Positions 1-64,000 of a stretch of 64,000 nucleotides of DNA are shown here, piece by piece (the first letter of the stretch is position 1; each line of letters begins with the position of its first letter). Made by a program: the position numbers and the translations under genes. The notes below the pieces were generated by a model. That model was not told where the DNA came from. It ran no database searches and was given only the letters and a program-made list of their open reading frames with translations. The stretch comes from Octopus sinensis (lineage: Eukaryota). The stretch is from contig NC_042998.1 in NCBI RefSeq assembly GCF_006345805.1, positions 58,342,001-58,406,000 of the forward strand, given 5' to 3'.

Positions 1-215
1 AACTGATTGGAAGTATTACCATGTACATTGTTTTGTCTTGGTATAAAAGATGGGCTACTGCAAATATTCTGCTCAATACCATAGATTTGCTTGTCAGTTG
101 CTTGACCTTAACCAGATGATCATGTCTCTTAGTGGCTGACAATATGTGCATCTCTGATCACGAGCAGAAGTAGTGCGGAAGCATCATAGCCATGTGTTGA
201 AAGGAATTCTTATCA
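1..215. repeat. Partial copy of the interspersed repeat also at 7095-7650
   Basis: AACTGATTGGAA...GCATCATAGCCATGTGTT is nearly identical to 7141-7350. Confidence 0.8.
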
Positions 216-265
216 ATGTGGTGAACTTGTGTGAGTAACCCAGCTTGGTTAGGATGGTCCAGAAA

Positions 266-268
<3 letters not shown>

Positions 269-332
<64 letters not shown>

Positions 333-407
333 ACACACACACTCACGTACATACATACATGCATACATACATACATACATACATACATACATACATACAT
401 ACATACA

Positions 408-439
<32 letters not shown>

Positions 440-440
440 C
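269..440. repeat. Compound microsatellite (TC)n(CA)n(TACA)n
   Basis: Directly visible; source of several spurious ORFs. Confidence 0.95.
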
Positions 441-2602
441 TGAGGTAGATGGGTGCGATATTTCTTTTGGTTCTCTGCATACCGAATTCAAATCGTATTG
501 CAAAAAACTTTATAAACCTTTCGCGATCCAAAACTGTGACTTAGTGGAATTGTTAGGGCCTTGAACTAACAGTATCTTAACAGTATCTTCTCTGGCTCTT
601 AGCGTTCTAATTGCAATGCTTGAGACAACAATCAGGCTGTGTCGTAACAGAACTTGACTTTCTTCTCTTTTGAGCAACATCGGTGACATGGAGAGAAGGG
701 TTTTCTATGCATAGAGAACTACTATTGTCTTCCAGATAAGCTTTACCCAGATCTTCCCCTTAGACATGAACTTACCAAGTGCAGATCCATACATTCATGT
801 GACAAATAAAGGCGCCAAAAATATCGGACGAATAATTTTGTGGTTCAATGTTTGATACATACAATGCATTTACTTATTTCACAGCATTTGCAGAGAGAAT
901 GTATTGTCCTTTTCAAAGCACATTCGGAACTGGACAACAATAGACTGTATCATCCGAATGTATATGTTACTGGAATGTGACCTCTGTACACCACAGGAAA
1001 TACAATATAATTACCACATATATAGTTATCCAAAAGAAGAAATAAAGTGATGTAAAATCAGATGGTATTATACGGCAGACACTTGTATAAGCTGTCCGAA
1101 ATTGTAACCAGGTTAACTATCTACTGACACATGGAAGTGGAGGTATGACAATGCCATTCCCGGTGGAATAAGAAACTAAAGAGATCAAACCTACCAAAAG
1201 AATGACAATTCAGTGAGAGTAGATAGAAAATACGCAGAAACCTCCCCCAGGGAAGCAACACACAAACAATGGAAGACAACAGAACAATGATTTTGGTGAC
1301 ATAAGATATCAGCAAATTCAAATAACAATTTATCACTTTAAATTAAGTAAACAGAGCTGAATTTCTAGTGAAACAAGATATAATGATGAAATCAACCGCG
1401 CCGAATTAACCAATGAAAAGCTACTATACAACATCTTCAGAACTTTAATGCCTACGGACAGACTGCCTAAACACTAAATGCAGAAATGGAAAACAAACAA
1501 CAAAAAAAAACATGATAACAGAATAAACAACGTTTAGCAACTTCAAATACAGAATAACAATTTAGAGGATGAAAGCAGGATGTAATAATGAAAGTAAACA
1601 GAGTAAGAATTTTAGCAAAATAGGATATAAGGATGGAATCAACTAGTAGAGATAGAAGGATGATTGTATGAGCCAATGAAAAGCGTCATGAAAGTCATCA
1701 AAAAGACATGCATCATAAACAAAAGAAAATCTGGGGCAGTCGGATATGACACTGAAATCGACCAACGGTGACCGAACAACCAATGAATAAAGAGCAATAG
1801 CAAACATAAACCTAATCTCAACGAAATATCATTTAGAAATTGACTAAAAGAAAGCAATTGACACATATGTATGAACCCTTTCCAATATTTATAAAAGCAG
1901 TTTGAAACACCAAAAATAAAACAGTCCACCTTAAGATTGTGTTGCGTGAATTTGGATCATGACAAAAATCATTCAGTTTGCATACATTATGTGTGTGTGT
2001 GTGTTGTGTGTGTGTGTGTGTGTGTGTGTAAAAGAAAGCGAGAGAGATTATATATGTGTGTATTAGAAACAGACAGAAAATGTAGTCTGTATGTGAAAGA
2101 GGCTTCCCTCTGGTGCACATATGAGCTTCTTGCTTCAGTGGAGAATAACTGAATGTGTTTGTGCATGTGGGTGCAGTACGGGTGGATATTTAAAAAGATC
2201 CATTTGCAACCATAAAGAACCAGGTTAGATCCCACTGCATGATATCTTATGCAAATGTCATTTTCTATAGCCTCAAGACGACCTGCTCAAACATGGAACC
2301 CAGTTGTCACAATTTTAACCTTTTTACTAAGAGTGAGTGAGGTGGAGGCTGAGATGCTATCTGTATCAACTCTCAGCTATGTAGGTAAAACAGTTGGTGA
2401 AAGTATGGTACAAGTCACCAGGTTATACACCCTTGTGACAGACAGCCATGCAAATACACACATATCTCAGTGTGTACATATAATTATATCTATCTATTTA
2501 CCAATTTACATGTGCATATATATGTGTGTGTATATATATATTTATATATATATACATATAAGCACACACACATAAATGTACATATGTATACATACACAAA
2601 TA

Positions 2603-2977
2603 TCATCATCATCATCGTTTAACGTCTGCTTTACATGCTAGCATGGGTTGGACGATTTGACTGATGACTGGTGAACCAGATGGCTGCACCAGGCTCCAAT
2701 CTGATCTGGCAGAGTTTCTACAGCTGTATGCCCTTCCTAACGCCAACCACTCTGAGAGTGTAGTGGGTGCTTTTATGTACCACTGGTACGAGCGCTAGTC
2801 AGGCAGTAATGGCAACAGCCACGCTCAACTGGTGCTTTTTACATGCCACCTGCACAGGAGCCATTCTAGCGGCACTGGCAACGACCTCGTTCAAATGTTT
2901 TTTCACATGCCACCATCAGAAGTGCCAGTAAGGCAACGCTGGTAACGATCACACTCGAATGGTGCTTTTTACATGCC
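2603..2977 (-). mobile_element. RTE-LINE 3'-end copy (truncated LINE or LINE-tailed SINE)
   Basis: (CAT)n CGTTTAACGTC...GCATGGGTTGGACG end shared with the ORF-bearing RTE copy at 3223-4365. Confidence 0.75.
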
Positions 2978-3222
2978 AATATTCATATATGTATTTATAC
3001 GTATACACACATACAAATGTACTCACATAAATACACACACATAAACACACACATACACATGCACATACATAAATACATATATAGACTGCACATTCCTGAA
3101 TCATGATTCTGTTCCTTATTCTAGTGACTTTTTTATGAGTTCCTGTTTCTGTTTTAGTCATGTTTTTTTTCCTACCTAACACATTATTGCATTAATTACA
3201 AAGCTATTCATCTGAAGATAGT

Positions 3223-4365
3223 ATCATCATCATCATCATCATCATCAATTAACGTCCGCTTTCCATGCTAGCATGGGTTGGACGGTTCAACTGGGGTCTG
3301 GGGAGCCCGAAAGCTGCACCAGTCCAGTCAGATCTGGCAGTGTTTCTACAGCTGGATGCCCTTCCTAACGCCAACCACTCCGAGAGTGTAGTGGGTGATT
3401 TTATGTGCCACCGACACAGGTGCCAGACGAGGCTGGCAAACGGCCACGCTCGGATGGTGTTTTTTATGTGCCACCGACACAGGTGCCAGACGAGGCTGGC
3501 AGACGGCCACGCTCGGATGGTGTTTTTTATGTGCCACCGACACAGGTGCCAGACGAGGCTGGCAGACGGCCACGCTCGGATGGTGTTTTTTATGTGCCAC
3601 CGACACAGGTGCCAGACGAGGCTGGCAGACGGCCACGCTCGGATGGTGTTTTTATGAGGCTGGCAAACGGCCACGATCGGATGGTGCTTGTTACGTGCCC
3701 ACAGCACGGAGGCCAGTCGATGCGGTACTGGCTACGGCCACGTTCGGATGGTTTTCTTGTGTGCCACAGGCACTGGTACCACAAAGATACAAATTCCATT
3801 GATGTTCATCTATTTTGATTGATTTTCACTTGCCTCAGCAGGTCTTCACAAGTGTCACAAGAAGGAAGGTATGCACAGGTGGATCGACTACGTCCCAGGT
3901 AGGGGCCACGGGATATGGCCTGACTAGTCCTGCCGGGTCCTCTCATGCACAGCACACTTCCATAGGACTCGGTCTTCAGTCATTTCCTTGGTGAGACCTA
4001 AAGTTCGAAGGTCGTGCTTCACCACCTCGTCCCAGGTTTTCCTGGGTCTACCTCTTCCACAGGTTCCCTCAACTGCTAGGGTGTAGCACTTTTGCACACA
4101 ACTATCTTCAACCATTCTCGTCACATGACCATACCAGCGCAGCCGTCTCTCTTGCACACCACAACTGACACTTCTTAGGTTCAACTTTTCTCTCAAAGTA
4201 CTTACACTCTGACGATTATGAACACTGACATTACACATCCATCGGAGCATACTGGCTTCATTTCTTGCAAGCTTACGCATATCCTCAGCTGTCACGGCCC
4301 ATGTTTCACTACCATGTAGCATGGCTGTACGTACATACGCATCATATAGTCTGCCTTTTACTACT
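3223..4365 (-). mobile_element. 5'-truncated RTE-clade non-LTR retrotransposon (ORF C-terminus, 3'UTR, (GAT)n tail)
   Basis: ORF 3924-4370 has the typical RTE C-terminal motifs LHGSETW, RRLRWYGHV, RGRPRKTW and DR..W. The 3'UTR runs to a (GAT)n tail at about 3223-3246. Confidence 0.9.
3398..3655. repeat. Four near-identical 63-bp tandem units in the RTE 3'UTR
   Basis: ATGTGCCACCGACACAGG starts at 3403, 3466, 3529 and 3592. Confidence 0.95.
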
Positions 4366-6135
4366 TGCATATTCTACTTGCATATTCTCAAGTGCCATCT
4401 CACACCTATATATATTTTCACTATTGAATAGGATACATTTATCATTAAAGATAGTTTTGAATACATATTCATGAAACCTCTGATTTATCAGTTAGGGCAA
4501 TAGAATCTTTTTCTCTATTGATTTATTTCATATATCCACGCATAAAACCAAAGAAATTTTTGAGGATAAGGGTGAATTTTACTGCATTGAATTTTTCCCA
4601 GTACACTATTAATAATGTATTTATTTTATCAGTTATAAGGGAGGAGAAAATAGAGCCAACCCTCAAAGGATTTAAACTTCAAGCATTTGCATAAGATGGA
4701 ATGATAGATTAGAAGATTTGTTTAAGCAGTGGATTAAATACCTCACGGTGTTTAATTACAGCCTTTAAATTTTGCAGTTTAAATCCCTTTGAAATTAAAT
4801 TTGCCTTTAATCATTTTGAGATCCATAAACTAAAGTACCAGTCAAATACTAGGTTTGATTTAATTGATTCTGACCTACCCCAAAATATTCAGCCTTGTAG
4901 TGTGGGTTAATATAGATAATGTAGTGAACCATTCAGAAGTTTCAATCTGCTGAAATTATACTCATAATGAGAAATGCATTAACTTTAATGACAATTCAAA
5001 CCAAGAAAGCCAAGGGAAAGAACTACAAGCTTATTAATGAGCAACAGATTAAACAATGACATGCAGTGATAAAGGAATCTAATTTTTGTTAGTTGTAGTG
5101 GCAACTGCTTTATACTTTGGCATTATGCAGTAAGATTGTAAAAGAAGAGTATGTTCCCTTAATTGACCTAAATTTATGTGGTACTGTTTATCAGCCTTGT
5201 TAGGATAAAGGCAAAAATCCATCCCAGCTGGATTTTAGCTCAATTATAAATATATATATATATTTACTCTTTATACTCTTTTACTTGTTTCAGTCATTTG
5301 ACAGTGGCCATGCTGGAGTACCAACTTTTTAGTCGAGCAAATCAACCCCAGGACTTATTCTTTGTAAGCCTAGTACTTACTTATTCTATCGGTCTCTTTT
5401 GCCAAACCGCTAAGTTATGGGGATATATATATATATATATACAAACAAAATTAAATACTGTTTGGCATTTTGGTTTGCTGTTCTGCCATTCTTACAATTC
5501 CTTTAACTTTAGAATGCTCTAATATTCAAACCTTTCTAAATGTTATTCTGAAAATTTTTCTTAATCCTTCCTTTGTATTATTAGTTGTCTCTAAAATTCC
5601 CTTCTCTTCCTGATCCTTGTTTTTCACATCAACCAGTACTCTTCATTTGCTCAAAATAAAAATCAACACTAATGAAAGAAAACTATCACAAATACTTTGC
5701 TTGGGAAATTCTTGAACTTAGACTAATAGATAAGTAAAATTGTTGTCCAAGAAACATGATGTAAGACTAGCAGCATATTTTTATTCATTCCATATAAGTC
5801 CCAAAGCCATTAGTTTTTTCCAATATATGCTACTATCTTAGATTTACTTATAAGCACAGGCATGGCTGTGTGGTTAAAAATCTTGCTTCTAAATGTTGTG
5901 GTTTCAGATCAGTCCCACTGATTGGCACTTTATACAATTGTTTTCTACTATCACCCAGGCCCAATTAAAGGCTTGTGACTGGGTTTATAACCAAGTGTTG
6001 AAAGAAACCCATTGTGTCAAGATAACAATGATAGTTGGTAACTGATGAGGAGTTGAGCATGTCTGTCTCTCTTGTGTGTTTTTCTCAATGTTCCTTTGTT
6101 GTCTCAGTGTGCTACATTTGTATCATATATGTATT

Positions 6136-6167
<32 letters not shown>

Positions 6168-7094
6168 TGTATGTATGTATGTATGTATGTATGAATATAA
6201 AATACATACAATGGGAAATATTACTTTGCTTGGAAACAGATGAGAGGTAACAAAAGGGGGAGAATCTCAATAGAAAATCTGCCTCTGTGAATTTCATCTA
6301 GTCCATGCAAGCATGAAAAAGTGGATGTTAAGATAATGATGATTTATAAGAGAAAAGAAGAAGCAGTTCTGGCTTTGAAATGAACACAGATTTCCTGATT
6401 TCTTATCCTGACACAATCAAGATCGCAAGAGGTAGATAAGAAGGAAGAAAATGGCAAGATTATCACTGGAACAAATAAATAGACTCAGTTACAACATCTA
6501 ACCTAACATTGATATAACTTTCTTTGTTCTTACTCAACACAGAGAATAGAGATAATCTTGTAATGACATTGAATAGTGGCAATGTTGAGTTGATAGAGAT
6601 AATGGAGTAAATGTATCCCTCATCTCTCAAAGCTTGACAAAAGAAGTGTCACAATAATATACTGGTACTAATTCAACAAGCTGCATTTTCCTCCCCGTCA
6701 AAGTTTAGACCTTTAACAGGCAAAAATAAATATTTATCAGAACATTATGTTAGTTGTTGTATTGATTTAACAGCTCAATAGAAAGAGATACAATTTAGTT
6801 GAGAGAAGTACAAAATCAATAATGGAAAGGGATAAAATATTAAGAAAATATTTGGTTTGTTCAGATATTTTAGACATTTTTTTTGTACATTATTGGAGTA
6901 CTCACTCAACGTGCAAATGATTATATTGCCCTACTAATTAGGATTTAGAGTAATTAGGATTTAGAGTATTTGGTTCTGGCATCCAGAATGACAAGAGGAT
7001 ATTAACAGTCTAAGAAAGTTGTCAAAATTATAAAGTTGAAGTGGAAAGAAAAAGATAGAAATATTAATATTGATAATAATAATAATAATAATAA

Positions 7095-7650
7095 TGCCTT
7101 GATGCAGTACCAGGCATTGGCACTCGTGGCTTCTGATCTTAACTGATTGGAAATGTTATCATGTACATTGTTTTGTCTTGGTACAAAAGATGGGCTACAG
7201 CAAATATTCTGCTCAATACCACAGATTTACTTGTCACTCGTTTGACCTTAACCTGTTGAGCATGTCCCTTAGTGGCTGATGATATATGCATCTCTGATCA
7301 CGAGCAGAAGTAGTGGGGGAGCATCATAGCCATGTGTTAAGAGGGATTCTTTGGGGTTTGGATAATTCACCTTTGGAAACATGGGTGGTTCATTCAATAT
7401 CCTTAAACAATCCTTATTCAGGGACCTTTTGAGCAGGATGTGCTACACGACCAGAAGAAAATTCTAACTGGGCCCCACCTGCAAAGTCATGCACTGTTTA
7501 TCGTGATATGAGATCACCGTGTCGCACACATATGGTTGTGATGCATGTACCTGGTATACCCTTATCAGACGGGTAGTCATGATGGCTATACTGGGCTTCG
7601 TATATTTTACCCCAGTGTCACTTTGATGGCATGCACTACTCTCTCACTCA
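7095..7650. mobile_element. About 555-bp interspersed element flanked on both sides by (AAT)n
   Basis: Second copy at 1-215; (AAT)n runs at about 7073-7094 and 7650-7661. Confidence 0.6.
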
Positions 7651-9813
7651 ATAATAATAATAGTGATGATGAGGATAATAATAACAATAGTAATTATAAT
7701 TATGATAATGATGATGATGATGATGATGATAGTAACAAAATAAAGAACCTGGAAGAAAACAGATTTCTAAAATTGATTTTACTGATTAATGTTTTGGTAG
7801 CGAATTACAATTAAAAGTAATGGGGGCTATCATTAGAATATTTTGTACCTCAGGCCAGCCCAACAGCATGCACCCCTACTCCAGGTTTTGTGTAATGTAT
7901 TTCTAACGATTATCACCCTCTTTGCACCATCTGAAAAATGCAGTCTGAAAATTATAATCAGTCTGTGAATGAGAAATCTATAGCTTTAATGATTATGCAG
8001 ATCATCATCATCATCATCCTTTACGTCCGTTTTCCATGCTAGCATGGGTTGGACGGAAGCTCTCTGAGGAAATCTATTATAACAGATTAAATCTGGTAAA
8101 GTTTGAAATTTTTCATGCCAAATTATGGGATAGGTTATAACACTACACAACCATCTCATTTCATCTGCCCAACACTGCTCCAGTTCTATATCCTTCTTTG
8201 CTCTAAGATTGATCTCACTTTCCCACTTTGTTATTAAGTTTTCATGTTTTTATCTGGATTAAGAAATTATGTTCCAGTAGTTTGGAATTTGTGTGAAACC
8301 CCTTCCCCTAGATTTTGGTAACATAGGCCTATTACCTACTCTGTCTAGTACTTATTGCTTTAATAAAAAAAAAATGTAATAAAATCTATGATATTCTGAA
8401 ATGAAATCAATCCAAGTTAGTTAACTATAACAACCAGATGAAACCGTGTCCAATAGAAATACGTAAGATGACATAAAGAGGTGATGGATTTTAATATGAT
8501 GTGGATAATAACCAGCAAGCAAAGGTACTAGACATTTGCTGTTCAAATAATTGTTGTTGTTTCACTATTGGGCAAAACTAATTAAGCATAGTTATGATTA
8601 AATCATTCTAGTAACAAAATGAGAAGATGAGATCAATCCTGGAACAAGGGATATAAAATAGGTGAATGTGGGACAAAGTAAGTGTACATAATTCAGCATG
8701 CCATTCCATTTTTAAAATGGTAAGCTATGATTTGAAGCAATTTGGCTGCTATTTCTAGTGGCCTCCTGTTGGTATTGTGTCCATAAACAGAGTCCCTAAA
8801 TATAGGGAAAATGAATATTACAGGACTGATGGAATTGATGCCTTACCAACTCAAGAAAATATATCCTTAAGGCCGCTCCCCTTGGTGAAGAGGATTAGCC
8901 TGCAAGAATTCTGTGCCAGTGCCACATAAAAGCACTCATTTTGTTCCACATTAAAAGCACCCAGCATACTGTAAAGTGGTTGGTGTTAGGAAGGCCATAC
9001 AGCCATAGAAACCAAGCCAAATCAGACTGGAACCTGGTGCTGCTCTCTAGCTTGGAAGTTCTGGTCAAACCATCCAATCCGTGCCAGCAAGGAAAATGGA
9101 CGTTAAAGGATGATGATGATCACGATGATCATGATCATCTCATCATCGTCATCATCATCATCATGGTAGATATAAGGTTCAGTATTACTGCTGATATGAA
9201 ATGAATTCACTTTATAAATATTGCATTGTGTTTCTGAGAAAAGCACATTATTTGACTCATGTTAAACTGCCTGACTCACAGCCAAAGTCAGTGCTTCTTC
9301 ATAGTGGCATAATTGACAGTTGTAAATGTATTCAACAATATCTAAATTAACAAAAGCTGGTCTCATCCCAACTATGCTAGCATAGAAAACTAAATGATAG
9401 AATAAAATGAAAATGAAAAAAAAAACACAACAAAAAGCAAAAACAGCTTTGCTGATCTTGGAAGAGACAGTGTCATCAGAAATGATAGAATATTCTGTTA
9501 CTGGGAAAATAATACCAAACACAACATTCCGTTTAGTAAGAGAAACAGATAAACAGAAGCTACAAAAGACCAAATAAGAGACGAGAGAAATAAATACTAA
9601 GATAAATACATAAAATAAATAACATAAACACGCAAAGACAATTTGAATAAATATTTTTAAATGCTCTTAAATGACACAGAGCAAACTAGTTTAGAATGAC
9701 AGCTGACCCAAGAAAATGTGTTGTGTTGCCACTTATAGAATTTATATATTACAGAGACATAATCATGTGGACATTCCATACTAACAAATATATATACATA
9801 TATATATATATAC

Positions 9814-9860
<47 letters not shown>

Positions 9861-10006
9861 TATATACATATATATATAAGAGATATATAAGACACCCAAA
9901 GGTGTCAGGTAATGCTGAATAAGTGCTATAGACAGACCATAGTTAAGTTCCAGATTCGGTAATATTGCAAATAAAAGGTTCAACGTTGGTTTTATGTCAG
10001 CGTGTG

Positions 10007-10163
10007 TATATAAGAATTTTTTGCGTAATAAGATAAAAAACCAAGGCTGTATAGATATTAGAACATTTATAGATATAAATTTATTAATACAAATGCTCTA
10101 TAAAGGCTCTAATTTCTATACAGCCTTAGTTTTTTATCTTATTACGCAAAAAATTCTTATATA
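10007..10163. repeat. Inverted repeat, about 67-bp arms with short loop, TA-flanked
   Basis: TATATAAGAATTTTTTGCGTAATAAGATAAAAAAC...TTTATAGA is reverse-complemented at 10097-10163. Confidence 0.9.
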
Positions 10164-11529
10164 TATATATATATTATATTCGTGTAACATCGTCTGTTTT
10201 TCTGTCCTTGTTTCATATACATTTGAAGCTTTTTTCCAAGGAATCTAATGCTCTTAGCTTAGTTTTTCCTTGGGGCTGGCCAGATTGGAGTAATCTCAAT
10301 ATTAATCAGCCGACATATGCGAGGATGATCCGGTTCTTGACTGAAGATTAAAGGCTTCGAATGACCTGTCTGTGTTTTTTGTATTGTCTATCTGGATGTT
10401 TTGTATTCTTGTCCCATTTTGTATTTATATATATATACACACAAACGCACACACATACATATATGTATATAATACAGAGATGCCATCCAGAGATTCTCAG
10501 TGGAAAACACTTAGCACTCAAATGATTCAAACTAGGGCTCCAGTGTCTTTACAAAGGACCAATTCCACAGAGTGGTTATAAAAGGAATCCAGGTGAGCAG
10601 ATATGGAGGCAATTATGCAAATAAACAAAATGAAATATAACAATTTGGGCTTGATATATAAAATATGCGACTAAGTAAATTACATATATTCACAGTCTGA
10701 AAATCTTCAATCTTTGCTTTCTTTTTGTTTACATATATACACATATATTTTGTATACGAAACCCAAATTGTTATATTTAATTTGTTTATTCACATGATCG
10801 CCTCCATATGTATATATAGGTGTTCATATACATATACTCTTTACTCTCTTTTAATCTTTTACTTGTTTCAGTCATTTGACTGTGGCCATGCCGGAGCACC
10901 GCCTTTAGTCGAGCACATCGACCTCGGGACTTATTCTTTGTAAGCCGAGTACTTGTTCTATCGGTCTCTCTTGCTGAACAACTAAGTTACAGGGACATAC
11001 ACACACCAGCGTTGGTTGTCAAGCAATGTTGGTGGGACAAACACAGACACATAAACATATACACACACATACATACTGATGATGAAGATGATGTTGATGA
11101 TGATAATGATGATGATATATGTATGTGTACCTATATTAATATGTATATATATCATATATATCAGTGTGTGTGCATGTGTGTGTGTGTGCATGTATGTGTA
11201 TGCATGTTTGTGCATGTGTGTGTGCATGTGTGTGTGTGCATGTATCTCATGAGGGTCATTATCCCAACAATGAACACACAATTGGTTCAATTTCTCTTCT
11301 TTATTATTATTTATCAATTGGTTAGCTATTTACCAATTATCTAATCAATTATTTGATTAATCACTCAGTTAATTAATCAATCAGTTGTAGATGCCGAAAG
11401 TCCTTCCATCACCATTGCCAACATCTTAAATGCTATACCCTCTCTGCTCCAAGTTCAATTCAGTCATGTCTGTCTTCTAGTTTCAGGTTTAATATTTATG
11501 TAGTTGTATGAGTGACTTCTACAAAATAA

Positions 11530-11865
11530 CATGGCTCAGTGGTTAGTGTATCAGGCTCACAATCATGAGGTAGGGGTTCAATTCGCAGACCAGCTGTGTG
11601 TTGTGTTCTTGAGCAAAACACTTTATTTCACATAAGCCCAGTTCACTCAGCTGTAGAAATGAGTTGTGACATCACTGGTGCCAAGCTGTGTTGGCCTTTG
11701 CCTTTTCCTTGGATAACATCGGTGGTGTGGAGAGAGAAGACAGGTATATATGGATGACTGCTGGTCTTCTATAAACAACCTTGCCCAGTCTTGTGCCTCA
11801 GATGGGAACTTTCTAGGTGCAATCCTATGGTCACTCATGACCGAAGAGGGTCTTTACCTTTACCT
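11530..11865 (+). mobile_element. tRNA-headed SINE, family D
   Basis: A-box TGGCTCAGTGG, B-box GGTTCAATTCG, TTGTGTTCTTGAGCAAAACACT core and (TTTACC)n tail. Related copies at 14668-15010, 22484-22735 and 56525-56833. Confidence 0.75.
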
Positions 11866-11916
11866 TAACCTGTATGAATGAAAATGTTGGTTAGTTGAAA
11901 TGGGTGAAGAAAGGGA

Positions 11917-11947
<31 letters not shown>

Positions 11948-14288
11948 TGTGCGTGCGTGTGTTTGTATGGTGTATATGATTCTGTAAATAAGTGCATTAG
12001 GGAGAAGGAAAAATGAGAGAATAGAAGAATACACATGCATGTGTGTATCAATATGAGTCTGAGAATGTGCATTCCAGCACATTTGCAATCTGGCACTGTG
12101 TGTGGGTGGATACATGTGTATGTGTGTGTGCATGCGTGTGTATTTTTAAATGCGGGTGATAAGAAAAATCTATTTCTTTGTGTCATTTACTAATAGGTCC
12201 TGTTTTTATGACTATGTGTGCTTGGGCATGTGTGTGTGTGTGTGTGCACATGTGTGTGTGCACATGTGTGTGTATGTGCATGCATGTGTGCGTGTGTCTA
12301 CTGTCCAGCTGTACCACTGGTTTCTGAACAGTACAATCCCCAATGTAAACATAGTAATGGGGCAGTTGATTTTCTATCTTCTGATGATCCAAAAATAGGT
12401 GATAATTTCAATATATATATTAATTATTATATAATACATTCATTACAAATATATTGCCATGCTACTGAAACATTTGTAGCATATATTGAACTGTCCTTAT
12501 CTGATCATCTTCATATATTATGTATGGATATATAGATTAATCTACACAACCATCAAATGAAGGACAGATTTTTGGAGATGATTCCCATGCAGCATCTCTG
12601 CAGTTAACACAACACTTGGTTTCTTGCTAGTTTGTGTTAATTTATCAAGATGTCCGGCAGTAAAGCAGCCAGTGATGCAGATTTTACAACATCCTTCTGA
12701 GAAAAACTACATAAAACATTATAGAATAAATCATTATATGTATGAAATTATACATATGTGCATTTTTATGCATTTACTGAAAATATTTTTTATATATTAA
12801 TTTAATATAAAAGTTCAGCAATAACTCTACAGCATCGTAGTGGCTCCTGAAACCTTAGATGCATTCACCCACTGACTTACATACATACGCATATACATGT
12901 GCATGCATATACATAAGTACACACCTATTTATGTATGCATGTACATATCTTCGTACATGCACACACACACACATACACACACAAATACACAGGTATATGT
13001 TTACTCATTTATGCATGTATAATGTATACATGTATAGCATTGTCCTAGACAGCTGCAGGATATTAATATTGATATTCTACTTATTGGATTTATATAATTC
13101 TTGTAGTACTTATATACCTTCTTGCCATATGTGCTCAAATTAAGCCTATGGATGATATGTTGACGGATTATCCGTTGATAATCCATCAACATGAACAGAT
13201 AAATTTTAATTCATAATGACATATTCCCAGACAGTAGCACACAAGCACACAATTCGGAATAACTAAGGAGTGTAATTTTATTTTCAAAGTCAGGAAAGAT
13301 TTTTCTTAGTGTCTGTTTATGGACAGCTGTGCACCACTCCTGTGTTTGATGGAATTTAGCTGCTTATTTTAGCACTGAGTAAAGATGGAAACAAGAGTAA
13401 CCAATAGAGAGAAAGAGAACGGGTGAGAGGCAAGTATAGGAGAAGTGAAGTTGGCCTATTAAACTATATGCACAGATGCATAACATGTAAATGCCAGACA
13501 TAAAATGCCTAATATGTAAATGCCAGACATATAAATAACAGAATGCATAAATAATGACTCCAGTGATGATCATGTTAATTATAATAATGATAAAGAATCA
13601 TTAAATTTCAATGAAAATGTTAACAAGTATAATAGCGGTGAAGATGATGGTTGTTGAGGATGATGACTTTTATGATGATGAAGTAGGAAATGATTAAGAT
13701 TCTGATAGCAATTGTTAATGTTGTTGTTCAATCAGAGCTCAATTCTGATACAGAAAAGATATTGTGCAATCAATAAGGTATTCCTAGATAGATTATGTCT
13801 GAAGAAAAGATGAGGTGGCCACAGCTAGAATGCCTTTGACTGCAAATCTGCTCAGTCAAGGCCGACCAAGGGTTGAACAACAAGATTACATGTATGATTC
13901 TGTGGTAAACAAGTTTGATTTGTAAATATGTAGCTTCAGGTTCAATTCACTCTACAGTATCTTAAATAAGAGTCCTTCACTATAAACTCAGTTGACCATT
14001 CCTTGTCACTGAAATTTGGTACGTTGAAACTGTATGCAGGACTCAGTAGGGACCAATATTATTTCTAGGTTGCAGACTTCAGTTGTTGCCCCATTAAACA
14101 CCACTGTAGGTACATTTTACTTAGGTACCTTGTATAGACTACAATGTTTGAAGCAAAAGAGCAAATCAGTTTAAATGTATGAAACTTCTACTTGTTTAAC
14201 CATGCTATAACTGTAAAGACCTTAGTTCTTTAGACATTAATATAAAGTAGACCACTCCTTAACCACATTGGGAAAACCAGTAAATTCT

Positions 14289-14328
<40 letters not shown>

Positions 14329-14667
14329 TAGCTTCTCAAAATGTTGCATACAGCCACCTCTTTCTCTTCAACATTCTCACTCAGTTGTAAGGGAATTTGT
14401 TGTAGTTTTGTGAGTTAAAAGGTGATCTATTAGTGCTGATGCCACAAAAAAGCACTGACTACACTCTCTAAATTGGTTGGCAATAGGAAGAGCATCCAGC
14501 TGTAAAAAACATGCTAAATACAGACATTGATGCTTGACATAGTCCTCCAATTCATCGGATCTTGTTTAGCTATCAACTCATGCCAATATGAAAGATGATG
14601 TCAATAACAATTTTGATGATGATGATGATGATGATATATGGTGGTGGTGGTGGTGGTGATGTGATGT

Positions 14668-15010
14668 GAAGGTACATGGCTCAGAGGTTAGAGCATTGAG
14701 CTTATGATCATGAAGTTGTGAGTTCGATTCCCAGATCAAGCTGCATGTTGTGTTCTTGAGCAAGACACTTTATTTCACATTGCTCCAGTTCACTCGGCTG
14801 TAGAAATGAGTTGCGATGTCCCTGGTGCCAAGCTGTATCAGCTTTTATCTTTCCCTTGGAGAGGGGAGGCTGATAAGCATGGACAACTTCTGGTCTTCCA
14901 TAAAAACAACCCTGGGTTGTGCGTTCACCAGTGAGGCAACTTTCCACCCAGAGACTCATAACCTGGAGGGGAACCTCTTAGGGGAACCCATGGTCATTTG
15001 TGACTGACGG
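14668..15010 (+). mobile_element. tRNA-headed SINE, family D
   Basis: A/B boxes and body shared with 11530-11865. Confidence 0.75.
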
Positions 15011-15530
15011 AGTTGAGTTCTGAAGGTGGTGGTGATGAGGATAATTGGAACGAAAATGACAATGGAAGTGATGATGATTGTCATCCTCCTCATATTTAGC
15101 ATCACTCTCGTTATCATCATATTAGTGATGAATTAGATGCTAGTACTGACAATGATAACAATGGTGAGGACAACGACGATGACGATGATGATGATGTTGA
15201 TGATAATGATGGCTATGACAATGATGATCATGTAGAAGAAGAGAACAATGTCCATTTTCTGAAATCTTTGTTATTTTTTTCCAAATGTGAAGAGTCATAA
15301 ATATTTCTTCTCTAACGTAAATCCAGAATCATGTGTTCTTTACAATAGTGGCATTATAAATAATGGATAGTTCCTTATAATAGTCAATATAATGAGGAAA
15401 GAAGTATATATGTGCATGAGTGTATGATTGTATATACTGAACTATTTACTTGATGAATGAATATGTGTTTCTATATATATGCATATATACTTATATATAT
15501 ATATATATATATGTGTGTGTATATATATAT

Positions 15531-16860
15531 AAGAGAAAGTAAGAAGAAAAATAAGTGAAAATGCACATTGGAAATCAAAAAAAGGAAGGCTTTTTATGAA
15601 AAGTAACAATAGATATATACAATTAGATGAACTGAGGTAGGAATAAAAGTTATAAAAGTCATTATTGTGAATTGTTAAAGAGGTTTAAAAGCATACCGGT
15701 TTTGTAAAATTACTAATCATTGCTTTGAATGTGCACCGATTACTGAATGTTGTCAGGTCTACTAGTCCCTGAGTAAAAAGATAATGAGTAAGGGAGGTAA
15801 GTAGTTCTGGATATGGTGCAATTAGGGTAGAAATAGATCTGTAATGTGAATGGTGTATGGGATGTATGTGGGTTAGTGGTATTAATTGAAAGGTTAGTAG
15901 TGTTCTGTATTATGTAATGTGTTCATATTGAGTTGGGGAAGATATTTATTGATGAACGTTGCCTCTTTATTCATTCTTTGTTGTACTGAGGTGCTCTGTG
16001 AACATTGATAGAAGGGGAAAATTAGGAAATTAGGATTAAGATACCTAGCACACCTTTCTATCTGTTCACTGACCTGTATCTGCCTGTATTGTGGGTGGTG
16101 GATTTGTTCTTTGTGGAGAGTGGTTCTTCGATGGAGTGATATTCTTGTTTGGCCAATACAATTATTACCACACCCTCAGCATGTAATGGCATAAATTAGA
16201 TTTTCTGAGGCACAGGTGAAATTTCATTTAATCTTAAATATTTCACCTTGCTTAAGGTGGAACTCTGAACCCTCCAAAAGGTGGGGGCATGAACCACAGT
16301 TAGGTCGACCAGATTTTTTCACTTTTGGTTCTGTTGTTAATGGATGGAATCTTGTACTGGTTAATATTTTTTTCAATGATTTTGGTTGCATTTTGCTTTT
16401 AATAATTTTGTGTGAGCTTAACATTTTGTTCATTGTTTTATCTCCTGTGAGGATGGGAAGATTTTGGAGGGTAATGTTGAAGGCTTCGTTGTTTCTAGGG
16501 TTATGTGTAGAGATGCATGGGAGTATTTATAAGTCTGGTTTAGTATTTCAGCTGGCTTCCCTTAATGTTCACATATCTATTTCCTTTGCTCATTTAATGC
16601 CATCATTTATTAATGATATAGGGTAATGTCTTTTTATTAGTATTGATCTGAGTTCAAGGAGTCTTCATTAATGAGTATAGGTGTCCGAAACTATGGTACA
16701 GATTCTTTTCGCTAGATTATAAGGTATATTGATTTTTACGTGTTTGGTGTAGCATGAGTTGAATAATAGGTATTGTTTAGAATCTGTGGGTTTATAGAAG
16801 ATGTCTGTTTCGATGTGGTTATTGACTATTTTAATTAAGATGTCAAGAAAAGGGAAAGAA
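15531..16860 (-). mobile_element. 5'-truncated, decayed Penelope-like retroelement (RT thumb and GIY-YIG endonuclease)
   Basis: FLDILIKIVNNHIETDIFYKPTDSKQYLLFNSC (RT thumb), GRPNCGSCPHL and NFTCASENLIYAITC*GCGNNCIGQT (GIY-YIG), with stops. The 3' end abuts a (TA)n run. Confidence 0.88.
15688..15726 (-). ncRNA. Degenerate minimal type I hammerhead ribozyme in Penelope terminal region
   Basis: Minus strand AAAGCA-ATGATTA-GTAAttTTAC-AAAA-CCGG-TA-TGCTTT. Stems I and II and palindromic stem III are intact; the core is mutated from CTGATGA/GAAA. Confidence 0.6.
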
Positions 16861-17919
16861 ACAAATGGTTTTAGATTTTGCAACAATTGTTTCACTAGGA
16901 TTTTTAATTAATATGATCATAATAGAATATTATGGATTACATTATGCATTATGTGATTTCCCATGTTCATCAGCATTATTTAAAACAGAATTAAATAAAG
17001 ACTTGTGAAGCTATCCATTGATGCCTTGATTCTTTACGAATCCTATATAGCAGTGGTACCCCAACAACTACTGTATCCCAGTAGTGGCAGTGATCCAGCA
17101 TGTCAGCAACTCTCAAACTGAAACTTGTAAAAGTATAAAAGAAAGAGTTAACCAAAAATATATATTTTTTAGAAAATGCGTCCTTCATTGGTTTTGGCAG
17201 CTTATCAGTAAAGTATTTCAATTGTTTGAGTAAATAAGCAACTTATTAGAAAATGAGTGTAATGTAGTTGAGTTTTCCACAGACTCTGAACTCTAAATAA
17301 AAGTCTTGTTTAGAATCAGGATGGCTAAATGTGTGCCAAAAATGACCAAAGATGAATTACAGCAACTGTTCTTTCAGATTTCCATGTAATTTGTGTCTTC
17401 TCAATTTCATTTATAGAATTGAAGCTATGGTAAAAACACTGAGCATGCATTGAAATCAAAAATTGATACATATATGACTGCAGCAATATATATATATGAG
17501 CACAATTGTGGCTGTCCCAACATCATCATTTTATCACAAAAGAACTGTGTCTCTGTGACAGATTTCTTCTTCAGAGAACAACTACTTCAACTCTCAACTT
17601 AACCTATAAAACTCATAATGGAGTATTGCTCCCAGGTCTGGGATAGTGCTGCTGCTACACACAGAGACACACTTCTCATGACACATTAGCACATATATCC
17701 CATGACACACCAAGGTACACCCAATAACATCAATATACAACCCCTGACACAACAAAATACTCTTCACAGCATACCATGATATATCTCATGTTATACCAAC
17801 ATATGCACCATGACACATAAATATATAGCTGACATCCGACCAACATACATTCCATGTCCCACCAACATACATCCCATGCCTACTAACATGTATTCCATTA
17901 TACACTGACCTCATCCATA

Positions 17920-18876
17920 TTTTTGAACCTTCATTTGTGTAACAAATGAGCCATGGCATGGGAATGGTAGCAATATGATCTGGACTGTAGGTAGGGCGAA
18001 GCAGCACTTCCAGCACCTCAAGTTCCTCAAATTTTCATTTGGTCACATTGGCAATGTATGTTGGGGCATAGTCATGCCGTAGGAGTATGTGTCTTTGAAT
18101 GATGTGGGTAGTGGGCTTTCAAAGCGTCATGTACTCACTGGTGTTGTTGAGCATAAAGGTTCACATTTACAGCAAGACCATCTGGGACAAGCTCGAAGTG
18201 CAACATCTCTTTGAGATTTCATCAAACACATAACATGACCTCCTGTTCAAACCACCATTGTTTGACAACAGATTCTGAGGCCTAGCCAGAACAATGCTAC
18301 TGGTTTTTCTTATATGACTTACGAAAATAGGTCCATTTTTCGTCCCCAGAAACAGGCATCTAGAGGATTCGCCAGCAGTTGTTCTCAATAGTGTCTGTTC
18401 AAAAGGCCAATCTTATGGAGGTGTGGAGTGATGGTGCCTTATGAAGGACCATGTTGCCAACAATGTACGAATGTTTATGCTTGGCTGTTGTTCAATAACA
18501 GAAGGTGATCCTGATCTCGGTTTGTCTTCAAGGCTGGTGTCACCTCCTTTGAAATGACTGAATCAGTTTTGTGCCACATATTCATTGACACTTTCTGAGC
18601 CTTCCAAATCATTAATTTCTTTTGCTGCTCAGTTCTATTTTTCACAGATAGCGTAAAGAGGCTCTAACTGCAATTTTTCCACCACTCATTATCAAAGCTG
18701 TAAAACAAAGAATAAAAAATTAATGTTTATATGTTATATATGAAAATAAAGAATAAGCAATTCAGCAATGATTGGACAGCAAACTGTATGAAATTACTGA
18801 TATAACATAGAGATACAAGTTTCCAAAAGTCATCAGTGATAAACAAAAAAAAACACTTTTGACTTAACCTGGTATA
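17920..18876 (-). mobile_element. Decayed mariner transposon, 3' end lost
   Basis: Frameshifted transposase from ATG 18689 with FKGGDTSLEDKPRSG, EKW..F, VMLCV and EVLLRPTYSPD motifs. TIR-like TATACCAGGTTAAGTCAAAAGTG at about 18854-18876. Confidence 0.8.
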
Positions 18877-20849
18877 TCCCTTGAACACTCTGACATACTT
18901 CCCATCACACACCATCATATGTCCCATGGTAAATGAGAATACACTCCATTTATTGTTATTACTTCAGCTTCCAACTTTTGTGTACTTAACTGTACATTAG
19001 TTAGACTATAGTAGAATCTACAGAGCTATAAATATTCAAATCTAAATATGACTGTTTGGTTTGCAACTTCATGAACACGGTCTACTATAATTCTGACAGC
19101 AAATTATAAGCTATCTGGATACTCTAAGTTAAGATGCAACTCAGGTAAAACTCAAATCAATCCCTGACTGTAGATTAACATATAATTAGATTTGCAGTTC
19201 TGTGATTAAATTTTCACAAAATTTATCAAAGTCTTTGACAGAAAATTACCCAGTTTATAATCCTATGATTAGCCTCTGCCAAAATTGTCTTCGAAACTTT
19301 TAATTTTCCTGAAGAAGGGAAGAAGGTATAACTAAGAATTTAAATGCCTCTGAAAAGAAATTCACTAATGATGCTACATTAACTAGGATCTATTACAGCA
19401 CAGAATATTTAAAGATATTTTAGAAATTTTTTAATGCCAGCAAACTCAAGGTGGTTTTCCAAACCTTACCTCAGAATAAATTACAGTTGCTTTACAATCA
19501 TTGTACATGCTACATTGAAATAGGATATAGCTGTTGTCTATATTTAGATAGCTTCACTATAGTAAAGCATAATCCATCAGGAAAACACAGTGTAATCTGG
19601 TTTCAGAAACTGAACTCCTTATATTAGAGCTTATACATCAGCAGTCTCCATCCTAAGGGTTGAGCACCTAAAATAAATTACAATATAATTCTGAAAGTGT
19701 TGTAAAAACAAAACTTTTATTTTTGAAATATAAAATGTTTGTGAATATGTTATACATAAAGCTATAGACATAATGGCCACAACTCAACATTTATTGCAAA
19801 TAAAAACTGAGGAATATTTCCCGAAGAAAAATATTGAATGTTAATTTTATGAAATTTTTGGAAAATGCTTTTATTTAAAATATTAATAAAAGGGTCATAC
19901 AGAAGATTTATTGATCTGTCAAAATATGTCACAATGACAAATAGATGTTAAATATTCCTTCTCTTATTTCTTTCTTATTGTATTTCTAAATTTGCATTGT
20001 ATCCTTCAAACTTATTGTATTGCATTTTCATGAATTCAGTTTGAATTTTATTGCATGAATTTTAATGTAAAATCACATTTTTGAATCTGATATTACTTAT
20101 ATTGTTGTACTTACTGAGGACGTACTGCCATGAAGCACATACACAGATTGTGGTACACTAGTTTTGGTTTTAATTTTTAATTAATTTGTAGTAAGTTTTT
20201 CATAACACTGCTATGACCTTTTCAAGGATTCCAAATTTTAGATCATTGGAAATGTTACAATAGTGTGAAGAAAAATTTATGCCAAATTAACAAACATTAA
20301 AACTTTAACTGAAGTAAATCAGAATATGTGTTTATTGGCAAAATGGCATCCTTAAAGTGCAACAATATTCACAAGTATATTATATTTTATTAAAAGTAGA
20401 TGGACCTTCCAAGTGGTAAAGTTCGTATTCAGAATAAGAACTTTTTACTGTTTACAGTAAATAGTAAACTATTAACAGAATAAAAACTATTTACTGGTAA
20501 ATTGTTATTATTGTTTGACATGGAATCAAACCTAATCAAACAAACCTAACATTAATGATTTTCTAGCTGTTACTATCCATCATCTTTTTGACATTACATA
20601 AAATAATTATTAAGACTGCATTATCTAACATGTCCTTGCACTTTTAAGACAGAAAGCTTGATTTGATGAAGGTTTAAGTATCACTTCTTGCAGCACAAAG
20701 GAGTGTTAACTAGACACTGATGTGCTCAATTAGAAAAGTGAATACAATTTTAATAGTTAGAATTTCAGAAGAGAAAGAGAATACGAGCACAGTACATTCG
20801 CAATGTCTGAAACTTAAATACTTTTATTGGTTTGCTGTGAAGTAAGGGG

Positions 20850-21700
20850 TGGTGATTATTGCCCCTGCAGGCCTCTTGAGAATGGTGTGATTGACATGGT
20901 TAAAGTTCCTGTTAAATAATTGCTGGTAAACAATGACAAGAGAAACATATGCAGGAACAGAATTCCAGAAAATGACTTTATGAAGAGATAGAAGTGGGAG
21001 TAGTTATTAGCACACTGTCAGGGAGCAGATACAATATAGAGAGACATGGGAGTGCCTGAGTGGAGGTGGTCTGAGAGTTGAGGAACAGAAGCCCCTGTGG
21101 TAGTAATAACTAACCCCTTTGTTACTGTATTTATTTTGAGATGCTCTGTGTTTCTTCCAATTATTTAAAATATAACAAAGAAGTTAGTAAAATAACTTAG
21201 TTATCATTGAGCTAGTGTTAGGAACATAAATTGTGACTAAGATTTGGTGGAAAATTTGAATTCAAAACTTATGAAAACAACACATTTATACTAAAGAGCC
21301 AGAGCCGGTTTCAGCCAGGCTGGTAACGAAAGGGTTAAGGAGGAGAGAGGAAATAGCATGGCAGTGTGCCAGAAGTTAGATTGTGTTGCTGAGTGATTTC
21401 ATACAGATCAATCAAAAGATTATTTTCTTTGGAAATAGTCATTGATGCCTCTGACTGTAACAGTAATATTGCCCTGTGTGTGGTTTTGGTAGTCTTACAT
21501 GTACTTGCTTGTGGGTTTCACAAAAACTTTGTAGGAAGTAGTTTGGGGGAATTAAATATGTTCTGGCCCTGATGAAGAGAACCAGCCTTTTTGATCTATT
21601 GCTTGCTATATTGAATATGTGTATTCAGTGGTAGAGATACTCAGTGGTGTTGAGGCCTTGCATTTGTAGTCAGCTTGAGGGTTTTAGTTGTATGTCAGTC
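20850..21700 (-). mobile_element. Old degenerate LINE RT C-terminal remnant (Jockey/CR1-like), interrupted by a MITE
   Basis: Broken motifs resembling L.F.RAR..F, YK.FV.PT and LAHCHAISSL...YYYH.GFCSS. A related + strand scrap (MEYCSQVW) lies at about 17560-17660. Confidence 0.5.
21110..21338. mobile_element. piggyBac-type MITE, family 1
   Basis: CCC(C)TTTGTTAC / GTAACGAAAGGG termini with TTAA-like flanks; second copy at 33925-34147. Confidence 0.8.
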
Positions 21701-21726
21701 ATGCTAACTGGGAGTGTGATAATGTT

Positions 21727-21965
21727 TTCATGTGATAATCTTTGTACTGTATGACATGATTGACATGTGACAAGAGGACATGATTGACATGATTGTCTTT
21801 GTACTGTATGACATGATTGACATGTGACAAGATGATATGATTGACATGATTGTCTTTGTACTGTGTGCCATGATTGACATGTGACAAGATGACATGATTG
21901 ACATGATTGTCTTTGTATTGTGTGACATCATTTACATGTGACAAGGTGACATGATTGATATGAAC
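21727..21965. repeat. Minisatellite, about four 57-bp units
   Basis: CATGATTGACATGTGACAAGATGACATGATTGACATGATTGTCTTTGTACTGT repeated. Confidence 0.9.
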
Positions 21966-22483
21966 TACTGAAGGAAGTGTTTTTAGATTTCTGCTTGGGT
22001 ACAGAGAGTTAAGGAGGAATGAAAGTTAAGATGATATCAAGTAAAACGATGATGTATACAAAGAAGATTGTAGGAGTCATAGCCAAACCTTGGGGTGCAT
22101 TACAGTCGATAGAGTATGGATGTAAGAGACCTCCATCACCACACATTGTGATGGTGTCATCTGACAGGAAGCAACTGATTCCAGAAACAAGAGCTGGCTG
22201 GAACCCATAGGTGGTCTGGTTTACCAAGAGACTCACATGCTAGACATGGGGAATTTGCTGATGTCAAGTATTCAAATATCACTGCACTGTTTTCACCAAA
22301 TTTCTTCCACTTTTTATGATATTACCTATAATTGATTTGCTTTCCATTCTTTAATAGAGGAAAAGAGACAATGTCCACAACATTTTCAAATCCTTCCAGA
22401 CAAGTGTTGAATTGTTTTGTTTTAATGTATACAATTAAATTTTTCCTTGAAGGAATGATATATTTTCTGGTATTAAGGTAAAA

Positions 22484-22735
22484 GTGGTGGCACGTGGCCT
22501 AGTGGTTAGGGTGTCAGCATCATGATCGTAAGATTGTGGTTTTGATTCCTGGACCAGGCAACGCGTTGTGTTCTTGAGCAAAACACTTCATTTCACATTG
22601 CTCCAGTCCACTCAGCAGGCAAAAATGAGTAATGCTGCGATGGACTTGTGTCCTGTCCAGCTGGGGAACACATACGCCATAGAAACCGGAAAACCGGCCC
22701 TTATGAACCTGGCTAGGCTTTAAAAGTGCATTTAT
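22484..22735 (+). mobile_element. tRNA-headed SINE, family D variant
   Basis: TGGCCTAGTGG A-box and TTGTGTTCTTGAGCAAAACACTT core; 3' part related to 56525-56833. Confidence 0.7.
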
Positions 22736-22802
22736 TTTTTTTTTAAGGCAAAACATTGCTTTCTTATGAACTTTGTTTAAACAGACTTTTGATAATACAG
22801 GA

Positions 22803-22907
22803 TCTCATTTGATTTTCTGAACTCTAATTATTGTCTCATTTGATTTTCTAAACTATAATTATTTTCTCATTTAATTTTCTGAACTCTAATTATTGTCCGT
22901 TGATTTC
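22803..22907. repeat. About three 31-bp tandem units upstream of exon A
   Basis: TCTCATTTGATTTTCTGAACTCTAATTATTG repeated. Confidence 0.85.
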
Positions 22908-22973
22908 ATATTCTTTTACATGATCTTCCTCTGTATTTAACCCATGCACATTTCTCTTCTAATATTTTGACAG

Positions 22974-23259
22974 GTATCCAGGTTACTGGGTATAACACAT
23001 GAAAAGATCATTTTACTTGACCACAAGAGTAAGGCATTAGTAAAATCAGAATACATCGGTGATTTGCAAGAGTGGTATACTGGAGAAGATCGAGCCCATG
23101 GTGGACTAGTACTGGAGTTTCGAGGTGCTAAACCATGGATACTGACAACACCTTCGGTTGAAAATCTGAAGTATGTAGCTGCAGCTCTTTGGGAAGCCAT
23201 GGATATTGAGGGCCGTTTCCTTGCATCTAGTGGTTTACGAAGAAACAGTTTAGATTTTG
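22974..23259 (+). CDS. PLCE1: Internal coding exon A of PLC-epsilon-like gene; FERM-C/PTB-like segment
   Basis: Pyrimidine tract plus CAG acceptor (22971-22973) and G|GTGAGC donor (phase 1). Translates VSRLLGITHEKIILLDHKSKALVKSEYIGDLQEWYTGEDRAHGGLVLEFRGAKPWILTTPSVENLKYVAAALWEAMDIEGRFLASSGLRRNSLDF. Splices in frame to exon B (G+AT=Asp). The symbol rests on linkage to exons B and C. Confidence 0.8.
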
Positions 23260-24655
23260 GTGAGCTTTTTTATTGCTTTGCTTGAAAACAAAATCATATA
23301 TTTTGTTGTGAGCAAGAAAAGATTAAATGATTTATTTTATCACTCAAAAATCTCATATCAATAATTTTTTTTTCATTACTTTCAATGAATATTTATGAAT
23401 ATTTGATATTTAATTTCCTTAATAATAGAATTTCGTTTTGTTTTTTTTTACATTAGTTTTTCATGTTAACATGGGTTAGATGAATATATTGTTACGGTAT
23501 TGTTCTACATCTCCAAAAGTGTAAACTAGAGGATGATTTGTTGACAGGGAAATGACATACCACTATGTACCTTGGGCATTTTCAGAGAAGGGCAAATGTA
23601 AACAACCACACAAACACACACATGCACACAGACATACATAAGTAAACACAAGTATATGCATACACAGGTATATATGATAAATGTTGTACAGCTTCTGCTA
23701 ATCAAATTCACTCATACAGCATTGGTCAGTCTGGGGTTATAGTAGAAAACACTTGTCCAAGGTACCATGCAGTATAACTGAGCCTCAAAGGATATGGCTG
23801 TGTATCAAACTTCTTAACTACAAAGGCAAACTAATACCTATGTAATTAGTGAATATATATGTTTTGTATTGGAAAAAAACACATGTGATTAAGAATATCT
23901 ATCAGTGCAATAACAGAGATGGTTCTGATGTAGAAGTAGTATTCTGTGGAGGTTACAACTCAAGCTGTAGTTTAGGCAGGGGTGGATCAGTACCTATTGG
24001 AGTATTCCATTCTAGATTTCACTGAAAGACTCAGATACAGTGTCTGGAACTGAAACAGGATTGTCATGGTAGGAACACTATCATTATAAATCTGCTTCCT
24101 GAGTATTGAACTTCGGTTAAGTACAAACAACCTAATTATAAGGATATCAAAGCTCACCTTTTTTCTTGTTGTTTGACTATCCAACAAACTTATCTTTTTA
24201 AAGAAAGAAATTTTCATTTAGACATTTTATTTCAGTTATTTTATATAATTCAAAACCTTTCATTAAGAAATGGTAAAATGAAAACATATATTTATTAATT
24301 CAATTAAGACAAAAACCAATAATTATATAATTATTGGCTTTTGTCACAAAAGATTTTGGCACCACACTTGCATCTTATATTGATTACTAGTTTTAACATT
24401 CACTGGGTTTACTTTTTTTCAGTGTAAATTAAATGATATTGTGATATAGTTCTGGTATTGATTTATTCTTTAAACATATCAGGTTCAGTTGATTCAATGA
24501 AAATGATAATATTAATAGCATAAATGAACATATTTTGAACTGTAATTAAGGCTAGTATGAAGATTTGGTTCAGTGAGAACAAGCAACCACTTCATGGTTG
24601 GTACATGCAACTAATTTACAACATTTACATATATGTATATACATGTGCCATTTGT

Positions 24656-24677
24656 GTGTGAATGGATAAGCATTTGC

Positions 24678-24714
<37 letters not shown>

Positions 24715-24867
24715 CACACATACACACATTCAAGAGCAGAATATATCTGGAAATTCGATTAAAATTTTTATCATAACATCATAAATTACATAGTCTTTAC
24801 ACATGTTTCACTAGAATGTACTAGCATGTCAGGCCATCTAATTTGAAATAGCAACTTTTCGATATTT

Positions 24868-24917
<50 letters not shown>

Positions 24918-25116
24918 ACGCACATAGTTAGCTGTGGGCATGGCTTTGTAGTTAAAAAACTTGCTTCAGAAATAAGCAGTTTAAGATTCATTCCTTTTGC
25001 ATAGAGACTATCAGTTGGTGTTTTCAACTATTTTCTCACATGTTGACCAATGCCTTACGAGTGAATTTGATAGATGGAAACTGAAAAGAATCTGATGTGT
25101 ATATATATATATTTAA

Positions 25117-25149
<33 letters not shown>

Positions 25150-25455
25150 GAGAGAGAAAGTGAGAGAAAGAGTATCTATATTTGTGTTTTCTTGTCTTGG
25201 TATTGCATGTTTGCTGTAAATGAATGTTATTCACCAGTATTGTTCAAAAACATGTCTGGTAATGGAGAAATATTACCTCCTTGCTCTGAAACAGGTAAGG
25301 GTTAGCAACAAGAAGGACATCGAGTCATTGAAAATCTGTCTCAATAAACTCCATCCAATTGATGCTAGTTATTCAACTGGCGTTTGAGTACTAATACTAA
25401 CATGTAAACTTGAGCAGAGGCATAGGTAAGACAAGGAAACACAAATATAGGTACA

Positions 25456-25504
<49 letters not shown>

Positions 25505-25711
25505 ACACACACACACATTAAATATATATATACACAGATTCTTTTCAGTTTCCATCTATCAAATTCACTCATAAGGAATTGGTCAACATGTGAGAAAATA
25601 GTTGAAAACACCAACTGATAGTCTCTATGCAAAAGGAAAGAATCTTAAACTGCTTATTTCTAAAGCAAGTTTTTTTAACTACAAGGCCATGCCCACAGCT
25701 AACTATGTGTG

Positions 25712-25770
<59 letters not shown>

Positions 25771-25925
25771 GTGTGTAAATATCGAAAAGCTGCTATTTCA
25801 AATTAGATGGCCTGACATACTAGTACATTCTAGTGAAACATGTGTAAAGACTATGTAATTTATGATGTTATGATAAAAATTTTAATCAAAGTTCCAGATA
25901 TATTCTGCTCTTGGATATGAGTGTG

Positions 25926-25962
<37 letters not shown>

Positions 25963-25986
25963 CTGCAAATGCATATCCATTCACAC
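24656..25986. repeat. Local inverted duplication, about 550-bp arms (24656-25198 / 25428-25986), about 230-bp spacer
   Basis: Arms match across unique sequence, microsatellites and a SINE fragment, e.g. CAAGAGCAGAATATATCTGGAA vs TTCCAGATATATTCTGCTCTTG. Confidence 0.95.
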
Positions 25987-26086
25987 CTAAAGCCATGAAT
26001 GCGTTGCTTGCATTAATTGCTGTGAGGCTTGTGTGTTTAAGTATATGCAGGAGTAAGTTTTCTAGCATTATTGTAGTTTTATATAT

Positions 26087-26288
26087 TGGTTTCAAATTTT
26101 GGCACAAGGCCAGCAATTTTGGGTGGGGAGAGGGTAAGTCAATTACATCGATCTCAGTGCTCAGCTGGTACTTATTTTACTAATCCCAAAAGAATGAAAG
26201 GCGAAGTCAACCTTGGTGGAACATAAACTCAAACGAATTGCCACTAAGCATTTTGCCCAGCATGCTAACAATTTTGTCAGCTCACCAC
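26087..26288 (-). mobile_element. SINE family C (MetaSINE-like central domain)
   Basis: Element strand carries the GACTTTGCCTTTCATCC...AAAATAAGTACCAG core. Other copies at 36438-36640, 36662-36875, 45627-45780, 55997-56204, 60575-60770 and 63170-63378. Confidence 0.7.
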
Positions 26289-26599
26289 TATTTTGTAGTC
26301 TTATATAGATCGTGGGTTATTTATGTAATATTTGTGAGTTTTGTTATGTAGCTGTTAGAGTGTGTCCTGTATGCACAGGAGTTGCAGAAGGAAAAGAAAA
26401 GGGATTTGGATAACTAATTTAAAGATGTTCTCTGTGAGTCCAATGGCGGATTCTGTTAAGCTGTATACACTGGGGAAGTCTTTTCTGTGTATCATTTATT
26501 TCTCAAAGCATTTACTGACTGAAAGCATAAAATCTTGTGGGGATGTTACTTAACTTAAATTTTTTTGTTGTGGTCAAAGATTTGTGAATCAAGATTAGG

Positions 26600-27100
26600 T
26601 AGACAGTTATAACTTACTTTGACAGTACTACAGTTAAATATTTTAGAACATCTATGTGTTCGTGAGAAGTGAATGTTGACTAGGGTGAAGAAACATCAAG
26701 CTATGTTTGTAGTTAAGTTATTTTATATGATCAATTGAACCACAGATCCTTTATACTTATCTTCTAGATATAGTTGGGTGAATTCAGTATAGATGATACA
26801 GACCTTGCTAGTGTGTTAGGTATTGTTGTGTAGGGTAGCTTTATCTGAATATAAGCTAGAAATGCTTACTAATTCTTTTTGGTGACCTGTTTAATAATAT
26901 AAAATAAGTAGTTAGAGACTCTATTTATGTAGGTGATTTCTTCATTTAGTTTATAGGAGTTGATAATAATTATAATATTACAGTCCATGGGGATGTCTAA
27001 GCAAGTAAGTGTTTCAAGATTAGAGAGGATAGTGATTTTTAGATTAAATATTTTTCTTAATATGATCCATATTATGTTCATCTTGGTTAGAAGCTACTTT
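26600..27100 (-). mobile_element. Possible highly decayed Penelope-like remnant
   Basis: ETLTCLDI (thumb-like) and IQIKLPY fragments on the minus strand. Confidence 0.3.
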
Positions 27101-27711
27101 GACAACTCCACCATTCCATTATAATCATACATTGACCTCTTTTACTTCATTGCTTAGCTTATATAGGATAAGTAGCCCAAGTAGATCCATATTTTCACTT
27201 CTGACATAGGTTTCTTTTGCAGTATTAGAGTTCATCACCTTTCTTTTACACCCAGTTAAAATTACTAGAAATAACAATACATTTCTTGTATTCTTAAGCC
27301 TTGCAAACAGATTTGATAGACAGAAATAATAAGAAGCTATCATGCATGCATGTGCATGTGTGTGTGTGCAGTGACATTTGTTCACTATTAACATGCATTA
27401 TCAAGACAAGTCACCTTGTCTTGACAGAGCATGTTAATTGCAAATCCAAGTCACCTTCAAAGACACTGTTTCAGTAGTTTGCTATCTTCTGTGAAATCAT
27501 ATCTAATTATTGTATTGTTCATGTTCAAATGACTTGGTGAAATATTGTGTTGCTTGGAAACAGGTAAGCATTGGTGTAAACAAATTTCATTTCACCATAC
27601 TGGCATGGAAAAGTAGACATTAGAATGATACTAATGTGACACACACACACTCACACACACACACGCGCGCACACACACACACGAGTGATTAAGAAGTTTG
27701 CTTTGAAATCA

Positions 27712-28082
27712 TACTCTTTTACTTGTTTCAGTCATTTGACTATGGCTGTGGTGGAGCACCACCTTTATTCGAGCAAATTGACCCCAGAACTTATTCTTTG
27801 GAAGCCTAGTACTTATTCTATCAATCTCTTTTTCCGAACTGCTAAGTTATGGGGACATCGGTTGTCAAGCGAGGTTGGGGAACAAACACAGACACACAAA
27901 CATATACACACACACATATATATATACATATATACGATGGGCTTCTTTCAGTTTCCGTCTACCAAATCCACTCACAAGGCTATGGTAGAAGACACTTGCC
28001 CAAGTTACCACCCAGTGTGACTGAACCCTGAACCATGTGGCTGGTAAGCAAGCTACTTACCACACAGCCACTCCTACGCCTA
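27712..28082 (-). mobile_element. tRNA-derived CORE-like SINE, family A
   Basis: Head GGAGTGGCTGTGTGGTAAG, CTTGGGCAAGTGTCTTCT core, internal (TA)/(TG) tract and GTAAAAGAG tail. Confidence 0.85.
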
Positions 28083-28461
28083 TGAATCATAATGAGTCTT
28101 TGATTCTACTTCATAGCTTCTTGAACAAAAGCCCTTTACCATGTCTATTTGGTTTATCTCCACACACACAAATACACACACCTATTTTCCTCAAAGCTTG
28201 TTCATTGTAAACCAGGTCATAAAATTAATTTTCTTGTGAACACTAAGTTCTAAATTCAAAAGTTCAATAGAACAGAAGTGCCTAAGAGCAGATGTTTCAC
28301 GATCATTTACATGAATGCTAAATTCCTTACTGAAACTTGCTCTATATTTCTTAGAATACACCAAACCATGGATCCAAGAAACCAGTTGTAGATCCTTTTC
28401 AGATCAACACTTTGCAAAGTAAAACTGGATATTCTATCTTTTAAAACAAGACATGCTGCCT

Positions 28462-28625
28462 AATCCAAGAACATGAGGTAAATTCAAACTGGAGAACAAG
28501 CTATTCACTGTGTTTTGTCATAGAAAATATATCCATTTGTTGACAAATGGTGTGATATATTTTCTATGACAAAATGCAGTGTGTGTCTGTTCTCCAGTTT
28601 GAACATGCCTCAAGCATATTGGACT
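28462..28625. repeat. Imperfect hairpin, about 80-bp arms, almost no loop
   Basis: TTCAAACTGGAGAACA...TTTTGTCATAGAAAATATATC...CATTTGT pairs with ACAAATG...GATATATTTTCTATGACAAAA...TGTTCTCCAGTTTGAA. Confidence 0.85.
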
Positions 28626-29011
28626 GATAATAACATTACAATAGTTAAGTTCGTATTGAAACATTTATCACAAGGAGCATTAAAAAATGGTAATTGTAAA
28701 AAGGGTATTAATAATGGACAAGAATCGTTTTAGATGTAAAAATAAAGTCATCTGTAAGAGGTGATTTAGTATTTTTGGGAGCTCAGGCTGGCCTTTAGCC
28801 TCATATTAAAACCCCTATAGCTGATCTTTGCAAGTAGGTACGACCTGGTAGTACACACAATGCTTTTGCTAATTATTTTAAGTGCCTTAAAGCAATACTT
28901 TGTTATCCTTTGTGTACGTGCCCCAAAACGTTTATGATTCCTATTGATTGCTTTTAAAAAGAAAATATCTACATTGTATTGTTCCCTCTGTGTTTGACCC
29001 TGCATGGCTTA

Positions 29012-29242
29012 CACTTTTACTTGTTTCGGTCATTTTGACTTAGGCCATGCTGGAGCACTGCCTTTAGTCGATCAAATCGACCCCAGGACTTATTCTTTGT
29101 AAGCCTAGTACTTATTCTATCGGTCTCTTTTGCCAACCCACTAAGTTATGGGGATGTAAACACACCAGCATCGGTTGTCAATCGATGTTGGGAGGACACA
29201 CATAAACACACACACACACACACACGCACACACACAGACACC

Positions 29243-29281
<39 letters not shown>

Positions 29282-29430
29282 CGATGGGCTTCTTTCAGTT
29301 TCCGTCTACCGAATCCACTCACAAGGCTTCGGTCAGCCTGAGGCTATAGTAGAAGGTGCCACATGGTGGGACTGAAGCTGGAACCATGTAGTTGGTAAGC
29401 ATGCTACTTACCACACAACCACTCCTGCAT
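29012..29430 (-). mobile_element. SINE family A
   Basis: Near full-length match to 35170-35598. Confidence 0.85.
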
Positions 29431-30475
29431 TCAATAAAGAAATCTGTCTTAGGTGTGTTTGTATTCATAAGCAGACACAAATAACCTCTTGATCCTCCCT
29501 CCCGTTAACCCAGCAGAACATTAAGTAACCGCAGAAAAAGACAGGGCTGCACCAGTACAAGGCAGGTGCACATTTTCAACTGAGTAGATTGGATCAATGT
29601 GAAATGAAGCTCCTTATTCAAAGATAAAATATCCTGCCTGATCCATGTGTTGGGTAGCTTCACAAGATTCAAGAGGCCCAAGAACTGCATCATACTTCAG
29701 GGTCTGCTTCAGTGTGGTTTCAACAGCTTGGATCTTCACCTAATACCAACCACTTTACAGTGTGTACTGGGTGCTTTTTATAATGCCACCAGCACTAATT
29801 AGGTCATTACATAGTTTGCACGACTATGAATCCCAGGGGTGGGGGAAATTTATGCTAGGAGATGAGAGATGCAAGGTGGACAAAAGGATGAGAGAAGGGG
29901 ACTGAACAGAACAGGTTTCTTGCTGTACAGTAGTTCATAATTATTTTTAGAAGTTGTTGCCTGAGAGAAGAAGTGATAAATGGAAGAATTGGTATAAAGC
30001 ACTTCACAGAATGCGATATGGTAGTAATCAGCTGTGATTTCCCCAAATTTTGTGTCTTATTCCTATGTTATTAATCATTGTTATTCTATGCCAGTGTAGT
30101 GAGGAATTGAAGATGTTTGAAGTTAGTTAGCTTGCACCAACCAATTACAAGAAAGCGATAGAGGAACACAAATGAGATGATGATGATGATGATGATATAG
30201 AAGGAGGATCCTAATTGAATTGATCATGTTCAGGATACTAATCATCATAGTTACTTTGAATGGCAATGATAATGTTACCAAGGATGATGATGATACTAAT
30301 GGGATACTACTATTGATGATGATAATGATGATGATGACGATCGTGATGATGACAGGAATGGAGGAGGATGATATCAGTGATTGAGATTTGAAAAATATTA
30401 TTAGGAATGGTTTCTATTTGCAAAACAAATAAATGAATAAATAAATAGCCCCAAAGATCTCATATAAAAACATGT

Positions 30476-30676
<201 letters not shown>

Positions 30677-30906
30677 TGCCAATGATAAGGTATTTGTTTG
30701 TACCAATAACAACAGACAATGCAATAAACCTGATTACATTTCATGCTTCAAGAATCTCTAAAAATCCTTTAAGGATAGCAATTGTTATTGAAACATGGTG
30801 TTTGTTGCCCCCTCTTCTTCATTCTTCTTCCTTGTTGTATTTCTTCTTATTTAGCTTACATTATTTCTGTCACAACAACTAACTTTTATTTCATTCTCCT
30901 CCACAG

Positions 30907-31160
30907 ATTATAGCCGGCGGCACTTTGTGATGCAATCAGATATAGGAACAAATTATATATATACTGAAGAACTTCTATTAATCCAAAAAATTCTTCATTT
31001 TCCTGAAGAAGTAGCTTTATCGTTAACAGAGACGGAATATGAGTTATTCAATCGAATACCTCCTGCACAATACATACGCCAAGTTAGTCTTGACCTTATC
31101 AGACCAATAACAAATAAAAAACAAGTATCAGTTGAGGATCTTCTTCAAAGATTTGGAGAG
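30907..31160 (+). CDS. PLCE1: Internal coding exon B; start of CDC25/RasGEF domain of PLC-epsilon-like protein
   Basis: TTTCATTCTCCTCCACAG acceptor, phase 1 in, GAG|GTAAGT donor, phase 0 out. Protein (D)YSRRHFVMQSD...ILHFPEEVALSLTETEYELFNRIPPAQYIRQVSLDL...VEDLLQRFGE matches the FPEEVA...LEDLVMRFNE pattern I recall from vertebrate PLCE1. Confidence 0.88.
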
Positions 31161-31729
31161 GTAAGTCTAACTTGGAATACACAACATTTCCAATTTGAAA
31201 ATAGAAAACTAGATTTTTATTGAGTAATTTTTTTATTGATTTTCTATGTTGGCTTGTTTGTCATTGTTATTGCTGTTTTTTAAACTAAACCAGGATATCC
31301 TTTGGGTGGCAACATACCATGCTGCTTGGTTTTATACTAATAGGTACTTGGACACCTTTGGCAGATATTAGTCTGTTTGAAGCATTTTAGTGCACACATT
31401 GACCTACTGATGTTCAATCTGGACATTGATTGCATCAGGTTCACCAGTCTGAAGCAATAGACACCATCTTTTCACTGAATGATTTATAAAAAGATTAGAA
31501 CTATATATTTTATTGTTTGCAAATAGAGTGATTTTATTTAGTCCTTTTACCATGACATCATGTCATCAGCAAGAATCGAAATCAAGTACGTGAACTAATG
31601 AAATACTCCTCAATTTTATAGTGCTGTTAATGATGCTTTACTGTCTACTAATTACTCACAGCTAAATGAAGAAGATTATTAAGAGCTAACAAGATTGTAT
31701 TAAAATCTTTTTGGAGTACTAAGAATGAA

Positions 31730-32370
31730 TTGGACTGTTAAGAGGTGACTAAACTAATTAGACTGCTAATATTTGATTAGACTGTTAAGAGATGAGATGA
31801 CTAAACTGTTAGCAATTAAATAAATTATTAACTGAACTGTTTAAGATAGATTAACTATTAAGGAGTTAACTGTACCATTGGCAGTTGACTAAACTGTTAA
31901 CTGATTAACTGGACTACCAAAGTTAACAGATTACTAAAAAATTATTGGACATCTAAAATTTAATTAACTCATCTGAATCTATGATATAAATTTTATATTA
32001 TAACGTGATCAAAATGAAAACATTTCGTCTAAATATCATTTTAGCTATGTTCCAAATACCAGATTAATAATGCCAATTATTTTCCTAAATTCTTCATGAC
32101 TTTCAAAATTGAATGTATTTCAAAATTGATTGTATGGTGACAAAAGTATTAACTGTTTACTGGAGAGTTGACAGTTACCTGAGCTGCTAAGAGTCCACTG
32201 GAATGTTAAAAGTTTAGTAGACAGCAGTTAAATGAACTGTCAATTGTTCATGGGACACTTAATAGTTAACTGAATTGTTAAAAGTTCTTTCAATAGTTAA
32301 CAGGGCAATTAATTGAACAGTCAAGAGTTGATAGGAAAGCTGACAGTCAATGAGGCTGTCAAGAATCTGA
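31730..32370. repeat. Degenerate AACTGTTAAGAGTTGACT-type minisatellite
   Basis: Recurring AACTGTTAA/GTTAACTG words, interrupted by a decayed MITE at about 32030-32150. Confidence 0.55.
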
Positions 32371-33275
32371 ATCTAAGATACAGAGAATAGCACTGATGAT
32401 GTGATTTGATCAATCAGCCGCTTCATAATTTGACTAAGATTTCATTAAAAAAATGCAAGTTAATTCGTTCAACTAATACTTTTCACGGCAGTGCTCCAGC
32501 ATGGCTGCAGTAAAATGACTGAAAGAAGTAAAGGAATACAACAGGCTCCAGGCTTCTTTCAGTTTCCATCTACCAAAACTATTCATAAAGCTTTGGTCAA
32601 GCGAGGACTATAGTATAAGATACTTGTGCAAGTTGCCACGCAGTGGGACTGAACCTGGAACCATGAGATTGGGAAGTAAACATCTTACCACACAGTCATG
32701 CCTGCACTTAACATTAATTAATCAGAGACATCATCTGTATATTAAAGAAAAAAATAAAGCAACAGTCAACTTACAATTAATATACCCAATGCAGCAAGCA
32801 TCAAAAATGTTAATTAGACATATGTATGTAGAGAAGAAAATAAAACTTTAAATTAAAGAATAAAATTAATTTAACCATTATATTTAGATACAATATCATA
32901 CTCCAATTTTTTCCGCATATTTCATTATTCACATTCACCTCACATTTTACACTTTATGAATATATGAAGGTCATACTTTTTTTTTTTTATCTGTATGGCA
33001 AACTAACTGAAGTGAATAATCTAGAAAACAAAGCAAGTGTCAAAAAAAAATTAAAGGTTATGTTAAATCTAAATCAGACTCAAACTCTGAATGTCATCAT
33101 CATCCTCATCATCTTAACATCCATTTTTCTATGCTTGCATGGGTCAGACAGATTTTATATAAGATAGATATTCTACAACTAGATTCCCAACCTGACACGA
33201 ACCTTCACTTGTAGAGAAAATAAATTCATTTAAATACTCTTATAAATTTAGCATTATCAACAATTATTATAAGGT

Positions 33276-33700
33276 CATCATCATCATCATCGTTTAACGT
33301 TCGCTTTCCATGCTGACATGGGTTGGACGATTTGACTGAGGCCCGGCAAACCAGATGGCTGCACCAGGCTCCAATCTGATCTGGCAGGTTTTCTACAGCT
33401 AGATGCCCTTCCTAACACCAACCACTCTGAGAGTGTAGTGGGTGCTTTTATGTGCCACTGACATGAGGACCAGTCAGGTGGTACAGGCAACGGCCATGCT
33501 AAAATGGAGCTTTTTATGTGCCATCTGCACAGGAGCGGCACTGGCAATGACCTCACTCGAATGTTTTTTCACGTGCTACCAGCACAAGTGCCAGTAAGGC
33601 AATGCAGGTAATGATCACGCTCGGATGGTGCTTTTTACATGCCACCAGCATGGAGGCCAGCTTGTTGCTCTGGCAACAATCACACTCGGATGGTACTCTT
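33276..33700 (-). mobile_element. RTE-LINE 3'-end copy with diverged 63-bp modules
   Basis: Same (CAT)n end and GGTGCTTTTTACATGCCACC modules. More copies at 8905-9120(+), 34777-34950, 36094-36390, 44362-44553(+), 53629-53985 and 54596-54853(+). Confidence 0.75.
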
Positions 33701-33728
33701 TGCTTGTATGGTAGGATTAGCAAAATCC

Positions 33729-34175
33729 TTGACCATTTAGTGTTTAAACTAGCTATATCTGGCCCAGATATTCTACATGTTTTATATTCAAACTGGCAAT
33801 ATCTAGCCTCTCACACCTAACCTACATTGTCATTTCAAAAATAAACAATCACTTCGTTGAAACCTCAAAGTTATAAGAAAATGCATGATTAATTCAAAAC
33901 AATTTGAGTGAAAAAGTATTATATTTAACCTTTTTGTTACTGTATTTATTTTGAAATGCTCTGTGTTCTTTCAATTAAATATAACAAAGAATTTAGTAAA
34001 ATAACTTAGTTATTATTAAGCTAGAGTTAGCAACATAAATTGTGACTAAGACTTGGTGGAAAATTTTAATTCAGAAATTTTGAAAACAGGACAGTTGTAC
34101 TACAGAGCCAGATACTGTTTCAGCTGGGTTGGTATTGAAAGGGTTAACAGAGCAATCTGAACAATAAAGGGTTAA
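33729..34175. mobile_element. piggyBac-type MITE family 2, containing a nested family-1 MITE at 33925-34147
   Basis: Outer element ends AAAGGG-TTAA and matches 43021-43248 and 62389-62616. The inner element is bounded by TTAA on both sides. Confidence 0.8.
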
Positions 34176-34369
34176 TGCATTGGATAAAATGCCTTCCAGC
34201 ATTTGTTGAATCACTTGAGTTTGAATCCTTCTGCAGTCACCTTTGACTTTCATCCCTCTGGCATTGATAAAATAATGAGGCTGATGTAATTAAATAACCC
34301 CCCGACCTTGTACCAGAATAGGAAACAATTATCATGATTGTTATTAACACCAGCTGATCACATGCCTTT

Positions 34370-34736
34370 CTTTCTTTTACTTGCTTCTGTCATTTGACTG
34401 TAGCCATGCTGGAGCATTGGCTTTAGTCCAGCAAATTGACCTCAGGACTTATTCTTTGTAAGCCTAGTACTTATTCTATCAGTCTCTTTTGCCGAACCGC
34501 TAAGTTATGGGATGTAAACACAACTGATGCTGGAGGAGGACAAACACAGACACCCAAACATATATATACGTATATACGACAGGCTTCTTTCAGTTTCCAT
34601 CTACCAAATCCACTCACATGGCTTTGGTCAGCCCGAGGCTATTGTAGAAGACACTTGCCCAAGGTACTACGCAGTGTGACTGAACCCAGAGCGATATGGT
34701 TGGTAAGCAAGCTACTTACAACACAGCCATTCCTGC
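34370..34736 (-). mobile_element. SINE family A
   Basis: Matches other family A copies. Confidence 0.85.
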
Positions 34737-35169
34737 TATCAATAATGACACCTAATTGTAGTATTTTATTTATAAATCATCATCATCATCGTTTAACGTC
34801 TGCTTTACATGCTAGCATGGGTTGGACAATTTGACTGAGGACTGGTGAACCAGATGGCTGCACCGGGCTCCAGGCTTGATCTGGCAGAGTCTCTACAGCT
34901 GGATACCCTTCTCAATGCCAACCACTCTAAGAGTGTAGTGGGTGCTTTTAGTACAAAATAAAGCACATAATAATCACACATACAAACATTCACATACCTC
35001 CCTTGTACACACATACACATACACACACATACTCATACAGAGTTGAAACGCTGATTTTTTTGCACCCTTTCCTTCCTTATTCATCTATCACCCCTTCCTT
35101 TCTCTCATTGCTATTACCTTCTCTCAGTCCCTCTCAACCATGGCTATTGCTCTCACTACTTCTCCCTTA

Positions 35170-35340
35170 GGCGCAGGAGTGGCTGTGTGGTAAGTAGCTT
35201 GTTTACCAACCACATGGTTCCGGGTCCAGTCCCACTGCGTGGCATCTTGGGCAAGTGTCTTCTGCTATAGCCCCGGGCTGACCAATGCCTTGTGAGTGGA
35301 TTTGGTAGACGGAAACTGAAAGAAGTCTGTCGTATATATG

Positions 35341-35371
<31 letters not shown>

Positions 35372-35598
35372 TTGTGTGTCTGTGTTTGTCCCCCTAGCAT
35401 TGCTTGACAACCGATGCTGGTGTGTTTACGTCCCCGTCACTTAGCGGTTTGGCAAAAGAGACCGATAGAATAAGTACTGGGCTTACAAAGAATAAGTCCC
35501 GGGGTCGATTTGCTCGACTAAAGGCGGTGCTCCAGCATGGCCGCAGTCAAATGACTGAAACAAGTAAAAGAGAGTAAAAGAGAGTAAAAAAGAGAGTA
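35170..35598 (+). mobile_element. SINE family A, full length
   Basis: GGCGCAGGAGTGGCTGTGTGG head, B-box-like GGTCCAGTCCC, CORE-like TTGGGCAAGTGTCTT and (GTAAAAGAGA)n tail. Confidence 0.9.
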
Positions 35599-35657
35599 CT
35601 GAATTTCTATTTTCTCTCCTCCTCCACGTCCTGCGTGATTCTGGACAAATATATATA

Positions 35658-35884
35658 TACTCTTTTACTCTTTTCTTCTTGTTTCGGTCATTTGACTGCG
35701 ACCATGCTGGAGCACCGCCTTTAGTCGAGCAAATCGACCCCGGGACTTATACTTTGTAAACCTAGTACTTATTCTATCGGTCTCTTTCGCCGAACTGCTA
35801 AGTTAAGGGGGCGTAAACACACCAGCATCGGTTGTCAAGCGATGTTGGGGGGGGGGGACAAACACAGACACACAAACATATATG

Positions 35885-35915
<31 letters not shown>

Positions 35916-36092
35916 GCATATGCATATATACGACGGGCTTCTTTCAGTTTCCGTCTACCAAGTTCACTCACAAGGCTTTGGTCGGCCCGAGGCTATAGGA
36001 GAAGACACTTTCCCAAGGTGCCATGCAGTGGGACTGAACTGGAACCATGTGGTTGGTAAGCAAGTTACTTACCACACAGCCACTCCTGCACC
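35658..36092 (-). mobile_element. SINE family A, tail-to-tail with previous copy
   Basis: Reverse complement of 35170-35598, about 60 bp away. Confidence 0.9.
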
Positions 36093-37795
36093 TATCATCA
36101 TCATCATCATCGTTTAACGTCCACTTTCTATGCTAGCATGGGTTGGATGATTTGACTGTCAAATCGTCCAACCTAGGTTCCAATCTGATCTAGCAGATTT
36201 TCTACAGCGGGAAGCCTTTCCTAATGCCAACCACTCTGAGAGTGTAGTGGGTGCTTTTACATGCCACTGGCATGAGTGCCAGTCAAGTGGTACTGGCAAC
36301 GACCATGCTCAAATAGTGTTTTTTTACATGCCACCTACACAGGAGCCAGTCCAGCAGCACTGGCAATGTCTTCGCTCGAATGTTCTTTCACATATACAAA
36401 TATATAAAAACACTATGCTCGTTATTATGTTAGGAGATGGTGAGCTGGCAGAATCATTAGAATGCTGGGCAAAATGCTTAGCGGCATTTTGTCCATCTTT
36501 ATTATCTGAGTTCATATTCCACAGAGGTTGACTTTGTCTTTCATCTTTTGTCGGAAATTGATGGAATAAGTATTAGTTGAACAATGTGATCGATGTATCT
36601 CGTCTTATAAAATTTCAGACTTTGTGCTTTGGAGAAAGGATAATTTGTTCCCAAAATAAAGTGGTGAGCTGGAAAAATTGTTAGATATTAGAAAAATGCT
36701 TTGCGTCATTATTTGTTCCACCCTTTTATATTCTGAGTTCAAACCATGCTTTGGTCAACTTTTCCTTTCCTCCTTTCAGGTTTGGTAAAATGAAGTACCA
36801 GTGAAATATTGGGGTTTTATAGTATCAACAAGACCTTCTCCCCAAAAATTGCTGGCCTTGTGCCAAAATCAAAATGTATTATTAGTTCTTAGAACAATTT
36901 ATATAATATATATTACATACATCTCCCACTCTGGAACATTCTCTCCGTTAGCTATTAACAGGAGATCATAATAATCTGAACACCTTTCAATAACATCTCT
37001 CTCTGTCTCTCTGTCTCTCTCTCTGTCTCTCTCTCCCTCTCTCTGTCTTTCTGTCTTTCTCTCTCTCTCTCCCTCTCTCTGTCTTTCTGTCTTTCTCTCT
37101 CTCTCTCTCTCTCTATCTCTCTTTCTTTCTCCCTCTTCAATCTGGCCAAACAGCATTGCTGCAATGAGGAAATGTCCAGGTTATGTTGGCCTACATTGTA
37201 ATATGCTTCATTTTCCACTCATTATTCATACGGATAACTCACATAAACTTCCATATTATGAAATTCTATATCTGGTTTCTCATACAGTTCAGTGTAATTA
37301 ATTATAATTGCTAACATTCCCTTGGGGATCTCTATTACTTCACTTTCATTAAAGATTCCCTCAGGAAAGGCATTTATTTATTGGATTTTGTATTGCAATT
37401 GTTGAACAATAGTGTTGTTGGTTACAGTGTTCCAGCAGACCAATCACAGGTTTATTGCATTTTCAAATGCAGAGAGTGACAAGGGAGTCTTTGCACAAAT
37501 CAGTGCAGAACAAATATGATAAGGAACTTTGAAAAATCCCTTTTGAGTACTTTTTATTTATTTATTTATTTTACAGTTTTCTTATCAATGTCTACTCCAG
37601 TTAAGTCTTAGATACACAATGCCTGAAGAAAACGCTAGATGGTCATACAGGAATGTTTTTGATCATAGGTCTCTGCTCAAGTAGGATTGACTTCATCATC
37701 ATCATCATCATTTAATGTTTGGCTTCCATATTTGTATGGTCTGTATGTTTAGACAAGGACTGATGAACTGGAGGACAGTCTCCAGCACCAATATC

Positions 37796-38238
37796 GGCTC
37801 TTTTCGGTTTGAACGGCAGTTTTTAAAAATAATTTTCACGTAACTAAACACTTTTAAACTTCTTATACTGGTAGAATGCTTTTATAAAACATCTTTTTCT
37901 CCTGGCTTTATTGAGAAAATTCTATAGTTTGTAAGATATTTGTTGGTTTTTTTTTTCTTCAATTTCTGCAATTTCAACCAATCAATGATGTCTGTTGAGG
38001 TGAAAACATTGTGTGCCATATGAAAATGTCCCTCGTTTCAGAAACAGATTGGGTTTATTTACATTTCTGAAGAAGAAAAAAGATACCCTTCTCCCACCCC
38101 TAACCTTAACCCTAACCCTAACTAACCCTAACCCTAAAATAGATTGAAATGTAATAGATTGATACTAGGGTCATAATTGTGGGTGACAATTTCATATGAC
38201 ACCGCTAGAAAAAACTGCCGTTCAAACCGAAAAGATCC
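37796..38238. mobile_element. 443-bp MITE with about 29-bp TIRs, 8-bp TSD and internal (CCCTAA)n
   Basis: GG(C/A)TCTTTTCGGTTTGAACGGCAGTTTTT TIRs. TSD CCAATATC at 37788-37795 and 38239-38246. It interrupts an RTE-tail copy. Confidence 0.92.
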
Positions 38239-41200
38239 CCAATATCAACTCCGGCACGGTTTTTATGGCTGGATGCACTTTTTAATGCCGATCACTTTAC
38301 AAGGTATACTGGGTGTTATTTAGTAGCACTAGCACTAATGATGATTGCTTCATTAATTGCAAGGCTAAGGGCATAAAATCACATGATAAGAGGAGAGGAT
38401 CAGGGAGCACGGCAGGGAAAAGAGGAGAGATAAGGGATTAGTGACAGGGTTAAGAAAAGAAGAGAGGGCTAGAGTTGTAGAGGTAATAGATTGGACTGTG
38501 TAAAGGGAATAAGTATTAAGGGCTATTTAACATTACAATGGACACAGAAGGTGTGAGGCAAAGTGGATGGGAAGGGAGCAATTGACGAGGAGACTAAGTG
38601 TGAGGGAGTCATTGAAGGATAGAGAGATGTAGTAGGAATCATGGAAGTTAGTCAACAACAATAAAAACAGAATTCTATGTTATCATATAGGTGACCCCAG
38701 GTGTATACAGAATAATGACATTCATCAGAGGACATCCACAGAATCTATCATCCACACAGAGTCAATGACAATGGTATTTGTGTCAGTTGATTTTTTGATC
38801 AAATGAGGGAAACCTTGTTCTCACTGGTTTTCTAACTCCTGATAGCTTCTGTCAGTCACACTGCTTGCAAGAAACATCATTGTTTTCCAGTGTTGAACCA
38901 GAATTGAACTCTGAATGCACAGAGTTGGAACAAATACTGTAAGACATTCTGTCCAATACACTAATGACTATTCCTTTGAATCAATGAAATATTTATATTT
39001 TGTAGTACATCCAATAACTGTAATCAAAATACAGTGGTTCCATAGGTTCATTATCATCTTTTAATGTTCATCTTCCATGTTGACATATGTTCGACAGTTT
39101 GACCGGATTTGATCCAAGAACTGCACCCCCCCCCCCAGTAGCTCTATTACTTCACTTTCATCAAAGATTCCCCCAGAAAAGGCATTTATTTATTGGATTT
39201 TGTATTGTAGTTGTTTCTATGCTGACATTGTTCCTATGACTGGATGCCTTTCTAAAGCCAAGCACTTTACAGAGTGTATTGTACATCTAAGATCTTACCA
39301 CACAGCGTTGCCTTACTGGCACTCTTCAAGGCAGTGCTCCAGCATAGCTGTAGTCAAATGACTGAAACAAGTAAAAGAATACAACAGGCTTCAGGCTTCT
39401 TTCAATTTCCATTTACCAAAACTACTCATAAAGCTTTGGTCAAGCCAGGGTTATAGTATAAGATACTTGTGCAAGTTGCCACACAGTGGGACTGAACCTG
39501 GAACCATGTGGTTGGGAAGTAAACTTCTTACCACACAGCGTTGACCAAAGCATGGTTTGAACTCAGAATATAAAGAGGTGGAACAAATAATGATGCAAAG
39601 CATTTTTCTAATATCTAACAATTTTTCCAGCTCACCACTTTATTTTGGGAACAAATAATCCTTTCTACAATGATGATGATGATAATAGAGTAGTGTCCCT
39701 TTATGACTAATTTCAATTGCACACAACACAGTACTATCAAATTTGGTGTGCTATTGGCATTTCAATTCAACAGCATTTTCACCAGCATCTTACTGGTGTA
39801 AATTTCAAGGAAACTTTCTGTTTACTGTGGAGGGTATGAAGGTCTACAAACAAATAACGGAGGGTGTGTGGAAAGAAAGAAAGAATGAAAGAGGGAGGGG
39901 AGGAGAGAGAGAAAGAAAAAGAGAGGGGTAAATACAGCAAGTGAGTTAGAGTGCATAATTCTCCCCATCATACATACTGGTTTCTTTATTCGTTAATTAC
40001 AGGGCTCATGTTTTTTTCTTTTGTTTTTTTTTCCAGATATGAAGTAGTTCAACTAAAAATTGAACTAATGTTGCAGACTTTGCTTCTTAGTTGCTTATGA
40101 TTTTTCTCAGCATTCATATAAAATTCTTTTTAGATTTGTAAATATAAGAGAAAAGTAATGTGAATTTAGAACACTAAAATTACTGTCACATTGTATGTTG
40201 TTTCTTTTTTGTCTTTTTTTCTTATCTTTAAAAAATTTTTCATTAATTTTAATGAAATTGTCATGTCAAATTTGAAATGATTTCTTTGCGAATTATGAGA
40301 TTTGTTATTGATTTTAATATGAGTTTAAGTACTTCATGGGAATTCTGAAATTTCTGTAGATAAGATGGTAAAACTAATAACTGTTTACGTGGTATTTGAC
40401 TGTTGAGTCTAAATTCCCAACAGAATTATTGTCATTGGTGAAGTTGATAAGTTCTATATTCCAATTCAAAGTGGGAAACTGAACTGTTTCAATGTAGATA
40501 TTGTATGAAAAGTTCTATTAATACTGACAAGATCAACAAGATGAAGTATGTAGATTTGATGAACATAAAATAAATTGATAACCGCTGAAAGAACTGTAGC
40601 CACAAAAGTGAGCTGTAGAATAATTTCTAAAAAAACTACCCAGGAACAGACATGGCTTAAATATTTACTTCCTAACATCATAATTTCTGATTTAGTCTCA
40701 CTGAGTGGTACATTGGGCAAGTGTGTTCGGTTACTCCAAGAGCTGACCAAAGCTTTCTGAGTAGATTTGCTACTTTAATCTTTCATTATCTAGCATAAAG
40801 CCACCTCTCTCTCTACTGTGGCCCAGAGAGAGAAATGAGATTGAAGATTCCTGAAGATACATTAAATAGTCTAGTATATCTCATATAATGAATGAAGGAG
40901 CCCCTACATAATTTTGTGATCTGCTAGAAATAACAGTCAAATATATTTCATGCCAAAAATTGAAGGATACATTGGTTAATATATTTCTAGATATGTCTGA
41001 AGAAAGAAATAAACTTATAACACCTTTGATCCTAGGTTTGGTTAAGATTAAACAGCATGAATGAATTGAAAAGTATTGCTAGTGTGAATATTTTTACTTG
41101 CTCCAAATTGTAGCAGGATGCAGTTTTACACTAGAATTTTCTTTAGAGAGAACAATTTATTTACCTCCAAAGAATAATAAAATTGAATTGACCATCAGTT

Positions 41201-43020
41201 GAAAGTCTTATAGAATACCTTGAGAGATTTAAAGATTTCTTGATTGACCATTTTCAGCATTTTATAGTTTATATAGAAGTTCATAGAGCAATTCAATGAC
41301 GGATTAACCTCAAATATGTGGACAGTATTACTGAAAGCTCAACAACTCAAGGACAATGAACCAAACAAGTATTCAGAAATGCTGCAATAGATTCTGTCTG
41401 TGGTAGAGATATGATATTATATAGAGTAGCATGTGTTTGACCTGGGAAATTATAACAGCAGAACAAAAGCCAACTAAATCATATAACGTAAACAAGCATG
41501 GAAACAAACTAGGAGTACAAATTACATTCCCTTATTATAATAAATATCAGGAATAAATTCATAAATATTTTTTAATAAAAATTTCTTCATGCTACTTGAA
41601 GATCACCAAGCAGCACAAAACCCTGAGCAAAGGGTATAATGGATATTTGTTTATATACATTTACATTTATAGAGACAAACTAGAAAAAGAACATTCATTA
41701 CATGTAGTAGGGATTATTATTGTGTATCTTTTCTTAGTTTCAGCCATTGGACCGTGGCCATGCTGGGGCACAGCCTCAAATGATTCTTAGCGAAACAGAT
41801 CAACTCTTAATACTTATTTTAAAGTCTGGTACTAATTCCATCAGTGTCATTTGCCAAATCTCTAAGTTACTGGGACACAAACAAACCAACATCAGTTGTC
41901 AAGTAATGATGATGAGAACAACACAAGCACAGTGAAATACACATACACATATATACAAGAAGCTTACACACAGTTTCTGTCTACCAAATTCACTCACAAA
42001 ACATTGGAGCTATAGAAGACAGTTAGAGACATGCCCAAGGTGATGCACGTTGGAATTGAACCCAAAGCCACATGGTTGCAAAGTGTGCTTTTTAACCACA
42101 CAGCCATGTCTATTCCTATATTTGTATAAATTTAAAGATTCAGTCTGTAGCTTCTTGGAGTTTCATGTGTGTAAGCAATTACTGCGACTATGTTGAATAC
42201 AATCCATTTTCCCTGATATAGCCTGAGTGATTGTGCCCAAATATATAAACTGCCTCTCTCTGTATATTAAAACAATTTGAAGAATAATCATATTCTTCTC
42301 TTTTTTTTTAAATAGATTTAAATGAAACTAAATAACTTTTTAATTTCTTCTAAATACTTTTGTTAAGATAGAAAATGTTGATAATCATTTATTTTGTGAA
42401 AGATGAGATAGAAAAATCGATTAATTCAATTTTAATATCAGCCTTTGGGATTTAGAATATACATTAGTAGATGCATATTGAAAGTAATGTGAATGTAATA
42501 AAGATCAGTTCAGATGGTGTATTTAAAGCAGAAGCAGTAAATACTGAGTTAGTAAGAAAATTGAGGTGTTTAGCCATTTATTGTAGTTGGAAATTGAGAA
42601 ATAAATGAGCAAGTTGCCATATAATTTAGTTAATTAGAGACAGAAAATTGTTGTGTGAAACATATTGATTAACGTGGAATGAAAATTGAAGCTGTAATAG
42701 AAGCAGACAGATAAAAGTGAACAATACTATGATAGCAGTAAGTGAGGATGAAAGATATTTTAAAATGATAAGATACTGATCTGGTGGACAGCGTTTCATA
42801 TGCAATAAAGAATACCTATACCTAAGGCAAAAGGATAAATGACTAATTTTAGTGGCAGGCTGCCAACCAAAGACTGTTGTTCTAGATAGTATTATTGTGT
42901 CTATGGTCAAGACTCTCACTGATTCAGACCGACAAATGTTAACTCACTCTTATAGTGTTGGTATATGTATTCCGTTGCAAGCAGTGGGAGCCCTGTATAA
43001 CTGACTTGCTTCTCAAGAGC

Positions 43021-43248
43021 TTAACCCCTTAGCATTTAAGCCAGTCATACCAGGCCAAAATATTCTACCTGATTTATGTTCAAACTGGCCAGATCTTGCT
43101 CTTCACACCTATCCTACAATATCATTCTTAAAATTAACAGTTACCTCATAAGAATCTGAAATCTATAAGGTAATACAGGATTTATTCAAAATAATGTGAA
43201 TAAATAATCGTTTCATTAAACAGAACAATCATTATGCTAAACAATTAG
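43021..43248. mobile_element. piggyBac-type MITE family 2
   Basis: Starts TTAACCCCTTAGCATTTAA; body matches 62389-62616 in reverse. Confidence 0.75.
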
Positions 43249-44151
43249 TGTATTAAGTTCAATACTACTATGGAAATGGAAAATATTGCAGAAAGCCATT
43301 CTCAGTGGATGTTTCTTTGAAAATTCTCTAAGTATTTCCCCAATAGAAATGTCAGCTACTGAGAGAAAGACAGCACTGAAAGAAAACAATGTTACGATTT
43401 TTAGACTAGTAATAGACTCTTGGAGAACAGAATCAATGAACTAGTTTTTTATTCCGCCATCTATTCCTCCATCTCAAAAGCATTAGTAATGTAATCAAAA
43501 TAAAATAGCTACAATTAAGAATCATATATATGTATCTTGTAGAATTAGCTTGCTAGCAGTTTACTTTTCTACTCTACTGTGAGTGGCAGGAAAATATTTA
43601 GATTAAAAAAGAAAAAGGCAAAAACAAAATATTGATGCGATCATAAAAGATATATTTGATATATTCAAATAGGTAGGCCTGGAAGCAGTGTAGGTGGGAC
43701 ACCTACGCACAGTTTCTTTTGAAAAGGAACAAAATTACTGTGCATGTGAATGAACAAGCACGGAACATGTATCCAGGGTGTTTTATTTATATACTTCTGC
43801 TCTATTTATATTTCCCCATATTTTCAGTACTCTTTATAAGCATGTTACAGTGACACTTTTATATGTTCAATAAAGGTAAAATTAGAATCATATTTAATTT
43901 TGCTTAATATTCACATTATGTAACTATTCACCTTATATAGTTGCTTACTTAATATATTTGATTATCTTGTATAACAATTCATCTTATTCACATATCTTCT
44001 CATAAAACTATTTGCTTTATATCACTGTTTACCTTATACAGCTGTTCATTTCGTATATCTGTTCATCTTATAAGACTATTTACTTTATATATTATTTTTA
44101 AACCTATGAGAGTTTATATATATATATATGTATATGTATATGTATATGTAA

Positions 44152-44182
<31 letters not shown>

Positions 44183-44613
44183 TGATATATATATGTGTGT
44201 GTGTATATATATATATATCTATATATATTTATACTTATAAGATTTAATCATATCAAAGGGAAATGGAAATTAATAGAAATTTTCATTTCTAATGACCTAG
44301 CATGTAAAAATTTAGTCCAAAGACTATGTATTATATTCACTGTATATATTTATAAATATATATTCTGTGCCGATGGCACGTAAAATGCACCCACTACACT
44401 CACGGAGTGGTTGGTGTTAGGAAGGGCATGTAGCTGTAGAAACACTGCCAGATCAGACTGGAGCCTGGTGCAGCCTCCTGGCTTTCCAGACTCCGGTCAA
44501 ACCGCCCAACCCATGCTAGCATGGAAAACGGACGTTAAACGATGATGATGATGTTGATTCATATATATATTATATATATATATATATTATATAATATATA
44601 TATATATATATAC

Positions 44614-44645
<32 letters not shown>

Positions 44646-45794
44646 CATATATATAATAGATAATAGATAGATAGATAGATAGAAGATAGATGTGGTGTGT
44701 GTGTGTATTTTGCAGACAATTTGCAGACGTGAATGCTATCAGTTGAATATTGGATGCTAGCAAGCTTATAGGGTGGGGATCATCAGGAGATAATGCATGC
44801 TGTTTCAGGGCCTACTTCTCGACAGCATCATCGTACACCAGTCCTGCTCACTGAAATGAGGCCCTGCTTTCTAAATCAACTGGTTATTAGGCTTTTCTCA
44901 ATACTCTTCTAGCCATATCTCATCATCTCTTTTTAACCAGATCCAATGGCTCACCATCTCCACTGTAGTCTGGATATCACTCATGATGCTATTTGCTTTA
45001 CAATGAGGTTAGGGCTAGTGACAACAATCATCTCACACTGTGTCTAATGAATCCTCAACATCTAACTTTAAATGGAAAATGCTCCGCTTCCCAGCCTGCA
45101 TCTTCACAGACCTAAAGGAGGTTTATGTAACGATTGATCTTTCAAGCCTGAGCTGTGTCCATTTATTTTTCATGAGGAACTGTTAACTTGACTATATTTA
45201 CTACTTTCTTTCTTTCATACCATATCATAATATCTTGCTTCGTTGTAACTGGAATGGGGGAGAATCCTTGGAACCCCAGTAGATCTGCAACCACCTCCCA
45301 ATAGCTGTTCCACTTTTCATCATTCAGAGGAAGTTTCTTCTTCTTCAAACGGATCTGCTGTCTTGAATGCACAAAGATAATGAAATCTTTAACTGGTTTC
45401 TTCAGTGGTTTTTTAATCACTGCTGATGAGAGCAATTTGGTTCTTAGTAGCATTGAAGAGGACCTTAAGGACCAGATTGTGTCCCCATGTATGTCTATTC
45501 AATGTCAGTAGATAGATATACACGGAATCACAATCTCCATGCAAATACCATCATCACCTTTATCAATGCTTTAACAATCATATTTCTATGTTTTCCCAGG
45601 GTGGGAGAGTCTACCTTACAAAATAATATTGGTTTCAAATTTTAGCACAAGGTCAGCAAGTTCAGATGTGTGGGTAAATCGATTACCTCAACCTTGACTG
45701 GTACTTGACCCCAGAAGGATGAAAAATCAAAGATGACCCTGTGGAATATGAACTCAGAACATAAAGATGGACGAAATGCCCTCACAGTAATAAT

Positions 45795-45950
45795 TATTTC
45801 TTTACTGCCCACAAGGGGCTACACACAGAGGGGACAAACAAGGACAGACAAACAGATTAAGTCGATTATATCGACCCCAGTGCGTAACTGGTACTTCTTT
45901 AATTGACCCCGAGAGGATGAAAGGCAAAGTCGACCTCGGCGGAATTTGAA
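45795..45950 (-). mobile_element. 5'-truncated family C SINE variant with 14-bp TSD
   Basis: CTCACAGTAATAAT duplicated at 45781-45794 and 45951-45964. Confidence 0.8.
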
Positions 45951-46465
45951 CTCACAGTAATAATATTGCCACTCAGTATTTTGTTCCCGTCTTGTCAGTG
46001 AAGCCCAGCACACGGATAGCAAACCTCACCACTTATTTCTATATCTTCCCTTGTCTGCCTCTTCTACGATTACTCTGCACAGACAACAGCCCAGTGGGAC
46101 TCTTTCTCACAGCATTCTCATCATCCATTCTACATCAAATATTCACACCAAGGTTGTTGTTAGTAGTGTTTAGCCCCAGGTCAGTTCTGATCAAGCATTC
46201 TTGATTTATGATCAAATATTCCAGCCTTAAACATCTTGTTATTATCCAATTTGTCCTACTTTTTGCAAAGGATAAGGTGTGGTTTAAGTGTACTTTGGCT
46301 GTTATTTACAGTTGGTTGAACGACCACATACTAGTAACTTCGTTATATACTCAGATTAATTTTATTAATAATGACCTTGTGTGCTATAAAAAAAAGCTAC
46401 CTTAATATCTTATTGAAAAGACAATCATATTAATTACCGTGCAGTGCATATATATATATATGTAT

Positions 46466-46629
46466 GCAGGAGTGGCTGTGTGGTAAGTAGCTTGCTTACC
46501 AACCACACGGTTCTGAGTTCAATCCCACAGCATGGCACCTTGGGCAAATGTCTTCCACTATAGCCTCATGCCAACCAAAGCCTTGTGAGTGGATTTGGTA
46601 GATGGAAATTGAAAGAATCCTGTTGTATA

Positions 46630-46695
<66 letters not shown>

Positions 46696-46955
46696 CACAC
46701 ATACATATATATATATACACACATATATATACATATATGTTTGTGTGTCTGTGTTTGTATTTGTATTTGGACCCACCACCACTGTCCGTTTGTTTAAGTC
46801 CCTGTAACTTAACAGTTCAGCAAAAAGAGACTGGTAAAATAAGTACCAAGCTTTGAAAAAAATGATATGTACTGGGGTAGGTTCATTCAACTAAAACATT
46901 CTTCAAGGTGGTGCTCCAGCATGGCCACAGTCAAATGACTAAAACAAGTCAAGTT
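46466..46955 (+). mobile_element. SINE family A
   Basis: Full head, core and tail. Confidence 0.85.
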
Positions 46956-47939
46956 TAATTTCAAATTCCTGAGAGCATTACAATGATTTTGCTCAGAACC
47001 AATACAGAAATAGAATCTAAAGCAACAACAGATTCGGTTAAACATTTAAGCTAATTTAGATTCAAGGAAAAAGAAATGAATTCTAATATTGATGTAAGCT
47101 TGAATTGATTAATAAGTGAATAGAAAGACACGATGTAGTTTTTTTGTTTATTGTTTCATTTTGTTTTTGTTTTTTCTGCAGTTTCATCTTGATTCTGAGA
47201 TTATACTGAAATATTCTTAACTAATTTAATGGCCAGGGATGAATGTAAAGTAAAATTGTTCCCTAATAAGAATGAATGGGGCAAAAGTATCCTAGAATGC
47301 CTATTGTATAGAAAATAATTTGTTAAATAACATAACTAACATAATTAAAAATAATTAACAAATAACCTATTTCATGTAATAATTGTTTCTAATATAGTCT
47401 CACAACCAGAAATTCAATGGAAATGGTTAGTTTTGATTCCAGAGCTAAGTTGACACTTCATTTTATTGAACTCAAAAAGGTAAAAGCAATGTTTACTTTG
47501 ATAGGATTCGAACTCAGAATGCAAAGTGCCAAATTATATACAACATCACATTTTTTCTGATGTTTAAATTTCTAACATAGGCACTCATCCAGAAATTATG
47601 AACGGAAGGATTAGCCTATTAAGTCAATCCCAATACATGAGTAATACTTTATTTAATTGACCCCAGAAGGAATCAGTTAAATTAGAAGGTTAACTATGAT
47701 GAGATTGGACATAGAAATAAAGAGTTAAAACTATATACCACAAGGCATTTTGATAAACTCTCTAAACCAAGGGTATCAAACTTGTTTGGATCTGCTGGCC
47801 AGAATGAAATATAGACAAGATCTCATGAGCAAGATAGGGGCATTTATTCTTAAGATATCCCTATGAATAGTGTAAATGAATAAAGAGACCAATATACAGT
47901 TATAACTTTATTAACACAAAAAAAGGAAAGGTGATGAAC

Positions 47940-49220
47940 TACGAGGGGTGTCTGAAAAGTCTTGAGCCTCAAAAAAACAAAACATAGTACAAGACTTCTG
48001 ATGATTTATTTTTCAACATAGAACCCTTTGATGGCTGAACACTTTCTCCAGTGGTGCTGAAGTGCCATTATCCCAGCGTAGGGGAACTCTTTTGTTTGAG
48101 ACTTTAAGAAACTTCCTACAGTATCTATGACGTCATTGTCAGTGGCAAAATGGCGACCAGCCAGGGCTTTTTTCATTTTTGGGAATAGATGAAAGTCAGA
48201 GGAGGCCAAGTCTGGTGAATAAGACAGATGGGGAACAATTTCGTATCCACAATCACGAATTGTTGCCATGGCAACCACTGAGGTGTGGGCTGGAGCATTG
48301 TTGTGATGAAAAAGGACTCCTCTGGTGAGCATTCCTGGCCTTTTTTCTTTGATTGCTTCCTGGAGGCATTACAGTAGCTGAGAATAATACAGCCCTTTTC
48401 AAGGTAATCGATCAGCTGGACACCTTGAGAATAAAAAAAAAAACTGATGCCATGACCTTGCCAGCTGAAGGAATGATCTGACCTTCTTTGCAGTAGGAGA
48501 AGATGTGCTTCCACTGCTTTGATTGTTCTTTGGTTTCAGGCTGGTAGTGATGAACCCAACTTTCGTCCATAGAAATAAAATGAGCAAGAAAATTCTCTTC
48601 ATCGGCTTCAAACAGTTCCAGTTTACTCGTGGACAAAGTACACCTGGTGCGTTTCTGTTCAGGAGTCAAAAGGCAAGGGACCCACCTTGCAGAAACCTTT
48701 GAGAACCCAAATTCTTTTGTCACAATAATGTCTGCTCTTTCCTTTGAGATGCCCAGTCTCTCAGCTATCTGGTAACATAATATTCGATGATCTTGCATTA
48801 TCATACCAAGAGCAAATTCAATGTTGTGCTCGGTGGTTGCAGCTGGAGGCCTCCCTGGTGTGGGATCATCTTCCACACTCTCCCTGCCATGCTGGAATTC
48901 ATTTACCCAGCGTTTGACGGTTGCATATCAAGGAGCATTGTCTGTTAAGGTTCTCACCATATCTTCATGGATTTCTGATGGAGTCATGCCTTTCAAATGA
49001 CGGTACTTTACGACAGCACAATACTCAGTTTTCTCCATTTTCCTTGTAAACTCGACACTTGTTTCTTCAAAAATCTGTAACAAAAAAAATTAAAATATCA
49101 GAATCATGAAAATGAGCAAGAATACTCCAAAAAGACTGTACTTACCAGAAAAAAACTGTTTCAGCTACCTAGCAGCCCCGTTTGTAGATTAGGCTCAGAA
49201 CATTTCATACATCCATCATA
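47940..49220 (-). mobile_element. Full-length (about 1.28 kb) defective mariner, irritans/Himar1-like
   Basis: About 30-bp imperfect TIRs including terminal TA (TACGAGGGGTGTCTGAAAAGTCTTGAGCCT / AGGCTCAGAACATTTCATACATCCATCATA). Confidence 0.93.
48006..49038 (-). pseudogene. DD34D mariner transposase pseudogene
   Basis: MEKTEY..., WVP..LT.EQK, ISMDESWVHHY, SAGKVMASVF, IDYLEKG, FHHNNA (second Asp changed to Asn), YSPDLASSDFHLF, YVEK*; contains an in-frame stop and frameshifts. Confidence 0.9.
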
Positions 49221-51744
49221 TTAGAAAGTTTGTGTAAAGATGTGTGGGAAAGGCTGATCAACATATCTATTAGGTAACAATCCTTTGAGTGAGACAAAGA
49301 TAGAAATTGTCCAAATTAATGCAAGCAGTTTTTGAAAAGTCCATGCTTGATAGAAAATTTGTACTCTTACAACTACAAAACCTTTCAATATCTTTCATAT
49401 CTTTCAAATCCATTCTAATAAAACTTAATGTGTACATTTGAAAAAGAAAGTAGTTTGTCTTAGCTTAGCATATATAGACAAAGTGAAGGGGAAATTGATC
49501 ACATCTTTTAGTATGAGAATTGATTTGTAAGTTTCATTTCTATTGACAGAGATAACAAAAGCTTCCCTGGGGTGCACTGGTTTGACTAAGCAGAACTGGT
49601 GCTCTACTAACTCTGAATTCACGCTAGTGTGATATATATTTTATGGAATATTTTAAAATTCAAATAATGATGATAATAATAAATCTTGTAATAGAATTGA
49701 TCAAGAGGCTAGATGAAGAATTGCCATGGGCAAGTTCCAACATGCAGGCTATATATTCAACATTCTTGCTCTAATATTTCAGCCAACCCATTACATTTCT
49801 CCTACATTCAAATCTTGCTGTGGTTAACTTTGCATTTTATCCTTTTAGTGTTAATAATATGAAATACAGCCATGATTTAGTAAAACAAATTACCAGTCAT
49901 ATTTAAGGCATTGAACTAAGAAATTGGTGAGGAGAAATAACCATAACAATCTTGCTAACACTGGTGAATAATAATAGAGGAGCCGATTCCTAAAATTTTA
50001 ATCAATTAGAACAATTAAAAATATAGAATACAATGGGATGTGAGAGTAATCTTTGCAGTAAGGGGATAACTTTGGACATATTTCAGCCAAACTATCAACC
50101 CCATAACATATGACTTTGGTTTGTTGAGGTAATCTTATAGGCCCAAAATATGTTTTGAGTTTTTAAGCATGCCAGCCAAAGATCAGATTATTTTTTCTCT
50201 TTTCCTGAATGCTTATTTCCAATGCTTAATTAACTGAGATTTCAGTGTTATCAAACCATCAAAGATGCATGGGATTTGAAGTTGTCTCCCCTTCTGGTCT
50301 TGTGCATTGGTCATACAGGTATGTGTCTGGATGGATTATTGAGGTTATCTTGCTCGGACCCTGCGTTTGTATTTACTATAGAATTTATTATCCACATAAT
50401 ATATATATATGTGTGTGTGTGTGACACATATTATACATGTGTAAAAATCAGTCAAATTATTTATTTGTTGCTGAAGAAAAACAAAAAGACTGATATCAAC
50501 AGTTTAAATTTAGGCAAGAATAACTTAAAAGCATACAGTACAAGTGTTTCACATACTTTCTTCCAATGAAAAATAAAAACAATTTCATGAATGAGAAAAT
50601 TAAAACTGTCTTGAAACATCCATGGATAACTAAAATTCATTGCTCTTCACAAACCATAGAGAACTAATAAGGGGATTTGTAAAATCTGTAATTAGGAATT
50701 TAAGTATGAGGTCACTCACCTTAATTGCTTCCCTATCACTCTTTGTTGATATAGCTCACTCTACACATTATCTAGGTACATTATTCTATTGCAAATCCAT
50801 TACTTCACCTTTCATTACGCTATCTCTTCCAGCATTTAGTCCTTATTGCTGTCCCTTTTCCATTTCTCCGTCCCTATATGTCCCCTGTCATTGTCATGTT
50901 TTTCTTCTGTTTGCCCTCTTGAATGAACAGTGACCTGTCTTGAATAATCTTAAATAGCTTTGTATACGTTATAGTTGTAGAATTTACATAACCATGAAAA
51001 CTGGGAATATTTTGAAAATTTCACCAAAGTAATTTGGCTTGCCGGAAGATTAAATAAACAGACACATTCTGAGTCATTTTCAGTATTTGCTTATATGCAA
51101 AAAGTTTTGTATATCAATATTTGATAAACACAATACATCATCTCTTGTAATTTTGATAATTTTCGTATATACACAATTTTGTTCATATCCTATTCACATA
51201 AATACAGTGACATGTGTTTACAAACTGTCTAAAATAGTCCCTTGACTCTGCCAAGAATGCTTCTGCAAGTCTTGCAAGTAATGGCTGATATGAATATTAT
51301 TATATTATATAATCTCAACCAGTGTTGGGGGCGTATCTATAGATGTGTTTATATGTGTGTGTATGAGTGTTGTCATGAAACTCATGTGTTTATATAAGTG
51401 AGTTCTATGTGTATGCATGTGTCAATCATATGTGTGCATACATGTGAGCTATGAGCTATAACCGCATATGTATTTGTATGTCTTTCGGCGCATGTTTTTA
51501 CTTGTAGTGTTGTGTGCACCTATGTATACCTGTATATATATGCATTTTTGTATATATACTTACATGAATATACTTAAATACATAAATGTGTTTGAATCAT
51601 TAGCACATATGTGTGTACAGCTGCATTGTAAACATATGTGTGAATGTATAAGTGTGTTTTGATATATATATAATGTCAACTGCATACATGTATATACTGT
51701 ATGAGTGTTGAACATTGTATATACATACGTGATGATGTATATAC

Positions 51745-51847
<103 letters not shown>

Positions 51848-52026
51848 ATAGAGGGCATTATTACACATAAATGCCTCACACTAAGAGGGACAAAGTCATT
51901 ACTACCAAAATTACACTAATCATACTTAATGCAGTTCTTCAAAGCAAGACATTTAAAAAATGAATTTAGTTCTGTATCACCGTGATTTCACATTTAACTT
52001 ACGTCTATGAAGTTATCCTTAATTGT

Positions 52027-52115
<89 letters not shown>

Positions 52116-52822
52116 CAACTTTGAATATATTATACAAATACAGACTGGTAGTAAGCATTGAGAGATGTTTATGCCAACATGAAATTCAACACCCAGTGCA
52201 ATCAAATTCCAGTTATTCAGATATATGCAATGACCATTAACAAATCATATTTTCATGCCGTCATCATTGCTTTAATGCCCACTTTTCCATGCTTGCGCAG
52301 ATTGGGCAAAATTTGTTGAGGCAAAGTTTGCATGGCCAGATACCCTTCCTGTTTTCAATGCTTACCTGTTTCCTAGCAAAGTAATATCCCCCCGACCTCC
52401 CCCAAGGCCACACATGTCTTTCAAAGTAAACTAGAAACAAACAACATTGCTTTTATGATAGTGAGACTCATTTATAATCATCACATTATATGAAGATGAG
52501 AGTAAACACACACACATACACCCATACATCAACACACACACTTTTGCACACACACACACACACACAAACACACACAAATATATGACAGGCTTATTTCAGT
52601 TTCAGTCCAGAAGATCCCCAAATCCATTCACAAGGCATAGGTTGGTCCAGGTCCACAGTAGAAGACACTTGCTCAAGATGTCCCACAGTGGTACTGAAAC
52701 TGGAACCATATGGTTGGAAATCAAGGCTCTCAACCACACAGCACCATATATATATATATATATATATATATGCATGTATGTATGTAAGCATGCATGCACA
52801 CACACAGACACAGACACACACA

Positions 52823-52856
<34 letters not shown>

Positions 52857-53076
52857 TATCTTAATCATTAAAACTTTTTGATGTCTACTTTTCCATGCTT
52901 GCATGTATTAGACAAGTCTGTATTGAGTTTTTCAGGGGCTGGATGCCTTTCCTGATATCACTGCCCACTAATTATCAATTCCCCAGTCTATCAAACAACA
53001 AAAGTATTTTATGTGGGGAACTGGAAACAAATGACACTTTAATGAATCTTTTGTTTCCAAAGATTGTACAACAATA

Positions 53077-53495
53077 GGCGTAGGAGTGGCTGTGAGGTAA
53101 GTAGCTTTCTTACCAACCACATGGTTCTGGTTCAGTCCCACTCTGTGGCACCTTAGGCAAGTGTCTTCTACTATAGCCTCAGGTCGACCAAAGCCTTGTG
53201 AGTGGATTTGGTTGATGGAAACTGAAAGAAGCCCTTCGTATATATGTATATATGTGTGTGTGTGTGCGTGTGTGTATGTGTGTTTGTGTGTCTGTGTTTG
53301 TCCTCCCAACATCGCTTGACAACCGATGCTGGTGTGTTTACGTCCCCATAACTTTTGCGGTTCGGCAAAAGAGACCAATAGAATAAGCACTAGGCTTACA
53401 AAAAATAAGTCCTGGGGTCGATTTGCTCGACTACAAGTGGTGCTCCAGCATGGTCACTGTCAAATGACTGAAACAAGTAAAAAGAGTAAAAAAGT
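53077..53495 (+). mobile_element. SINE family A
   Basis: Full-length copy. Confidence 0.88.
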
Positions 53496-54074
53496 AACAC
53501 ATCAAGTTATATCAAGCTCAGATATCCTTTCACTCTGGAGTGCAAACCAATGATAATGTTAGGAAGCCATTGTTTACAAACCAGCAAAGACAAGGGGAAA
53601 TATAAACTCACTTGCACAAGAACACACATTCATCATCATCATCATCATCATCATCATCGTTGTTTAGCATCCGTTCGGCTGGGGGGCTGGGAAGCCAGTA
53701 GGCTGCACCAGGTTCCAGTCTGATCTGGCAGTGTTTCTACAGTTGGATGCCCTTCCCTACGCCAACCACTCTGAGAGTGTAGTGGGTGTTTTTTACATAC
53801 TACTGGCACAGGAGCCAGTCATATGGCCCTGGAATTGATCATGTTTGGCTGGTGCTTTTTACGTGCCACCGGCACTGGCATTAACTGGCATAGGAGGCAC
53901 TGGTATCAACTATGTTTGAATGGTATATTTAACATGCCATCAGCATGGAAGCCAGTCAGGAGGCACTGGCATCAACTAAGTTTGGCTTGTAAAAATCTAA
54001 GTTGTTACATCAAAGGTTATCACTCTGCAAAGTTGAATAGATAAAGAAGGCTAAAAGCTGGCCATCAAAGATTC

Positions 54075-54465
54075 TGCAACTTCAGATTTTGTAAGAGCTA
54101 CCCACTTGATGGTAACTGCCAATTACATGCAGTGCCAAAGTAGAAGTAAACAGCAGAAATGAAACTAAAGTATATGTTGGAGTAACTGAACAAACATTCA
54201 AAGTCCTGTCTTATTAGCATAAGTATTCATTTTTCAGCTCTGATGAAAAAATGTGTTACAGCTTCATCAAAATTTATATGGTTCATGCATGAGACAAATC
54301 CTCAGAAATTCAAAATTACCTGGTCAATAGTACATATGGCAAAAACCAAACAGAAACGGTAGCTTCAAATCAAAAATGCTGTGTGACCATTTTTTGAGCA
54401 AAAAATACAAAATCCTGATAACAGTTTAAACAAAAAAAATAGCATTATTAGCACCTTATATGCTT
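54075..54465 (+). mobile_element. Decayed Penelope-like GIY-YIG endonuclease fragment from a second lineage
   Basis: CNFRFCKSYPLDGNC, ETKVYVGVTEQTFK, TASSKFIW and FKITWSIV resemble the CNCR..CPLDGNC/YIG.TE..FK/LSK.IW/I.WSI motifs of PLEs. Confidence 0.7.
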
Positions 54466-55479
54466 GGGATTAATTATCTTTCATGTAAACATCAGCCTCC
54501 TTGAATTTTGTCTCAAATCAGAAAAAAAGTATTGGTTTTGAAATGTTTAATTAATATAAGTACATCATATACATACATATATATATAGTTGTGATACCTA
54601 TGCCGATGGCACGTAAAAAGCACCAACCAATTGTGGCCATTGCCAGCCTCTTCTGGCCCCTGTGCTGGTGGCAAATAAAAAGCATCCACTACGCTCACTG
54701 ATTGGTTGGTGTTAGGAAGGGCATCCAGCTGTAGAAACACTGCCAGATCAGACTGGAGCCTGGTGCAGCCTCCTGGCTTCCCCGACCCCGGTCAAACCGT
54801 CCAACCCATGATAACATGGAAAATGGACATTAAGTGATGACGATGATGATGATATATATATATGTTATGTATATATATGTATATAAATATATATGCATAT
54901 GTGTATGTACATGCACACAAATGTGTGCATGTGTGTATGTGTGAATGTCTATATGTAAATAGGTATATACTTATATTCAGACGCATGCAAACCACACACA
55001 CACATTACCACACTACCACACGCACACACATATTCATTATTTCAAAAATATTATTTGAAGATATTACTTAAACAACAATGCAATTTCATAAGAAAAGTTA
55101 TTAGAGTTGTCTTGCTTGTATGAAATTTAAGACGTTTGAAATATTCCCACAAGAGCCAAAGATGAAATTAAAAAGCGTGATCATGAAGCAGAGATTTTTG
55201 CATGTGTTACTGGTAAAGTTTTTTTCTCCAAAACACAAGAGCATAAAGATAAAGTGTTTCCTTCATACCTTCCATATAATTTCAAAATATATTCAAACAA
55301 CTGATATGACAAGGATTAGATTACCAGCTGAGTGATTGGAAACATGCAACTCTAAAATGAGCAACCTTTCAGTTATAATGTGTTAAAGAATACTGAATAT
55401 TCTACATTTAAGTATGCATAAGTTCTTTGATTTATTACTTTTGGTTAATCAACACATACATACATGCATGCACGCATAG

Positions 55480-55915
55480 CTCTCTTTTTACTTGTTTCAG
55501 TCATTTGACTATGGCCATGCTGTAGCACTGCCTGTAGTCGAGCAAATCGACCCCAGGACTTAATCTTTGTAAGCCTAGTACTTATTCTATCGGCCTCTTT
55601 TGCCGAACCGCTAAGTTACGGGGGACGTAAACACACCACCATCAGTTGTGAAGCAATGTTGGGGGGACAAACACAGACACACAAATATATACACATACAT
55701 ATATATATATATATATTTGTGTATATATATATATATATATATACATATAAACGACGGGATTCTTTCAGTTTCCGTCTACCAAATCCACTCACAAGGCATT
55801 GGTCAGCCCGAGCCTATAGTAGAAGACACTTGTCTAAGGTGCCAAGCAGTGGGACTGAACCTGGAACCATGTGGTTGGTAAGCAAGCTACTTACCACACA
55901 GCCACTCCTGCACCT
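55480..55915 (-). mobile_element. SINE family A
   Basis: Full-length copy. Confidence 0.88.
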
Positions 55916-56267
55916 GTGAAAACTCGAAATTTTGGGGTTAGTAGGCCATGCTCTTAACCACTACACCATATGCTCATATATACATACATACATTATTGAG
56001 CTGGCAGAATTCTTAACATGCTGGGCAAAATGCTTAGCAGCATTCCATCCGTCTTCACATTCTGAGTTCAAATTCTGTTGAGGTTGACTTTGCATTTAAT
56101 CCTTTCGGGGTCAATAAAAATAAGTACTAGTTAAACACTAGGATAGATTTGATTGACTCAACCCCTCTGCCAAACCTGCTGACCTTGTGCCAAAATTTGA
56201 AACCGTTATTATTATTATTATTATTATCATTATTATTATTATTATTATTATCATTATTATCATTATT

Positions 56268-56299
<32 letters not shown>

Positions 56300-56524
56300 T
56301 TAGAGTAGTTTAATTTGGCTCCATGCAATTTAAAGCATCATAGGCCTCACAGAAGTCTACCTCATCAGGCTTAAGCAGCAAAATGGAGAAATTCAGAAAG
56401 TCCAAGATAGCTACCAAAGTGGGTCACATGGCATTATTAGAAGTGAGATTGACATCCTAGCAACACCAAATAAATATTAAAAGGGAGAATTTCTTGGACT
56501 GCATGGCTGGACTGCAAGCTAGTG

Positions 56525-56833
56525 GCATCTTGCTGTTTGTTCCTTCTCGAGCCATGCCTGGCTCATAAGGGCTAGTTTCCTGGTTTCCTTGGCGTATAGG
56601 TTCCCCACCTGGATGGGACGTCAGTCCTTTGCAGGTGAGCTGCAAGATGCAGGAGGAAAGAGTGGGAGAAAGTTGTGGCCGAAGAGTCAGCAGAAGTTCG
56701 CTATTGCCTTCTGCCAGAGCTGCGTGGAGCTTAGGTGTTTCGCTCATAAACACACACATCGCTCAGTCTGAGATTCAAACCTGCATTCCATCAACAGCGA
56801 GTCTGCTGCTCTAACCACTAGGCCATGTGCCTC
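56525..56833 (-). mobile_element. tRNA-headed SINE related to family D
   Basis: Minus-strand head GGAGGCACATGGCCTAGTGGTTAG; tail similar to 22660-22720. Confidence 0.65.
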
Positions 56834-57903
56834 CAGTGGCATCTTGCCATCTAGCTGATCTCTGAAGAGACTTGCAAAACACCAAATCCATAAATTGCAA
56901 GGGGATATATGTGTGTATATACCGACTGTACAAGTGCATAGATGAGGGTGTTTGATGCTTATGCATGTGTACTATGTGGTGAGGTGCACCTGTATCTAAT
57001 CTAGCATGCAGATGAGAACTGATGGCATCAGTTCACTGGTGTATGTGTGCATATTTGCTAGGGTGTGTATATGTATGGGTGCAGGTGTTTGTCAGCCATG
57101 TGTGACTACTTGGGTGCACAAATATGTGTGTGTATATATGTCAGTCGTGCATATCAGCTCTGTGTGTACATTAGTTGTATGAGTGTGTGTGTGTGTGTGG
57201 TGTGTGTGTGTGTGTGTGTGTGTGTGTTTAGACACAGGTACACCTCACCACATAGTACATATAGTAAGTAAGATAGTTCATATTTCCTGCTGATAGATAC
57301 TGCAGGTTTGTGGAGAAGTTGCAGTTTTTCACAGAGACAGAGCCGACAATTGTAGGCACCAAGTAAGGTGAAATTCTGTCAATGAGGATACTTTTAATGC
57401 TGGCAGTTTCATTTCAGAGGTCATAAAATTTCCAGAGGCTATAGTAGAAATCACTTGCCCAAGGTGGCATGCAGTGGGACTGAACCTCGAACCATGTGGT
57501 TGGTAAGCAAGCTTATTACCACACAGCCACTCAGAGGAAATGAGACAAAGATGTGGAATTCTCTCTGTCTCTGCATCTAAGTGAATGTATACGCTGTGTG
57601 CACCTTCCCTTGAAGTCATTAGCCATCATGCCCATGTATTGCTTTGTGATACCATCAGGTGTGAGGGTGGCTCTGTAGAATAGAGCCCAAGAGAGGCATA
57701 TTCTTCCTTGAGTACAGTTAGTAGTGTTTTAGAAATTACAGGTTGAGGTTGGAGATTGTGTAGTTGCATATATTTCTGGTAGCATGCAATGTTAGAAACA
57801 ATGTTGTCTGTCTGTCTATGTATGCATGTATATATGTATGTATGTATTTATTTATTCATGTTTTGTTGAATCTGAAAAGATTTCACAAATTGTTACTCAT
57901 TTT

Positions 57904-57969
57904 CATGTAACCGATCATCAGACAGTCATCTGATGATCATCAGATGGCTGTCTGGTGATTCGTCACATG
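57904..57969. repeat. 66-nt near-perfect palindrome
   Basis: CATGTAACCGATCATCAGACAGTCATCTGATGA|TCATCAGATGGCTGTCTGGTGATTCGTCACATG. Confidence 0.9.
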
Positions 57970-58391
57970 TTTTCAGCTTCAGTAAAACACTGTTTTTTTT
58001 TTTACCTTTGTAATTCAAGAACTATTTTCTGTACTTTGTTTTGCACATATGTGCACACAAAATTTTCTGTTTGGTTATTTTTGTATTACAAATTATGATA
58101 ACAATATATGCCTTCCTTACAATTTACTGCTACATTATTTTGTCATCAAGATCTGATGAAATATAATGGAAAGAAAAATTTTTTTAGAGGGTTGCAGTGT
58201 TTTTAAACAGAAAAAGAAAAGAAATTATATGAAACCAACTTTTGCTGTTATATTATGAACAACTTCTTTTTTAAATCTCTTATATGTACACACACACACA
58301 CACATACACACACACACACACATACACACACACATGTTTGAGCATTTGGAAATGGTTAATGTTGATAGATGTTTAATCTGAAATATGCATC

Positions 58392-58561
58392 CAGAGTGGC
58401 TGTGTGGTAAGTAGCTTGCTTACCAACCACATGGTTCCAGGTTCAGTCCCACTGCATGCCACCTTGGGCAAGTGACTTCTACTTTAGCCTCAGACCGACC
58501 AAAGCCTTGTGAGTGGATTTGGTAGACGGAAACTGAAAGAAGCCCGTCGTATATATGTATG

Positions 58562-58612
<51 letters not shown>

Positions 58613-58848
58613 GTGAGTATATGTTTGTGTGTCTGTGTTTGTTCCCCCACCCCACCATCATCTCACAACTGATGCTGGTGTGTTTACATCCCCGTAACTT
58701 AGCAGTTCTGCAAAAGAGACCGATAGAATAAGCACTAGGCTTACAAAGAATAAGTCCTGGGGTCGATTTGCTCGTCTAAAAGGCGGTGCTCCAGCATGGC
58801 CACAGTCAAATGACTGAAACAAATGAAAATGTAAAAGAGTAAAAGAGT
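58392..58848 (+). mobile_element. SINE family A
   Basis: Full-length copy. Confidence 0.88.
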
Positions 58849-59708
58849 ATCAAAAGGCCAAACAAGTTTCCATAGCTTTGACAAAGGTCACAATGGCAAG
58901 AGGTGCTTGTGCTGCTTGTGTTCTTGACTTTTATTGATTGTTCTCCATCCACTGAGATTGTTCCTACTTGTAACTTCCAGGGGTTTGATCTTCCCACACA
59001 TGCACGCACACATGCACACACACATGCATACATACACACACATACAAACACCCATCCGCACATACACACACACACAAACAAACACATATACACACACACA
59101 CAAACAAACACATATACACACACACACACACATTTTATGTGTATATTTATTGGAAACCAATCTCCTGATCAAATCAAAATGTTTCCATTGCTGTCATTTT
59201 TTTTAGTCACACTTCTTAACAGAAGTTGACAAAAAGCATTGATTGACAGCTGAGTTGACAAATACAAGGTAAACCAGCTGAAATGATGGAAGTTCACACT
59301 CTGTCTGTGGCACTATGATGAGTTTTGTGTTGCTGATTAAGTATACTTAACTTTAAGCATGTTAATTAACCATGGTCAAGCAAACTTATAATCAAAGACA
59401 GCCTAGCCATAACCCTCCCATCTCTTTGCGTATAGACTATTTTGTCTCTTTACTTATGGCCATATCAAGATGAAAATACTGATTCTGATTCGATAAACAA
59501 AGTTAAGCAACATTGAGCCAAGTTAGTAATTAGATGCATTAGCACTTTAGGGAAACTTATATGCTATATGCATCATCTACCTCATATATGGTTCCAGACC
59601 TCCAGTAAAAAAAGGCCCAAACTATACTTTTCCATTCAGTTATTTAGAAATTTAGAAATTCAATATTTCTAATTTTGGTGATTAGTGAATAGATTTCATT
59701 GAAAATAT

Positions 59709-59913
59709 ATATATTTGCAAAACCTTGGCAAACATCTCAACTAGCAGGCCTTGCTACCCTAGACTGATGATGAGCAAGACTCAGAAAAATGCATGTCTCT
59801 AGGTGCAGGCCCTAGCTGGTGGGGGTGCTTGTCTCCCCTTCACAAATATAAGGACACAGGAAATATGTCAAAGCCGACAGAAAGTGTCGATGCTTCCTAG
59901 GGCTAAATAGCAG
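59709..59913 (+). ncRNA. Putative degenerate HDV-like ribozyme fold enclosing the hammerhead
   Basis: P1 TATATTT/AAATATA, P2 TGCT/AGCA, L3 TCCCCTT, P1.1 CC/GG, P4 AGGAA..CGACA-gaaag-TGTCG..TTCCT and J4/2 GGCTAA occur in canonical order, with several mismatches. Confidence 0.45.
59758..59803 (+). ncRNA. Type I hammerhead ribozyme motif
   Basis: CCTAGA (stem I), CTGATGA, TGAG-caaga-CTCA (stem II), GAAA, a-ATGCAT-g (palindromic stem III), TC, TCTAGG (stem I'). Predicted cut after C59797. Confidence 0.78.
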
Positions 59914-60767
59914 TGGTGTGATTCCCTTTACAGGACTGTCATGTTAAGTTGACAGTATACAACCACTCTGTCACTCCACCATCACTCATATCTCTCCGAG
60001 ATATTTAGAAATTTAATATTTCTAATATGTTTGATTAATTTAATTTAATATTCCACTAAAGGAAAGTTCTGAAATACAAACTGCCTGCACCTTGCTTTTA
60101 TAAAGAACTCAGTGATTGCAAGTTAGTTGCTTCTGCTTAGAACTCATTAGTTGTCTGCCACGAAGAAGCATAAGAAGAAGAATTAATACAGAAAAGGAGC
60201 TACTGTAACAACATGTGCAATTGAATGACCTGTCGCAATTAATAAAGGAGGTTATGACTATTTTTGCATTATTTTCTGTCCAATCCATGTTTACATATAC
60301 ACACATTGCATATGTGTGTATATAACTTTTTTTCAAAATCCAATGTCCATACGCTAAAGATGGTGTTCATGCAAGTACATTCAAATATATCACATATAAG
60401 CAGGATCCTGTGTGGATGGATATGGAATTAGATTCACTGTTAAATGCCCACCAACCATTTGATTTTCAGTAGTTCCTACTTGCTATGTTATTACACAGTT
60501 GCGGAGGAGAAGACAAGTGCAAATAGGTGACAAGGAAGATAAGTATTTTCAAGGATATTAATGATATAAGTATACTCTAGGCACAAGTCCTGAAATTTTG
60601 GGGGAGGCGTCCAGTCAATTAGATCGACCCAGTATGCAACTGGTACTTAATTTATCGACTCCGAAAGGATGAAAGGCAAAGTCAACCTCGGTGGAATTTG
60701 AACTCAGAATGTAAAGACAGACGAAATACCACTAAGCATTTCACCTGGCATGCTAATGTCTGCCAGC

Positions 60768-61545
60768 TGCTGGAGCACCGCCTTAAAGGGTTCTAAGTGA
60801 AACAAATCAACCCCAGGACTTATTCTTTGTAAGCCAAGTACTTATTCTATCAGTCTCTTTTGCTGAAACACTAAGTTACAGGGGCATAAACACACTAGCA
60901 TTGGTTGTCAAGTGATGATGGCAGAGACAAACACAGATACACACAAATATACGCATACATACATATGTAAATAAATATATACATATATATATTTTACCCT
61001 TTACTATATATATTTTACCCTTTACTATATATATATATATATATAGTAAAGGGTAAAATTAACTAATTAATTAATTAATAATTAATGATTTTACCAAGTA
61101 GTTAGGTATATTAAAAAAAACAATATCGGTAAACTTATACAAAAATTCTATAATTATGAGGAGTATAAGTATAATTAGGGTTCAGCAAAAACTTGCTTCA
61201 CCACATACTGAAATATAAAAATAGCAGTTAAAACTACTATTTCACTACCATAAGTAGTGAAATAGTAGTTTTAACTGCTATTTCTAAATTTTGGTATGTT
61301 GTGAAGCAAATTTTTGCTGAACCCTAATTATAATTATACTCATAATTATTGAATTTTCATATACATATACATATATATATATATACACACAAATGGCTTC
61401 TTCAAGTTTTTATCTACAAAATCTACTCTCAAGGGTTTGGTTGGCCTGAGGCTATAGTATAAGACACTTGCCCAAGGTGTAACACAGTGGGACTGAACCT
61501 TGTGGTTAGGAAGCAAGCTTCTTACCACACAGCCATGCCTGCGCT
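60768..61545 (-). mobile_element. SINE family A with hairpin insertion in its (TA)n tract
   Basis: Tail half at about 60768-60990 and head half at about 61360-61545. Confidence 0.75.
61142..61357. repeat. Hairpin, about 105-bp arms with 5-nt loop
   Basis: ...AATAGCAGTTAAAACTACTATTTCACTAC-cataa-GTAGTGAAATAGTAGTTTTAACTGCTATT... Confidence 0.93.
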
Positions 61546-61664
61546 TATTGTTTTTTGCTTCTTTTTTTGTCTTCTAATATAGAACTTGTGATGTACAGTG
61601 GGTATTTCATCAGTTGTTCCAGAATAAACAGCTCAATGAAATAATGTTTCCTTTTCTGTTACAG

Positions 61665-61810
61665 GTCAGCAGTTGGATTACCCATTTAATCATTACCCAA
61701 CCAACACATGATGACAGAAAAGCCATACTATCCTGTATCCTCAGATTAGCTTCATATTGTCTTATTATTGGAAACTTCAACTCTGCCATTGAAATTGTAA
61801 CTGGCCTTAA
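61665..61810 (+). CDS. PLCE1: Internal coding exon C; CDC25/RasGEF domain
   Basis: CCTTTTCTGTTACAG acceptor, phase 0 matching exon B, AA|GTGAGT donor (phase 2). VSSWITHLIITQPTHDDRKAILSCILRLASYCLIIGNFNSAIEIVTGLK carries the RasGEF W...GNFNS...GL motif and matches PLCE1 VSSWVTWLIL...GNYNAVMEFLAGL as recalled. Confidence 0.9.
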
Positions 61811-62388
61811 GTGAGTATTGTGGCTTTATTTTATATTTTTTTCTTTTTATTTCTCGTATTTTCTTTCTCCTGAAAAAGTTTCTTTTTCTTTTTTCTTCAT
61901 GAAGGAATCACATCTAACTAGTTGCTGAACATGCTAAAAATAACAATCAACTCTCACTCAAACTATATGCCACTGTTTGTCTTAAAATAGGAAATAGTAC
62001 ATTAAATAGTGTAGTTCAGGATATTTCTTTATTGACTGTGGCCATGCTGGGTTTCTGGCTTGAAGGGTTTTACTCAAACAAATCAGCCTCAGTACTTATC
62101 TTTAGTCTGGTATCTATTCTGTTAGCCTCTTTTGCCACACTGCCTGATTATGGGGATATAAACAAACCAACACCAGTTGTCAAGCAATGGTCAGAGGAGA
62201 GACAAATAGGGACACAAACATACACACACACAATGGACTTCCGCATAGTTTCCAAATACCAAACTCATTTACAAGGTATCGGATGCCCTGGGGTTATATG
62301 GAAAATGTCCAAAGGGCCAAGCAGTAGGACTGGAACCAAAATCACATGGTTGCAAAATGAGCTTCTTAACTACACAGCCATACCTGCT

Positions 62389-62616
62389 CAACCTTTTAGT
62401 GTTCGCATCATTCTGCCAAAATTAATGCTTTTTCATCCACATTGCCTTGAACTAATCAGGCATTATCTTGGAGCTATGATATTTTGATGAGGTAGCTGTT
62501 AATTTTTAAAACGATATTGTAGAGTTGGTGTGAGAGATCAGATATGGCCAGTTTGAACATAAAACAAGCAGAATACTTTTGGCCGGATATGGCCGGTTTA
62601 AATGCTAAAGGGTTAA
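62389..62616. mobile_element. piggyBac-type MITE family 2
   Basis: Ends TAAATGCTAAAGGG-TTAA; reverse match to 43021-43248. Confidence 0.8.
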
Positions 62617-64000
62617 AGATGCAGTATTGTCACAATAATAATGCTTTTTTATCACAGGTTTGTTCTACCACTGTTGTCCAGGGGCACTAAACATCAATAA
62701 AAATGACGTCCTTCCTTTACTCCAGATTGATGAAAACCAAAGTTGGTACTGATGAGATTTAATCTCAAGAACAATGAGAAATTGCAATATATCCAGGCCA
62801 GTTTTTGATTGACTTCTAGTCAGAAAATATTTCCTAATTTCAGTTAAAGGAAGGTCTGGAGGGAAATCAGCAAGTCTTATTTCCATGAATGTAGTTAAGA
62901 TTGAGCCCCGAGACCAAGCTTTTAGTCATATGAAAGTTAATAATGAAGTCTTATATGGGTACAAACACATTCATTTGTGAAGAAGGGATAAACCTGACTG
63001 AAATTCATTCTATGCAATTATTTGACTGATATATATTTAACTGACAGTGAAGTGATGAGAGATAATAAACCACTGTGGAATTTGAACTCGCGATTTAAAA
63101 GGATGTAACTGAATACTACAAGGTATTGCATGTAGCATTCTAACATCACTATATTTAACAAAGCTAATTCTTTCTACTATAAGCGCAAGGCCTGAAATTT
63201 AGTTCGTGGCGTAGTAGGGTTAATTGATTATATAAACCTCAGTGCTCAACTGGTACTTATTTAATGATCACAAAAGGATGAAGGGCAAAGTAGATCTTGG
63301 CAGAATTTGAATTCAGAAAGTAAAATTAAGAATGCTGCTAAGCATTTAGTCTGATGTGTTAATGATTCTGCAAGCTGAAGATTAGTTTTGATGGGAGACA
63401 TTTGTTGATTAAGTTCACACCACCCAGAAGAATAAAACATAAAATCAGCCGTGGTAGGGTTTTGAACACAAAACATAAAATTATGTAACTAAATACACAA
63501 TATAAAGTTTTGTATCTTAATATGCAATATAAATTTTGGGGAGAGGGGGGCCAGTCAATTAGATCGACCCCAGTATGTATCTGATACTTAATTTATTGAC
63601 CCCAAGAGGATGAAAGGAAAAGTTGACCGCAAATACACAATATATATTATCTGATGTTCTGCAAAATTCTGACATGCATTGTTTAAGCAGAGACGTACAA
63701 AACATTCTATATCCATTTTCCTTGCTAAATCAGAGGTTACTTTTTAAAGACCCCCATGATGGTTTTCTAATTGTAGTCCTCATGATTCCATGTTTGAGGC
63801 AGTGGTTTATAGATGTCTGTCTTTTCTGACACCAAACTTTTAAACAGTATCTTGTGACTTGCAGGTCCATCATAGCGCACTTGTTCTAAAACCAGAACTC
63901 ACACAATTAATAATATGATGAATGGAATCCTATATTGAAATTTTATTTTATCAACCAATTTAAAATTAATCAATCATTTAAACATTTTCAGATAATGAAT

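Follow-up and report, generated by a model that had tools for sequence, protein, structure and literature searches.

A type I hammerhead in an intron of an Octopus sinensis PLC-epsilon-like gene lies in a decayed retrozyme copy, probably spread by Penelope-like enzymes

As we hold with good confidence, the hammerhead motif in an intron of a PLC-epsilon-like gene of Octopus sinensis belongs to one of the scattered copies of a non-LTR retrozyme. This copy has decayed, is likely inactive, was likely put in place by the enzymes of a Penelope-like element (PLE) and likely has no role in PLC-epsilon. What is new is that a retrozyme carries Penelope integration marks and that site-specific LINE-type inserts lie beside its hammerhead. 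The whole stretch of DNA analysed, called the window in the following, is 64,000 nt long. A first-pass annotation of it had proposed a type I hammerhead, and a scan with a type I descriptor finds all core boxes of the motif at the coordinates which that annotation gave. The parts of the motif are the following:

59741..59757, + strand: 5' strand of the stem I extension, bulged, with loop 1 (predicted fold)
59758..59763, + strand: stem I 5' strand CCTAGA, pairing with 59798-59803 (TCTAGG) (descriptor scan; two-sided changes at 4 of 6 pairs)
59764..59770, + strand: catalytic core box CUGAUGA, CTGATGA in the DNA (descriptor scan; alignment of copies)
59771..59783, + strand: stem II with its 5-nt loop, the basal pair being U-A here (alignment of copies)
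59784..59787, + strand: core box GAAA (descriptor scan)
59787..59796, + strand: stem III, a short palindrome, broken at 59788 (133-copy alignment; fold predictions)
59796..59798, + strand: end of the GUC triplet (TC at 59796-97) with predicted cleavage at 59797/59798 (hammerhead consensus position)
59798..59816, + strand: stem I 3' strand and extension (predicted fold; descriptor scan)

The 6-bp stem I with a bulged extension that had been annotated is confirmed by scan and fold, and the 4-bp stem II by the scan; in the window copy, stem II reads TGAG/CTCA (59771-74/59780-83) around the loop CAAGA. The palindromic stem III stands in part: a palindrome is there, but that of the family is 10 nt long (ACATGCATGT) and not ATGCAT alone. 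Two deviations had also been pointed out. The A.G at 59788/59795, where C-G is usual, is real, and leaves the window copy without a paired stem III position next to A15.1-U16.1; the U-A at the base of stem II, however, does not replace a usual G-C, as this position is a C.A mismatch in 80 of 133 copies and U-A in 49. A U.U at the stem II base is tolerated in known hammerheads (passages of PMC3088659), and the axolotl HHR_Amex2 likewise has a tolerated mismatch there (PMC7229834). The bulged stem I and a loop 2 of 5-6 nt ending in A are present, and a contact between loops 1 and 2 is a candidate only.

The probability that the motif merely resembles a hammerhead by chance is practically nil. 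In favor of chance, one could cite that the Rfam hammerhead models have no match in the window and that the 76-nt motif stretch does not stand out from shuffles in its folding (z -1.02); its minimum-energy fold buries the core, pairing it with stem III sequence. The Rfam blank is uninformative, because intact family copies were missed too, at all 4 loci submitted. The descriptor matches only once in the whole 64-kb window, counting both strands, and when the window was dinucleotide-shuffled 100 times, loose matches averaged 0.05 per shuffle and no strict match occurred. Hundreds of homologues keep the core while their stems covary, and the family alignment has thus already refuted this reading.

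These homologues bear out the earlier suggestion of a ribozyme-bearing retroelement family in this genome. The extent proposed for the repeat, 59685-60002, is replaced on genome comparison by a longer one:

59646..60026, + strand: repeat copy, made of a 353-nt monomer (59646-59998) and a 28-nt repeat of the monomer start (59999-60026) (genome search, tandem copies)

The copy in the window is 381 nt in all, and tandem copies elsewhere have a period of 353-354 nt (L006, L173). A DNA search of the own genome, in which 40 of 2674 first-look candidates were scored, gave 58 matches of 82-95% identity. The family sequence GAAACATGCATGTC, which the annotation had predicted, was found in homologous copies by genome search: exact matches to the core plus GAAACATGCATGTC number 299 genome-wide (reversed control 0), and two overlapping patterns for stem II variants, allowing up to 3 mismatches, gave 274 and 360 matches (reversed controls 0). 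Relatives with an intact core in the genome are at least 299. The 133 copies that span the hammerhead comprise three subfamilies of 46, 57 and 22 copies and 8 others, and the median identity is 88-92% within subfamilies and 82-87% between them; the family is therefore not visibly amplifying now. Stem III-like matches at L171 and L172 were rejected as family members, having no relation to the repeat unit, and L153-L156 (contig C27, 8.1-8.6 Mb) are copies that were duplicated along with a C2H2 zinc-finger gene cluster.

Covarying stems, also predicted earlier, are found in the 133-copy alignment and in a shuffle test. In stem I, the pair 59763/98 is A-U in 105 copies and G-C in 19, 59761/800 is A-U in 69 and G-C in 52, 59760/801 is U-A in 110 and C-G in 8, and 59758/803 is C-G in 73 and U-A in 41; in stem II, 59773/81 is G-C in 79 and A-U in 46. 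These are counts of sequences, in which many copies share a few events by descent. Core patterns served to gather most of the copies, which inflates core conservation. The shuffle test was run on 56 distinct ungapped rows (the window copy and 55 of the other 132), leaving out duplicates and rows with indels, including the subfamily with a 6-nt loop. It gave 57 two-sided cells versus 25.0 +/- 3.5 in shuffles (0 of 500 shuffles), and slid structures, used as a control, gave 0-4; the pairs with two-sided change, 5 in number, are in no excess over shuffles (204 of 500). Stems I and II are backed by this covariation, which comes from related sequences and few independent events.

In its unit, the family agrees with the metazoan non-LTR retrozymes, such as the 350-390-bp repeats of mussel and the axolotl Rtz_353 with HHR_Amex2 (PMC7229834; Cervera and de la Pena 2020). 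The 353-nt unit is non-coding, lies within the 150-450 bp of such units and holds a canonical type I hammerhead, with a short palindromic stem III and a mismatch at the stem II base, and the predicted circular monomer is highly self-paired (z -3.3 to -10.5; 5 copies, 25 shuffles each). Unlike in those retrozymes, nearly every copy is a truncated monomer that stands by itself in the genome and has Penelope-type ends. Tandems, too, are scarcer than in classical retrozymes: 3 intact dimers were found genome-wide, no long array was seen in the assembly, and 6 of 160 insertions hold at least 1.5 monomers, the longest array having 2.1.

The ends of the copies point to the machinery that inserted them. 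Across 160 distinct insertions, the 5' ends fall at many places of the monomer. The 3' ends, counted over 196 arms, lie at monomer 316-333 in 85, at the end of the 28-nt tail in 57, at the monomer junction in 29, for which the tail may have escaped BLAST, and elsewhere in 25. In the window copy the first of the two fixed ends is passed over:

59961..59978, + strand: first fixed 3' end (monomer 316-333), beyond which the window copy continues to the second end at 60026 (85 of 196 arms)

The two fixed ends are ~57 nt apart. An inverted 5' arm is present in 43 of the 160 insertions, and these inverted insertions combine the first end with the tail end in 15 cases, the first end with the junction in 14, and the first end twice in 1 of the 43. 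The 12 nt past the 3' ends are 79.5% AT (142 ends). In 123 of 160 insertions the flanks lack an exact repeat of at least 6 nt, the other 37 having been counted without a low-complexity filter; a flanking direct repeat of 28-39 nt was rejected as a target duplication, as it is the start of the next monomer.

PLEs leave partial tandems, an inverted 5' copy and a tail on one arm (passages of PMC8557442), and they use two internal start sites of reverse transcription and AT-rich targets (PMC11167929). With PLEs and their pLTR hammerheads (PMC4209133, PMC8557442, PMC11167929), the family shares 5' truncation, partial tandems, the inverted 5' arm, the tail placed on one arm by two 3' ends and the AT-rich targets. 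It differs from PLEs in having no RT/GIY-YIG ORF, in its hammerhead, which is canonical and not minimal (PMC4209133), and in the ~57 nt between its 3' ends, compared with a PLE tail of 30-40 nt. With Penelope-type 5' truncation, inverted 5' arm, one-arm tail (of ~57 nt) and AT-rich target all found in one family, it was likely copied into the genome by the enzymes of a Penelope-like element.

We propose the following course. Transcription would run through a tandem pair of monomers, and the two palindromic stem III halves would pair to form a double hammerhead. Cleavage after GUC would then set free a self-paired 353-nt monomer, which may circularise. Reverse transcription would begin at AT-rich DNA from one of two internal sites, which are separated by ~57 nt, and would give 5'-truncated and 5'-inverted copies. 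A short AT-rich hairpin made by the terminal 28 nt of the family (window 59999-60026 and 59646-59673) marks the second fixed 3' end, and this hairpin is a candidate start site for reverse transcription. Within 1.6 Mb of contig C14 (12.6-14.2 Mb), L006, L015 and L022 have different flanks and a common change at core position G12, which suggests local spread from a cleavage-dead source; by analogy, such copies would fit the in vitro result that hammerhead cleavage is dispensable for PLE insertion (PMC11167929). The two monomers of L015 come from different subfamilies.

Penelope-type ends and inversions, together with the few tandem copies, are also what one would see if the unit were the solo pLTR of an autonomous PLE whose ORF-bearing copies have been lost or lay outside the sample, and retrozymes and pLTRs are related in Xenopus, according to a preprint which derives non-LTR retrozymes from pLTRs (bioRxiv 10.64898/2026.07.22.740005). 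We regard this as quite unlikely. Monomers stand head to tail without an intervening ORF at L006, L015, L173 and L176; no ORF of any kind, PLE or other, is joined to a family copy among the loci examined, and an RT plus GIY-YIG ORF between pLTRs is absent from the copies examined; and the hammerhead has the canonical form in place of the minimal one that PMC4209133 gives for PLEs. A retrozyme that uses Penelope-like enzymes remains our preferred reading.

An autonomous partner was sought by comparing the unit with 40 loci of an abundant PLE family, which gave no similarity, and by comparing 195 distinct 3' flanks, which have no common continuation beyond local duplications and common repeats. 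The abundant family (11,958 candidates) has a broken remnant in the window itself, at 15897-16907 (- strand), and GIY-YIG is found in the relative L061; the remnant was rejected as a partner, as it has no DNA in common with the unit. PLE fragments near L119 and L130 were rejected too, unrelated sequence lying between them and the unit, and three hammerheads that lie 4 kb apart on contig C18 reflect a local duplication in which there is no RT ORF. In L064 and L070, the 3' UTR of the abundant PLE family holds a hammerhead-like motif ~170-230 nt after the ORF stop, with a 7-bp stem I, GAAA, a CCATGG palindrome and a shortened first core box, possibly a core variant. Near 429 (+ strand), L070 has yet another motif that resembles a type I hammerhead; its stem I is 7 bp long, and it is unrelated to the others.

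The window copy sits in a host gene, which raises the question of regulation. Exon domains and strand bear out that the motif is on the sense strand of a PLC-epsilon-like gene, and the distance given earlier, 1.9 kb before an exon, agrees with an exon start at 61665 on the + strand, 1.87 kb past the cleavage site:

61665..61811, + strand: downstream host exon, RasGEF domain of PLC-epsilon (PF00617, E 1.9e-8)

PI-PLC-X exons follow ~100 kb downstream on the same strand of the same contig, and RasGEF followed by PI-PLC-X is what we take to be the domain order of PLC-epsilon. The preceding candidate exon ends with a donor site at 31160; it has no Pfam match and, judging by similarity, is presumably part of the host gene. 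The intron would then be 31161-61664, ~30.5 kb, provided that no exon lies between. PDB searches with two exons gave weak RasGEF matches only. Other repeats in the window are a MITE-like inverted repeat at 61152-61350 (97 nt, 90% complementary, 5-nt spacer), 315 nt upstream of the host exon, a Mariner-like transposase fragment at 48009-48927 on the - strand (HTH_32, E 8.5e-6) and, at 3927-4373 on the - strand, a piece without a Pfam match that, by its resemblance, is presumably the 3' fragment of an RTE-like LINE. A degenerate 5S rRNA copy (59452-59572, + strand; RF00001, 49.3 bits, above gathering) lies 74 nt upstream of the retrozyme copy on the same strand; it was rejected as part of the element, being in none of the other 29 loci from the own-genome search.

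Compared with its 10 nearest copies, the window copy has 15 private changes, of which 8 are CpG-type, including that at 59771; each of the 10 carries C at both 59771 and 59788 and has a C.A stem II base. Judged by these changes, it has decayed like a neutral insertion. The pair 15.2/16.2 is C-G in 128 of the 133 copies and U.G in 4, and A.G in the window copy alone. The change at 59788 breaks the pair of stem III that adjoins the core, and it halves the predicted dimer helix, the two-molecule stem III helix being put at -6.9 kcal/mol for the window copy versus -13.3 for an intact one. The hammerhead fold lies 8.7 kcal/mol above the minimum in the window copy versus 5.9 in an intact near copy, with subfamily medians of 6.1, 3.9 and 2.7 kcal/mol. 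An effect of a 15.2/16.2 mismatch on the rate would be expected from mutagenesis and the folding energies; a literature search on this effect gave nothing usable. The 64 kb contain no hammerhead besides that of the window copy, which is a lone monomer, and without a partner in cis and with the pair next to the core broken it would undergo little or no cleavage.

Because the copy is a lone monomer with a private break at 59788, its cleavage of PLC-epsilon pre-mRNA is predicted to be unlikely, and the earlier idea that it could cut the nascent transcript finds no support in a single monomer with an A.G unique among 133 copies and neutral-like decay. One could argue that the copy still cuts the pre-mRNA, as a slow monomer or in trans with an intact RNA, and so tunes the gene: it is in sense orientation 1.87 kb before an exon, its core boxes are intact, as are the GUC and the stem I 3' part of the substrate strand, and a heterodimer helix with an intact partner is predicted at -10.1 kcal/mol. 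Some natural hammerheads tolerate weak stems II and III (PMC3088659, in part), and amniotes have domesticated intronic type I hammerheads (PMC6155905, in part). We consider this highly improbable, in view of the break at 59788, the CpG-type decay across the copy and the lack of a partner hammerhead in the window; moreover, an intramolecular stem I hairpin (-23 kcal/mol) must open for pairing in trans, and 8 of 9 predicted Xenopus dimers were uncleaved in vitro (bioRxiv 10.64898/2026.07.22.740005). The window copy is like the amniote RECK and CTCL hammerheads in being type I, on the sense strand and in an intron, but those are conserved and active (passages of PMC6155905), whereas it is a decaying repeat. 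An intronic position is common for retrozymes in Xenopus, where 42-44% of copies are intronic (bioRxiv 10.64898/2026.07.22.740005).

Some copies of the family have foreign sequence fused at monomer 85-101, and the site of these inserts maps to the window as follows:

59733..59757, + strand: insertion target in other copies (14-17-nt duplication), empty in the window copy (insert junctions)

There are two inserts, both 45-65 nt upstream of the family cleavage site. The first is a 5.4-kb LINE with CCHC ORF1, APE, RT and zf-RVT, domains that were pieced together from different open frames in 4 natural copies. Its closest named match is in Argonauta hians (62%), and a homologue search with it returned no clade-named references; we call it L1/Tx1-like, a provisional label. 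The second insert, of 1.67 kb, encodes a CCHC ORF1-like protein only, which matches the ORF1 of the LINE at 27-32% (E 1.5e-28), and the two inserts have essentially no DNA in common beyond the terminal AATAAAGA.

The 3' end of each insert was searched alone, 30 of 41 matches being fetched; among the rows are the query locus and a few loci that are duplicated or in tandem. The LINE is followed by the family in 8 of 30 rows, or in 7 of 29 if the query locus is left out; in 1 row a sister hammerhead family follows it, and in 21 neither does. For the 1.67-kb insert the corresponding rows are 17, 4 and 6, the other 3 of the 30 having a target stub followed by another insert; target sequence is on both sides in 13 of its 30 rows (11 loci). 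Exact target duplications of 14-17 nt are present at L281, L283, L287, L124 and L291. By our estimate, a 20-nt window in a few hundred copies makes up a few millionths of the genome, and chance siting of the inserts is therefore excluded. The sister family (L065 near 5336 on the - strand, L271, L278, L280, L298) has different stems I, II and III, with palindromes such as CTGCAG; it also occurs in inverted arrangement and is hit by both inserts.

The inserts could still lack target specificity if one or two chance insertions into a source copy had been spread by the Penelope machinery as composites. Such spread explains part of the distribution: Penelope-type inversions run through the insert in the composites L146, L174 and L282, and for the LINE the insert and target identities are 0.93 and 0.93, with r 0.68 (8 loci). 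Furthermore, 21 of the 30 top LINE copies lie elsewhere, and both queries were taken from inserts that adjoin the repeat. As an account of the whole, it is unlikely. Some inserts are 5'-truncated and have duplications of their own (L281, 2.2 kb; L124, 0.66 kb); the ORF1-only inserts are 94% alike versus 87% for their targets, with r 0.08 (15 loci); inserts are stacked in tandem at one site in L294 and L295; two elements without DNA similarity use the same site; and 4 of 30 rows of the ORF1-only insert and 1 of 30 of the LINE sit in the sister family. From these junctions and identities we infer that two LINE-type elements target one site near the hammerhead in a sequence-specific manner, and the fixed spot upstream of the hammerhead is likely a new kind of insertion target.

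Site preference of this sort is known from the target-specific Tx1-clade LINEs (passages of PMC4494074), such as Tx1 in Tx1D, Keno in U2 snRNA and Tx1-Mar in Mariner-N4. The nested LINE, with its CCHC ORF1, APE, RT and zf-RVT, likewise prefers one site in a multicopy repeat, and the 8 of 30 rows beside the family, accompanied by target duplication, exceed the 20% of flanking repeat by which Tx1 families are called target-specific in that source. It differs in that its target is a hammerhead retrozyme, in two families; the targets given in these passages are DNA transposons, LTR elements, snRNA, 5S, microsatellites and unspecified satellites, of which the last might be a ribozyme repeat. The 1.67-kb insert resembles HAL1 (half-L1; passages of PMC5753468) in encoding an ORF1-like protein only, and differs in coming from an invertebrate, in its strong site specificity and in not being derived, at the DNA level, from the LINE described here.

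It is possible, if doubtful, that the LINE lineage and its ORF1-only partner evolved to insert upstream of the hammerhead and borrow its ribozyme for RNA processing. Target duplication would leave an intact ribozyme after the insert. Within a tandem unit, a transcript started from the repeat would therefore include the insert, which the borrowed hammerheads on its two sides would excise, and ~60 nt of the target, kept at the 3' end of the excised insert, would guide re-insertion.

A literature search for an octopus hammerhead or a cephalopod retrozyme found no such family in titles or abstracts, and the main text of a 2026 Octopus repeat annotation, as far as it was available (PMC13282606), has neither 'hammerhead' nor 'ribozyme'. 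No paper was found in which the words 'retrozyme' and 'Tx1' occur together, nor anything on a LINE targeting a hammerhead repeat, in a literature that excludes most subscription papers and Repbase. LINE-type targeting of a retrozyme is thus a target class that we did not find in print.

In itself, the window copy is ordinary: it adds a member to a known class and is probably dead. Penelope marks directly on retrozyme copies bear on how animal retrozymes move, by rolling circle or by Penelope reverse transcription of a linear tandem RNA, and the two start sites of reverse transcription named here can be tested. As a preferred target of two LINE-type elements, the family makes up a parasite chain of three levels (Penelope, retrozyme and LINE) and provides a new sequence-specific endonuclease target to test. 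If the borrowing of the ribozyme proves true, a retrotransposon would use the ribozyme of its target as its own RNA-processing signal.
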